A DNA stretch of 64,000 nt, from the NCBI RefSeq assembly GCF_009914755.1, contig NC_060928.1; one strand, 5' to 3'. This DNA is from the human T2T-CHM13v2.0 reference genome, Homo sapiens. The position numbers were made by a program, and so were the translations under genes. Below are positions 1 to 64,000 of this stretch, one piece after another (positions within the stretch are counted from its first letter, which is position 1; each line of letters begins with the position of its first letter). The notes under the pieces were generated by a model. The model saw only the letters and a program-made list of their open reading frames with translations, was not told where the DNA came from and searched no databases.

Positions 1-625
1 ACATTTTTGAATTATTTAATTTACTGTTAATTTGCTATTTAATTTACAGTTGGCTTTGAAAAAGGAAAGTAAATCTTACCTTTTTATGTATATAAAAAAT
101 AATAGACTTTTAGGTCCTTTTAAAATAGTCTCGCGTATAGTTTTAAAATATATTTACATATCCACACTGTACTTTAAAATTCTTTGCCTTTAAATTAAAG
201 AAAACATGAAATTCTCCCAGAATGGCTGTTTTTAGAATAGGATATAATCATATATAATTGCTAAGGGAATTTGGAATTTAATGGTATCCCCCTTCATTTG
301 AACATTTCCTCTAGAAGAAACATAAAGCCGCCACACAATACTGGTGACATGCTAATCGTTGTTTATGTTTTATTGACTTACCAAGAAAAATATAGTCAGT
401 TAAAATGTCAGTGACATACTTGTCATTGCACATATTTTATTGACTTATCCAGAAAAATATAAACAGATTTTTCAACAGTTTAAATTTTATTTGTGTAGTT
501 GCTGCTGTTGAGGCTAAGAAATAGAGTGCTGGCAGTTGGGGGTGATGGTAGGAATCATGATTTTGTTCTATTACTGCTGAAGTCTATGAGAAAGGAAAGT
601 TTCCTAATTGTATTTCTTTTACCAG

Positions 626-729
626 ACACATCTTCCAGAGCTAGATACACTTTCATCAGAAAGAGCCAGATCCTTCATAACTTGGCTTAGAGACAGCAGA
701 CCATTAAGTCCAATCCTTCACATAGTAAA
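626..729 (+). CDS. SEC24B: SEC24B penultimate coding exon (THLPELDTLSSERARSFITWLRDSRPLSPILHIVK)
   Basis: Pyrimidine tract plus CAG acceptor ending at 625 and GTAAGT donor at 730. The 104-nt exon ends in phase 2 and joins the next exon in frame. The peptide resembles the SEC24 C-terminus. Confidence 0.93.
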
Positions 730-908
730 GTAAGTACTTTTGTAACTTAATTATGAAGTTGTCTTTCCTATGTAGTCTGTGGAATTGCTTGTCTTCAAAG
801 CAAACTTTAAATAGTAGCAAAATATATTCTGATGGTAAAATGTTGTTACTTGATTTAAATCCCCTGTATTCCATTTTCTGACATCTCCATATATTAGTAA
901 TTTTTAAT

Positions 909-1536
<628 letters not shown>

Positions 1537-1693
1537 GTAATTTTTAAAATATATACTATTTTTAGAAATATGCACTTTTATTTTATTTGTATAAATTTAC
1601 AGGATACAAGTGTAATTTTATGAGCTAGATTGCAAAGTGGTGAAATCAGGGCTTTTAAATACGTTTAGACAAATGCCCTTTTCTTTCTTCCAG

Positions 1694-1808
1694 AGATGAG
1701 AGTCCTGCCAAAGCAGAATTTTTTCAGCATTTGATTGAAGACCGGACAGAGGCTGCATTTTCTTACTATGAATTTTTGCTTCATGTTCAGCAGCAGATTT
1801 GTAAGTGA
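1694..1808 (+). CDS. SEC24B: SEC24B last coding exon (K-DESPAKAEFFQHLIEDRTEAAFSYYEFLLHVQQQICK*)
   Basis: TTCTTTCTTCCAG acceptor ending at 1693; SEC24A/B C-terminal motif LIEDRTE..SYYEFL; TGA at 1806-1808. Confidence 0.95.
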
Positions 1809-2590
1809 AGTAGAATAAAATTGAATAAGAAAAAGATCTATAACCTAGGTAAAGCATAATCTGTCAGAGAAGCGCGTGAGAAATTTGAAATGAAGGCATT
1901 TGTTAATACAAGATGCAACGCACAGCACTCTGTCTGAGGCTTTGGTAAAAAGTAAAGGGGAAGAAAGAACTTGACAGATCTTTTTCAACTCAAATTAATG
2001 GTAACGATGATGCTGTTTCACCAAGTATATTTTGAATTGGTTTCTACACATTTCCAGTAGTATGGCAGTACAGTGCTCTGTTCATTGCAAGCTGGCAAAT
2101 TTATGTAGCTATGTGGAATGATATGTCATAATGTAAAATTAGATAAATTCTTTTTTCTTATAATTAATATAACATTTCTGGACTTGAACTCTGGCAAGAG
2201 ATGCCAAAAGGCATTGGTACCGTGTTATTTGTTTATATGAATTACTTTTTAACAAGGAATGTTTCTTATTCATTAAATGAATTCAACATTTTCTCTGTAA
2301 AAACAATAGAGTTTCAGTACATGAACTATAGAAAAAAATCTATATATAATGTACATAAATGTTACATTTGTAAAGAAAATGTAAAAATGTAACTATAGCA
2401 TATGAATTGCTTAAACTGTGCTGCATTGTTGGATGACAACTCTTTTTGTCACAGTTAGAGAATGAGGTTGACTAATGCATATTATGAATTGAGTCCACAA
2501 AGGAACACAAAACTCTTTGTAATTCTGTTAAATCTTTTATGTAGATTTATTTATGATCAGCCTACTAATTAAAACTATTTCGCTTGACAG
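1809..2590 (+). other. SEC24B: SEC24B 3' UTR
   Basis: AU-rich, repeat-free stretch between the stop codon and the polyadenylation signal; the 3' end is approximate. Confidence 0.8.
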
Positions 2591-2655
2591 TATGGTTTGG
2601 TGATTTTTTGGGGTTTTTGTTTGATTGGTTTTTTGTGGGGATTGGTGGGTTTTTT
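2568..2655 (+). terminator. Poly(A) signal ATTAAA (2568-2573) with GU/U-rich downstream element
   Basis: ATTAAA followed ~20 nt later by TGGTTTGGTGATTTTTTGGGGTTTTTGTTTG... Confidence 0.75.
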
Positions 2656-2733
2656 TACATACAGGATGTATTGAATTTACTAATTGGGGAAGTGCAGTGA
2701 TACTGCATTTCAGTTAGTAATATATATGAATCA

Positions 2734-3029
2734 GGCCAGGCGCGGTGGCTCACGCCTGTAATCCCAGCGCTTTGGGAGGCCAAGGTGGGCAGATGACTTG
2801 AGGTCAGGTGTTCATGACCTGCCTGACCAACATGATGAAACCCCATCTCTGCTAAAAATACCAAAATTAGCCAGGGGTGCTGGCGGGCACCTGTAATCCC
2901 AGCTACTCAGGAGGCTGAAGCAGTAGAATCGCTTGAACCTGGAGGCTGAGGTTGCAGTGAGCTAAGATCACGCCACTGCACTCCAGCCTGGGCAACAGAG
3001 TGAGACTCCATCTTAAAAAAAAAAAAAAA
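2734..3029 (+). mobile_element. AluS
   Basis: Full dimer with A tail; TSD AGTAATATATATGAATCA. Confidence 0.95.
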
Positions 3030-3426
3030 GTAATATATATGAATCAATACACTTTCATTAGTCTGTGGACATTACCAAGTACTTATTCTGTTTGTATTCT
3101 AAAACAAATGGTGCTACTTTCAAAAATATTCTTAACTAGTAAGTATAATCTTAAATTGTCTTTCTTATTTACATTAGATATTTTTGCCTGCACACTTATA
3201 GCAAGAAAATTTTAGTAACACATATCACTATCCCATTTATTTAATTGACTTTAAGATTGCCATCTTGAATTTTGAAAGTGATTTTCTTCTGATCAAGAAA
3301 CCTCTCATTCACTAACAACTTATTTACTATAAAAAACTCTTAAGGATCCATTAGATTATGGGACATAATTTTATTCTGTACACTATGAAAGTCCCCATCA
3401 ACAAACTTTGGAAGGAAAAAGACTCT

Positions 3427-3732
3427 GCCAGGCATGATGGCTCATGCCTATAATCCTAGCACTTTGAGGGACCAAAGCAAGCGGATGGCTTGAGCCCAGA
3501 GGTTCGAGACCAGCCTGGGCAACATGGGGGAAACCCTGTCTCTACAAAAATACAAAAAAATTAGCCAGGGATTGTGTGCACCTGTAGTCCCACCTACTCA
3601 GGAGGCTAAGGTGGAAGGACATCCTGAGCCGAGGAGGTCAAGGTCGCAATGAGCTCTGACCACACCACCGCACTCAGTCTGGGAGATAGAGTGAAGCCCT
3701 GTCTCAAAAAAAAAAAGAAAAAAAAAGAAAAA
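3427..3732 (+). mobile_element. AluJ-like
   Basis: Diverged dimer with A tail. Confidence 0.9.
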
Positions 3733-3865
3733 GGCTTGCTGTGTAGTGGGTTATTTTTACTGTTTTTGTGCTTTCATGGATCTCATTTCTTTGGATAAAA
3801 ATAAAAGTACTCTCACATTCCCTGCTGGAAATGAGAGGTTAAATGACTCACCCTAAATGACATTA

Positions 3866-4172
<307 letters not shown>

Positions 4173-4279
4173 GAGAGAAACTTTAGTACTCTAAGGGCAA
4201 CTAAATACTGCAATTTTACCATAAAAAGTATAATTCTTCTTTATAAAAGACAAAAATCTTTTGTCTGGATATTTTGTCT

Positions 4280-5470
4280 CTCATTCAATAAATATTTGTA
4301 AGCATTTAATGCTTGCCAGATATTGTTCCAGGCACAAAGTAAAATCTTCACTTCCACAAAGCTTATACTCTGAAGTGAGAACGTAGAAGACTGGGGAGAG
4401 GCAAAAATCATTTTATATAATTTGTAAGTGTGATATATAATTCTATGTAAGTATAGTGAATGTTATGAAGAAAAATAAAGCTCGGAAAGGAGATGGAAAA
4501 TACTGTTTTTGATAGTGAGCAGGAAAGGCTCTTTTAAGAAGATGAGAGTTGAGCAGAGAGCTAAAGCCACATAGATACCTGGAACAAGAGCTGTCCAAAT
4601 AGGAGAACTTTGTGGTAGATGAATGTAGAACTTACTTTGCGAGTGCTCTTTTCTCTGTGAAAGAAGCAACAGAATTATCAGCTGAAAGGGTGTAAGAGGG
4701 TTAGAGGTTTTGCAAAATAGTCTAGGAGAGTAAGATGTTGAATTTACTACTGGTATGTAATAGGATTGTGAGGACCCATCTTGGGCTGTGAGTCGAACTT
4801 AGAATGAAACTAATAAGCATAACTGTACCTCTTTCCTCTAGCTATGTTCAGTGCTTGGTAGGAAGTCGGATTTAACCACAGTTGGCTACAAGGAACAGAG
4901 GAGGAGCAAGAGAATTTAGGATGTATACAAGGGAGTGACTCATTTAAGCTACAAGAGCACAAAATGGGTGATGGATAGTGATGGGTAGAGATGGGTAGCG
5001 GGCTTAGTTGTTTGGAGGTCCCATTGAGGTTAAAAGCTATTAAGAGTATAGGTGTCAGAAAGAATGAGTTGGAAAGATAAAATGTAGTGGTTAGGATATG
5101 AAAAGCTTGGAATTGAGATTTGGGAGAAGTTTAGATAATGACAAGACTGGGGGAATGAGTGGTTGAGATGTTATTAAAGGTAACTAGAGGTAGGGAGGTG
5201 AGAACTTAGAGCCCAGGATTTCAAATGGATCATCTATTTGATTATTAAAATTATCCCCAAAAAATGACAGGAATAATGCTGGGGACACGGAGACTGTAAA
5301 TGATTGCAATAAGGAGGAGTGGCAAGGGGATATGCTGAGGACCTGAGGTAGGCAAGGAGGAAGAAGAATCTGGATGCCAACAGAGGAGTAGAGGGATGCC
5401 TGCCTGGGGTTTAGGATCAAACACAGCCGTCCTTTGACAGGTTTGGAGGAAGGTAATATCCTCAAGACAG
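4280..5470. mobile_element. Degenerate L2-like fragments
   Basis: CATTCAATAAATATTTG..AGCA L2 end motif followed by purine-rich L2-like body; boundaries vague. Confidence 0.5.
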
Positions 5471-6118
5471 CCAGGTTTCAGTTAGCGTGTGTGGAGACTG
5501 ACATAAACCAAAATATAGGCACGACGAGAGTAATCCTGATGGGAGGTGGATAATCCATTCTCATTGCCTCCTTATGGGACAAGTCTCTTTGGCCATTTGC
5601 TTTGTGAGGCAGGGAGTGTTGGGTGAGAGGAAGGGGTATGCTTGTCAGGAATTCTGTGAGCTGCTTTTTCAACTAACTAAAAAAAGGTAGTGGTTCTTAG
5701 TGTTATTGGTAGGGATGGGATCAGAATTTCCTGGGCGAGCTTTTTGGATACCTCAATTCATATTCACTACCTGATTAGGGGCTTGGCCAGAGATACATTA
5801 AAATGCATACATTAATGTATTAAAAGTATTCATACATTAATATGTATATATGTGTGTGGCAAATACTATTTGATAGCTATTTGGGGATTTGACTGTTACA
5901 TATTCAACTTGTGAGGCTAGGAAAGGCACATATTAGCAAAGTGTTATATTAAAGAAACCGTGAGCCCTCCTCTTCTAAGTATCTTCTCACTAAAATACTT
6001 TTGAAGACATAGGAAAAGAAGAAAACTCACAACAAAGTTGAAAATAACATTGCAGACATCATCTAGATAGAACTAAAAATTACTGAAAGAAGACAATTTA
6101 TGAAAAAAATAAACACTC

Positions 6119-6412
6119 AGCCGGGTGTGATGGCTCACGCTTGTAATCCCAACACTTTGGCAGGTCCAGGTGGGAGGATCTCTTGAGGCCAGGAGTTTGA
6201 GACCAGCCTGGGCGGCACAGCAAGACCCCATCTCCATAAAAAATAAAAAATTAGCCAGTTGTGGTAGTGTGTGCCTGTAGTCCTAGCTGCCTGGGAGGCT
6301 GAGGTGAGAGGATTACTTGAGCCCAGGAGTTTGAGGCTGCAGTGAGCTACAACTGCACCACTGTAATCCAGCCTTGATGACAGAGCAAGACTGTCTGAAA
6401 GAAAAAAAAAAA
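6119..6412 (+). mobile_element. AluJ-like
   Basis: Dimer with A tail; flanking AAAAAATAA(A)CACTCA repeat. Confidence 0.92.
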
Positions 6413-8624
6413 TACAAATTTTTAAAGAAAAAAAATAACACTCAAGCCCTGTTTGGCACATGAAACCTGAAAAACAAAAATAGAAGATACTACATAATTC
6501 ATTCATCTTTTGCCTCTGAATTCAGAGACAGGATCTGTATCAACCAGCAAATTGGTATCCTCCTCCTGCCTGCATTCTTATAATAACCATAAGAAGTAAG
6601 TACGTAATATAAAACAAGTGGGCAGGAAGTGTGTATGTGTACTTGGCTTAAGTGGAGAAGGTAGCCATAATCAGGGGACACAGAAGCTATTAATGTATTC
6701 ATTGCCTTCAGATTTGGCATGGGCAGATCCAAAAATTAATTATTTTTTGTTTCCTTTAGTAAACAATGCACAGTTCTGTGGATTTTTACTTTTGGACCAA
6801 TCAGCATTACTTACAAGTACTTACTAGTAATGTTATTACTTACTAATAAGTGAATTACAAAGGACCACTAAAATTTGTTTCCACAAATGAAAATCAGTGT
6901 TTTATTAGAGTTTGCTTAGGATTCTACTTATAAGATGCCTGGTCCCTGTACAAGGTTTGTAATTTTGCAAGAATGCACAAAAGTGTATATACAGATACTG
7001 TCACACAGCAGGTCAGACAACTGACAGAAACTATCCTACGGTCAGTACTCAAGCATTTTCTTATGAATGTATTATCTTGTTGGGAGGTGTTCATGGTTTT
7101 TCTGCTATTTTTGCATTTCAGATATGTATTATTTTAGCTTGATAGCCATTGAGATTGCTATAGATTATTTGATTTGTATATAATGATGTATGTATGCATA
7201 TTTCACTATATTTTTCTATTTTTCTATAACTGGGTTTTAAATATTTTTGGTAGAAAAATAATTATACTTTCATTGCTAAAAATAAATATGCATAACCTAC
7301 CCCTCTATATTGCTTATAACATTTTGATGATGTAGCCAGTGAATATGTGCTAATTTAAATAACTTTTATATAAAATTAAGCCAACTGCCGTATTATAACT
7401 GGTTTCTTTTTAACTTAATAGGATATTGTTTTATAATATTAAATCATATGTTTAAGCTCATTCTCTTTAAAAATAAACAATAAGCAATTTCTATATATTC
7501 CTCTCAAGTCTTTATTACTTAGGAATTTGCTTTAGAGCAGGGATTGTATTTTGGATTTTCTTTATACTTCTTATCCCACTTCACATATCCCCAGGTACTC
7601 TTCCCAAGACAGAATACATGGCAGAGACACATTTAAATTTAATTGAACAACTGCAAAAGCTTATTAGCCTTTCTTATAGTGGAGTCATTTCACAGTGACC
7701 CTTGGGAAATCTGTAAAACATTATACCAGTTAGGAGGACTTTTTCCCATTCTTAATGAAAGTTTTTATGGATCTTTTTCCCCTGTAGTCAATTTCTTTCA
7801 AATTCTGCTTCTTTGGGGCTTAGGTCTAATGACTTGCATAGTAACAATAGGAAACGCCTATTACATGCACTTCCTATGGAACCAGAAAAATTCTAATAGA
7901 GTGGAAGATACTGTGTCTCTAGCCTGTCTCCTATTAGTTATCAAAAGCTGGTAAGTAAGTAATTATGTGCAGAGTTAGGAATAATAGAGGTAAATGGAGA
8001 AATGGATGAATAAGATGTTTAACAAGAAAGGTCAAAACTTAAAGCTGAGTTATTTAATAACTAAGACCCTGAGTACTGTGTTCACAAGCAAAAAGTGGTC
8101 TTTCAAAAGGTTTTTACCAAAAATGTAGTGAACCTAAATCGTCTTCATAGCATTTATGGCACTCTTTTGGGTCATAATCTGGGAAGGAGTGAGGACAAAA
8201 TTGGGGTGGAGAATGAGTAGGAACCAGAAGAATAACTTTGAAAGGAAAAGAAGGTAAATGTACATCATTACAGGGGCTGTCCTTTGTTCACATCCAGGCT
8301 TTGCAAATGCTGCTCCACTGCTTGGAAAACACTGTCTTTCATTCCCTTCCTGGCTTTCTTAGCACTTACTCCTCCTTATCCTTCAGAATTCAGCCTAGGG
8401 ATCATTACCTCCTGGCAGCTTCTCCTGATGGCTGTCTCATCTGGGTTAAATACTCCTTCCTGTGTGTATCCATAACACATTCTCATCTCTACTGTAGCCC
8501 CCATCAGACTGTGTTACAATTGACATTCTCCCTCAAACATGGGAACCAGGTTCTCTTCGTCATAGTGCCCCCTATACCTGACATATAGTAGGCATTTAGT
8601 AAATGTTTGTTGAACCAATTTTTC

Positions 8625-8891
8625 CTAGAGACAGGGTCTTGCTAGGCTAGAGTGCAGTGGTATCGATCATAGCTCACTGCAGCCTCAAACTCCTGGGCTC
8701 AAGGGATCCTCCTGCTTCAGCCTCCTGAGCGGCTGGGACTATAGGCATGTACTACCATGCCTGGCTATTTTTGGTAGAGACAAGATATTGCTATGTTGCC
8801 CAGGCTGGTACTGAACTCCTGGGCTCAGGCGATCCTCCCACCTCAGCCTCCCAAAGCACTGAGATTACAGGTGTGAGCCACTGTGTCCAGC
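8625..8891 (-). mobile_element. AluJ-like
   Basis: Antisense diverged dimer; flanking GAACCAAT repeat. Confidence 0.88.
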
Positions 8892-9059
8892 AGAACCAAT
8901 GTTATTCCAAGCTAGACAGAAAATGCATTGAAGACCTGTGAATAAAAATAAAGACAGTTTCAGTTGGATAAGAGGAGAAACATACTATACTACACTAGAT
9001 AGAAATTGAAAGAAAATCTGACATAGAATGAGAATGGTGCCAGAAGGTAGATAATAAAC

Positions 9060-11640
9060 CTTATGAAAATTCAGGAGTATACCACCTCAAAGTTGAGTTT
9101 CAGTGGTCTGGAGCATCTTGCAAAATCCCCACTAATGTAGGAGACAAATTGCTGCTCCCTGTGCCACCTTCTATAATGCGAGGCACAGTGCTTGGTGGCT
9201 TTTTTTTTTTTTTGGAAGCTATGTATACAACATTTCAGTGTGTCACTGTACTCCATTACCAAGTAACCTGTAAGGCTGCCAATCTGAGGTGTGGTTAGAG
9301 CAAAAGAAGCCTCTACATCAACTCAGACTTCAGTGCAAACTGCTTTGCCACATGGGCTTTATTGACCCAGCAGATCCAACTTGGGAGTGTCTGCGGCAAA
9401 TACAAATGCCACATCAAGCCTCAACTGGAGAGTCAGACTTCTCTAGGGTTTTAGAGCAGAGCCATACCCTCTTCTGCAAAAAAACAAAAAAAAAAAGCAA
9501 AAAAAAAAACTTACCTTTGTGAGAGAAGCTCTTATATTGCTATTAAGCTGTCTACTACAGGATGTCAAATGTCCTTGGGATCTATGCTGACCAGTGTGAA
9601 CCAAGCAGTAGAAGTGAACATGCACAATAGCGATCTATCGTTAAGTGGCAGCTTAACGTTAGTATATAAGGGATTAGGCTCAGCAGATCCTGAAGTCAGT
9701 TGCACGAGCTGGCAGCTCTGACTCATGACACCTGCTCCTGCTGCATGGCTTCCTTTCCCTGCATTCGCATTTATGGCCTCATGGGGATGTTTTCCTATAA
9801 TCAGTTAAGGGAGAAACTAAAACCTGAATTTAAGACAAAGTGCTGGCATCAACTGGTCTGCTATAGTATTAGTCTAATAATAAAGAAATCCTCTTTGTGG
9901 GCAAAACTTCAAGCAGTACATTGATCGCCACTTTGTCTAGACTATATAGATCTCAAAAGATGTAGATCTATGTAGCTTCATAGGCAATGGCAAATGACTA
10001 GATGACAAAGGTCTTGGTAGGAACAGGATTAGAAAATTGGTGACAAGGAGGTTTGGAGAAGAGGGATTTGAATGAACGTCACGAAATGGACACAGCAAAT
10101 GAGATAATTATGTTCCATATCAATGCACCCCAAAGGGCATCTGCAGCAAAATTTGTCCATCTCAATCAGGTGGAGAAGGTGACCCATCCTGTGAATATCA
10201 GCCTCTTTCTGTAGCCACCCCAGTATTTGCTCAATGGTTCATGTACAAAGTTGCCATACTTGTAAAGATAGAAGCTATGTGTGGGCTAAATATTATGGAT
10301 GTCCCTTCACCAAGGCTGATCTGGCTACTGCCACTGTTATTTCTAAGCATTGTCAGCTGAGACCTTCTTTGATTCCTCAATATGGCATCATTCCTTGGGG
10401 AAAACTAGTAGCCACCTGATATGTTGATTACATTGTACCCCTTTGATCATGGAGCATTTGTCCTCAATGGAATAGACAAACAACCTGGATATGGATTTGC
10501 CTGCCCTGCTTGCAGTGTTTCTGCTACCACCACCATCTGTGGGCTTACAGAATGCCTTCATCATTGCCATATGACCTCCACAACATTGCTTCTGATCAAG
10601 GAACTCATAGCAAAAGAAGTGTGTTAATGGGAATTCACTGCTCTTACTACAACCTGTCACCCTGATGTGGTTTGGATTTGTGTCCCTGCCCAAATCTCAT
10701 GTCGAATTGTAATCCCCAAGGTTGGAGGAGGGGCCTGGTGGGAGGTGATTAGATTGGATCATGGGAGCAGATTTCCCCCTTGCTGTTCTTGTGATATTGA
10801 GTTCTTATGAGATCAGATTGTTTAAAAGTGTGTAGCACCTACCCCTGATCTCTCTTCCTTCTTCTCTGGTCATGTAAGACGTGCCTGCTTCCCCTTTGCC
10901 TTTGGCCGTGATTGTACATTTCCTGGGGCCTCCCCAGTCATGCTTCCTGTACAGCCTGTGGAATTGTGAGTCAGTTAAGCCTTTTATGTCTAAATTACCC
11001 AGTCTCAAGTAGCTCTTTATAGCAATGCAGGAACAGACTACTACATACCCCAAAAAGCAGCTGACCTGGCAGAAAGGTGGAATGTTCTTCTGATGACTCA
11101 GTTATGGTGATGGTTGGAGTATCATCCTACAGGATACAGTATATGCTTTGAATAAGCAACCAACATTTTTCCCCTGTAGCCAGACACACAGGTCTAAGAA
11201 TCAAGAATTGAAAGTGAAATCATTCCCTTAATATAGTCCCCAAATTTTAGGGTCTTAGTTTACAAAGGAGAGATGCTTAGTTCTCAAAGGGACACAGCAA
11301 TGTTCCCACTGTATTGGAAGTTACGAGTATTACCTAGCCATTTTGGGTTCCTTTTGTCAACAACCAGAAGAAGAATCATCCTGATTATGAAGAGGAATTG
11401 ATTTGCTGTGACATAATGGGGCAAGGAGGACTATATCGAAAATCTAGAGGATTTTTCCAGAGTGCCTCGTAATACTTCTATGTTCAGTACTAAAAGTTAA
11501 AGAAATATAGCAGCCTAATAAAAGAATGGATCACTAATGATTCAAACTCTTCAAAAGTAAGATTTGCATCTCCCACCAGGTAAAGAATGCCAACCAACCA
11601 ACATTCCGTACTGTGCTGAAGGGAAATTAGAAGACAGTCT
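9060..11640 (+). mobile_element. ERVL-class (HERVL/HERV16-like) internal pol remnant covering RNase H and integrase
   Basis: Broken frames read SSLWAKLQAVH, TKADLATAT..CQ..RPSLIPQYGIIPWG and FVLNGID..GYGFACPA..TTICGLTECL, resembling ERVL RNase H/integrase. Multiple stops and frameshifts. Confidence 0.75.
10663..11045. mobile_element. MST (MSTA-like) solo MaLR LTR inserted in the ERVL remnant
   Basis: TGATGTGGTTTGGATTTGTGTCC...GAACAGACTACTACA termini; 5-bp TSD CACCC/TACCC. Confidence 0.88.
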
Positions 11641-11734
11641 GAGAGGTATAGTGGGAATAAATTTGATAGTGAAAAAGAATTCAGTTCTAGCACTGGATCT
11701 GTCACATTATGTTAGACTGACTGTAATAGAAAGA

Positions 11735-11950
11735 ATATGGGTTTGCAAGCCAAACAGAACAAAATTTGAATTATAGTTCCTCTGTTAGCTGTGTTACCTG
11801 GGGTAAGTTTCTAAACTTCTCTGAGCTTTCATATCCCTACTAGAGAATAATGGTTCCTTGGTAAGAGTTTTGTGAGAATTATATGGAACGAGTATGTAAA
11901 GTTTCTTGTGCAGCACCTTACTTGTAGTAAATACTTGATAAATGGCAGTC
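11735..11950 (+). mobile_element. MIR
   Basis: MIR core-like AGCTGTGTTACCTGGGGTAAGTTTCTAAACTTCTCTGAGC. Confidence 0.7.
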
Positions 11951-12664
11951 AATGTCTTAACAAAATAACAGCACAACAGTAATAATAGTAATAATACTCC
12001 CACATTGAGCCTGCCCTTTGCCCTCCTATCACTTTCCACCTTCACTGCAATTATTCCACACTGGACATGGAAAACCAAAATATTATCATGTGGGCTGCTG
12101 CTACCTCCACTTTTACTGTGATCGATGTATTAACTACACTTTTTTGCTTCAGACCATCCAGTACAGATGGGTATACAGAAAGAAGCAAGTAGTCTTAGTT
12201 CATTACATGTACATAACATCAGACTTCAAAACTCGATGCTCACCAGTAAGTCACAATTGTGGGTTTTTTTTTGTTTGTTTGTTTTTGCTATCAGGTTTAT
12301 TCCAAAAAGACTTTCTCAGGCTTTTGACCTATCTCTTTATTACAATAGTGGTTATGACCTCTTAAGCCTCTGAGCCTGTAAACATGCTGTTCCTCCTGCT
12401 AAGAACTCATCTTTACTTTTTTATCTGGTTAGCTGCTCTTCCTCCTTCAGTTATTAGTGTGTACTGATGCCAGCCTGTCCCTTACCACTAGCTTAGGTGG
12501 GGTCTCCCTGCTGTATGTTCACATAGCCCTTGTAGTTTTACTCTTATAACCTTTATGTCACTCTACTTAATTACTTGTTCACTAGGTGAACAAGCTTCCC
12601 CACTAGGTTCTGTGTAAGGAAGAACACAGAACTCATCTTTAAAAAAAAAAGTTCTTAAGTGTCA

Positions 12665-13940
12665 ATTTTTTAAATTTTTTTTTATTTCAATAGTTTTGTG
12701 GGGTACAGGTGGTTTTGGTTACATGGATAAGTCCTTCAGTGGTGATTTCTGTGATTTTGATGCACCCATCACCATTACCCAAGCAGTATACACTGTACCT
12801 AATATGTAGTCTTTCTTTCTTTTTTTTTTTTTTTTTGAGTTGGAGTCTTGCTCTGTCACCCAGGCTGGAGTGCAGTGGCCAATCTTGGCTCACTGCAACC
12901 TCTGCCTCCCAGATTCAAGCGATTCTCATGCCTCAGCCACCCGAGTAACTGCGACTACAGGCACACACGACCATGCCCGGCTAATTTTTGTATTTTTAGT
13001 AGAGATGGAGTTTTGCCATTTTGGCCAGGCTAGTCTTGAACTCCTGGCCTCAAGCGATCCATCCGCCCCGGCCTCCCAAAGTGCTGGGACTACAGGCATG
13101 AGCCACCGTGCCTGACCCCACTATGTAGTCTTTTATCCCTCACCCCCACCCAACCTTCCCCACACCTGAATCCCCAAAGTACATTATATCATTCTTACAT
13201 CTTTGCATCCTCATAGCTTAGCCCCTGCTTATAAGCGAGAACATACTATATTTGGTTTTCCATTCTGGAGTTATTTCACTTAGAATAATGGCCCCCAGCT
13301 CCATCTAAGTTGCTACAAAGGACATTATTTTGTTTTTTATGGCTGAGTAGTATTTCATGGTGTGTGTATATATATATACACACCACATTTTCTTTATTTA
13401 CTTGGGTGATGGGCATTCAGGTTTGTTCCATATTTTTGCAGTTGCAAATTGTGCTTCTGTAAACGTGTGTGCACGTGTCTTTTTCATATAATGAATTCTT
13501 TTCCTTCGAGTAGATACACAGTAGTGGGATTGGGATTGCTGGATTGAATGGTAGATCTACTTTTAATTCTTTAAGGAATCTTCATATTGTTTTCCATAGT
13601 GGTTGGACTAGTTTACATTAGCACCAGCAGTATAAAAGTGTTTTCTTTTCACCACATCTACACCAACATCTATTGTTTTTTCACTTCTTAATTATGGCTA
13701 TTCTTGCAGGAGTAAGTTGGTATCTCATTGTGGTTTTAATTTGCATTTCCCTGATAATTAGTGATGTTGAGCATTTTTTGATATGTTTGTGGGCTGTTTG
13801 TATAAGCTTTTGAGAATTGTCTATTCACATCCTTTGCCCACTTTTTGATGGGATTATTTGTGTTTTTCTTGCTGATTTGTTTGAGTTCTTTGTAGATTCT
13901 GGATATTAGTCCTTTGACAAATACATAGTTTGTGAATATA
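12665..13940 (-). mobile_element. Old L1 3' end (L1PB/L1MA-like) with an Alu inserted at ~12811-13117
   Basis: Antisense L1 3' UTR and ORF2 end; inner Alu TSD TATGTAGTCTTT. Confidence 0.88.
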
Positions 13941-14014
13941 GAAACTCATCGTTTTTATTCATCACTCTACCATCAGCCTAGAACAGTGTCTGGCAAATCC
14001 TCATGTACTACTAA

Positions 14015-14414
<400 letters not shown>

Positions 14415-14644
14415 TGATCTATTAAATTTATTCAGCAGATATTTGAGAACCTACTACTTAGGTGCTGGTGATAGAGCAGTGAACAAAACAGACAAGGTCC
14501 CTTCTGTCATGGAGCTTACATTCCAGTTGGGGGAGACAGATTTTAAAAGTATGTAATATGTCAGGTAATGATTAAATGCTAAAGGGAAAAAAAAGCAGAG
14601 TAAGGGCTAACTGGCAGGAAGTAGAAGTTAATGCAACCAACCGC

Positions 14645-14882
14645 ATCTCAGCTCACTGCAACCTCCGCCTGCTGGGTTCAAGCGATTCTCCTGCCTCAGT
14701 CTCCCGAGTACCTGGGATCACAGGTGACTGCCACCACGCCCAACTAATTTTTGTATTTTTTTAGTAGAGACGGGGTTTCACCATGTTGGCCAGGGTGGTC
14801 TCGAACTCCTGACCTCAGGTGATTCACCCGCGTCGGCCTCCCAAAGTGCTGGGATTACAGGTGTGAGCCACTGCACCCAGCC
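14645..14882 (-). mobile_element. AluS lacking its 3' end and poly(A) tail
   Basis: Alu homology stops at ...GAGCTGAGAT; no T-run on the left; abuts the SET retrocopy. Confidence 0.9.
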
Positions 14883-16280
14883 AACCCCATTTTTAAAAGT
14901 TTTTTTTTTCTTTTTTTTAAACAAGAGAAAATAGATACATGTTGGTCAGTGCTAACTGTCCATATTCACATAGACACACAGTGTACTTTCTGAGCCCAAT
15001 ATACAGAGAAAGGAGGCAAGAAGCTAGAATTCTATGCACTGCTACGCAGGAGCCTAGCACCCTCCAGCTTCCAGCAGAGCGAAGGGAGCAGGTTTTTCTT
15101 TTTTCCCACAGAACTTGGTGGTGTTGATTCCATACAGTTTTTATTCAGACAGGAAGGGATAAAAATGAATTTCGAACAGAAAGGGGTAGAGACTCTTTTC
15201 TCAATGTAGTCTGCTCAAGATATTTCCCCCAATTAAGTGTAGAGAAAAGAGACCTCAAGAATAGGGCGACTGAGCACAGGAGGCAAAAACAAAACAAAAT
15301 AAAACAGACTACAACTTGCTCCCAGGGACTGGAGAAAATTTAAAAAGGGGAAGGTTGGAATCCATCAGTATTCTATTAGTCATCTCTTTCATCCTTCTCT
15401 CCTTCCTCCCCTTCATCATCATCTTCTTCACCTTCATCTTCATCCCCTTCTTCATCAGTGTCTTCTAATCCTTCCTCCTCCTCCTCATTATCATCTTCTC
15501 CTTCTTCATCATCCATATGGGGAACCAAGTAGTACTGTAATGGGTTTGGCCAAATATCATCTTTGATGTCCTCTCCTAAGTCATCGGCCCCTGCATCAGA
15601 ATGGTCAGTAAACCAGGTCAAGAAGCTCTCTGGTGCCTCATGCTGCCTCTTCCTGCTGGCTTTATTCTGCATTTGACTTAAACGTTTCGTCACATCCTTT
15701 CCAGATTTCCATTTGATTTCAGTGGATTTTGAAGATGGATTACCACTCTCATTCAGATGAAATTCTTTGGAGAGAACTTTATTTTCAAAGTAAGGATTTT
15801 CATCAAAATAAAAATCTACTCTGTAACCTGATTTAATATCTTCAAATTCTGTCACTTCAACTCTGGTCAAATAATGCAATGTCTCTTCGTTTTCCTTCCC
15901 AAGCAGTGCAGACACTTGTAAATGATTGCCAAATGTTGTTACCCCCAAATTTAGGATTTTAGAGATCAATTCTGACCTCTTCTGAAAAAATGGTTGGCGG
16001 AGTTTGTTATATTTCTGTTCTACTTTCAAAATCTCCTCATTGTCTTGTTCATTAAGTCTGTCTATTTCATTTTGTATTTCATCAATGTGTTCAATTGCTT
16101 CTTGCTGTTCTTTTTCGCCCTTCTTTGGCAAGCCTACAGAGGCCGAAGTCTCCTCTGGTCTCAGAACAGGAGGTGGTCTTGGTGTCTTCTTTCGAGACAG
16201 GAGGGAAGACTGGCATTTGGGGGCCAGGCTGCTAGGGAAGCCCAAGAACCAGACCACCAGTCTCCTTGCTCAGGCAGAAA
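14883..16280 (-). pseudogene. SETP20: Processed SET (TAF-I alpha isoform) retrocopy with uninterrupted frame 16257-15376; probably SETP20
   Basis: Intronless NAP domain plus acidic tail, close to SET ([13 protein letters not shown]..., [13 protein letters not shown]). Alpha-type N-terminus APK.QS. Start ATG replaced by CTG at 16227-16225. The locus symbol is from memory. Confidence 0.93.
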
Positions 16281-16689
16281 ACTCCAATTTCTTATATTTA
16301 ATTTCATGAACATAGCTTATATGTTAGCAAGTTTAAGGTCATTTTTGAGATTCCCTTTGAGGCCCACCATGTGGGCATTACATTGTGAATCATCCATATG
16401 TGTTTGAAATAATGTGTACTCTCATTTGGGTACAGAGTTCTTTAATACTCTATTAGCAATGGAGGTCCAGGACCTGGAGACAGAATAGGGAAAGGAATAT
16501 CCTTCTCTATTTACCATTAAAATTCTATCAAAGTGGGAGGCCCAATGGATAACAGGAGTATTCCTGGAAGCCATTCCTACGTGGGCATGGCTAGCAATAT
16601 CTTAACAATACATAGAAATGACCATGAACCACACAAAAATATCCCACTAAACCCAAAGTAAATGTATCTCCAGCTCAGCTTGCTCTTTG

Positions 16690-16905
16690 CTTCCTAGAGA
16701 GACAGAAAGTAGATTAGTAGTTGCCTGGGGCTGGAGGTAAGAATGGAGAGTGAGGCAAATGAGCCTGAGGAATCTTTCTAGAGTGATGGAAATGTTCTAA
16801 TTGATTGTGGTGACTGTTGCACAACTCTGTAAATTTGCCAAAAATAACTTTTAATAAATGAAAGTTACGATATGTAGATCATACCTTAATAGAGCTGTTT
16901 ACAAA
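16690..16905 (+). mobile_element. Ancient L1M 3' end fragment
   Basis: AGAGACAGAAAGTAGATTAGTAGTTGCCTGGGGCTGG...GTGATGGAAATGTTCT..GCACAACTCTGTAAAT. Confidence 0.75.
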
Positions 16906-19037
16906 GTTTTTTTTTTTTTGAAAAGCGAGATCAGAGATTCGAATGTGAAAAGGCTGTGACATATAAGTAATACTTATGAACTAGCTCACATTGAGTAATC
17001 GTTTTGTCTCATCAAGAGTCCTATATACTGTGGGAAAGTTTGTTGTGCACCCGAAACATCTATGTGTGCCGAGCGACTTTGTGGACAGTGCCTCCCCGGT
17101 AAACCCGCTCTGTCTGCAGTGTCCGGAGCTTCTCCCACAGGAGTTTGCTAATCCCACCTTTGTGGCCAGATTCTGTGCTGCAAAACGGACATCTCCTCCC
17201 CCTCTTCTCCATTCCCCTCCTTCCTAATAAGACTCTTTTCTGGAGAACTGAGGTCAACATCAGATTTCAAATATTTAAAGTGGATACAAAACTATTTCAG
17301 CAATGCAGACAATTAGTTGCATTGTTGTGGTCAATGCAGTTGTTGGTAAAACATGTCTCCTGATATCCTACACAACAAATTTCCATCCTAATAGATACAG
17401 ACTGTTTTTGACAACTATGCACTCACAGTTAGGACTGGTGCAGAGCCATATACTCTTAGACTTTTAATTCTGCAGGGCAAGAAGATTATGACAGACTATA
17501 ACTCCTGAGTTATCTACACAGATATATTTCTAGTCTGTTTCTCAGTGGTCTCTCCATGTTCATTTTAAAGTATGAAAGAAAAGTGAGGGCCTGAGATAAC
17601 TCACCACTGTCCAAAGGCTCCTTTCTTGCTTGTCACAACCCAAATTGATCTCAGAGGGTCTATTATTGAGAAAATTACCAAGAACAAATAGAAGCCTATC
17701 ACTCCAGAGACTGCTGAAAAGCCGGCCCACAACCTGAAGGCTGTCAAGTATATGGACGGTCCTGTACCCACACAGCAAGATCTAAAGAATGGATTTGACA
17801 AAGCAATATTGGCTGTCCTGGAGCCTCCAGAACTGAAGAAGAGCTGGAAGCCTATGCTGCTATGAACATCTCTCCAGAGCCCTTTCTGCACAGCTGGTGT
17901 AGGCATCATACTAAAAGCAATGTTTAAATCAAACAAAAGATTAAAAATTAAAATTCATTTATGCAATAATGACAAATACCCTGCACCAACCCACATGCAT
18001 CCATGTGAGACAGGGATTAGAGGTATGGCCCACTTCTCCCTCCCAATACTAGTTAATTCTGAGTAATTGTGTATTGTTAGAAAAGTGATCAGTACTCATT
18101 TTTGGTTTTTGTTTCAAAAAACAATTTTGTTTTTACTTAAAAGCAAGGCATGCTTGTGATGACTGTGTAACAGACTAATTGGAATTGTTGAAGCTGCTCC
18201 CTGGGTCCATTCTGGAGGGTAATCTGGGACATCTTAGTGGGGTTTTATTTTTTTCTTTTTTGGAGGAGGAGTGTTTGTAGGGTTTGTTTTTTAGTCTTTT
18301 TTCTTTTCTTTTCTTTTCTCTTTTTTAATTCATTAACCAGTGGTCAGTCCTTAAGAGGAGAAGGACGGATTGACTCCATATTCGACTTCCTAAATCTAGT
18401 TTAAAAAACATGTTCCCTATCTGGGGTGCTTTTAGGAAAGAATATAGTAAATGCCTTATTTAATAACATACCTCTTTTTGAAAGTTACCTTTTCTCTCCA
18501 CCCTTGAGTAGGCTCAGTATTTGATGAAACTCATGAAAGTGGGTGAAAATTCTCTTGCCCCTGTTCTTTTCTGGGATGCACTAAATATGTGACTGTGACT
18601 TTCAAGGAAATTTGTTTGCCGGTTGCTGATTTTTGGGGAAGTTAATTTCTAACTTCTTTAACTGATGAATAAAGAAAAGTATTGCACCTTTGAAATGCAA
18701 CAAGTGGATTGAGTTTGTAACTTAAAAAAACTTTTTTCCCTGTCAGTCATTGTCTTATATTATTATAGATTTGCAATCAATAGTATATGATGTTTCTAGA
18801 ATGCAGCTGAAGACCTGGTATGTAGAGGCAATGTGAAGAGCGGTAGCAGAAGACCGACATCTATGGAATGATTCACAGCCTCTCAAGTTATAAGGATGGA
18901 GACCTGCTTCATGAAGAAGTTGGGGTGTGGTGGGGATGGATAGAACACTTAACAACATGAGATCAGTCAGGGGAATCTCCTCACTTCTGTGTAGCAGACG
19001 AGGAACCCAAGAGCCCCCAAATGAGGCTCTCTGGTTT

Positions 19038-19331
19038 GTTTTTTTTTTTGAGATGGAGTCTTGCTCTGTCGCCCAGGCTGGAGTGTAGTGGCACAACCTC
19101 GGCTCACTGCAACCTCTGCCTCCCCGGGGTCAAGCAATTCTCCTCCCTTAGCCTCCCGAGTAGCCAGGACTACAGGCACGTTCCACCACGCCCGGCTAAT
19201 TTTTGTATTCTTAGTAGAGACAGGGTTTCACCAATGTTGGCCAGGCTGGTCTTGAACTCCTGATCTTGTGATCCGCCCGTCTTGGCCTCCCAAAGTGCTG
19301 GGATTACAGGCATGAGCCACCACGCCTGGCT
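19038..19331 (-). mobile_element. AluS inserted in the CDC42 retrocopy 3' UTR
   Basis: 13-bp TSD GGCTCTCTGGTTT at 19025-19037 and 19332-19344. Confidence 0.95.
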
Positions 19332-19370
19332 GGCTCTCTGGTTTAATAAAAATTGTGTAAAGAATCTTAT

Positions 19371-20906
19371 TGAAAGGTGACAATGTGCTGGCGGCCCTCG
19401 CTGGCTCTCAGCGCCTCCTTGGCCTCAGAGTCCGCTCTGGCCATGCTTGAGGAGCCCTTCAGCCCGCTGCTGCACTGTGGGAGCCCCTCTCCAGGCTTGC
19501 GGAAGCTGGTACCAGCTCCCTCTGCTTGCAGGGAGGTTGAGGGAGAGACGCGGGTGGGAACCGGGGCTGCATGTGGCCTTGCGGGACAGCGCGAGTTCCG
19601 GGTGGGCGTGGGCTCCGTGGCCCCGCACTCGGAGGGCGGCCGGCACCCCCGGCCCGGGCAGTGAAGGGCTTAGCACCTGGGCCAGCAGCTGCAGAGGGGG
19701 GCGTCAGGTCCCCCAGCACTGCCAGCCGGCCCGCGCCACGCTCAAATTCTCACCAGGCCTCAGCCACCTCCCCATGGGGCAGGGCTCGGATCTGCAGCCC
19801 GCCATGTGCAAGTCCCCCCGCGGTGGGCTTCTGCTAGGCCCTAGCCTCCCTGAGGGGCACCGCCCCTGCCTCAGCGGCGTCCAGTCCCATTGACTGCCCA
19901 AGGGCTGCTGAGTGCAGGCACGAGGCACGAGCGCAGGACTGGCAAGCAGCTCAGCCCGCAACCCTGGCATGGCATCCACTAGGGGAAGCCAACTGGGCTC
20001 CTGAGAGGGGTGGGGACTTGGAGAACTTTTATGTCTAGTTAGAGGATTGTAAATGCACCAATCAGCACTCTGTCTAGCTAAAGGTTTGTAAATGCACCAA
20101 TCAGTGCTCTGTGTCTAGCTCAGGGTTCGTGGATGCACCAATCAGCACTCTGTATCTAGCTAATCTCCTGGGGACTTGGAGAACCTTTATGTCTAGCTAA
20201 AGGATTGTAAACACACCAATCAGCACCCTGTGTCTAGCTCAAGGTTTGTAAATGCACCAATCAGTGCTCCGTGTCTAGCTAATCTAGTGGGGACTTGGGG
20301 AACCTTTATATCCAGTTAAAGGATTGTAAATACACCAATCAGCACTCTGTATCTAGCTCAGGGATTGTAGACACATCAATCAGCACCCTGTCAAAACGGA
20401 CCAATCAGCGCTCTGTAAAATGGACCAATCAGCAGGATGTGGGTGGGGCCAGATGGGGGAATAAAAGCAGGCTGCCAGAGCCAGCAGTGGCAACCTGTCT
20501 GGGTCCCGTGCCACGCTCTAGAAGCTTTGTTCTTTTGTTGTTTGCAATAAATCTTGCTGCTGCTCACTCTTTGGGTCTGCACTGCCTTTATGATCTGTAA
20601 CACTCACCGTGAAGGTTTGCAGCTTCATTTCTGAGGCCAGTGAGACCCGAACCCACTGGGAGGAATGAACAACTCCGGACGCGCCACCTTAAGAGCTGTA
20701 ACACTCACTGCCAAGGTCTGCAGCTTCACTCCTGAAGCCAGCGAAACCACTGAACCCACCAGGAGGAAGAAACTCCAAACATGTCCGAACATCAGAAAGA
20801 ACAAACTCCGGACACGCTACCTTTAAGAACTGTAACACTCACCACCAGGGTCCGCGGCTTCATTCTTGAAGTCAGTGAGACCAAGAACCCACCAATTCAG
20901 GACACA
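19371..20906 (+). mobile_element. Solo ERV9 LTR12 (LTR12C/D/E-like), 1536 bp
   Basis: TGAAAGGTGAC...CCAATTCAGGACACA termini, 4-bp TSD TTAT, GC-rich U3, tandem CCAAT repeats, U5 repeats CTGTAACACTCAC. Confidence 0.95.
20040..20490 (+). promoter_or_regulatory. LTR12 U3 enhancer/promoter: 8 CCAAT (NF-Y) boxes, GT/GC box and AATAAAA TATA-like box
   Basis: CCAAT at 20058, 20097, 20138, 20216, 20257, 20335, 20401 and 20425; GGGTGGGGCC at 20441; AATAAAA at 20460. Confidence 0.8.
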
Positions 20907-21417
20907 TTATCAAGATTCTTCACAAATGTTAATAGGGATTTTTATCAGTTTTAGTTGTAGTTTCCAATTTCTAAAAATGTTCAGGTAATTTTTTTACACC
21001 TTTCAGAACCTAGCTCATGAGTGTTGAATCAATGCTTTTTCATGTCAATTCTTTGTATAGGCATTCTTTTCAGTTGTATTAAACAAGAACCCTTCACAAC
21101 AAAAAAACAAAAATACACGCTTCTTTCACTTGGAGCACTAGCTAATAGGAGGAAAAGATTCAGGTAAGGTAATTTACCTTCCCATATGAACTTAAAGTTT
21201 CATGTGTCACTCTCCATCTGGGGCAACTGTATTTTGAAAGACATGCTAGTTAACACAGGTGAATCAGCCTTTAATAGTGATAAAGTTTTTACTATAGTAG
21301 AAACTTGTGATTCTTTCCCTTTTCAATAAGGAAAGGAGATTACCGCCAGGAGTGATTTGCCACTTATTGCAGGTTTGCCAATTTTGATTCATTAACTGAA
21401 CCCTCTTGCAGATTCAG

Positions 21418-21601
21418 GAGATAAAAATGCGGAGTGCCCAGTTAAATTTGAATTCAGATAAACACCAAATAATTTAGTATATCCCAGATATTTCATTTTT
21501 AAAATAATAAATGTGACCCATGCAATATTTGGGACATACTTCACTATTTGTATCTAAAATTCAAGTTTAACTGGGCATCCTATATTTTATCTAACAACCC
21601 T
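21418..21601. mobile_element. MER53-like palindromic MITE
   Basis: Inverted arms AGATAAAA..TGCCCAGTTAAATTTGAAT and ATTCAAGTTTAACTGGGCATCCTATATTTTATCT. Confidence 0.75.
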
Positions 21602-21719
21602 ACTGTAAGCTAGCTGTGCGAAAAATTGGTTTAGGTTGCTCTTTAATGCCTTTGGTTTGCTTTCAAAAATAAGTAGTCTCAAAACAAAGCATCCGATTTC
21701 CCAGTAGTTAGAAGAACTC

Positions 21720-23200
21720 AATACCGGTTCCGAAGCTTCTTCAATTAAAAACGTGCTTCAAAAGAGAAGCCAATTCTGTGGGAGATACTTTCCCAAAAAA
21801 CTCGGGTTTGGGCCCCTATACCGTGAACTACAAACCTCCGCAGGGGTAGGCCCGGGCTGCCCGCCTCACACCGCACTCGCCAGCGAGCAGGGGCCCGGCA
21901 CCGCAGCCCGGGGCAGAGGCCTTGGAGGTTGTGGAGGTGGGAGAGGCCTCGGCCGACCCGCTTCAATCCGTCTTCTCCAAGCTCGGTGGGGAAAACAAAC
22001 TTCCTGAGCGGCCCTGCCCCCTCCAGATGCCGGACGCTGTTTTCGTCTCATCCCCGTCTGGGTTGGATGGCGAAGACGGCGCTCAGAGCACGCAGCACCG
22101 GGAATTAACAGCGAGTTTTGAAATCTAGAGCTCGCAAGGTGTGCGTCGCCTGCTGCTGTTCATTCCAGAGGGTCTTCTGCTGGAGAAGGAGGGGGCCCTC
22201 GACCTCGGGCTCCCGCTCTCGGGCTCCCGCTCTCTCGCTCTCTTTTTTTTTTTTTTTTTTGGTCGGAGGAAAGAAAACAGCCCTGCGCCCGGATGCGTAG
22301 AGAGCCGACAAGTGGAAACAGGGACACACCCTCCCGTGAGCCCGCCCAAGCTGGAGCCGCGGCGCGCTGAGCGAGCAGGCGGGGCGGGAGCGCCCACAGC
22401 TCGGAGCCACCAGGCGCTGACGAGGAGCCCGGCTGAGGGAGGATGCGCCGCTGACGCCTGCGGGAGCCGCGCGCCTGGGGCGGGAGGATGCTCCAGAGGG
22501 GCCTCTGGCCGTGGCGCACGCGGCTGCTGCCGACCCCTGGCACCTGGCGCCCAGCGCGCCCGTGGCCGCTGCCGCCTCCGCCCCAGGTAAGAGCGGGTGC
22601 CGGGCTGTGGGGGTTCGGGGTAGGCTGGTGCAAAGTTTGCGTTGGACAACTTTGGCGGGAGCAAAAGCCGAGCGGCCGAGCAGTCAACTGCGTTTTGCTG
22701 GCTGCCGGGCTCCGCGCGCCGGGCGGTCCCGACAGGTGGTGGCCGGGCGGCCGACGTGGGTCACGGAGGCCTGGGCTGAGGTCAAGACTCCGGGCCCGGG
22801 GAAGGTGAAGCCAGAGCGCTGCGGCTGGGGGTGCCTCACCCGGGCCGAGATAGGGTGCGGGGACCACCAGACTTCGGCCTGGGAGCAGCAGAATAACCTG
22901 GGAGGCAGTTTCTGGGCTGCAGCTCTCGGTCAGGAGCAAGTTTCCAAAGCCGCTGCGCCGCGGGGCCGGTTCCCTCTTGGTGATCAGTGCCCGAGCCCCT
23001 AAGGAGCCCGGAAACGATGAACGGGGCAGTGACCGTCCCGGGTGTGGACGGTCGCAGGAGAGTGAAATTTCCATCCTGAAATCTGCGAGCACCTCCCTTT
23101 CCCAGAAGGAAGAAAAACTCGCGTTTTGTTCAGACACCCGAGAGACGGGTGAATCATGAGTGTGCTGGTGAGTAACAGTTGGCCTGACACCGTTGTATTG
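21720..23200. promoter_or_regulatory. MCUB: CpG island promoter of MCUB
   Basis: Dense CpG, GC boxes (GGGGCGGG) and TGACG half-sites spanning exon 1. Confidence 0.92.
22488..22586 (+). CDS. MCUB: MCUB (CCDC109B) coding exon 1: MLQRGLWPWRTRLLPTPGTWRPARPWPLPPPPQ, the mitochondrial presequence region
   Basis: Recognised N-terminus of the dominant-negative mitochondrial calcium uniporter beta subunit. CAG|GTAAGA donor, phase 0. Exon 2 was not found in the window. Confidence 0.93.
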
Positions 23201-23884
23201 TGGTCTGTGGAGAACCGTGGCTTGGAGGAGTAGAGAGTGGATGTGCACCAAAAAAGACTAGAAGAAGGGGAAAGCGCTGAGTTTAAGGAGGATTGCGATG
23301 GAGCCTGACAGGAGCCCGGGAGTGCAAACTCTGACCCAGATGAGGAAAGACAGCCAAAGCCTTCAGGGTGTGTGTGGTTGGGGAGGGAGCTGTTTCTGAG
23401 TTTTCGTTTGTTCCTCCCCCACACTGTTAAGATTACTTTCAGATTGTTAAAGGCTTAAAAGCCAAAAAGTAAGCAGTGTGATTCTCTTGTCACTTTCACT
23501 TCCTGTTTATTTTGTTCTTTTTTTTCCTTCCCCCCCTTTTCCTCCAGCTGTCTGAGGGCTTCAGTTTCAATTGATGCAGGGAATATTTAAGTGCATTTTT
23601 TTTTCCTTTTCATTGAGCTTGTGACCAAAGGATTAAGTGCATTCAGAAAATCAATTCCAGGAATGTTTGAAAGAGAATGAGGAAGGCCATGTTGTTACTA
23701 AATGTAAGAACAGGGGCAAACTCCTTAAAATGTAAAATGGTAGACTTATAAAGTCATTGGGGAGATGGGCTTTTTATACTTTTAAAGGTTGTACTTTTAC
23801 TGTAAGTGTTGCATTGTGTAGTCAAAGAGATACCAAACATTAAAACAACCCAATACGAGGAACCCCTTTCACATGCCATTTTAA

Positions 23885-24200
<316 letters not shown>

Positions 24201-25959
24201 CCAAGTGTTTTCTATTAAGTCCATTTAACACGTTGAGTAGCATTTTTGTGGATCCCGGGACTGGCTGCCCTTTCTCAAATTATCACCTGCAAATCCTTTT
24301 CTCCATATTTCCCATCTGATGCTGTCTAGGGTGGTGCCATTGCATACCTCAGCAGGAATGTGGATACCCTTTTAAAAGAAAATGGTACCATCGGGCTTAT
24401 TAGGCCTAATAACAGGGAAACAGTAGTTAGGAATCATCGTAAGAAGCGTTATGTTTGAATGTTTCTAATTTGCAAATTTTTGTTTTAAGCCAACTGTCCA
24501 GCTATAAAGACAATTTTCAGAACTTGAGAAGTGGAAATGCTGTTCTTTATATACAGCTTTTACATTTTACCATGAGTAAACCGATAAAAATATTCTGGCT
24601 CTTGAGGAGTTTTAGCTAGGACTACTAAACCATTTTCTGCTAATCAAATTACCTGGCTATCGGGACATTTTTCATTCTAAGATATCACTCTTTTGTGGCT
24701 TTCCCACTTGTTATGAAATATCCTGTGGGTAAAGGCAAGTATTATTTCTATTTATTTTTTTTCCCAGAAACATTCAGACCCCTAGAGCCTATGAAGCAGC
24801 TAGAAAAACAAGTAGTTTGTGACCTGACAGCTCATAAAATCTTAGCTTGCAAGGACTTGTCGTAAGCAGTATTTCAAATAAGCGTTCCCAACTATAATTG
24901 GTCTTTCTGAAGTCTTTCACACTTCTATGAGTGTGCCTTATAGGAGCATTTAATAACTTTGAAAAATACACAATTCTCATACTTCATATTGTATGTGAGC
25001 AATTGTCTGCTAGTGTTTTCTGGGTGAGGGGAAAAAAAAACAGTTTGTTGACATGGATATACAGAATTGTTTTTTAAAGAACACATTTAGTCTGAAGCGT
25101 AGTAGAGCAAGAGCATATTGTATTCATCTTTGGGCAAGGCATGGCCTGGTGGCCATAATCACGCTCTGGTGGCAGCATCTCTGCTTGTCAGCACTCTAGC
25201 TGAGTGGTTGTCAGGGCAATCCATGGCTCCTGCTGATGTTTCTGTGCACAAAGACTCAGCTTTGAGTAATTGTGGTGCTTGGTGAGTTACATCTGAACAG
25301 AAAGCCCTTGCCTAAATGTGCCTTTCTTAATTTGGATTTTGTGCTACTTAGACTGAGAAACTCCCTGATACGATTTCATGTCCCCAGTACAGCATTTGAG
25401 TCCATACATAAGCTATGTTTAAAAAATTTTTACATCAAGCACTCTGCAGAGCAGCTTAAGTATCGAGTATGCTTTTTTTAACTTCTAGAAACAAAGCATA
25501 TGGATGTTTAAATTCCACCACAAGATGTCAACTTAGAAATTGTTTTCATCTTTTTAATTTAATGAACATATCGTTCTTGTTTGACATGTTCCTACTATTC
25601 TATCTCTTGTATTTGCAGTTGGTACATTGTATTCTATTCTATAAAACTAACTTCAGAGCCCTCTCCTGAGGAGAGCAATTGGTTAAGTGTTGGTGATTGT
25701 ATTTACGCTATGGAAAAGACATTGATGCTTTGATCTCAAAGTAATGCTAGACCAGCTTGTCAATTAAATATTAAACATTACCACTTTTGCAGCACTTAAG
25801 TATTAGTGTGTTTTTTTTAGATTTTGCTTGTTATTGTGATTAAATGGTATTAGTGCTGTTTTACAGCAAATTCTAAGCTAGGAAATCATTTGTGTCTTGG
25901 CAGAAAGATATTTGTTGAATGAGGTACCTGTGAAACTAAGGTAGAAAACCTCGAGCTAA

Positions 25960-26036
25960 AACTCCTGACCTCGTGATCCTCCTGCCTCAGCCTCCCAAAG
26001 TGCTGGGATTACAGGCGTGAGCCACCGCGCCCAGCC
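25960..26036 (-). mobile_element. Alu 5' fragment (~77 bp, tailless)
   Basis: Only the start of the left monomer is present. Confidence 0.85.
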
Positions 26037-26268
26037 CACAGCACTTCTTAAAAAAATAAAAGTAAAGGAAAAAGCCAGACCTAATAATCTACTCAATCTA
26101 GTAAATATCATAAGATCCTCAGGAAGAACTCATATTTGTGGGGTGACCCTTGCCAGTCTTCAAGATTTTCCTCTCTAAAGTTTACCACAGCAAAGCTTTG
26201 TGAACCTGTCAGTTTCTTGATATGAGATTCAATGTTTTATGTCATTTCTTATTTATTTCTGCTTATAG

Positions 26269-26587
<319 letters not shown>

Positions 26588-27984
26588 GGCTATATGCATT
26601 TCAAGTCTAGCCCCATATCTTGCCTCTCTTTCACTGTTCCCTATTTCTTGCCCTCAAATCTATTCCAAAAAAATTATCTTCAATAGACCTTGTTTATCAT
26701 GCAGATTTCATAGATGATTTCTCATCAATATTGTGAATCCTGGACTGAAATCTGTTCCCTAAAGAGCTGCCAAAATGCAAACCTGATCTACAATACTTGT
26801 AGTGAACCTGTAATTAAGGTAAAAATTATGTAAAATCAACACATCTGGAAGTTTATGACACAGGAAACTCTCAGAACAAATGGTTACAGGGCTTGGTAGT
26901 TGATGCAAACTATACTTTAACTCAGGTGGGGATGGGGTAGCAAGGAAATAGGAAGATTTAGAGCAGGTGAGGGCAGCAGGAAGAAAAGAGGAATCCACTT
27001 CCATAAGTGAGTGAGGAGAGTAGTAACTTCAGTACTACCATCTTTCTTTGAGAGAGAACTATAGCATCAAAATTAGATTCTTACAGCAACTCCATGCAAC
27101 ACAATCAATATGTATTGAGCACCTTCGATGGGCAAAGCAGCAAAAAGACAAAGTGAACAAGAAAGAGACTGGTCTGCCACACTTCCACAATTAACTACTT
27201 AGAACATATTTGTTCAAGTATTAAAGAGTTGATTTTTATTTAAAACCTTATTTATGCATCACTTTTTTCCCATTAAAAGATGCTTATGGAAAAATGGGTG
27301 GTGATATGACCAGAGGAAAATGAAGGTAGAGAAGATGAAACTATGAGTACTGTAAATACATAACATGCATGGCATAGGTCTTTCACATTTGTTAGAAGTG
27401 GGTCAAAAATCTGATCCTCAGCGTTCTGACAGCCATTGCATAAACAACACCACTGGCTATACGCTTCACTGTCTGTATAATATACACTGCATCTGCTCTG
27501 GAGAAACCCAACTATTCTAATATTAAGACTAGACAGCAATTTCTTCCATGGGTCCTCTTAATGGGTACCTTTAACTGACTACCAATGTTTCATCAACCTC
27601 TTTTTTCAAAGGTATGCCAATGTGGAAAATTCAGTGAAAACATTTGGGTGAAGGTTCCTATGCCACAAAGTTAAATACTTAGCTCAGAGAACAGCGAGCT
27701 GGTGTGTGTTTAAAAAACAAGGAAAATTAATACTGTTAAAGTAAATGCGATAAAAAAAGATTCTTCTAGAATATGGCTGAGATAATGCTGTTTCGTTCAT
27801 TATCTAATGGTTGATAACTTCTAGGATAACCTAAGATGTCTGTTATATAAAGCTTTTAGGGTTCTGACGATAATCCTGAATAAGAAATACTTCACAGATA
27901 AAAACACTGGTAACAGAATGAAGCATTAGAGAGAGACTTACTCTAATTCATTATGATATGCGAAACCCATCAAATAAATTTTCA

Positions 27985-28321
<337 letters not shown>

Positions 28322-28337
28322 TGAAAGGAAAAACAGT

Positions 28338-28699
<362 letters not shown>

Positions 28700-29056
28700 C
28701 TAAGATCATAAAAGAGAATTTTTCAATCATTAAGACCATTCTGACATTGACAATATTTTGTTCAATGGTGTATTTATATTCCCCTGGTAAAACAACAAAA
28801 TGGCAATTTTAGGGATGAAAAGGACTTTTAAGACCAATTAGACGAATCTCCTTGTTTTGAGAAGGGGACAAAACAGGCCCAAATAGACTGAATGACTTCA
28901 GCTAAGTTCACAGAGCTAAGTGGTGGTAGGGCCAGGTTGGCAGGCATTCACGTGTCGCATTGCTAGCTTAACACCAACCAAATTAGTTGCTCATTTCTAT
29001 TCATGACCCAAACGCATTTAGTTTATATAGCAGATGTTAGTTAGATTAATCAATAT

Positions 29057-29302
29057 TTAAGACCAGCCTGACCAATATGGTGAAACCCCATCTCTACTAA
29101 AAAATACAGAAAATTAGCTGGGTGTCGTGGCAGGCACCTATAATCCCAGCTACTTGTAAGGCTGAGCCAGGAGAATTGGTTGAAGAGTAGATGTCTTTTT
29201 TGAGACGCGAGGCAGAGGTTGCAGTGAGCCGAGATCGCATCATTGCACTCCAGCCTGGGCGACAGAGCGAGACTCCATCTCAAAAAAAAAAAAAAAAAAA
29301 AA
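29057..29302 (+). mobile_element. 5'-truncated AluS with a non-Alu patch at ~29185-29208
   Basis: Begins mid left monomer; A tail present. Confidence 0.88.
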
Positions 29303-29590
29303 AGTGCTGTGGACACAGGTGGTATTATATTCAACTGCATATATAACTTTTTATAATGAATGCACTGCCCAAATCACATTTCTGGAACCTAAAGATGAAT
29401 TTGCTTATTTTCAACCTCTTGGGCGTAACAGTAAATAATGAATGCCCTGATCCTGTGCTGAGGAAGGAAGACTTATCTATTTGATAAGTCCTTCTTGTTT
29501 TTTCTGACTCTGCATGGTACTGTATGTGTTCCTGTGGGGCATGTACAGTACATACATGTTATGTACAAACATAGTATGTTTTCTTTTGTT

Positions 29591-29810
29591 AAACATTTTG
29601 TTTGTTTTTGGAGATCGAGACCATCTTGGCCAACATGGTGAAACCAAACCTGGTCTCTACTAAAATACAAAAAATTAGCCAGACATGGTGGCACGTGCCT
29701 GTAATCCCACCACCAAGGCTGGCTAATTTTTTGTATTTTAGTAGAGACCGAGTTTGGTTTCACCATGTTGACCAAGACGGTCTCGATCTCCAAAAACAAA
29801 CAAAGTGTTT
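29591..29810. repeat. ~220-nt inverted repeat built from an internal Alu fragment plus flanking sequence
   Basis: 29591-29682 and 29719-29810 are reverse complements with 5 mismatches. Confidence 0.95.
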
Positions 29811-29839
29811 GTTTCCTAGTGGCTGAATGGGATATTTGA

Positions 29840-30300
<461 letters not shown>

Positions 30301-31191
30301 TAAGACATTTTGTAGTCTAATACTCATTTCTGTAACTCGGCTTCGGGAATGTTTTAGAAGATAGAATTGGTATAATAAACCGGTTTTCACTTTTCAAGAG
30401 AAAATATAGTTCCTTTGGACCTTGTAAATACCCTTTTATGGGTTTGTTATTATTGAAACAAAGGTAAGCAGGTAAGCAAGCCTTAAAACATAAACTGCAG
30501 TTGAACCAGAGCCATGGCCTCATCCCTCCAGTTCCATCTTCTGCTCTATCTCTTCCGTATCCCCGCTCTAGCGTGGCTGAGCTAATTCCTCTTCTTCTTG
30601 TGGCTTGTCATGTATTTTCACCCCTCGTTGCTGATGTTTATGGTGTTCCCCAGGCGGTAGTGCCTCTCTCCCTTTACCCCGCTTCTTCACCCTCCTGACT
30701 TCTACTCTTTTTTCAAGGCTGAGTTTCAATAGCCACCCCCCATCTCCCCACAGACCCCTCTTCAGTTTTCGTGAGGTCTCTTCAGATCTCTGAAGGCAGA
30801 TTCCATTATACTTTGTTTTTCAGCCCCACAATACTTACAGAACTTACATCATTCGACCATACATTATAGTTAGTTGTGCTTGTAAGACTTTCCCACCTGG
30901 ATTCTCAGCAATCTGTGGTCGGAACTGTTTCTTCTCCATCTGTGATCCCCTCTGCCCTGGCACAGTAGGTACATAACAAATGAATGAATGGATAGATGAC
31001 AAAGAACAAAATAGTATATAAAGTTCCTTAATGGTGTGTTCTGTTCAGGTTTTATCTTCGCAATTTCCTCTTCTCCACTTAATCTAGGGGGAAAACCTGA
31101 AGCATTCTTGTCTACTTGTTGAATAATTGAAGATTTTTTAAAAGTTAACAAAAAGAACCTTTATACATATTACATTTTCTATTAAAAGTGA

Positions 31192-31496
<305 letters not shown>

Positions 31497-31581
31497 TGAA
31501 TAGTAGTCTTAAATCATATTTTGATTAATTGTTTTATTTCAGATATACTTTCATATCAGGATTTTTAAAGGGCATAATTAA

Positions 31582-32025
<444 letters not shown>

Positions 32026-32574
32026 TAAATAGATTGAGACATTGTGAGATGAATGCTGTTGGAGGCTGTCAGGAAGCAATATAAAGAAGTTCCGAGAATG
32101 GTAATCCATGGTTAAACCTGAAATAGAAGAGGGCATGTAATGCATGTTATAGAGCATAACATTTTGTCTCATGCTCTCTTGGCCTGCCACTCACCCATAC
32201 TATTTCTGGTTAAAAATCCATCTTTGACATCACTACTTCCATAAATAGAGCCTTTCCTGATTACCTAGATGAAAATCATCTTTCTTTCATCTATCTCCAT
32301 ATAGTGTTTATTTTACTGCTCATTTGGTACTTCTGTACTCCCTTGTATTAGGGCTTTTTTATGTATTGAGCTTACCACCATGCCTGCATCCCCCCATGTA
32401 CCTTCTCTTTCTCTGTACATTGTAATCTCGAAGATCAGGTGCTGTATCTTTTATATCTTTGGGAATGTATATCTTTGTATTTCTTATTCTGCTAGTACAG
32501 GTACTTGTCCTAGTGTTAAATGAATGAGGTATAAGGAGATAGCTGTCATTGTCTTTATGAGAAATTATGTTGGT

Positions 32575-32812
32575 CTATGTCAGAGATTGGTAAACTTTTC
32601 CTGTAAAGGTCCAAATAGTAAACATTTTCACTGTTGGTGGCCTTTGGCCTCTGTCCAAACTACTCAACTTTGCCATTGTAGTGCAAAAGCAGCCATAAAT
32701 AGTACCTAAATGAATAAGCATGGTTGTGTTCCAATAAACTTTATTTTCAGAAATGGCCACAGACAAGATTTGGCCCATAGGCTGTAGTTTTGGCCAGCTT
32801 CTGGTCTGTAGA
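32575..32812. mobile_element. MER58A-like DNA transposon
   Basis: GGTAAACTTTTCCTGTAAAGGTCCAAATAGTAAA...GATTTGGCCCATAGGCTGTAGTTT. Confidence 0.8.
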
Positions 32813-33447
32813 CTCAATATCAAGATTTTGGAAGTACTAATACAGATGTTATGCTAGAGGACTAATTTAGATGTAGCAATACCGTATATGTATAGTGGGA
32901 TGAGATAAGTACGTTAATAAGGACCAATTACGAAGTCATGGTTATTGTACATGGAGCTGGAATAACAGGAATGGATACAATGGAAAAACAGGAGGAATGT
33001 AAAGATGTGTAGAGATTTCAGCAGTTTTCTGTGTTAGCCTTATAACTAACCATGAGGCCACAATGCCTGGCAAGTATGAGAGAAGGAAGAGAATGGGAAT
33101 GCTAGGACTAAGATGTATAATGAATTCCTGTCTGAAGTCAAGGGAAGAATCAGAGTCAGTAGTGAGTTGCATTTCCTATGAGAGAAGTGACATGATGGAT
33201 GAAAAGGAAAAGGCTTGGCTAAGGAACATTCAAGGCAGTGCATTGGCACAGGTGTTTATTCCAATAGGTTTATTTCTCTTTAGAATCATTAAACCATGGG
33301 TATCTTTCATCTAGCCCAACATTAGAACTTAGTGTGTGTATGTTTTTCCTTCTTTTTCCTTCCCCAAACTGTTTTTTTAAGAAACGAATTTTATATATCT
33401 TTCTGGTTCAGAGTAAGCTGTGCTGCTGAAACAAAAAAACCTAATGA

Positions 33448-33762
<315 letters not shown>

Positions 33763-35321
33763 ATTGTTAAAGCCAGTTTTTTCCCTCTTAGGAAATGGTT
33801 CTGTGATGAGCTCTACAGGTCAAGCAGTAGCTCTGCTCCACACAGTCATTCAGGGAGCTAAGCTGACCTGTTCCTTTGTCATCTCTACATGTGACTTCCA
33901 AAGTCAAAAGTGCACAGAGGATGTTTCAGTTTTGCAAGATGTTATGGCCTAGGCCTGGAGTGTTACATATCTTGTGTGTGTGTTCCATTGAATATTTTAT
34001 TGAATATGTCACATGGTCACATTTAGCTTCAAGAAGGCTGAGATATGTAGTCCTGGCCAGGAACCACATTCTAGCTAAAAGTTGATTACTGTGGGAAGAG
34101 GAAGAATGGATTCTAGCAGATGTTTAGCTACATCTGCCACAGTCCCCTTGTCCAGAAACGGGGTAGTTTTGTTTTGGGGGTCACTGAATTTCCAAGACAC
34201 TATTGAGCCTCACTTATAAGTGTTCCTCAGCAATAGATATTTACAAGGAAACTTTATTTCTCTCTGAAAAACTTAAAAAGTAATTTGAGCTAGAACAGGA
34301 ACATTTGACACCTTATTGGGTTCATTATAAGCCGCCCTCCAGGCGTATCATAATAGAAAAGGATATAGTCTTGTACACTTACACACTAAGGAAGAGAGAG
34401 AAATACATTATAATGGTTAAATTAGAATTTGAGGCCAGAACTGAAGTTTATGCAATAACATCTGATAAGGAAGAAAATAAATATAGCTGAGAAAAGATGC
34501 TGACGATATGGTTTTAGGGAGGACTTACTTTAGAGGAATTCTGGTGATTAATAGCTAAATGAGCAATAATAGTTATTAAAAGTATTATGCATATCTGGTA
34601 CATTAATTTAGTAGCATTTTATAGACAAGCTTGTTATAAATATGTTCTAAAAACTGGAAATCTTAGATATTTAGGATAGTTGAAAGATGTTAACTAACTG
34701 TATCTCAGAATAAAACGTGTCTTAGTATATAATATCATAACTGACACTAATTCACTCTAGTTCAGGGTATATTTAGAAAGAGATTAATAACTATATTAGC
34801 ATGACTTCATATAATGAAGTCATGTTATTTACTTAATTACGTCACTTATATACTTGGTTTTTTAATTTGTCAGATTTGGATGTCACTATTGATCAGTTTC
34901 AAATGCATAACTTTGAGATATTAGATATATTTTCAATGGCTTTTCATACTACTACAATATAATTATTGCTTTATATAATGAAATGGCTAGATTGCCATAG
35001 CTACATTATATATTTCTTGAACTAGTCACTCTTGTGTATTGTCTGTGGAATATTAGTAAGGCTTCAATTAATGAGTTGTCCAAAGTGCTATTTATAATAT
35101 GTACATATATGTAGTATTGGAAGTATTTAATATTATTATTACTGATATAAACATATTATAAACTGTACCTGTGCCCAGCAATGTCAAAACATAAAATATC
35201 ATTGTAGGTCCTGTGGAATTGTCTTTTTCTGGAGTCTTATTATTCTCATCCTACACTGCACCAGACTAATCTGCACTTAGTAAGCACATATTAACCATTG
35301 CTTTAAGAATATTAGGAACAG

Positions 35322-35643
<322 letters not shown>

Positions 35644-35996
35644 TTAGCAATGCTAGGAAAAGGTTGTTTCTCTTAATGGGGGAGAAAAGTATGTATAGGA
35701 TGAGGGAGTCCTGGCTTGGTAGTTGTGTACAAAGGATCTGGAAGTTTCCGTTGATCCACTCATGAATGATGGATTCTAGAAGCTAGTATGGCTCCTAACT
35801 AATTGAAGAGAAATGCAGCATCTGATTACAGCAAGAAACAGTTCCATTTCATTACATTGGGATTGTCACATTGATTGTCAGACTGAGTCAAGGGCATTGT
35901 GTTTTGTTACTGGGGCAGTACTTTACAAAGAACACTAACAAAGCTGGACAGGGAGGTGCATTCAGAAGATGATTAAGATGGTGAGAGTTCTTGTAG

Positions 35997-36304
<308 letters not shown>

Positions 36305-38940
36305 GGGGCTGCATATTTTTAATCTAGTGAAAAAGAAGCTGAGGAAAAGCAAGATATTTGCATTCAAATATCTGAGATGGTATCATGTGAAAGAAGGTTG
36401 TCATTCTGTGTTGCTTCCAAGCAAGGAAATTACTCCCAAGATAGAGCAGAATAGGTAGGCAGAGTTCAGCTCAGTTCAAGAAAATTTTTGTATCCATTCT
36501 GGCTGTTCCCTAATAGACTGCTTCTTGAAGTGTAGGACTCCCAAGTTTCTAAAATAACTCAGGCAGAAGCTAAAGAAGCACTGGAAAAACTGCCAACACA
36601 GCTAGAGCCTGGTGCTGGAGAAGCCATCTATATCTATGCAATAGGAGCCTGTGAAGTGAACACACCCGAACCAGGAAGCAAAATCTTTTCCTCCGTCAGT
36701 GGCTCTCTAGTGTCCTCTACTGAAAAAACTTCAGTGCCAGTCAGCAAAGGAAAAATATTTAAAGGTCCCAGATCTATTTTCACAGAGCAGTCAAAAAGGG
36801 AGAATTTGAGGGCATATACAAGACGTTAATAACCATCATATGAGGAATGAGACAGCAGCTGTTGTGCAGTACTTGAAGGTGGCAGCTGCACTCATGAGCA
36901 CTGCCACGCTGGTCAGGCCAAGGAGGGATGGGAGACAGAGCCGGACTGGTCAAGCACTGATAACGAAGTGCTCATTTTAAATACAGTGTTAGTGCCTAGA
37001 ATAGAAATCAGGGAAGCAGCACTTGTTCCAGGGACAGAGAATCCAACCCAGAGATGGATTGGGTAAGACAGAGATCCAAAAAAAGTATGAGACTTAACAA
37101 TTGCATGAGAAGTTAGACTGAGTAGAAAGAAAGATGGGTAGATTATTGAGAAGCCAAAAAGTTAGCTTAAATAGGAGCATTTGAGACCCAGGGCTGCCGC
37201 AGGTCAGAATGGAAGCTGAGGTGATCTTAATCTCTACGCTTCCTTTCATCGCTGATGTTCTCTGAGGTCCCTTGGGTACCCAGCTTTGATATCTATCACA
37301 ATGTCAGAAACCACTGAGGTTTGGAGATTGATAAACTCAGATGCCTTGCTAAAATTAGCCTACTGCTGTTCATCCCTTGTTCTGCCCGCTCCTTACCATC
37401 TGCCTTCCCCACCAAGGAAAAGCTTTGGCTTATTTATAGTGTAATAACTATTTAGTGAGAGTAATTTTGTTTTAGCTTTTTATTGATATGATATTATTAA
37501 TCTTTCTGTAAAAGGTCATTGGGGGTTAGACTGTTTGTTGTGAGGTTTTGCCTGAAACCAACTCAAGTGTACTACTCATAACTGTTGTTCATTTGAGCTT
37601 AAGCTTGGCTGCTGTACTGACAGGTTATAGTCCATCTTGACATATGAAATTCACTTTATAACGAATCCAGCCACATTCGTTTAATTAGTTTATTCAATTT
37701 AGTGGGATTGTGCTGCCATTTAATTAGTGGAGTCTGAATTTGTGCCAGTGACTAAGCATCGTAATCAACAGTTGTTATGCCTGCAATTATGTGAAAACTG
37801 ACACCAAAGTCTAACCTCTCTTGGAGAGAAAATATACCACCTTAATGTATCTTTCACACTAAATTAGGATGAAATATCTTTATAGTTATCCCATTTATGT
37901 AAGGCTATTAGACATTAGAAAAAGGTCATTTCATAAGTATAGCAGTGACCATTAAAATTATTAATATTATAATAGCATAGTAATATTCTTGGTTTTGAAA
38001 CTTTAGAACAGCTTTGTAGTCTGTGCTAGTCACACTGCTTTCCTGGGAACCTTTTCACTCTTATCTACCTGGTTTAGTCGAATTGGCCATCTTAGTCCAA
38101 CCTGACCTTCATTCAATTGGCCACCTGACCCAGGAATTTAGAACTAAGTCTAGGATTCTCACCTCTGCTGGCTGCTCTTTTGAATAGTGGAGTTGTACTT
38201 GGGGCCATTTGGTGGTGACCATTTTCTACCATGTGGACCAAGAAGCAGTAACAATTCATTTTATAGTGATAAGCAGAATGATGCTGACAGGCAGATAGGA
38301 GGAGACGAAATACGGATCAAGAGGACTTCCCAACCTCAATATAACACTCCAGTTCCTGATCCTGAGTCCATTCCTGAGGCTTAATTAAATCCTTCTATGT
38401 AGTCTCCGTTAGAGACATTCCTAAGTCCTCAGAGTAAATTTCCATTCTTACTTATGGTAAGTCAAGTAGGTATTTGTTTCTTTCATCCAAATAACAAATA
38501 TATATGAAGTGATCATTCAAACTTATCAGAAAAACATTAAGAAATGGGTAAAAGACATGAGTGGTTTTCAGAACAGGGAATAAAAATGCAAATAAACATG
38601 AAAAGTGGTCAGCCTCACTGATAGTCAAAAAAATGCAAAAACAATAGTAGAAAAAGATAACATTTGCCTTTTTTTTTTTTTTTTTTGCCTGTCAAATTGC
38701 CAAAGAAAAACAAAAAACTCAAAGCGTAAAGCATGGCATGATGTGGGAACTCTTTTGTGTTGCTAGTGAGAGTGTAAAGTGATTGTATAATTCATGGTCC
38801 AACAGGAAACAGATGGCCCACTTAGATTAGGATAATTAGAGGGAAGTTTATACACAAAGGATGATTCACAGAGATGTGGGCGCAGGGGAACCACTAGGGA
38901 TGGTGTACTAACCTTGGACTACTATTGATGGGCAAGATGA

Positions 38941-39302
<362 letters not shown>

Positions 39303-40319
39303 AGAAATTATTTCTTTATGGTTCCTTTAATCATGAACTTTCTAATATTATTAAAACTGAAATGGAAAAATCCTCAGTCCAGGTTAAAACTTCAGGTGCT
39401 TTATTCAATCATTTTTAATGACAGAGCTAATTTTTTCCAAGTAAATCCTGTGCAGTTTTTAATACCAGCAGCTTTTGAAGTCAGCACTCCTTTTGTTTCA
39501 TTAATAATACATGTAAAACGATAGCTAATGCTTAGCATGTGCCATACACTATCATGAGCTTTGTCTCACTCAGTCCCCCTCACTTCTGGGAGTCCTAGGA
39601 AATAGGTACTGATATTACCCTGTATTTATTGATCAACTGATAAAGCAACTAAGGCTCAGACCCAGCCTGTCACCTGACTTAATTGAAGTAGAGCTTTGAA
39701 TATTGCTAAAACTTGATCGTTTCATAGCCTAAAATGGGTACTTGAATTCTTTAAGACCTATGAGATTAAATATTAAAAGGGACCACAAAAGTGACCTAGC
39801 CACATCAGTTTTATGTGGAAAACTTCAATTAATTAAAAGAGAGTTTGATTCTTTGCATAGTCAGATGTCAAATATGACTTCAAATAATCCAAGAATATTG
39901 GGCAAGGAACTTCAAAAGAGTTTGGCTCAGTATCGTATCTGTAGCAAAATTAGAGTTTAGTACATAGCTATCTCTTTTGTTGCTTAAAACCAATCTCTCT
40001 CTCTTCCCCCCACACACAAAAAATCCAGTATCTTAAATTTTAAAGTTATCCTCCTAAGTGCTCATAAACCAGTATATGGGAATATAGTTCTTGAAATCTG
40101 AATGGCTGGTTGATGTATGAAAATTTGATAACTCATTAAAAATAACTTGTTACAAAATATTTTCTGTATGTACAATCTCATATAATTTCTACATGGCCTT
40201 GTCATACATCTTATATAGATGGGAAAATTGAGGCCCAGAAAGGTTAAGTAAATGTTTCACACAGTTAGTAGGTAGTCGAGCCAGGACTTAAATCCAGGTC
40301 TTCATAATGAATCTCATAC

Positions 40320-40594
40320 TTTTTTTTTTTTTGAAACAGATTTACTCTGTTACCCAGGCTAGAGTCCAGAGATGCTATCTATCATAGCTTACTTAGCTTA
40401 CTGCAGCCTCAACCTCCTGGGCCCAAGCAGTCCTTCTGCCTCAGTCTCCCAGATAGCTGGGACTACAGGTGTGCACCACCATGCCTGGCCAATTTTTCTT
40501 TTTTTAAATTTTTTGTAGAGACAAGGTCTCACTGTGTTCACACGCTGGTCTCGAACTCCTGGCGCAAGTGCTTCTCCTGCCTCGGCCTCCCAAA
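40320..40594 (-). mobile_element. 5'-truncated AluJ-like
   Basis: TSD GAATCTCAT(A/G)CTTT. Confidence 0.9.
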
Positions 40595-41074
40595 GAATCT
40601 CATGCTTTCAAAAAATGACATTGCCCTATTTTTCTCCTCTCTCTTTTTTGAAGCACAGAAATAGACATGGGCAAACTGAAGATGAACCCTATGAAGGAAA
40701 TCCCCTTAATTCCTGGAGAACAAAAATGAACAAGTCACAAGAAAAATCAGCTTGCTCTTTGAAAGTATCGGGACTTTTATATTCTACTTTCCTTCTGTTT
40801 ACATAACCATATCCTGTTCATTGGAGTCCCGCCTCCAATATTCCTTCACACTTGCTTCCGCTGCCTTCATTGTCACTGATACACTATACAGGGCATTGGT
40901 TTTTCCCATGATTTGTTACTTCTGTTAGACTAGACATTCTCTGAGGTCAGGGACCATGTGTGATACTTCTGTTTTGTACTTTAAAATGCATGGTTGTGGA
41001 TTTGAAACTCAGAAGTGTATGGGTTGATTTCTTTTTCCTCCATAGCATATTTGAGTTGTTGAGACTCTGATTAA

Positions 41075-41340
<266 letters not shown>

Positions 41341-42707
41341 TAAACCTCACATTTAAAGCAAAGCAGGACCACCACATAGCATTAGGCAGGTTTTGCACTT
41401 AATCTAGGGTGCTACATGTAAGACGTGGCATTTGCATTGTGGATAGGTAAATTTATTATGTTTTTCTGGCAAATGACCATGAATGTATCGAGGAAGGGAA
41501 GCCAACTTTTAAATTCACTAAAGGCACCTAAGGATCAGTGCAAAAATCCTGACCACTGCCATGTAGAAAAGAGCTGTGTGTTATTGCCAACTTTAAATTT
41601 ATCCAGAGAATGAGTCAAAATAAAAATGATATTTAAAGTCTGACTGAAAATAGCAATTATATTAGAGAAGAAATAATGAACCAAATCCCCAAAAATGAAC
41701 ATAAAACTTTTTATTATTTTTTTATTATACTTTAAGTTCTAGGGTACATGTGCACAACGTGCAGTTTGTTACATAGGTATTCATGTGCCATGTTGGTTTG
41801 CTACACCCATTAACTCGTCATTTACATTAGGTATTTCTAATGCTATCCCTCCCCTTGCCCCCCACCCCACAACAGGCCCCAAGGTGTGGTGTTCCCCGCC
41901 CTGTTTCCACGTGTTCTCATTGTTCAGTTCCCAATTGTGAGTGAGAACATGCGGTGTTTGGTTTTCTGTCCTTGCAATAGTTTGCTCGGAGTGATGGTTT
42001 CCAGCTGCATCCATGTCCCTGCAAAGGACATGAACTCATCCTTTTTTATGGCTGCATAGTATTCCATGGTGTATATGTGCCACATTTTCTTAATCCAGTC
42101 TATCATTGATGGACATTTGGGTTGGTTCCAAGTCTTTGCTATGGTGAATAGTGCCACAATAAACATACGTGTGCATGTGTCTGTATAGTAGCATGATTTG
42201 TAATCCTTTGGGTATATACCCAGTAATGGGATGGCTGGGTCAAATGGTATTTCTAGTTCTAGATCCCTGAGGATTTGCCACACTGTCTTCCACAATGGTT
42301 GAACTAGTTTACACTCCCAACAACAGTGTAAAAGCGTTCCTATTTCTCCACATCCTTTCCAGCATCTGTTGTTTCCTGACTTTTTAATGATTGCCATTCT
42401 AACTGGTGTGAGATGGCATCTCATTGTGGTTTTGATTTGCATTTCTCTGATGGCCAGTGATGATGAGCATTTTTTCATGTGTCTGTTGGCTGCATAAATG
42501 TCTTCTTTTGAGAAGTGTCTGTTCATATCCTTCGCCCACTTTTTGATGGGATTGTTTTTTTCCTGTGCATTTGCTTAAGTTCTTTGTAGATTCTGGATAT
42601 TAGCCCTTTGTCAGATGGGTAGATTGTAAAAATTTTCTCCCAGTCTGTAGGTTGTCTGTTCACTCTGATGGTAGTTTCTTTTGCTGTGCAGAAGCTCTTT
42701 AGTTTAA

Positions 42708-44401
<1,694 letters not shown>

Positions 44402-46225
44402 ATCCCATTTGTCAATTCTTGGCTTTTGTTGCCATTGCTTTTGGTGTTTTAGTCATGAAGTCCTTGTCCATGCCTGTGTCATGAATCGTATTGCATAGGT
44501 TTTCTTCTAGGGTTTTTATGGTTTTAGGTCTAACATGTAAGTCTTTAATCCATCTCGAATTAATTTTTATGTAAGGTGTAAGGAAGGGATCCAGTTTCAG
44601 CTTTCTACATATAGCTAGCCAGTTTTCCCAGACCATTTATTAAAAAGGGAATCCTTTCCCTATTTCTTGTTTTTGTCAGGTTTGTCAAAGATCAGATGGT
44701 TGTTGATGTGTTACTTCTGAGGACTTTGTTCTGTTCCATGGGTCTATGTATCTGTTTTGGTACCAGTGCCATGCTGTTTTGGTTACTGTAGCCTTGTAGT
44801 ATAGTTTGAAGTCAGGTCGCATGATGCCTCCAGCTTTTTTCTTTTTGCTTAGGATTGTCTTGGCAATGTGGACTCTTTTTTGGTTCCATATGAACTTTAA
44901 AGTAGTTTTTTCCAATTCTGTGAAGAAAGTCATTGATAGCTTGATGGGTATGGCATTGAATCTATAAATTACCTTGGGCGGTACGGCCATTTTCATGATA
45001 CTGATTCTTCCTATCCATGGGCATGGAATATTCTTCCATTTGTTTGTGTCCTCTTTTATTTTGTTGAGCCGTGGTTTGTAGTTGTCCTTGAAGAGGTCCT
45101 TCACATCCCATGTAAGTTGGATTCCTAGGTACTTTATTCTCTTTGAAGCAATTGTGAATGGGAGTTCACTCATGATTTGGCTCTGTGTGTCTGTTCTTGG
45201 TGTATAGGAATGCTGGTGATTTTTGCACATTCATTTTTGTATCCTGAGAGTTTGCTGAAGTTGCTTATCAGCTTAAGGAGATTTTGGGCTGAGATGATGG
45301 GGTTTTCTAAATATACAGTCATGTCATCTGCAGACAGGAACAATTTGACTTCCTCTTTTCCTAATCGAATACACTTTATTTCTTTCTCTTGCCTGATTGC
45401 CCTGGTCAGAACTTCCAACACTGTATTGAATAGGAGTGGTGAGAGAGGGCATCCCTGTCTTGTGCCAGTTTTCAAAGGGAATGCTTCCAATTTTTGCCCA
45501 TTCAGTATGATATTGACTATGGGTTTGTCATAAATAGCTCTTATTATTTTGAGATACATCTCATCAATACCTAGTTTACTGAGAGTTTTTAGCATGAAAG
45601 GGTGTTGGATTTTGTCGAAGGCCTTTTCTGCATCTATTGAGATAATCATGGGGTTTTTGTCCTTGGTTCTGTTTTTGTGATAGATTAAGTTTATTGATTT
45701 GTGTATGTTGAACCAGCCTTGCATCCCAGGGATGAAGCCAACTTGATCGTGGTGGATAAGCTTTGGTATCAGGATGATGCTGGCCTCATAAAATGAGTTA
45801 GGAAGGATTCCTTCTTTTTCTATTGATTGTAATAGTTTCAGAAGGAATGGTACCAGCTCTTCTTTGTACCTCTGGTAGAATTCAGCTGTGAATTCCTCTG
45901 GTCCTGGACTTTTTTTGGTTGGTAGGCTATTAATTATTGCCTCAATTTCAGAACCTCTTATTGGTCTATTCAGAGATTCAACTTCTTCCTGGTTTAGTCT
46001 TGGGAGGGTGTATGTGTCCAGGAATTTATCCATTTCTTCTAGATTTTCTAGTTTATTTGCATAGAGGTGTTTATAGTATTCTCTGATGGTAGTTTGTATT
46101 TCTGTGGGATCAGTGGTGATATCCCCTTTATCATTTTTTATTGCGTCTACTTGATTCTTCTCTCTCTTCTTCTTTATTAGTCTTGCTAGCAGTCTAGCAA
46201 TTTTGTTGATCTTTCCAAAAAACTA

Positions 46226-46351
<126 letters not shown>

Positions 46352-48987
46352 TTATTTTAATTGTGATGTTAGGGTGTCAATTTTAGATCTTTCTTGCTGT
46401 CTCTTGTGGGCATTTAGTGCTGTAAATTTCCCTCCACACATTGCTTTAAATGTGTCCCAGAGATTCTGGTACCTTGTGTCTTTGTTCTCATTGGTTTCAA
46501 AGAACATCTTTATTTCTGCCTTCACTTTGTTATTTACCCAGTAGTCATTCAGGAGCACGTTGTTCAGTTTCCATGTAGTTGCGTGGTTTTGAATGAGTTT
46601 CTTAATCCTGAGTTCTAATTTGATTGCACTGTGTTCTGAGAGACAGTTTGTTGTGATTTCTGTTCTTTTATATTTGCTGAGGAGTGCTTTACTTCCAACT
46701 ATGGTCAATTTTGGAGTAAGTGTGACGTGGTTCTGAGAAGAATGTATATTCTGTTGCTTTGGGGTGGAGAGTTCTGTAGGTGTCTATTAGGTCTGCTTGG
46801 TCCAGAGCTGAGTTTAAGTCCTGGATATCCTTGTTAATATTCTGGCTTGTTGATCTAATATTGGCAGTTGGGTGTTAAAGTCTGCCACTACTATTGTATG
46901 GGAGTCTAAGTCTCTTTGTAGGTCTCTAAGAACTTGCTTTATGGATCTGGGTGCTCCTGTATTGGGTGCATATATATTTAGGATAGTTAGCTCTTCTTGT
47001 TCAATCGATTCCTTTACCATTAGGCAATGGCCTTCTTTGTCTCTTTTGATCTTTGCTGGTTTAAAGTCTGTTTTATCAGAGACTAGGATTGCAACCCCTA
47101 CTTTTTTCCTGCTTTCCATTTGCTTGGTAGATCTTCCTCCATCCCTTTATTTTGAGCCTGTGTGTGTCTCTGCATGTGAGATGGGTCTCCTGAATACAGC
47201 ACACTGATGGGTCTTGAATCTTTATTCAATTTGCCAGTCTGTGTCTTTTAATTGGGGCATTTAGCCCTTTTACATTTAAGATTAATATTGTTGTATGTGA
47301 ATTTGATCCTGTCATTATGATGTTAGCTGGTTATTTTACCCGTTAGTTGATGCAGTTTCTTCCTAGCATTGATGAGCTTTACAATTTGGCATGTTTTTGC
47401 AGTGGCTGGTACTGGTTGTTCTTTTCCATGTTTAGTGCTTCCTTCAGGAGCTCTTTCAAGGCAGGCCTGGTGGTGACAAAATCTCTCAGCATTTGCTTGT
47501 GTGTAAAGGATTTTATTTTTCCTTCACTTATGAAGCTTAGTTTGGCTGGATATGAAATTCTGGGTTCAAAATTCTTTTCTTTAAGAATGTTGAATATTGG
47601 CCCCCACTGTTTTCTGGCTTGTAGAGTTTCTGCCGAGAGATCGGCTGTTAGTCTGATGGGCTTCCCTTTGTGGGTAACCTGACCTTTCTGGCTGCCCTTA
47701 ACATTTTTTCTTTCATTTCAACATTGGTGAGTCTGACAATTATGTGTCTTGGGGTTGCTCTTCTTGAGGAGTATCTTTGTGGCATTCTCTGTGTTTCCTG
47801 AATCTGAATGTTGTCCTGCCTTGCTAGGTTGGGGAAGTTCTCCTGGATAATATCCTAAAGAGTGTTTTCGTTTTCCAACTTGGTTCCATTCTCCCTGTCA
47901 CTTTCAGGTACACCAATCAGACGTAGATTTGGTCTTTTACCATAGTCCCATATTTCTTGGAGGCTTTGTTTATTTCTTTTTACACTTTTTTCTCTAAACG
48001 TCTCTTCTTGTTTTATTTCATTAATTTGATCTTCAATCACTGATACCCTTGCTTCCACTTGATCGAATTGGCTATTGAAGCTTGTGTGTGTGTCACATGG
48101 TTCTCGTGCCATGGTTTTCAGTTCCATCAGGTCATTTAAGGTCTTCTCTACACTGTTTATTCTAGTTGGCCATTTGTCTAATCTTTTTTCAAGGTTTTTA
48201 GCTTCCTTGCGATGGGTTCGAACATCCTTCTTTAGCTCGGAGTAGTTTGTTATTACTGACCTTCTGAAGCCTACTTCTGTCAGCTTCTCAAAGTCATTCT
48301 CCGTCCAGCTTTGTTCTGTTGCTGGTGAGGCGTGTGATCCTTTGGAAGAGCAGAGGTGCTCTGATTTTTAGAATTTTCAGCTTTTCTGCTCTGGTTTCTC
48401 CCCATCTTTGTGGTTTTATTTACGTTTGGTCTTTGATGTTGGTGACCTACAGATGGGGTTTTGGTGTGGATGTCCTTTTTGTTGATGTTGATGCTATTCC
48501 TTTCTGTTTGTTAGTTTTCCTTCTAACAGTCAGGTCCCTCAGCTGCAGGTCTGTTGGAGTTTGCTGGAGGTCCACTCCAGACCCTGTTTGCCTGGGTATC
48601 ACTAGCAGAGGCTGCAGAACAGCAAATATTGCTGCCTGATCCTTCCTCTGGAAGCTTTGCCCCAGAAGGGCAGCTGCCTATATGAGGTGTCAGTCGGCCC
48701 CTACTGGGAGGTGTCTCCCAGTTAGGCTACACGGAGGTCAGGGACCCACTTGAGGAGGCAGTCTGTCCTTTCTCCCAGCTCAAACACCGTGCTGGGAGAA
48801 CTACTGCTCTCTTCAGAGCTGTCAGAGAGGGACGTTTAAGTCTGCAGAGTTTCTGATGCCTTTTATTCAGCTATGCCCTGTTCCCAGAGGTGGAGTCTAC
48901 AGAGGCAGCAGGCCTTGCTGAGCTGCGGTGGGCTCTGCCCAGTTTGAGATTCCTGGGCTGCTTTGTTTACCTACTCAAGCCTCAGCA

Positions 48988-49320
48988 ATGGCGGATGCCC
49001 CTCCCCCTGCCAGGCTGCTGCCTCATAAGTCGATCTCAGACTGCTGCGCTAGCAGTGAGCAAGGCTCCATGGGCGTGGGACCCACTGAGCCAGGCACAGG
49101 ATATAATCTCCTGGTGTGCCATTTGCTAAGACTGTTGGAAAAGTGCAGTATTTGGGCGAGAGTGTCCCGTTTTTCTGGGTACCGTCTGTCACGGCTTCCG
49201 TTGACTAGGAAAGGGAAATCCCCTGACCCCTTGTGCTTCCCGGGTGAGGCGATGCCCTGCCCTGATTCGGCTTGGCCTCCATGGGCTGTACCCACTGTCC
49301 AACCAGTCCCAATGAGATGA
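48988..49320 (+). other. L1 ORF0-like antisense ORF, 110 aa, extended past the usual stop
   Basis: MADAPPPARL..ISDCCAS..GVGPTEPG resembles ORF0 (MAGAPPPASLPPCSLISDCCAS...); context GCAATGG. Confidence 0.75.
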
Positions 49321-52300
49321 GCCAGGTACCTCAGTTGGAAATGCAGAAATCACCCGTCTTCTGCGTCAATCACGCTGGGAGCTGCAGACTGGAGCTGTTC
49401 CTATTCGTCCATCTTGGAACGGAAATCCAAAAAACTTTTTTTAAAAAATTACTTTTACAGGTTTGAAACAAGTTTATAGGAAATCAGAATATTATCTTTA
49501 AAAAAAGGTTCTAGATTTTAGTAAGAAACAATCATAAAGTAACATTTATAAAACTGTTTTAAGTGTTGCATAAGTATTGAGATCAAAACCTTAACTTTTT
49601 CTAAGAAATAGACTCATAAAAATAAGAGATATAGGCCTATCCTGGAAGCTTTGTAAATTAATTCAAAAGTCTTTTCTCAGATGTTGTAAGTAATAATTGG
49701 GCTGTCTTAATGCACTGAAAAAATAACAGTCGAAATGAAAACTTGATAGCTATTTCATAGATTTGAAATAATTAGAAGCAAAATTCTAAGTGGTTAGTAG
49801 CTATAATATAATTTAAAATACAGAAACCTTAAAGTGTTGCGTTAAGTATCTAATGGACAGTGCTGAAAAGATTCATTTGTTTCTCTTTTAAGGAGTTAGT
49901 TGTAACTACTTAGTTTTGCAGTAGCCTTTATCTTCACAACTGTAGAAGCCACATTAAAATTTTATGATGGCCTCTTCACATTAGTGTCCTAACTGAAGGG
50001 CAAGGTAGGATTGTGGCTGAACTGACAAGAATATATCTTTAACAATGTGCCATCTATTTATCATTGTTTAAAAATATTCATGCTAAAGAATGACACGCTG
50101 AAGTGAGAGTGAAATTTTGCAACCAATGGATGTGTTTCTCATTTTGCGGTGGTGATGCAAATTGTCAGGTAACTCATTCTGTGTCCTTGGGCAGCAGCCG
50201 AGAAATTGCTGTGTGACTGCAGTGAGAATGAGCTCGGTATTTGAGTCACTGAATTCAGTTGCATCTTACTCTGTGCCAGCTAATCTGACATTTCAGTGTT
50301 TCCTGTGGAGATTTTGATGTTTGCATTCTGATGCTAAAACTGTCAGCTTTTAGCAAAGTTTGATATTGGAAATGGCTAATATCATTTGAAAAAAAATTTT
50401 GTTTTGCTGCCACTCTCACCCCCACCAAATTGAAGATTCCATCTGCTATTTTATCTCTTATGAAGGGTTACATTTCTTAGTTCAGTATCAGCAAAAATTT
50501 CTCTCCTGAAAAACTGACATCTTTCTTTTAGATAATGAATATAAATAAGTCAGCCTGACCTTTTTCCCTGTCATGTGTATCAAGAAGACAAGGGCCAAGT
50601 TTTATGCTTCACTCTGATAGCTTAGTCTACACCATCAAATCTTGGCTTTTGTTTTCAGTTCTAGTAAATCCATATTTTTGTGGGGACTAAATTGGATATA
50701 AAGAATGATTGATAAAAAGGAAGTGTAATAGAATTTTTCATACAACCTGGTAAACCATTTTTGAAATTCATTGGTAAAAGGATAGAACAGTCTAGAAAAT
50801 TCTGAAAAAAAAATAATGAGAAGGGACTTGTCCTAACAGAAGTCATTAAGGTAACCATAATTAACACAGGGCAGCATTGAATATATTGTGCTTTTTGAAA
50901 TTATTTTTGTGTAACTATGTTGGCATCCTTCTGATGGTCCTCCAAGTGAGAGCTACTGGTGTCTTTACAGATTTCTTTGTAAGGTAGAACCTGAAGTATA
51001 AGGTCTTTACTCAGTTCTTTTGCCTCAAGGTGCAGACCATGCCCGGCCCAGTAGTTCCTCCTTGTGTGAATGAGTAGGGTGGATGTTCCCAGAGAACCCT
51101 GATTGCCAGAAGGCAAGGCAGAACTAGTTTGACTGCTTGGTTTAGCTCATCATCTACACTCTGGCATTTGTCTCCCCTCTAGGAATAACTTTCCAGGGAG
51201 TTTACTGAAAACTTGGTTTACTCTAACCCAGGAAGTGCTTCCCGTCTCTCTGCAAACATGAATCCTGTGCTGGATACTTCAGCCTTCACCCACTTACTTT
51301 AGAGCAGTAGAGAAAGCCCTTAGGTTTAGGGATCTTGGGCAGAATCCTATAAATAACATTCGTTTTACTTGCCATCCTCCGTGCTGGGATGTGGAAACGG
51401 AGACACAGAGACAGATTGTTTTATTGAATTGAGTCCCTTCAGTAGTGTTCACACAAATTCCTGGTTAAGCTTTAATGGCAGCTTACTGAAATCAGCATAT
51501 TTCTGGTGATGGTTTTTTCTCTCTCTCTCCTTCCTTTTAGATCTGACCAGTAGGATCTATGAGAGGAGGGATTACATCCTGTTTACTGTTGTATCCTCAG
51601 GGGGTGGCAGGTTGCCTGGCACAGAGTGGGTGCTCCGTGCATACTATTCACCTGACTGACTTTTGTCCGTCTGCCTGACCATGCAGGAATCCTCACACTT
51701 CTTTATCAGACATGGCTTTTATTTAGAACTGCCTTATCATATCTTAGATAAGAATGCTAGGAACATCTTGTGTTTCTTTCCTCTAGTTGATACAGATCCA
51801 AAAAATTACCATCAACCAATTTGTCTAGTGGTAAGCTCTCTACGTTGTTCCTTTTTTTAACTAGGGAGGAATATTCTTCAATTAAGACAAATTCATATCA
51901 ATTATCTGTTTCATTTTTGTTATTTTGTGAGAAAGGCATATTCTTAAAAGTTGACTTTTTTAAGGCCATTAGAATTATGCTAGAAATAATCGTTAATTTT
52001 TTAATTCTAAGAGTAATAACCCTATAATCCTCAATTTCTTTGCCAATTTTGTGTAAAACTGGGATATATTTGGAAGTATTTCATGATCAGTATGGTGTTT
52101 ACAATTGTCATTGCTCTATAATTGGCTTACCCTTTTGCTTTTCTTTGCTTATAGTTTAAATACTTTCTACTCCAGTTTTGAAACACTGATGAGAATAGTG
52201 AAAACTAAATCCAATGCCATTTCCGTGTGTTATCTAGCTGTTTTATGGGATTTTAAAAATTGAGCTTCTTTTTATTAATAATTGGAAAGCCCATGTAAAA

Positions 52301-53007
52301 GGAGTTAAAAAAATTGAGTTTTTAAAATTTAGTTTTTATTATCAGGTTTATATGTGCATACATTACAAGTCAAATAGTTGTATAAATTGCTATGAAAAAC
52401 AGCGGACTTCCATGCACTCCTTAAAAGCAATCACTTACTACTGTTAGCTGGTAAGTTTTACTTACCTTCATGGCTCTGAATGATAACGCTTCTGTTGCTG
52501 TCACTTGATATTTCAGTTTTAGGCATTTTCTGTTGACCTCTATAGAAGATGAGGATTTAGCTCTTTTCACTCCTGCCCCATGCTTGTCTCCCCTTTCTCT
52601 CTATAAAGTGTTATCATAATCTTAGCTTAGTATTCAGGGTTTATTTTGTTGTGACTACATAAAGGCTATTCACTGGTGAGACATGTAGAAAACCATGATT
52701 ACCTTGTCTTTTCTACACAAGGTAATCATGTCTTGTCAGAAGTTAAAAATTGTTGGTATGCATGCACCCACATTTGCAATTAGTTTCTCTTCATACCACT
52801 TAGTAATTCAATCTCAAAATCTCAAATGTTCCTTCAGCTGTGTAAATCTCCTCTCAATACATTGAAACTCGTTGGAAATTCTTTCAGTTTTATCTTAAAG
52901 AAATCTTCCCTGAAGCCTTCTGACATGCCTTTCCTGTCTACTGCACAGCTGCCACTTTGTTCTCTCCTTTTCACCATCGTCCTCTCTCATGTTAAATGTT
53001 AAAATTC

Positions 53008-53329
<322 letters not shown>

Positions 53330-53488
53330 TAGACTTTGTTGGTTCAGTCACTCAATTTGGTAGAAGACCTCTTTCAGTAGACTTGGGGGAGGGGGAAGTA
53401 TATATATGAGTGGTATACATTTTTCAAAGACAACAGTGGGTAGTTTAGTTGCATTGACTACATCAATAACTAGAGAGAGAATTTTTGA

Positions 53489-53821
<333 letters not shown>

Positions 53822-53936
53822 TCTCGAGTATTTTCTTAACTTGATCTTTTAAATGTTCTTTTGAGGTTTCTCTTTATGCTGTTTTAATTCTTTAATTTCC
53901 AAGAACTATACTTTATTTGCTGAATTTCCTCCTTTA

Positions 53937-54318
<382 letters not shown>

Positions 54319-56277
54319 TCATGTTTGAAACCAACAACTCCAGTGCCACACTTAAGGTTATGTTCTCATCTTCCACATTTCTGTAACTGATTATCTAACA
54401 GGAGGAACCTGTCAGCCATTATTTCACTATATTTAATCATTTACTCCAGCCTAGAATACACAGAAAGTAGTAGTTTTAAACTGTTATTCCATACCACTGC
54501 AAAAAGTAAATCTACTCTAGTTCCATACTTGTTTATAGTTCTTTTTAAAATAAAATTTTAAATGAAATACATGTATCCTATGTGCACACTTTCAGGAGTT
54601 TTGACAATACACAGACCTATTAACTCATACTTCTATAAAGATATAAAACATTTCCATCACACCAGCAAGTTCTCTCATGCTTTCTCTTAGCCATGGAGAG
54701 AATTTGAAAGCTCTAATATACACACAGATATTTTGAGAGTAACAGACTCAGAAAAAAACATGTTTAAGGTATGTTCTGTTATAAATTCCTTTTTACGCAT
54801 TTACTTGGGAGACACCACTCATGATTTAATTTTTTCTTCAGTTATTTCTAGATAACAGACAAATGCTTCTTTCAGTGCTGAAAATTCCAATGCTCACTTC
54901 AAGGCTAGAGCAAGTTGGCTCTGTGTGTGTACAAATATAAATGCGTGCATCTTTCTCGTGTGTTAGCAGGGATGGGATGTAGTGAAAAGGGGCAGTTAGG
55001 ATGATACCCAAAGGTATATCAGGAATCTTATTTCGTGTCAATCAATACCTTTTTACGTAATTTAAAAAAGAGTTCTCCCTAAAGATTGGATGAGTCTATA
55101 GGGAATCACTCGGATAATAAGAAACAGTATAGTCCAGTCTTTGGTTGTAAAGTAACCTTGGGAAAAGATACCCAATGTCAGTTATTTCCAGTTTTCCCAT
55201 GGAGTTGGGGAAAGCACCTACTGGAACTTTAAGCCCCACTTGATGCAGCCCTGTTGCCTTTTTCAAGCATGTCTAAGACAGAGTGATTCAGAGACTGGAT
55301 GATTATCTGAGATCACGCTGGGCCTTCTGAAAAGTGTGTCCATTCCTTTCTGTATCTGCATGTATGATGATCCACAGGTAAAGTGCCCAAAATATGAAAT
55401 GAATATTTTTAGTGAAATTTGTTTAGAACACCAAGTGAATATTCTTACTCAGAAAGAAGGAAAAGACTTACTTGAAAAGCAGCTCTATAATTAAGAAAAC
55501 CTGATTATCTTAACATTGCCAATGCAACATACCCTTACATCTCCCACTTTGGATCTAGTCATAAAAGCAAGCTAATTATGTCGCATTAGAAGTTTCAGCT
55601 ATTTTGATTTTTTCTTTATTTCATCATCTTTAGTAATAAAATATAATACATTTTTTCCAGATCATTTAGCTCAATTTCTCCCAGGCATCATATCATAGAT
55701 ATGAAGTCAATGGGCAGAATTTAAGTCTGTGTAAATTTTCCTAGTGCTGCCTCTGTGCCTTTCGGATGCTATATAGTCCAGTCAGTCCAAGGGTAATGTT
55801 AGCACTCTAGAAGTACTTGTCACCTTGACTTGTTCCTTGACATGAATTATTGGCAAAGGGTTACTCAGTCTCACTAGAGAAGAAAAGCCTGTGGGAAGAG
55901 GTATAGCCTTAGTTCTGGTATAGCTCAATGCTTCCATGCCTGCTGCCTACTAGCCTGTCACTTCTCTTTCAAATTCAGCAGATCCTTGAGAATTTCTAAA
56001 ACAGAGTATTTAGCATGGAATACAGTCTACGTGGATATTGGGCATTCAGTAAATATCTGTCTAAAAAATTGCTTCATAGATTCTGTGAAGGCTGTCAAAA
56101 AGTGTAGTTTTGTTGTGAGGGTTACAGTGGGGTCCAATTTGCATATGTTGTTCAGGAATGTCATAATAGGCCTAGTGGCCTGCTAGCCTCAGATTTCCAA
56201 AGCTTTTCAAGAGAACTGTGAAGGGCACAATGAAGCCCACTGTCATATTACTAGACACTGGTATTAAAAACAGGGAG

Positions 56278-56508
<231 letters not shown>

Positions 56509-56601
56509 TCAATAATCCCTGGAGAGAAAGCCTCAAGAAGACAGAGTAGCTCAGCCTGAAGTGAGGATGGAAGGGAGAGGCCTCCGGAAAAATTCTCTTT
56601 C

Positions 56602-58545
56602 TTTTTTTTTTTTTAAGGAGAGATGTATGGTCTTTATTAAGGTTGCGTGATCCAAACCAGATCCCAAATAATATCAAATACCAAAAAGAGAGAGGCTCAG
56701 CCAGAGAGAAGACTCACCAGGGAAGAACAGGCAAGCCTTGGAAGCAGAGAGCTCAAAGGGCTCTAGTGGGTCCTGCACACCAGTTCCAAGAATTGCCAAT
56801 CCCTTCCAATAGTGTTCTTTTTCAGGTTTCATTTCTGACACCATTTATTCCAACCGAAATAACAAACATTTGGAGAGGAGGTGGTGTAAATTATTCAACT
56901 CGGAAAATATAAATGCAAACATACTAAATAAATTCATTGGGAAATTAGTCCAGTTGATATATGTGGTCATGAATATAAATGAAGACCATGCCTCATGGTT
57001 GTTGGTTTTGTCCCAGCCATGTTCCCTTATTCTGTAGGCATGGAACAGGGAGACGGTTGCCTTCATCTCATACATGTTTGCAGAAAGAAAGTGGGCCAAG
57101 GGAGTGAGGTAGTGCAGGGGAGAGATGATAATTAACCACGGAATCTGCACTAGGTAAAGAAACATGCAAGAGCATGTCAGGGGTGGTGGCTGTAAAAAAA
57201 TGATAGCGTCAATAAACTGGAAGACCTTATCATATCTGAAGAAATATTGGGGTTATTGAAAAGGTGAACTGAAAGAAGAAAGTAATCAAAGAATGGAAAA
57301 TTAGAAAAAGCAATTTGAGCAATAGTACAATTATTGGTGATGATGAGGTCTAGAGCATCATTGTCCAATGATTATTTAAATTTAAATTAAATAAAATAAA
57401 AAATTCAACTCCTCAGTTGCACTAGGCACATTTCAGGTGCAACACAACTATATGTGGCTAGTGGCTACTATATTGGACAGCATAGAGAGAGATTTCCATC
57501 ATCACAGAAGTTCCATAGAATAGCATTGTTTTGGTATGACTGTGGGAGTGAATAGCTGAGGAGAAGAGCAGAAAAGGTTTATTTGAGGTTAGAATGGAGG
57601 AGATTGTAGGGTCATCTTGACCAATGATAAAATCACCAATAATTGAGATAAGAGTAGGGGTGGGGGTAATATCAGAGGGAGCCCTGTTTGTCACCTGGCC
57701 CTTGGGGAGACGAGTTCTAGTGAGGAAATTGTAGAGAAAAGATGAACTTCTGTAAACTTCTGTTTTCCACTAGTCCTTAGGGTCACCACCTAATCATTAG
57801 CATGCCTAGCCCCAGCCCCACCTACCAGTAAGGCCAGCCTCTTATCCTTAACCTGGGGCTGCACTACATTGCTCCCAGGAGAATCAGCCAAATATTGCCT
57901 TTCCATCTAGGTGCTTGCCAAAGAGGAAACTGAGGCATCCCAAACCCCAGCCGACCTTGATTCTAGGTTGACAGAGCAGGGCCCAATAGTCCATCCATAT
58001 GTGCAGAGGTGCCCAGAATCTTCAGGAAGATGGAGCCCAACTGCCTCCCAGATCCCCCGGTGAGAAGAAAATAAGGCTGGGGATGGGAACTGGGATTTCT
58101 GGCTCTGTCTTATATCAGAGCAGACTGGGGCTTCCTATGGCCATTGTCAGTCCAAAACAGGGTCCTTGGACACAGGGGGCAAACCTCACTGAAATTCTTT
58201 CTCAGGGAGAAGAGGAGGCAGCAAGGTCCAAGTCTCAAGAATCCCATTAGCTGGGGGAGCCCATGAGACACACCAGACCAGGTTAGACCTTTAATAGGGA
58301 CAGTAGACACAGTGCCCTTCTTGCCAGCCCTTAGGAGTTGATGATCTCAATGTGGAACTGCAGGTGCCATCCACAGTCCCTTCTCATTATCATCAGCATG
58401 GCAAAGCAGGGAGGACCATGACGGTGCATCCCCATATCACTCTCTAGTGTCTGGTGAGATTTAGCACTTCCTCTCTTCCCTTGACTCGGTGCCTCACAAA
58501 GCCTTAGGAAAAGACACAGATGTCTTTATTTAGGTCTTCTTAAAC
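56602..58545 (-). mobile_element. SVA-mediated 3' transduced segment with its own poly(A) tail
   Basis: T13 at 56602-56614, AATAAA on - at 56638-56633, and bounded by the same TSD as the SVA 5' end. Confidence 0.88.
57354..57530. mobile_element. MER3/MER33-like hAT element inside the transduced segment
   Basis: GCACTAGGCACATTTCAGGTGC...ATGTGGCTAGTGGCTACTATATTGGACAGCA. Confidence 0.75.
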
Positions 58546-60610
58546 TTTTTTTTTTTTTTTAATTTATTTTTTATTGATCATTCTTGGGTGTTTCTCACAG
58601 AGGGGGATTTGGCAGGGTCATAGGACAATAGTGGAGGGAAGGTCAGCAGATAAACAAGTGAACAAAGGTCTCTGGTTTTCCTAGGCAGAGGACCCTGCGG
58701 CCTTCCGCAGTGTTTGTGTCCCTGGGTACTTGAGATTAGGGAGTGGTGACGACTCTTAACAAGCATGCTGCCTTCAAGCGTCTGTTTAACAAAGCACATC
58801 TTGCACCGCCCTTAATCCATTTAACCCTGAGTGGACACAGCACATGTTTCAGAGAGCACAGGGTTGGGGGTAAGGTCACAGATCAACAGGATCCCAAGGC
58901 AGAAGAATTTTTCTTAGTACAGAACAAAATGAAAAGTCTCCCATGTCTACTTCTTTCTACACAGACACGGCAACCATCCGATTTCTCAATCTTTTCCCCA
59001 CCTTTCCCCCCTTTCTATTCCACAAAGCTGCGATTGTCATCCTGGCCCGTTCTCAATGAGCTGTTGGGCACACCTCCCAGACAGGGTGGTGGCCGGGCAG
59101 AGGGGCTCCTCACTTCCCAGTAGGGGCGGCCGGGCAGAGGTGCCCCTCACCTCCCAGACGGGGCGGCTGGCCGGGCGGGGGGCTGACTCCCCCACCTCCC
59201 TCCCGGACGGGGCGGCTGGCCGGGCGGGGGGCTGACCCCCCCACCTCCCTCCCGGACGGGGCGGCTGGCCGGGCGGGGGGCTGACCCCCCCACCTCCCTC
59301 CCGGACGGGGCGGCTGGCCGGGCGGGGGGCTGACCCCCCCACCTCCCTCCCGGACGGGGCGGCTGGCCGGGCGGGGGGCTGACCCCCCCACCTCCCTCCC
59401 GGACGGGGTGGCTGGCCGGGCGGGGGGCTGACCCCCCCACCTCCCTCCCGGACGGGGCGGCTGGCCGGGCGGGGGGCTGACCCCCCCACCTCCCTCCCGG
59501 ACGGGGCGGCTGGCCGGGCAGAGGGGCTCCTCACTTCCCAGTAGGGGCGGCCGGGCAGAGGCGCCCCTCACCTCCCGGATGGGGCAGCTGGCCGGGCGGG
59601 GGGCTGACTCCCCCACCTCCCTCCCAGACCGGGCGGCTGGCCGGGCGGGGGGCTGACCCCCCACCTCCCTCCTGGACGGGGCGGCTGGCCGGGTGGGGGG
59701 CTGACCCCCCCACCTCCCTCCTGGACGGGGTGGCTGCCGGGCGGAGAGGCTCCTCACTTCTCAGACGGGGCGGCTGCTGGGCAGAGGGGCTCCTCACTTC
59801 TCAGACGGGGCGGTTGCCAGGCAGAGGATCTCCTCACTTCTCAGACGGGGTGGCTGGGCAGAGACGCTCCTCACCTCCCAGACGGGGTCGCGGCCGGGCA
59901 GAGGCGCTCCTCACATCCCAGACAGGGCGGCGGGGCGGAGGCGCTCCCCACATCTCAGACGATGGGCGGCCGGGCAGAGACGCTCTTCACTTCCTAGATG
60001 GGATGGCGGCCGGGAAGAGGTGCTCCTCACTTCCTAGATGGGATGGCGGCCGGACGGAGACGCTCCTCACTTCCCAGACTGGGCAGCCAGGCAGAGGGGC
60101 TCCTCACATCCCAGACGATGGGCGGCCAGGCAGAGACGCTCCTCACTTCCCAGACGGGGTGGCGGCTGGGCAGAGGATGCAATCTCGGCACTTTGGGAGG
60201 CCAAGGCAGGCGGCTGGGAGGTGGAGGTTGTAGCGAGCCGAGATCATGCCACTGCACTCCAGCCGGGGCACCATTGAGCACTGAGTGAACGAGACTCCGT
60301 CTGCAATCCCGGCACCTTGGGAGGCCGAGGCTGGCGGATCACTCGCGGTTAGGAGCTGAAGACCGGCCAGGCCAACACAGCGAAACCCCGTCTCCACCAA
60401 AAAAAATACGAAAACCAGTCAGGCGTGGCAGCGCGTGCCTGCAATCGCAGGCACTCGGCAGGCTGAGGCAGGAGAATCAGGCAGGGAGGTTGCAGTGAGC
60501 CGAGATGGCAGCAGTACAGTCCAGCTTCGGCTGGGCATGAGAGGGAGACCGTGGAAACAGAGGGAGAGGGAGACCGTGGGGAAACGGGAGACGGAGAGGG
60601 AGAGGGAGAG
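58546..60610 (-). mobile_element. Full-length SVA (SVA_D-like)
   Basis: Poly(T), SINE-R (~58575-59060), GC-rich VNTR (~59070-60180), Alu-like domain (~60180-60540) and (CCCTCT)n-like hexamer (~60540-60610). Confidence 0.97.
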
Positions 60611-61624
60611 CTGGATTTCAAAGCTTCCCAAATTCTCTTTCAATTATGATCTGGGCCCTTGATTTTTCTTATTGCTGGTGAGGCCTGGTTACAAAGGATT
60701 TGTCCGAGAACATCAAGCTGAGACTTCTTATTGAGTTCGTTTCCTTTTAAAATACATATATGCAGTTGTTCTTTCCATAGTCAAATGGTTAATTTTATTT
60801 TCTCTAAATTGGTAACAAAGAAATAATTGTGAAAATATATCCATAGACCAATATATATTCAGCTGTTCTGAATACAGTAAATTAGCTATTCTCTATCAGC
60901 CAAATGTTGTCAGAATAAATAGGCTAGGCATTAATCATTTATGAAGGATGCTTAAATTTTGACTTTTGGATGAAAAAGTGTTGAATGTCCTTGACATTTA
61001 ATATATTTTTAAAAACCTTTCACTTCATCTGGGGAAAAAAGGTGAAAGTAGAGAAGGTCTTCTCAACAATGGATATTTAATTAAGCTCTGTCGTCCAAGA
61101 ACAGAATTGAATATCGTGGGTTACAGTGTTAACCTTCAACAGGTTAAGTTGAAGCCTTACTTAATCAAGTGTTGAGCTTTGCTTAGGTTTGAATATCAAA
61201 TCAGGTGAAACTTGTTTTGCATAGTTTCCATTTAAAGCCCCATCCCACCCCTCCCAGCTTTGTTTGATCCTCCTCTTCAGCCTCCTTTGGCTGTGTGTCT
61301 TATGCGATTGAAAACATCTTGGGAGTTATGAAGACCACCGAAACGACAGGAAATAACTTTGCAACCTTTACTCTTTTTTCTGAATCTAAATTTTTTTCAG
61401 CTCCAAAGTATGTGGTTTTAGAGTATCTGAGGCCTTTATACTTCAGTAGTGTTGAGGGAAGTCTGTCTAGAAGGTCCTTGGAGGTAGCTCTGCTTTTTGA
61501 ATGTTTTTTGCTGGATCCTGTGAGTGATCTTGAGGATTCAGAATCTTGGTTTTGTAAGTTCCCTTGGGTAGTCTGGCCCTAGAGAAAACTAGGCTGTGCT
61601 GGCCAAACGTATACCTTTTATTAA

Positions 61625-61952
<328 letters not shown>

Positions 61953-62160
61953 TGAAGTGTTGTATGTTGTACGCAAGATAGTGCTTTCCTAATATTGAGG
62001 TATCTTGGAGATGCAAATCAATCAGAAAACTGTTTGTTGGACCAGGATTTAAGGGATGTATTATCTAGGCTGTGATGAACAACCCATTTCCACTGTTGGA
62101 AATATAGGTTTTTAATGATTAAATGGCAATGGCACTTTATTGTGATTCAAGAGATCTTGC

Positions 62161-62253
62161 TTCTAGTTTTAGTTCTGCCACTACCTGTACTACCTGTTTT
62201 AGTTCTGCCACTACCTGTGCTTCTAGTTTTAGTTCTGCCACTACCTGTACTTC
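62161..62253 (+). repeat. 30-bp tandem repeat, 3 copies, in a MIR-like context
   Basis: Unit TTCTAGTTTTAGTTCTGCCACTACCTGTAC; the middle copy is a variant. Confidence 0.9.
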
Positions 62254-62769
62254 GTTTCTTTTTGGGCCATGTAGCCCTCATCTGAAAAATGATTCCCCAA
62301 CAGATAGAAGTAGGTAACCTAGAGTCTATGAGCCTAGGATGGAGATTTTCCTTCTCTTACTAGTCCTTAATGCCTGTAAAAATCCCATTTCTCATTCAGA
62401 TGCCATGAGTATGCTAACTTTCCACTTTCTGCTTTTCTATTTTATTACAGTAAAATGGTAGACCATAGGTTAAAAGCCATTTTAAGGATCAGTCCAACAC
62501 AGTCACCCATCTGATGCTCTGAGGAGCCCACACTGACCCAAATGGGGTTAGCTCTTTGGGAATGAAACATTGCTTTAGGTAATTGGATATTCCTGGGTTT
62601 CTGTCAGCTGGTGGTAGGAATAGGCCTGACAGGGAACTGAGAAAAACCCTGGTTCCTAAACTTAGCTTTGAGAACAAGATTTAGTTAGGTTGGGCTAGAA
62701 TTGAGAGGCCTCCAGCTCTCTATGGGGCGACTTGAGTTTTTGACACGTATTTTTATTATATATATATAT

Positions 62770-63060
62770 TTTTTTCCTTCTGAGACTAAGTCTCGTCCTG
62801 TCACCAGGCAGGAGTACAGTGGCGTAATCTCAGCTCACTGCAACCTCTGCCTCCTGGGTTCAAGCGATTGTCCTGCCATAGCCTCCCGAATGGCTAGGAC
62901 TACAAGTGCCCACCACCAAGCCCAGCTAATTTTTGTATTTTTAGAGGAGACAGGATTTCACCATATTGGTCAGGATGATCTTGATCTCTTGACCTTGTGA
63001 TCCATCTGTCTTGGCTTCCCAAAGTGTTGGGATTACAGGCGTGAGCTACCGCACCCGGCC
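62770..63060 (-). mobile_element. AluS (Sc-like)
   Basis: Antisense dimer. Confidence 0.9.
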
Positions 63061-63064
63061 TATT

Positions 63065-64000
63065 GTATCTTTTTTTAAAAAAAGTATTCTCTCAATTTTT
63101 GTGGGTAAATAGTAGGTGTATATATTTATGGGGTACATGAGATATTTTGATACAGGCATGCAGTGTGTAATAATCACATCAGAGTAAATGGGGTATCCAT
63201 CCCCTCAAGCATTGATTCTTTGTGTTATAAACAACCCAGTTATACTCTTTTAAATTATTATTTACTATAGTCACCCTGTTGTGCTATCAAATACTAGGTC
63301 TTATTCTTTCTAACTTTTTGGGGGGGTACCTGTTAACCATTCACACTCCCTTCCCTACCCCTGTTACCCCTCCCAGCCTCTGGTAACCATCCTTCTACTT
63401 TCTCTCTCCATGAGTTCAATTGTTTTAAGTTTTAGCTCCCACGAATATGATAACATGCAAAGTTTGTCTGTCTGTGCCTGGCTTATTTCACTTAACATAA
63501 TCTCCATTTCTATTCATGTTGCAAATGACGAGATCTCATTCTTTTTTTAATGGCTGAATAGTGTTCTGCTGCGTATATATACCACACTTTCTTTATTCAT
63601 CTGTTGATGGACACTTAGGTAGCTTCCAAATCTTGGCTATTGTGAACAGTGCTGCAGTAAACATGGGAGTGCAGATATCTCTTTGATATTCTTATTTCCT
63701 TTCTTTTGGGTATAGACCCAGCAGTGGGGTTGCTGGATCATATGCTAGCTTTATTTTTAGTTTTCTGAGGAACCTCCAAACTGTTCTCCTTAGTGGTTGT
63801 ATTAATTTACATTCCTGCCAACAATGTATAAGGGCTCCCTCTCTCCACATCTTCGCCAACGTTTGTTATTGCCTTTTGAATATAAGCCATTTTAACTAGG
63901 CTGAGATGATATCTCATTGTAGTTTTGATTTGCATTTCTCTGATGATTGATGTTGATGGACATTTGCCATTTGTATGTATTTTTTGAGAAATGTCTATTC
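63065..64000 (-). mobile_element. L1MA-like 3' end, running off the window
   Basis: GGGGTACATGAGATATTTTGATACAGGCATGCA... L1MA 3' UTR followed by the ORF2 end. Confidence 0.85.

What the first reader, a model, noticed from the sequence alone, without database searches (positions are those of the whole stretch)
29591..29810. Near-perfect 220-nt Alu hairpin apparently copied from a specific Alu 3 kb upstream
Seen: 92-bp arms (29591-29682 and 29719-29810) are reverse complements with only 5 mismatches, all transitions, and pairing continues imperfectly into TGGTGG/CCACCA. The arms include ~19 nt of non-Alu flank (AAACATTTTGTTTGTTTTT). There is no Alu 5' end, tail or TSD. Both arms carry GAAACCAAACC, a 5-nt duplication relative to the Alu consensus that I find elsewhere in the window only in the AluSc at 26282-26587 (GGGTTTGGTTTCACC, ~26475). 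Inference: a local templated insertion with fold-back (template switching or break repair), not retrotransposition. It gives MCUB pre-mRNA a ~100-bp stem, a candidate ADAR or Drosha/Dicer substrate and a DNA cruciform. Closely spaced, highly similar inverted Alus are known to be unstable and depleted in the genome.
Basis: partly seen in the sequence, partly recalled or inferred. Interest (0 to 1): 0.75.

Follow-up and report, generated by a model that had tools for sequence, protein, structure and literature searches.

The report
Fold-back copy of a nearby Alu
A 220-base hairpin-forming palindrome in the first intron of MCUB is a real, old scar of DNA break or replication repair that copied about 100 bases from an Alu 3 kb upstream and then folded back on itself; it is a neat example of a known mutation type, with no function shown.

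Summary
The arms 29591-29691 and 29710-29810 are 101 nt long, 94 of 101 positions are complementary, and the spacer is 18 nt. The predicted RNA hairpin is -155.7 kcal/mol and 0 of 200 shuffles fold as well.

Each arm holds 82 nt of Alu plus 19 nt of unique flank, so the arms are copies of each other and not two separate insertions.

The Alu part derives from the full-length Alu at 26283-26587:
- The 16-mer that carries the 5-nt duplication occurs 16 times in the 3.1-Gb genome, and 3 of those are here.
- The other 12 Alu carriers are 75-84% identical to the left arm, against 92% for the local Alu.
- Wherever the arms disagree, one arm matches the donor, which gives a star-like tree.

Best reading: one repair event, in which a broken 3' end copied donor bases 26516 to 26414, snapped back, copied itself plus 19 nt of flank, and was end-joined. 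It is probably tens of millions of years old.

The mechanism is a known kind (template-switch and fold-back insertions). Editing, small-RNA processing and cruciform formation are untested, and the same intron holds two larger inverted Alu pairs. Interest is moderate to low.

The parts
29591..29609 (+). Outer 19 nt of the left arm. It is unique, non-Alu, T-rich flank (AAACATTTTGTTTGTTTTT). One of the two flank copies is the original local sequence and the other is its inverted copy.
   Evidence: Does not align to the donor Alu. The 26-nt flank/Alu junction occurs exactly only in the two arms genome-wide. The left context 29310-29609 is single copy in the genome.
29610..29691 (+). Left arm, Alu part in sense orientation. 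It corresponds to donor positions 72 to about 156, counted from the donor's 5' end.
   Evidence: 92.2% to 26414-26516 over 103 columns, together with the loop. Two private changes against the donor.
29692..29709 (+). Spacer or loop of 18 nt. It is still a colinear copy of the donor Alu (up to donor position 174) and ends in CCA, next to the fold-back point.
   Evidence: It differs from the donor at one CpG (CACGTG here, CACATG in the donor).
29710..29791 (-). Right arm, Alu part. It is the reverse complement of the left arm and lies in the same orientation as the donor on the + strand.
   Evidence: Four private changes against the donor.
29792..29810 (-). Inverted copy of the 19-nt flank. It shows that the arms are copies of each other and not independent Alu insertions.
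   Evidence: 18 of 19 match the reverse complement of 29591-29609. The right context 29785-29850 is single copy in the genome.
26414..26516 (-). Donor segment inside the upstream Alu, 3,075 nt upstream of the palindrome.
   Evidence: Best match in the window (92.2% against 84.0% for the next). Best match among the genome candidates that were scored (149 bits against 128). Shares the 5-nt duplication and three other rare states with both arms.
26283..26587 (-). Full-length Alu (antisense on the + strand) that holds the donor segment. It is an ordinary retrotransposed copy with a T-rich tail.
   Evidence: It is flanked by perfect 15-nt direct repeats GGCTATATGCATTTC at 26268-26282 and 26588-26602.

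Best explanation
The 220-nt palindrome is the scar of a single complex repair event at a chromosome break or collapsed fork in MCUB intron 1. The pathway below is inferred; only the end product is seen.

1. A 3' end lay at the edge of the T-rich unique sequence. This was either the top strand ending at 29609 or, in the mirror version, the bottom strand ending at 29792.
2. The end was extended by copying about 103 nt of the Alu 3.1 kb upstream, window 26516 back to 26414.
3. The new strand came off the donor and folded back on itself about 18 nt from its tip, where a terminal CCA faces TGGTGG.
4. It then copied itself back through the 82 nt of Alu and 19 nt of original flank.
5. It was joined to the other broken end with 0-3 nt of microhomology.

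The result is flank, sense Alu fragment, loop, antisense Alu fragment, inverted flank, with no tail and no target-site duplication. The event is old, roughly 10-40 million years. The structure now sits as a neutral passenger in the intron. Its transcript would fold into a ~100-bp imperfect duplex, but no function is shown.
For: Shown:
- The arms include 19 nt of unique flank in inverted orientation, so they are copies of each other.
- The donor is identified. The 16-mer with the 5-nt duplication has 16 genome hits, 3 of them within 3.3 kb here. Of the 13 others, one is a non-Alu chance match. The other 12 lie in different Alu backgrounds at 75.0-84.3% identity, against 92.2% for the donor.
- Against 21 other Alus of the window, donor and both arms share the 5-nt insertion (0 of 21), a C-to-G change (0 of 21), a C-to-T change (1 of 21) and a 1-nt shorter A run (1 of 21).
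- Star-like tree. In the 70-column core, 66 columns are identical in all three, 3 changes are private to the right arm, 1 to the left arm and 0 to the donor. Over the whole shared Alu part the private changes are 2 (left), 4 (right) and about 2 plus a 3-nt indel (donor). Only one change, at a CpG, is shared by the two arms (with a hand re-alignment of 17 nt). Copying and inversion were therefore simultaneous or nearly so.
- The donor is a normal Alu with a perfect 15-nt target-site duplication. The copy has no tail, no 5' end and no duplication.

From the literature:
- Yeast break repair produces local fold-back inversions of 10 to over 150 bp, with a hairpin loop and joining of the displaced strand to the other end.
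- It also produces complex insertions of two inverted fragments of one donor locus (PMC11724301, abstract and sections 15 and 19).
- Human template-switch events reach 97-180 bp in unmasked DNA (PMC9435742 passages).
Against: - No pre-insertion allele was available (no primate or population data). The order of steps, which flank is native, and whether target DNA was lost are therefore all inferred.
- Microhomology at the three junctions is weak: none at the flank/Alu junction, at most 3 nt (CCA) at the fold-back and then only if a 3-nt slip is assumed, and none evident at the last junction. This fits end joining better than microhomology-mediated replication restart.
- One CpG is mutated in the same way in both arms and differently in the donor. 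This needs either a copying error in the first synthesis, a short single-copy interval, parallel decay, or arm-to-arm conversion.
- Divergence is uneven: 1 difference in the 70 core columns against 4 substitutions plus an indel in 30 loop-proximal columns between the left arm and the donor. It is largely at CpGs.
- The genome-wide similarity search scored only 40 of 796 candidates.
Confidence: 0.65

Rival explanations
1. Two separate events. First, a tail-less Alu fragment (about 100 nt or more) was placed here as a single copy. It came either by a templated patch from the upstream Alu or as a non-classical, endonuclease-independent Alu insertion. Later, a short-range template-switch mutation made the inverted copy, replacing whatever lay beside it.
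For: Both arms share one CpG change (CA) where the donor has TG, which is what an interval as a single copy would give. [quoted passage not shown] Template-switch mutations create hairpins in one step from existing sequence (PMC10710096 and PMC9435742 passages).
Against: The internal branch carries at most one change, and it is at a CpG, against 2-4 changes on each terminal branch. Any interval was therefore short. An RNA-derived non-classical insertion has no reason to come from the Alu 3 kb away. By hand estimate, the chance of landing that near is about 1 in 100,000 or less.
Confidence: 0.15
2. An aberrant L1-driven or otherwise RNA-templated event. A staggered break was made at an L1-endonuclease-like site (GTT|AAAC). 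Its 19-nt 3' overhang primed synthesis on an antisense-Alu template, either cDNA or the nascent MCUB pre-mRNA, which carries the donor Alu in antisense. The new strand snapped back, copied itself to the end of the overhang and was joined to the other end.
For: From the sequence: the outer boundary of the palindrome lies at TT|AAAC, and the duplicated flank is 19 nt, a typical target-site-duplication length. The consensus site and the length range are recalled, not tested. The sense-Alu strand of the left arm is complementary to the + strand transcript of the donor. A pre-mRNA template would explain why the donor is local.
Against: There is no poly(A) tail and no direct duplication. The primer end (TTTTT) does not pair with the donor downstream of the copy start. 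The region is T/A-rich, so a TT|AAA boundary can occur by chance. A Pol III Alu transcript from the donor would reinsert anywhere in the genome. Nothing here separates an RNA template from a DNA template.
Confidence: 0.08
3. An independent Alu fragment at 29.6 kb exchanged sequence with the Alu at 26.4 kb by gene conversion, in either direction. The shared rare variants would then reflect conversion and not origin by copying. The palindrome arose separately.
For: Divergence between the left arm and the donor is uneven: 1 of 70 core columns against 4 substitutions plus a 3-nt indel in about 30 loop-proximal columns. This could mark a conversion tract boundary. That nearby Alus undergo gene conversion is recalled, not checked here.
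Against: The loop-proximal differences are mostly at CpGs. With the indel placed in the C run, the arms' inferred ancestor again matches the donor, including a shared G-to-C transversion. The homology stops abruptly at GGAGATC, where the arms continue into unique flank, so no larger recipient Alu is visible. This reading needs three events where one is enough.
Confidence: 0.07
4. Assembly or sequencing artefact: a fold-back chimera.
For: Palindromes can be produced by library or amplification chimeras (recalled). Only one assembly was available here.
Against: The arms differ at 7 of 101 positions. The pattern is evolutionary: each difference is private to one arm and the other arm equals the donor. 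An artefactual fold-back would be a perfect copy. The flanks are single copy and continuous.
Confidence: 0.02

Closest known systems
Fold-back inversions and inverted templated insertions at double-strand breaks (yeast; Yu et al. 2024, PMC11724301; abstract and sections 15 and 19 read)
   Same: The inverted copy of break-adjacent sequence has a hairpin loop of tens of nt. Copy length is 10 to over 150 bp. The displaced nascent strand is joined to the other end with 0-5 nt of microhomology. Complex insertions are made of two inverted fragments of one donor locus.
   Different: Here both features are combined in one product: an ectopic donor 3.1 kb away plus a fold-back that runs into the local flank. 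The product is fixed in a primate germline, and the donor is an Alu. The enzymes cannot be inferred.
Short-range template-switch mutations (PMC9435742 and PMC10710096; passages read)
   Same: An inverted repeat that can fold as an RNA hairpin is created in one step, and mismatches accumulate later.
   Different: The reported mean length is 11.6 bp, with maxima of 97-180 bp in unmasked DNA. Those scans removed repeat-masked loci. The classic model copies neighbouring sequence only, whereas here the copied material first came from 3 kb away.
Non-classical (endonuclease-independent) Alu insertions (PMC5402677; passages read, citing Srikanta et al. 2009, which I did not read)
   Same: The Alu fragment is truncated at both ends, has no tail and no target-site duplication, and is accompanied by non-Alu bases. 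The size is about 100 nt.
   Different: Those insertions are thought to be RNA-derived patches from any expressed Alu. Here the source is the neighbouring Alu, the fragment is present twice in inverted orientation, and the extra non-Alu bases are a copy of the local flank.
Closely spaced inverted Alu pairs, as fragile quasi-palindromes and double-stranded RNA sources (Lobachev et al. 2000, seen only through passages of PMC10164571 and PMC7999016)
   Same: Inverted Alu sequence with a spacer under 20 nt and over 90% identity. This is the class reported as recombinogenic in yeast and rare in the human genome.
   Different: The arms are 101 nt and not about 320 nt. They arose by duplication and not by two insertions. 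There are two mismatches within 9 nt of the centre, and the spacer is 18 nt. The cited passages say that going from a 12-nt to a 20-nt spacer lowers recombination about 40-fold, and that a single mismatch near the centre lowers it markedly.

Membership tests
Fold-back / template-switch inverted duplication | An inverted copy lies next to its template with a short spacer | tested here: met
   101-nt arms, 18-nt spacer, 94 of 101 complementary
Fold-back / template-switch inverted duplication | The arms contain unique local sequence, so they are copies of each other and not two independent repeat insertions | tested here: met
   19-nt non-Alu flank in both arms, 18 of 19 matching. The junction 26-mer is found exactly only in the two arms in the genome
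Fold-back / template-switch inverted duplication | An ancestral allele without the inverted copy exists in an outgroup or population | not testable with these tools
   No primate or pangenome data. The flanks are single copy, so there is no paralogous empty site
Fold-back / template-switch inverted duplication | Microhomology at the switch points | tested here: inconclusive
   None at the flank/Alu junction. At most 3 nt (CCA against TGG) at the fold-back, and only if a 3-nt slip is assumed. None evident at the last junction (reading)
Templated insertion from an ectopic donor | One donor matches better than any other genomic copy and shares private mutations | tested here: met
   Donor 92.2% against 84.0% for the next best in the window. 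149 against 128 bits genome-wide, with 40 of 796 candidates scored. The 5-nt duplication is in 0 of 21 other window Alus, and the 16-mer has 16 genome hits, 3 here
Classical Alu retrotransposition (target-primed reverse transcription) | Intact 3' end with a poly(A) tail | tested here: not met
   The Alu part stops at donor position 174 of 306, with no A tail on either side
Classical Alu retrotransposition (target-primed reverse transcription) | Direct target-site duplications | tested here: not met
   The 19-nt flank copies are inverted, not direct. The donor Alu, by contrast, has perfect 15-nt direct repeats
Classical Alu retrotransposition (target-primed reverse transcription) | An L1 endonuclease-type cleavage site at the insertion boundary | tested here: inconclusive
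   The left boundary reads GTT|AAAC. This resembles the recalled TT|AAAA consensus, but the region is T/A-rich
Non-classical Alu insertion | 5' and 3' truncated fragment without tail or duplication | tested here: met
   Donor positions 72-174 only. No tail or duplication
Non-classical Alu insertion | Derived from Alu RNA, so the source is not expected to be the neighbouring element | tested here: not met
   The source is the Alu 3.1 kb upstream
MicroRNA precursor or other curated RNA family | A match to a curated model at its gathering score | tested here: not met
   14 matches at E up to 1 in 29300-30300, none at threshold. Those over the hairpin score 23-56 bits against thresholds of 55-130
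Inverted-Alu double-stranded RNA (ADAR substrate) | A long intramolecular duplex in a transcribed strand | tested here: met
   Predicted only: -155.7 kcal/mol on the MCUB sense strand. The intron position comes from the hub's gene table
Inverted-Alu double-stranded RNA (ADAR substrate) | Observed A-to-I editing or small RNAs | not testable with these tools
   No RNA data. 0 papers hold CCDC109B, A-to-I and Alu together

The most novel reading that the evidence does not exclude
The palindrome may be a fossil of break repair that used RNA as template. A staggered, L1-endonuclease-like break (boundary GTT|AAAC, 19-nt overhang) would have been extended by a reverse-transcribing polymerase on the nascent MCUB pre-mRNA. 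That transcript carries the upstream Alu in antisense and is tethered at the locus. The extension was followed by snap-back second-strand synthesis. This would explain three things at once: the local donor, the lack of pairing at the first junction, and the target-site-duplication-like length of the duplicated flank.
Probability: 0.08. Interest if true: 0.7.

Novelty: new member of a known kind. Interest (0 to 1): 0.35.

Why it matters
It is an unusually legible natural record of a two-switch repair event. Donor, fold-back point and end-joining point can all be read from one genome. With about 100-nt arms it sits at the upper end of the lengths reported for template-switch mutations. It also lies in repeat-masked DNA, which the published scans removed from their high-quality sets (PMC9435742 passages).

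It shows that an inverted Alu repeat with an 18-nt spacer and 93% identity can persist for a long time in a human intron.

It makes one sharp, cheap prediction about the empty allele in other primates. Beyond that it is a neutral-looking intronic relic. No effect on MCUB is shown, and larger inverted Alu duplexes lie in the same intron.

Tried and rejected
- Rfam scan of 29300-30300 at E up to 1: only sub-threshold hits, namely generic hairpin matches to unrelated microRNA models and SRP-like matches to Alus. No known RNA.
- Search for a paralogous empty site: both flanks are single copy in the genome, so the pre-insertion state could not be read.
- Search for the flank/Alu junction elsewhere: exact only in the two arms. 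The four 2-mismatch hits differ in the Alu-derived bases.
- The chr8 hit that seemed to share the flank (L034) is a different structure: a T run plus GAGATGGAG in front of an Alu truncated at the same position. It is not a relative.
- The 19-mer flank has no other close copy in the window. The 2 other hits at 3 mismatches are T runs.
- The idea that the 5-nt duplication marks an Alu subfamily was rejected. The 12 other Alu carriers lie in different Alu backgrounds, several of them inside chr7 duplications.
- Survey for look-alikes with three palindromic Alu patterns:
  - Pattern 1 found 10 loci. Two others have arms of about 147 nt (90% and 82%), but these end at Alu 5' ends and could be two tail-to-tail Alus with a central deletion.
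  - Pattern 2 found 11 loci. Of these, 6 have a fold-back alignment across the centre with a spacer under 20 nt: five have arms of 20-60 nt and one is a weak 219-column alignment at 63%. The other 5 have no such pair.
  - Pattern 3 found 0 loci.
- I also looked by eye for an ADAR-like or APOBEC-like bias in the arm differences. There are too few changes to see a consistent pattern.
Lobachev et al. 2000 is not held.

Full report
**What is there.** The sequence at 29591-29810 is a near-perfect palindrome. The arms 29591-29691 and 29710-29810 are 101 nt long, ungapped and complementary at 94 of 101 positions, with an 18-nt spacer. The inner 9 nt add two transversions. Pairing stops at the arm ends: 1 of the next 14 pairs is complementary. 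As RNA the + strand, which is the MCUB sense strand by the hub's gene table, folds into one hairpin of -155.7 kcal/mol (z = -23.1; 0 of 200 shuffles as good). As DNA it folds at -102.1 kcal/mol (z = -22.5). Of the five inverted pairs of at least 30 nt within 300 nt in the whole window, this is the longest and the most complementary.

**Anatomy.** Each arm consists of 19 nt of T-rich unique sequence on the outside and 82 nt of Alu on the inside. The left arm reads sense Alu. The loop continues the same Alu colinearly for 18 nt, and the right arm reads back in antisense. In the coordinates of the upstream element, counted from its 5' end, the copied piece is positions 72-174 of 306. There is no Alu 5' end, no A tail and no direct repeat around the unit. 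The 19 nt of non-Alu sequence is present in both arms in inverted orientation (18 of 19 matching), and the 26-nt flank/Alu junction occurs exactly only in these two places in the genome. The arms must therefore be copies of each other and not two independent Alu insertions.

**Where the Alu part came from.** The window's genome could be searched.
- The 16-mer that spans the 5-nt duplication occurs 16 times in 3.1 Gb. Three hits are here: the two arms and 26477-26492 in the Alu at 26283-26587.
- Of the 13 other hits, one is a chance match outside an Alu. The other 12 lie in other Alu backgrounds, seven of them on chromosome 7, several in what look like duplicated blocks. Their identity to the left arm's Alu part plus loop is 75.0-84.3%, against 92.2% for 26414-26516.
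- Within the window the donor scores 92.2% over 103 columns. The next best of 33 hits scores 84.0%.
- A genome-wide similarity search put the other arm first (93%, 151 bits), the donor second (92%, 149 bits) and everything else at 128 bits or less. It scored only 40 of 796 candidates, so it is not exhaustive.
- Against 21 other Alus of the window, chosen only by coverage, donor and both arms share four rare states. These are the 5-nt insertion (0 of 21), a C-to-G change (0 of 21), a C-to-T change (1 of 21) and an A run shorter by one base (1 of 21). They also share two states present in 4 of 21, which look like subfamily markers.
- By hand estimate, about 14 independent occurrences in 3.1 Gb make a chance meeting within 3.3 kb a matter of a few in 100,000.

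The donor itself is an ordinary retrotransposed Alu with a T-rich tail and perfect 15-nt direct repeats at 26268-26282 and 26588-26602. I did not verify the label AluSc.

**Order and age of events.**
- In the 70-column core (GGAGATC to TTAGC), 66 columns are identical in donor and both arms. Three changes are private to the right arm, one (a CpG) to the left arm, and none to the donor.
- The automatic alignment mis-places a 3-nt indel in the next 17 nt. With the indel placed in the donor's C run, which the independent alignment supports, each arm has one more private change.
- In that stretch the donor also has three extra C's. One CpG has decayed to TG in the donor and to CA in both arms.
- In the loop, the donor has lost a CpG that the left arm keeps.
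- The tree is therefore star-like: about 2, 4 and 2 changes on the three tips, and at most one change, at a CpG, on the branch shared by the arms.
- This is what a single event predicts, because any error made while copying the donor would be inherited by the second arm. It leaves room only for a short interval between two events.
- Two to four changes per roughly 87 nt per lineage, taken with recalled primate neutral rates of about 1 per 1,000 million years per site, suggest something like 10-40 million years. This is a rough inference from very few changes, and arm-to-arm conversion would make the structure look younger than it is.
- The evolutionary pattern of the seven arm differences also argues against an assembly artefact.

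**Mechanism.** The best reading is a break or collapsed fork whose 3' end, at 29609 or in the mirror version at 29792, went through five steps.
1. It copied the donor from 26516 back to 26414.
2. It came off the donor.
3. It folded back where its terminal CCA faces TGGTGG.
4. It copied itself through 82 nt of Alu and 19 nt of flank.
5. It was joined to the other end.

Microhomology is absent at the first junction. It is at most 3 nt at the fold-back, and then only with a 3-nt slip, since there are three CCA units where two would be templated. None is evident at the last junction. This fits end joining better than microhomology-driven replication restart.

Experimental parallels exist. In yeast, a single break yields local fold-back inversions of 10 to over 150 bp through a hairpin with a 41-nt loop, with the displaced strand joined to the other end at 0-5 nt of microhomology. 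It also yields complex insertions made of two inverted fragments of one donor locus (PMC11724301, abstract and sections 15 and 19). In humans, short-range template-switch mutations create inverted repeats and even microRNA hairpins in one step. Their mean length is 11.6 bp and their maximum 97-180 bp in unmasked DNA, and repeat-masked loci were removed from those scans (PMC9435742 and PMC10710096 passages).

**Rivals.**
- Two steps, a single-copy fragment first and a template switch later, is compatible with the one CpG change the arms share. The interval must have been short.
- An RNA-based or L1-initiated version is suggested by the boundary GTT|AAAC and the 19-nt flank length. It is also suggested by the fact that the MCUB pre-mRNA carries the donor in antisense, so a reverse-transcribing polymerase could copy it in cis. 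Nothing here tests this, and an ordinary Alu transcript would not reinsert 3 kb from home.
- Non-classical Alu insertions share the truncation at both ends and the lack of tail and duplication (PMC5402677 passages). They do not explain the local donor or the inverted flank.
- Gene conversion between an independent fragment and the upstream Alu needs three events. It is also not favoured by the abrupt end of homology at GGAGATC.

**Function and stability.** These could not be tested.
- No curated RNA family reaches its threshold.
- A full-text search for CCDC109B with A-to-I and Alu found 0 papers.
- The hairpin is not the only or the largest double-stranded element of this intron. The head-to-head Alu pair at about 27981-28306 / 28337-28644 is 73.7% complementary over 327 columns with a spacer of about 30 nt. 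The pair at about 53526-53820 / 53948-54244 is 85.9% over 298 columns with a spacer of about 127 nt. They are predicted to fold at -402.6 and -518.3 kcal/mol.
- On DNA fragility I could not read Lobachev et al. 2000. Passages that cite it say three things. Going from a 12-nt to a 20-nt spacer cuts inverted-Alu recombination about 40-fold. Divergence lowers it exponentially. Even one mismatch near the centre lowers it markedly (PMC10164571).
- With 101-nt arms, an 18-nt spacer, 93% identity and two mismatches within 9 nt of the centre, this palindrome is probably fairly tame. That agrees with its apparent age.

**How unusual it is.** I surveyed with three palindromic Alu patterns.
- Pattern 1 found 10 loci. 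Besides this one, two have arms of about 147 nt (89.8% and 82.2%). Those arms end at Alu 5' ends and contain no flank, so they may be two tail-to-tail Alus with a central deletion.
- Pattern 2 found 11 loci. Six have a fold-back alignment across the centre with a spacer under 20 nt: five with arms of 20-60 nt and one weak 219-column alignment at 63%. The other five have none.
- Pattern 3 found 0 loci.

In this limited survey the MCUB palindrome has the highest arm identity among arms of 100 nt or more. Among the long-armed loci whose arm ends I inspected (this one and the two), it is the only one whose arms cross a repeat/unique junction.

**Verdict.** The kind of event is known, and the biological consequences proposed for MCUB are unsupported so far. 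I rate it a new member of a known kind, of moderate to low interest. It carries one clean prediction for primate genomes.

Noticed in passing
window 27981-28306 and 28337-28644: Two full-length Alus lie head to head with a spacer of only about 30 nt (73.7% complementary over 327 columns; 65-nt ungapped stretch at 89%). The predicted RNA fold of 27969-28660 is -402.6 kcal/mol. The right-hand Alu overlaps the RefSeq 'silencer' 28407-28624 of the hub's table.
   Followed up: partly
window 53526-53820 and 53948-54244: A second head-to-head inverted Alu pair: 85.9% over 298 columns, spacer about 127 nt, predicted fold of 53500-54280 at -518.3 kcal/mol. It is a larger double-stranded RNA source in the same intron than the finding itself.
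   Followed up: partly
L058 (G000:C10:15584873-15584916 and flanks): Perfect 42-nt inverted arms with a 12-nt spacer at the 5' end of an Alu. The arms run 4 nt beyond the Alu end. This looks like a young short-range template-switch event.
   Followed up: partly
L044 (G000:C4:17577447-17577510 and flanks) and L046 (G000:C7:44715682-44715731 and flanks): Tail-less palindromes made of two Alu 5' halves: arms of about 147 nt, 89.8% and 82.2% complementary, spacers of 22 and 14 nt. The arm ends coincide with Alu 5' ends. They could be tail-to-tail Alu pairs that lost their centre, or fold-back duplications.
   Followed up: partly
L034 (G000:C8:6141801-6141918): An Alu truncated at the same position as the arms (GGAGATCGAG...) is preceded by a T run plus GAGATGGAG. 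That is an inverted copy of an Alu 3' end and tail, joined at a GGAG microhomology, and the element keeps its own A tail. It may be a snap-back or template jump during retrotransposition.
   Followed up: partly
L009, L014-L024 (chr1, chr6, chr7, chr10, chr20, chrX of G000): The same 5-nt tandem duplication (GGTTT) in the Alu left arm has arisen in several unrelated Alu backgrounds. Seven of the 12 Alu carriers lie on chromosome 7 in two sequence types that look like copies within segmental duplications.
   Followed up: partly
window 29963-30014 (- strand): A sub-threshold match to the mir-1268 precursor model (59.5 bits, threshold 83) inside the neighbouring antisense Alu at 29847-30147. It most likely reflects the Alu origin of that microRNA family.
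   Followed up: no

What the first reader, a model, noticed from the sequence alone, without database searches (positions are those of the whole stretch)
56590..60641. SVA with a hidden ~1.9 kb 3' transduction and 19 extra 5' bases: one ~4 kb insertion in MCUB intron 1
Seen: no TSD lies next to the SVA's own tail, but AAATTCTCTTTC occurs at 56590-56601 (followed by T13) and again at 60630-60641. On the - strand the order is TSD, GGGAAGCTTTGAAATCCAG, hexamer, SVA body, poly(A), 1.93 kb non-SVA DNA, AATAAA (56638-56633), poly(A), TSD. The reconstructed empty site reads TTTC/AA. Known: this fits the L1 endonuclease TTTT/AA consensus, and SVAs read through their weak poly(A) signal and duplicate flanking DNA. 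Inference: 56615-58545 (L2/MER3-like pieces, an ERV leader-like piece and ~850 bp of apparently unique DNA) was imported from the source SVA locus and tags its lineage. A repeat annotation would show only the SVA.
Basis: partly seen in the sequence, partly recalled or inferred. Interest (0 to 1): 0.8.

Follow-up and report, generated by a model that had tools for sequence, protein, structure and literature searches.

The report
SVA insertion carrying spliced host-gene DNA
A 4 kb jumping-gene (SVA) insertion in an MCUB intron brought along about 1.9 kb of DNA copied from its parent locus on chromosome 3, which is a well-known kind of event that here lets the element's ancestry be traced across four chromosomes.

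Summary
Window 56590-60641 is one L1-mediated insertion on the minus strand. It has an exact 12-bp TSD, an A13 tail and a TTTC/AA nick site.

The 1,931 bp between the SVA's own A15 tail and the terminal tail is a 3' transduction. Its only close match in this genome lies directly downstream of another SVA at chr3:51.89 Mb (12 substitutions in 1,928 aligned bases).

The transduced RNA was processed:
- A 1,131-nt GT-AG intron is removed.
- A further 2,303 nt, holding IQ-motif coding exons, is missing at a blunt, non-canonical junction.
- The copy ends at the chr3 gene's own AATAAA site.

The "19 extra 5' bases" are 2 untemplated G plus 17 nt. The 17 nt are a remnant of a 5' transduction shared by 9 SVA copies. 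Nested TSDs give the order: chr6:36.76 Mb (no SVA in this assembly), then chr17 (upstream exon spliced in), then chr3, then chr4.

One conflict stays open. The chr4 SINE-R carries a rare 3-site haplotype (16 copies against 919) that the chr3 and chr17 copies lack.

This is a known kind of event, confirmed and refined. Orthologous empty sites could not be tested.

The parts
60630..60641 (-). 5' target-site duplication (GAAAGAGAATTT on the element strand)
   Evidence: Exact 12-mer, found only twice in the window. It abuts the element's 5' end.
60628..60629 (-). Two untemplated G at the 5' junction
   Evidence: The chr3, chr17 and chr6 flanks read ..GGAT|GAAGC where chr4 reads TSD-GG|GAAGC. Untemplated G at full-length SVA 5' ends is attributed to the cap in PMC3287187 (passages read).
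60611..60627 (-). 17-nt remnant of an older 5' transduction (GAAGCTTTGAAATCCAG), originally flank of chr6:36.76 Mb
   Evidence: The 24-mer spanning it and the hexamer start has 9 exact genome hits and 0 in the reversed control. 8 of the 9 carry 138 to about 440 nt more of the same upstream sequence. An SVA-less chr6 locus carries the flank.
58561..60610 (-). SVA body. Approximate module bounds: hexamer region 60610 to about 60540, Alu-like about 60539-60178, VNTR about 60177-59062, SINE-R about 59061-58561 including AATAAA.
   Evidence: Aligns module by module with 8 other SVA copies. Coordinates come from anchor motifs. The hub's repeat mask covers 58523-60360.
59030..59047 (-). Rare 3-site SINE-R haplotype (GGCCAGGATGACAATCGC), absent from the chr3 and chr17 ancestors
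   Evidence: 16 exact genome hits against 919 for the common form. Alignment.
58546..58560 (-). Internal A15 tail inherited from the chr3 source SVA
   Evidence: The end AATAAAAAATAAATT plus A15 is shared only by the chr4 and chr3_51.89 copies among the 8 copies whose ends were listed (chr3_46.5 lacked the motif there). The chr3_46.5 end printed differs as well.
58512..58545 (-). 3' transduction block a. 34 nt of chr3 flank, beginning with 15 nt of the chr3 SVA's 21-nt TSD and ending at a GT donor.
   Evidence: 34 of 34 identical to L009 3202-3235. Three nt (GAA) next to the tail are absent. In chr3 the next bases are GTAGGT.
58367..58511 (-). 3' transduction block b. 145 nt matching chr3 51,893,867-51,894,011, preceded in chr3 by TCTTTTTCTAG.
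   Evidence: 144 of 145 identical. Acceptor sequence seen.
56615..58366 (-). 3' transduction block c. 1,752 nt matching chr3 51,896,315-51,898,066. It holds the last 11 codons plus stop of an IQ-motif ORF (58366-58331), then the 3' UTR up to AATAAA (56638-56633).
   Evidence: 1,738 matches, 11 mismatches and 6 gap columns. ORF. Pfam IQ PF00612, E 7.5e-13, on the chr3 exon. In chr3 the match stops where the chr4 tail begins, 18 nt after AATAAA.
56602..56614 (-). Terminal poly(A) tail (A13) of the inserted RNA
   Evidence: It is not templated in chr3, which reads GAATGATAAAAAG at that point.
56590..56601 (-). 3' target-site duplication

Best explanation
Window 56602-60629 (minus strand) is a single L1-mediated (target-primed reverse transcription) insertion of a chimeric RNA transcribed from the SVA at chr3:51,890,9xx-51,892,7xx.

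How the RNA was made and inserted:
- Transcription started, or the cDNA ended, 17 nt upstream of that SVA's hexamer.
- It ran through the SVA's own AATAAA and A15 tail into the flank.
- It was spliced from a GT donor 37 nt past the tail to an AG acceptor 1.13 kb downstream.
- It continued into a same-strand IQ-motif gene. By position on 3p21 this is IQCF-family, a name I recall and did not test.
- It was cleaved and polyadenylated at that gene's own site.
- L1 endonuclease nicked chr4 at TCTTTC/AATTAT. The cDNA was primed on the poly(A), and a 12-bp TSD resulted.

A second internal loss of 2,303 nt is not splicing. I infer a reverse-transcriptase jump or a later deletion.

The chr3 parent is itself a copy of an SVA in a chr17 intron. 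It was made from an RNA that began at an upstream exon (TOM1L2 exon 1, name recalled) spliced to an acceptor 106 nt before that SVA's TSD. The chr17 copy in turn carries about 210 nt of flank from chr6:36.76 Mb, where this assembly has no SVA.

Shown: the anatomy, the paralogy, the nested TSDs and the GT-AG junction. Inferred: the read-through transcript, the start site, the cause of junction 2, and the timing.
For: 1. TSD, tails and nick site.

2. A genome search with window 56615-58545 gave only two high-identity places, both on chr3: 99% over query 1-1752 and 97% over 1753-1907. The remaining 37 of 40 scored hits are 72-84% identical and limited to query positions 1-268.

3. In chr3 these blocks lie downstream of an SVA in the same orientation. 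The chr4 sequence after A15 is the chr3 SVA's 3' TSD and flank. The chr3 SVA has its own 21-nt TSD, AAAGAAGTTTAAGAAGACCTA, at L009 964-984 and 3196-3216. This makes chr3 the donor and chr4 the copy.

4. Junction 1 is exact: GTGTCT|GTAGGT ... TTTTTCTAG|TTTCC, with no positional ambiguity.

5. The chr3 match ends 18 nt after AATAAA, where chr4 has the untemplated A13.

6. The 5' 17 nt equal the chr3 upstream flank. The 24-mer across that junction is found in 9 copies.

7. Nesting of the older events:
- The chr3 5' transduction contains the chr17 copy's 5' TSD (AAAGAATTTCC) and 106 nt of chr17 intron at 100% identity. It also contains an exon mapping 58.6 kb upstream on chr17.
- chr17 has TTTTGCAG immediately before the joined sequence.
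- chr6:36,759,546-761 carries the oldest flank at 99% identity, followed by non-SVA DNA.

8. Both chr4 flanks are single-copy.

9. All of these hallmarks are listed for SVA in PMC3287187 (passages read). Concatenated transductions, transductions up to 4 kb and sources missing from assemblies are described in PMC12593883 (passages read).
Against: 1. At the start of SINE-R the chr4 copy has a rare linked 3-site haplotype: 16 genome copies against 919. Its inferred parent (chr3) and grandparent (chr17) have the common form. No derived variant in the SVA body is shared only by chr4 and chr3. Only the tail is.

2. Junction 2 (window 58367|58366) has no GT-AG on either strand and no microhomology. 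One step of the history is therefore unexplained.

3. The chr3 SVA has 8 to 13 differences from the other 7 aligned copies in 450 columns of SINE-R. That is more than the 0.62% seen in the flank.

4. No outgroup or second human genome was available, so an empty chr4 site was not seen.
Confidence: 0.93

Rival explanations
1. Mosaic cDNA. The insertion was made in one TPRT event, but reverse transcriptase changed templates. It copied the 3' part (IQ-gene UTR, flank, A15 and the end of SINE-R) from the chr3 read-through RNA. It then switched within SINE-R to a different SVA RNA of the same 5'-transduction group that carried the rare haplotype. The 2.3-kb skip would be an intramolecular jump in the same event.
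For: The rare SINE-R haplotype is shared with chr3_46.5, chr12, chr14 and chrX of the same group but not with chr3_51.89 or chr17. chr4 also shares an Alu-like variant (ATGCCCAGCC), a VNTR variant and the best VNTR alignment score with chr12. Junction 2 is blunt and non-canonical. ORF2p template switching that produced SVA chimeras is proposed in PMC12593883 (passage read).
Against: Only one haplotype block (3 sites within 16 nt) and two single sites support it. The Alu-like region of chr4 is otherwise identical in its informative sites to chr3_51.89 and chr17. Short-patch exchange between SVA copies is seen independently in this lineage and could give the same pattern after insertion.
Confidence: 0.2
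2. Plain descent from chr3, followed by short-tract gene conversion. The conversion either put the rare haplotype into chr4 or restored the common form at chr3 and chr17. The 2.3-kb loss is a later deletion in chr4 or an allele of chr3 that has since been lost.
For: The chr3 SVA carries a 3-nt cluster near the SINE-R end (..CTCTCCAAG..). It is absent from the other 8 group copies whose SINE-R ends were read and present in 47 SVA copies genome-wide. Of 12 such copies fetched, the 6 that could be cut out for alignment are an older type, and chr3 does not share most of their many other differences. This shows patchy exchange in this very element.
Against: A random donor would carry the rare haplotype only about 1.7% of the time (16 of 935). 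Restoring the common form needs independent events at chr3 and chr17.
Confidence: 0.55
3. Two independent insertions. A processed copy of the chr3 gene transcript inserted first, and an SVA later landed exactly at its 5' end. Alternatively, a DNA-level duplication moved the segment from chr3 to chr4.
For: None beyond the fact that the non-SVA part has its own AATAAA and tail.
Against: One TSD pair brackets the whole unit, and none brackets either part alone. The chr3 SVA's tail, TSD remnant and flank are contiguous with the SVA in chr4. Intron loss, an untemplated poly(A) at a cleavage site and a TTTC/AA nick site argue against DNA duplication.
Confidence: 0.02

Closest known systems
SVA 3' transduction (read-through of the SINE-R poly(A) signal). 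Described by Xing et al. 2006, which I recall but could not read here. Summarised in PMC9917352 and PMC3287187.
   Same: An SVA followed by unique DNA from the source locus, a second poly(A) signal and tail, and TSDs around the whole unit. The source was identified by its own TSD inside the transduced DNA, which is the criterion stated in the Methods of PMC12593883.
   Different: The transduced RNA was processed: one canonical intron was removed and a further 2.3 kb was lost. It ends at a host gene's native poly(A) site. At 1.93 kb it is long against the mean of 347 bp reported for polymorphic 3' transductions, but within the reported range of up to 4 kb (PMC12593883).
5'-transducing SVA groups and exon trapping (Damert et al. 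2009 and Hancks et al. 2009; both recalled, neither held here). The SVA_F1/MAST2 example is described in PMC3287187 and PMC6139936.
   Same: Nine copies share upstream flank from one master locus. One generation (chr17 to chr3) added an upstream host exon by splicing into an acceptor ahead of the SVA.
   Different: The group is small (9 copies in this assembly). The exon is spliced to intron sequence upstream of the SVA rather than into the Alu-like region, so the element keeps its hexamer. The window copy retains only 17 nt of the 5' transduction.
Concatenated (serial) transductions and template-switch chimeras in polymorphic SVAs (PMC12593883)
   Same: Nested TSDs and flanks record successive source loci. 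One source (chr6) has no SVA in the assembly, as that paper reports for some transduction origins.
   Different: Here the chain is read from fixed copies in a single assembly. A template switch is only one possible reading of the SINE-R conflict.

Membership tests
L1-mediated (TPRT) non-LTR insertion | Target-site duplication of 4-20 bp flanking the whole insert | tested here: met
   Exact 12-bp repeat with only two copies in 64 kb. The feature list is from PMC3287187.
L1-mediated (TPRT) non-LTR insertion | 3' poly(A) tail not templated at the source, and an insertion site resembling TTTT/AA | tested here: met
   A13 in chr4 where chr3 reads GAATGAT. The reconstructed nick site is TCTTTC/AATTAT.
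L1-mediated (TPRT) non-LTR insertion | Empty orthologous or allelic site with one TSD copy | not testable with these tools
   Only one human assembly is held. Both flanks are single-copy in it.
SVA retrotransposon | Composite order: CCCTCT hexamer, Alu-like, VNTR, SINE-R, AATAAA, poly(A) | tested here: met
   Module-by-module alignment with 8 other copies. No Dfam or RepeatMasker model was available, so the subfamily (D, E or F) was not assigned.
SVA 3' transduction | The extra 3' DNA maps to a unique locus immediately downstream of another SVA in the same orientation, and the source's TSD lies within the transduced DNA | tested here: met
   15 nt of the 21-nt chr3 TSD directly follow the A15 tail.
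SVA 3' transduction | The transduced DNA ends at a downstream poly(A) signal followed by a new tail | tested here: met
   AATAAA at 56638-56633, with the tail 18 nt later. The same signal is present in chr3.
Spliced transduction (processed chimeric transcript) | Missing source DNA bounded by GT...AG on the transcribed strand | tested here: met
   Junction 1: the intron L009 3236-4366 starts GTAGGT and ends TTTTTCTAG.
Spliced transduction (processed chimeric transcript) | The same test for the second missing segment (L009 4512-6814) | tested here: not met
   The segment starts AC and ends CT. There is no GT-AG on either strand, no permissible shift and no microhomology. Its ends can pair at -32.2 kcal/mol, but 21 of 300 random placements in the same locus do as well.
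5'-transduction group | Non-SVA bases between the TSD and the hexamer that match the source's upstream flank and are shared by sibling copies | tested here: met
   17 nt match the chr3, chr17 and chr6 flanks. There are 9 exact copies of the 24-mer junction and 0 in the control.

The most novel reading that the evidence does not exclude
The chr4 element is a mosaic written in one error-prone TPRT event. Reverse transcriptase copied the chr3 SVA/IQ-gene read-through RNA and skipped 2.3 kb within it. Inside SINE-R it then switched to a second SVA RNA from the then-active sub-lineage carrying the rare haplotype. On this reading the transduction tag and the SVA body report different parents, so transduction-based source tracing can mis-assign SVA lineages.
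Probability: 0.2. Interest if true: 0.45.

Novelty: new member of a known kind. Interest (0 to 1): 0.3.

Why it matters
The finding confirms that a repeat mask covering only the SVA hides about 1.9 kb of imported DNA in MCUB intron 1, antisense to MCUB.

The copy is a clean worked example of serial transduction: chr6 to chr17 to chr3 to chr4. It shows exon capture at one step and a spliced, gene-terminated 3' transduction at the next. The chr6 master locus has no SVA in this assembly.

The imported DNA holds only the last 11 codons and the 3' UTR of the IQ-motif gene, so no gene was duplicated.

The disagreement between the transduction tag and the SINE-R haplotype is a practical caution for source-element tracing. 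Otherwise the biology is established, and the locus may already be a row in published transduction catalogues that I could not read.

Tried and rejected
- **TSD next to the SVA's own tail.** None was found. There is only a chance 9-mer about 430 nt upstream.
- **Junction 2 as splicing.** Rejected on both strands.
- **RNA stem across the 2.3-kb lost segment as a cause of a reverse-transcriptase jump.** The ends pair at -32.2 kcal/mol, beaten by 1 of 500 mononucleotide shuffles. But 21 of 300 random real-sequence placements score as well, so the result is inconclusive.
- **SVA-body phylogeny to confirm chr3 parentage.** There are too few informative sites: 13 in SINE-R and 10 in the Alu-like region. 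VNTR alignments were not decisive.
- **Whole-SINE-R gene conversion of the chr3 copy from the older 'CCAAG' type.** Rejected. In the alignment of 6 of the 12 fetched copies (the other 6 failed my motif cut), chr3 shares with that type only the 3-nt cluster and one further single site.
- **Empty-site reconstruction from paralogs.** Both flanks are single-copy.
- **Literature.** Searches for SVA with TOM1L2, IQCF, or MCUB/CCDC109B found nothing relevant. Damert 2009, Hancks 2009 and Xing 2006 are not held. The only supplement of PMC10681720 is an unreadable PDF. Those catalogues may list this locus.
Full report
**1. Observation**

The 12-mer AAATTCTCTTTC occurs exactly twice in the window, at 56590-56601 and 60630-60641. 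The first copy is followed by T13. Read on the minus strand, the order is:
- TSD 60641-60630
- GG 60629-60628
- GAAGCTTTGAAATCCAG 60627-60611
- SVA 60610-58561, made of hexamer, Alu-like, VNTR and SINE-R with AATAAA
- A15 58560-58546
- 1,931 nt of non-SVA DNA 58545-56615
- AATAAA 56638-56633
- A13 56614-56602
- TSD 56601-56590

No direct repeat brackets the SVA alone. The only shared word is a 9-mer about 430 nt away. The plus-strand nick site is TCTTTC/AATTAT.

**2. Source of the 1.93 kb**

The window's genome is held, so I searched it with 56615-58545. Apart from the window itself, there are two high-identity places, both on chr3:
- 51,896,315-51,898,066, 99% over query 1-1752
- 51,893,855-51,894,011, 97% over query 1753-1907

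The other 37 of 40 scored hits are 72-84% identical and confined to query 1-268. The last ~250 nt of the block therefore belong to a dispersed repeat.

I fetched chr3:51,889,501-51,899,400 as L009 and compared it with the insertion by BLAST. An SVA in the same orientation lies directly upstream of the matching blocks.

That chr3 SVA has its own 21-nt TSD, AAAGAAGTTTAAGAAGACCTA, at L009 964-984 and 3196-3216. In chr4 the A15 tail is followed by GTTTAAGAAGACCTA..., which is the chr3 TSD and flank. The unusual end AATAAAAAATAAATT plus A15 is shared only by these two copies among the nine group copies.

chr3 keeps the intervening DNA and continues past the poly(A) site. chr4 has an untemplated A13 and a TSD. 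The direction is therefore chr3 to chr4.

Over the three blocks there are 1,916 matches, 12 substitutions (3 in CpG context) and 9 gap columns, which is 0.62% substitution divergence. On recalled calibrations (human-chimpanzee about 1.2%, about 6-7 My), this is roughly half the human-chimpanzee distance. A human-lineage insertion is likely but not shown.

**3. The transduced RNA was processed**

| Block | Window coordinates | Length | chr3 match (L009) |
|---|---|---|---|
| a | 58545-58512 | 34 nt | 3202-3235 |
| b | 58511-58367 | 145 nt | 4367-4511 |
| c | 58366-56615 | 1,752 nt | 6815-8566 |

Block a ends where chr3 continues GTAGGT. Block b is preceded in chr3 by TCTTTTTCTAG. The 1,131 nt between them is an exact GT-AG intron with no positional ambiguity.

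Between blocks b and c, 2,303 nt of chr3 are absent (L009 4512-6814). This segment starts AC and ends CT. It has no GT-AG on either strand and no microhomology, so it is not splicing. Its ends can base-pair (-32.2 kcal/mol; 1 of 500 shuffles as good), but 21 of 300 random placements in the same locus do as well. A stem-guided reverse-transcriptase jump is not supported beyond chance. The cause remains open: a reverse-transcriptase jump, a later deletion, or a lost chr3 allele.

The lost segment holds an open reading frame with two IQ motifs. Pfam PF00612 matches the chr3 exon at E 7.5e-13. Block c begins inside that exon. It keeps the last 11 codons and the stop codon, then the 3' UTR, and stops 18 nt after the gene's AATAAA.

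The SVA read-through was therefore terminated by a host gene's native poly(A) site. I recall IQCF-family genes at 3p21 but did not establish the gene's name. No intact coding sequence was moved.

**4. The 19 extra 5' bases**

The chr3 flank reads ..GGAT|GAAGCTTTGAAATCCAG|C-hexamer. chr4 reads TSD|GG|GAAGCTTTGAAATCCAG|C-hexamer. So there are 17 templated nt plus 2 untemplated G. Such G residues at full-length SVA 5' ends are attributed to the cap (PMC3287187, passages read).

The 24-mer across the junction has 9 exact genome copies and 0 in the reversed control. The copies are on chr2, chr3:46.5 Mb, chr3:51.89 Mb, chr4 (this window), chr6:74.8 Mb, chr12, chr14, chr17 and chrX. Eight of them share 138 to about 440 nt more of the same upstream sequence.

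**5. Lineage from nested TSDs**

- The chr17 copy has a 13-nt TSD (AAAAGAATTTCCA) and about 210 nt of 5' transduction.
- That 210 nt matches chr6:36,759,546-761 at 99%. There it is followed by non-SVA DNA and not by a GT donor. A master SVA once sat at that site, and this assembly carries no SVA there. Missing sources of this kind are reported in PMC12593883.
- The chr3 copy's 439-nt 5' transduction has three parts: (a) a 112-nt exon mapping to chr17:17,918,931-17,919,049, 58.6 kb upstream of the chr17 SVA on the same strand, with a weaker paralog on chr22; (b) 106 nt of chr17 intron at 100% identity, preceded in chr17 by TTTTGCAG; (c) the chr17 copy's TSD and its 5' transduction.
- The exon encodes MEFLLGNPFSTPVGQC.., which I recall as TOM1L2 exon 1. 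I did not inspect the donor site.

The order is therefore chr6, then chr17, then chr3, then chr4.

**6. Unresolved conflict in the SVA body**

At the SINE-R start, chr4 has GGCCAGGATGACAATCGC (window 59047-59030). This has 16 exact genome copies. The common form GGCCATGATGACAATGGC has 919.

Within the group, the rare form is in chr3_46.5, chr4, chr12, chr14 and chrX. The common form is in chr3_51.89, chr17, chr2 and chr6_74.8. chr4 thus differs from its parent and grandparent at three linked sites. No body variant is shared only by chr4 and chr3.

The chr3 copy also carries a 3-nt cluster near the SINE-R end that none of the other 8 group copies has. It occurs in 47 SVA copies genome-wide. Of 12 such copies fetched, the 6 that could be aligned belong to an older type, and chr3 does not share most of their many other differences.

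Short-patch exchange between SVA copies therefore occurs in this lineage. Either gene conversion or a template switch during reverse transcription could explain the chr4 haplotype. A template switch is proposed for other SVA chimeras in PMC12593883. I favour conversion (about 0.55) over a template switch (about 0.2). Neither was tested.

**7. Comparison with what is known, and verdict**

TSDs, poly(A) tails, the TTTT/AA-like site, 5' and 3' transductions and untemplated G are listed hallmarks of SVA mobilisation by L1 (PMC3287187). Frequent 5' and 3' transductions are reported in PMC10681720. Concatenated transductions, lengths up to 4 kb and source confirmation by the source TSD are reported in PMC12593883.

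This locus meets every tested membership feature except GT-AG at the second junction. The empty-site test could not be run: only one assembly is held, and both flanks are single-copy.

My searches found no paper naming this locus. The classic reference-genome catalogues could not be read and may list it.

The event is a new, well-documented member of a known kind, of modest interest.

Noticed in passing
L029 (chr6:36,758,046-36,761,261); match at chr6:36,759,546-36,759,761, minus strand: This is the locus of origin of the group's oldest 5' transduction (99% over 216 nt). It has no SVA in this assembly. The flank runs ..GAAATCCAG straight into AGAGGAAG. It is the predicted site of a lost or polymorphic master SVA.
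   Followed up: partly
L025/L027/L048 (chr17:17.86 Mb) and L047 (chr17:17,918,931-17,919,049): The chr17 SVA lies in an intron. An exon 58.6 kb upstream was spliced to an acceptor (TTTTGCAG) 106 nt before the SVA's TSD. This gave the chr3 copy's 439-nt 5' transduction. The gene name TOM1L2 is recalled from the peptide MEFLLGNPFSTPVGQC and was not tested.
   Followed up: partly
L009 about 3140-3150 (chr3:51,892,641-670): The chr3 SVA has ..CTCTCCAAG.. where the other 8 group copies have ..CT[CG]TGTGAG.. The 30-mer with this cluster occurs in 47 SVA copies. In the 6 that could be aligned, those copies are otherwise of a different, older type, which suggests short-patch sequence exchange.
   Followed up: partly
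window 56615-56868: The last ~250 nt of the transduced block, including the AATAAA that was used, belong to a dispersed repeat family. 37 of 40 scored genome hits are 72-84% identical, on both strands. The chr3 gene's poly(A) signal therefore lies in an old repeat. The family was not named, because no repeat library was available.
   Followed up: no
L009 about 5617-5915 (chr3 segment absent from chr4): A 5'-truncated Alu with an A-rich tail, flanked by the direct repeat AAAGAATGAAAGCC. It sits inside the 2.3-kb segment that the chr4 copy lacks.
   Followed up: no
chr14 (L020) and chr6:74.8 Mb (L023) group members: No TSD was found next to their SVA tails with the same word search that found TSDs for chr3, chr17, chrX and chr2. 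They may carry 3' transductions or later insertions of their own.
   Followed up: no
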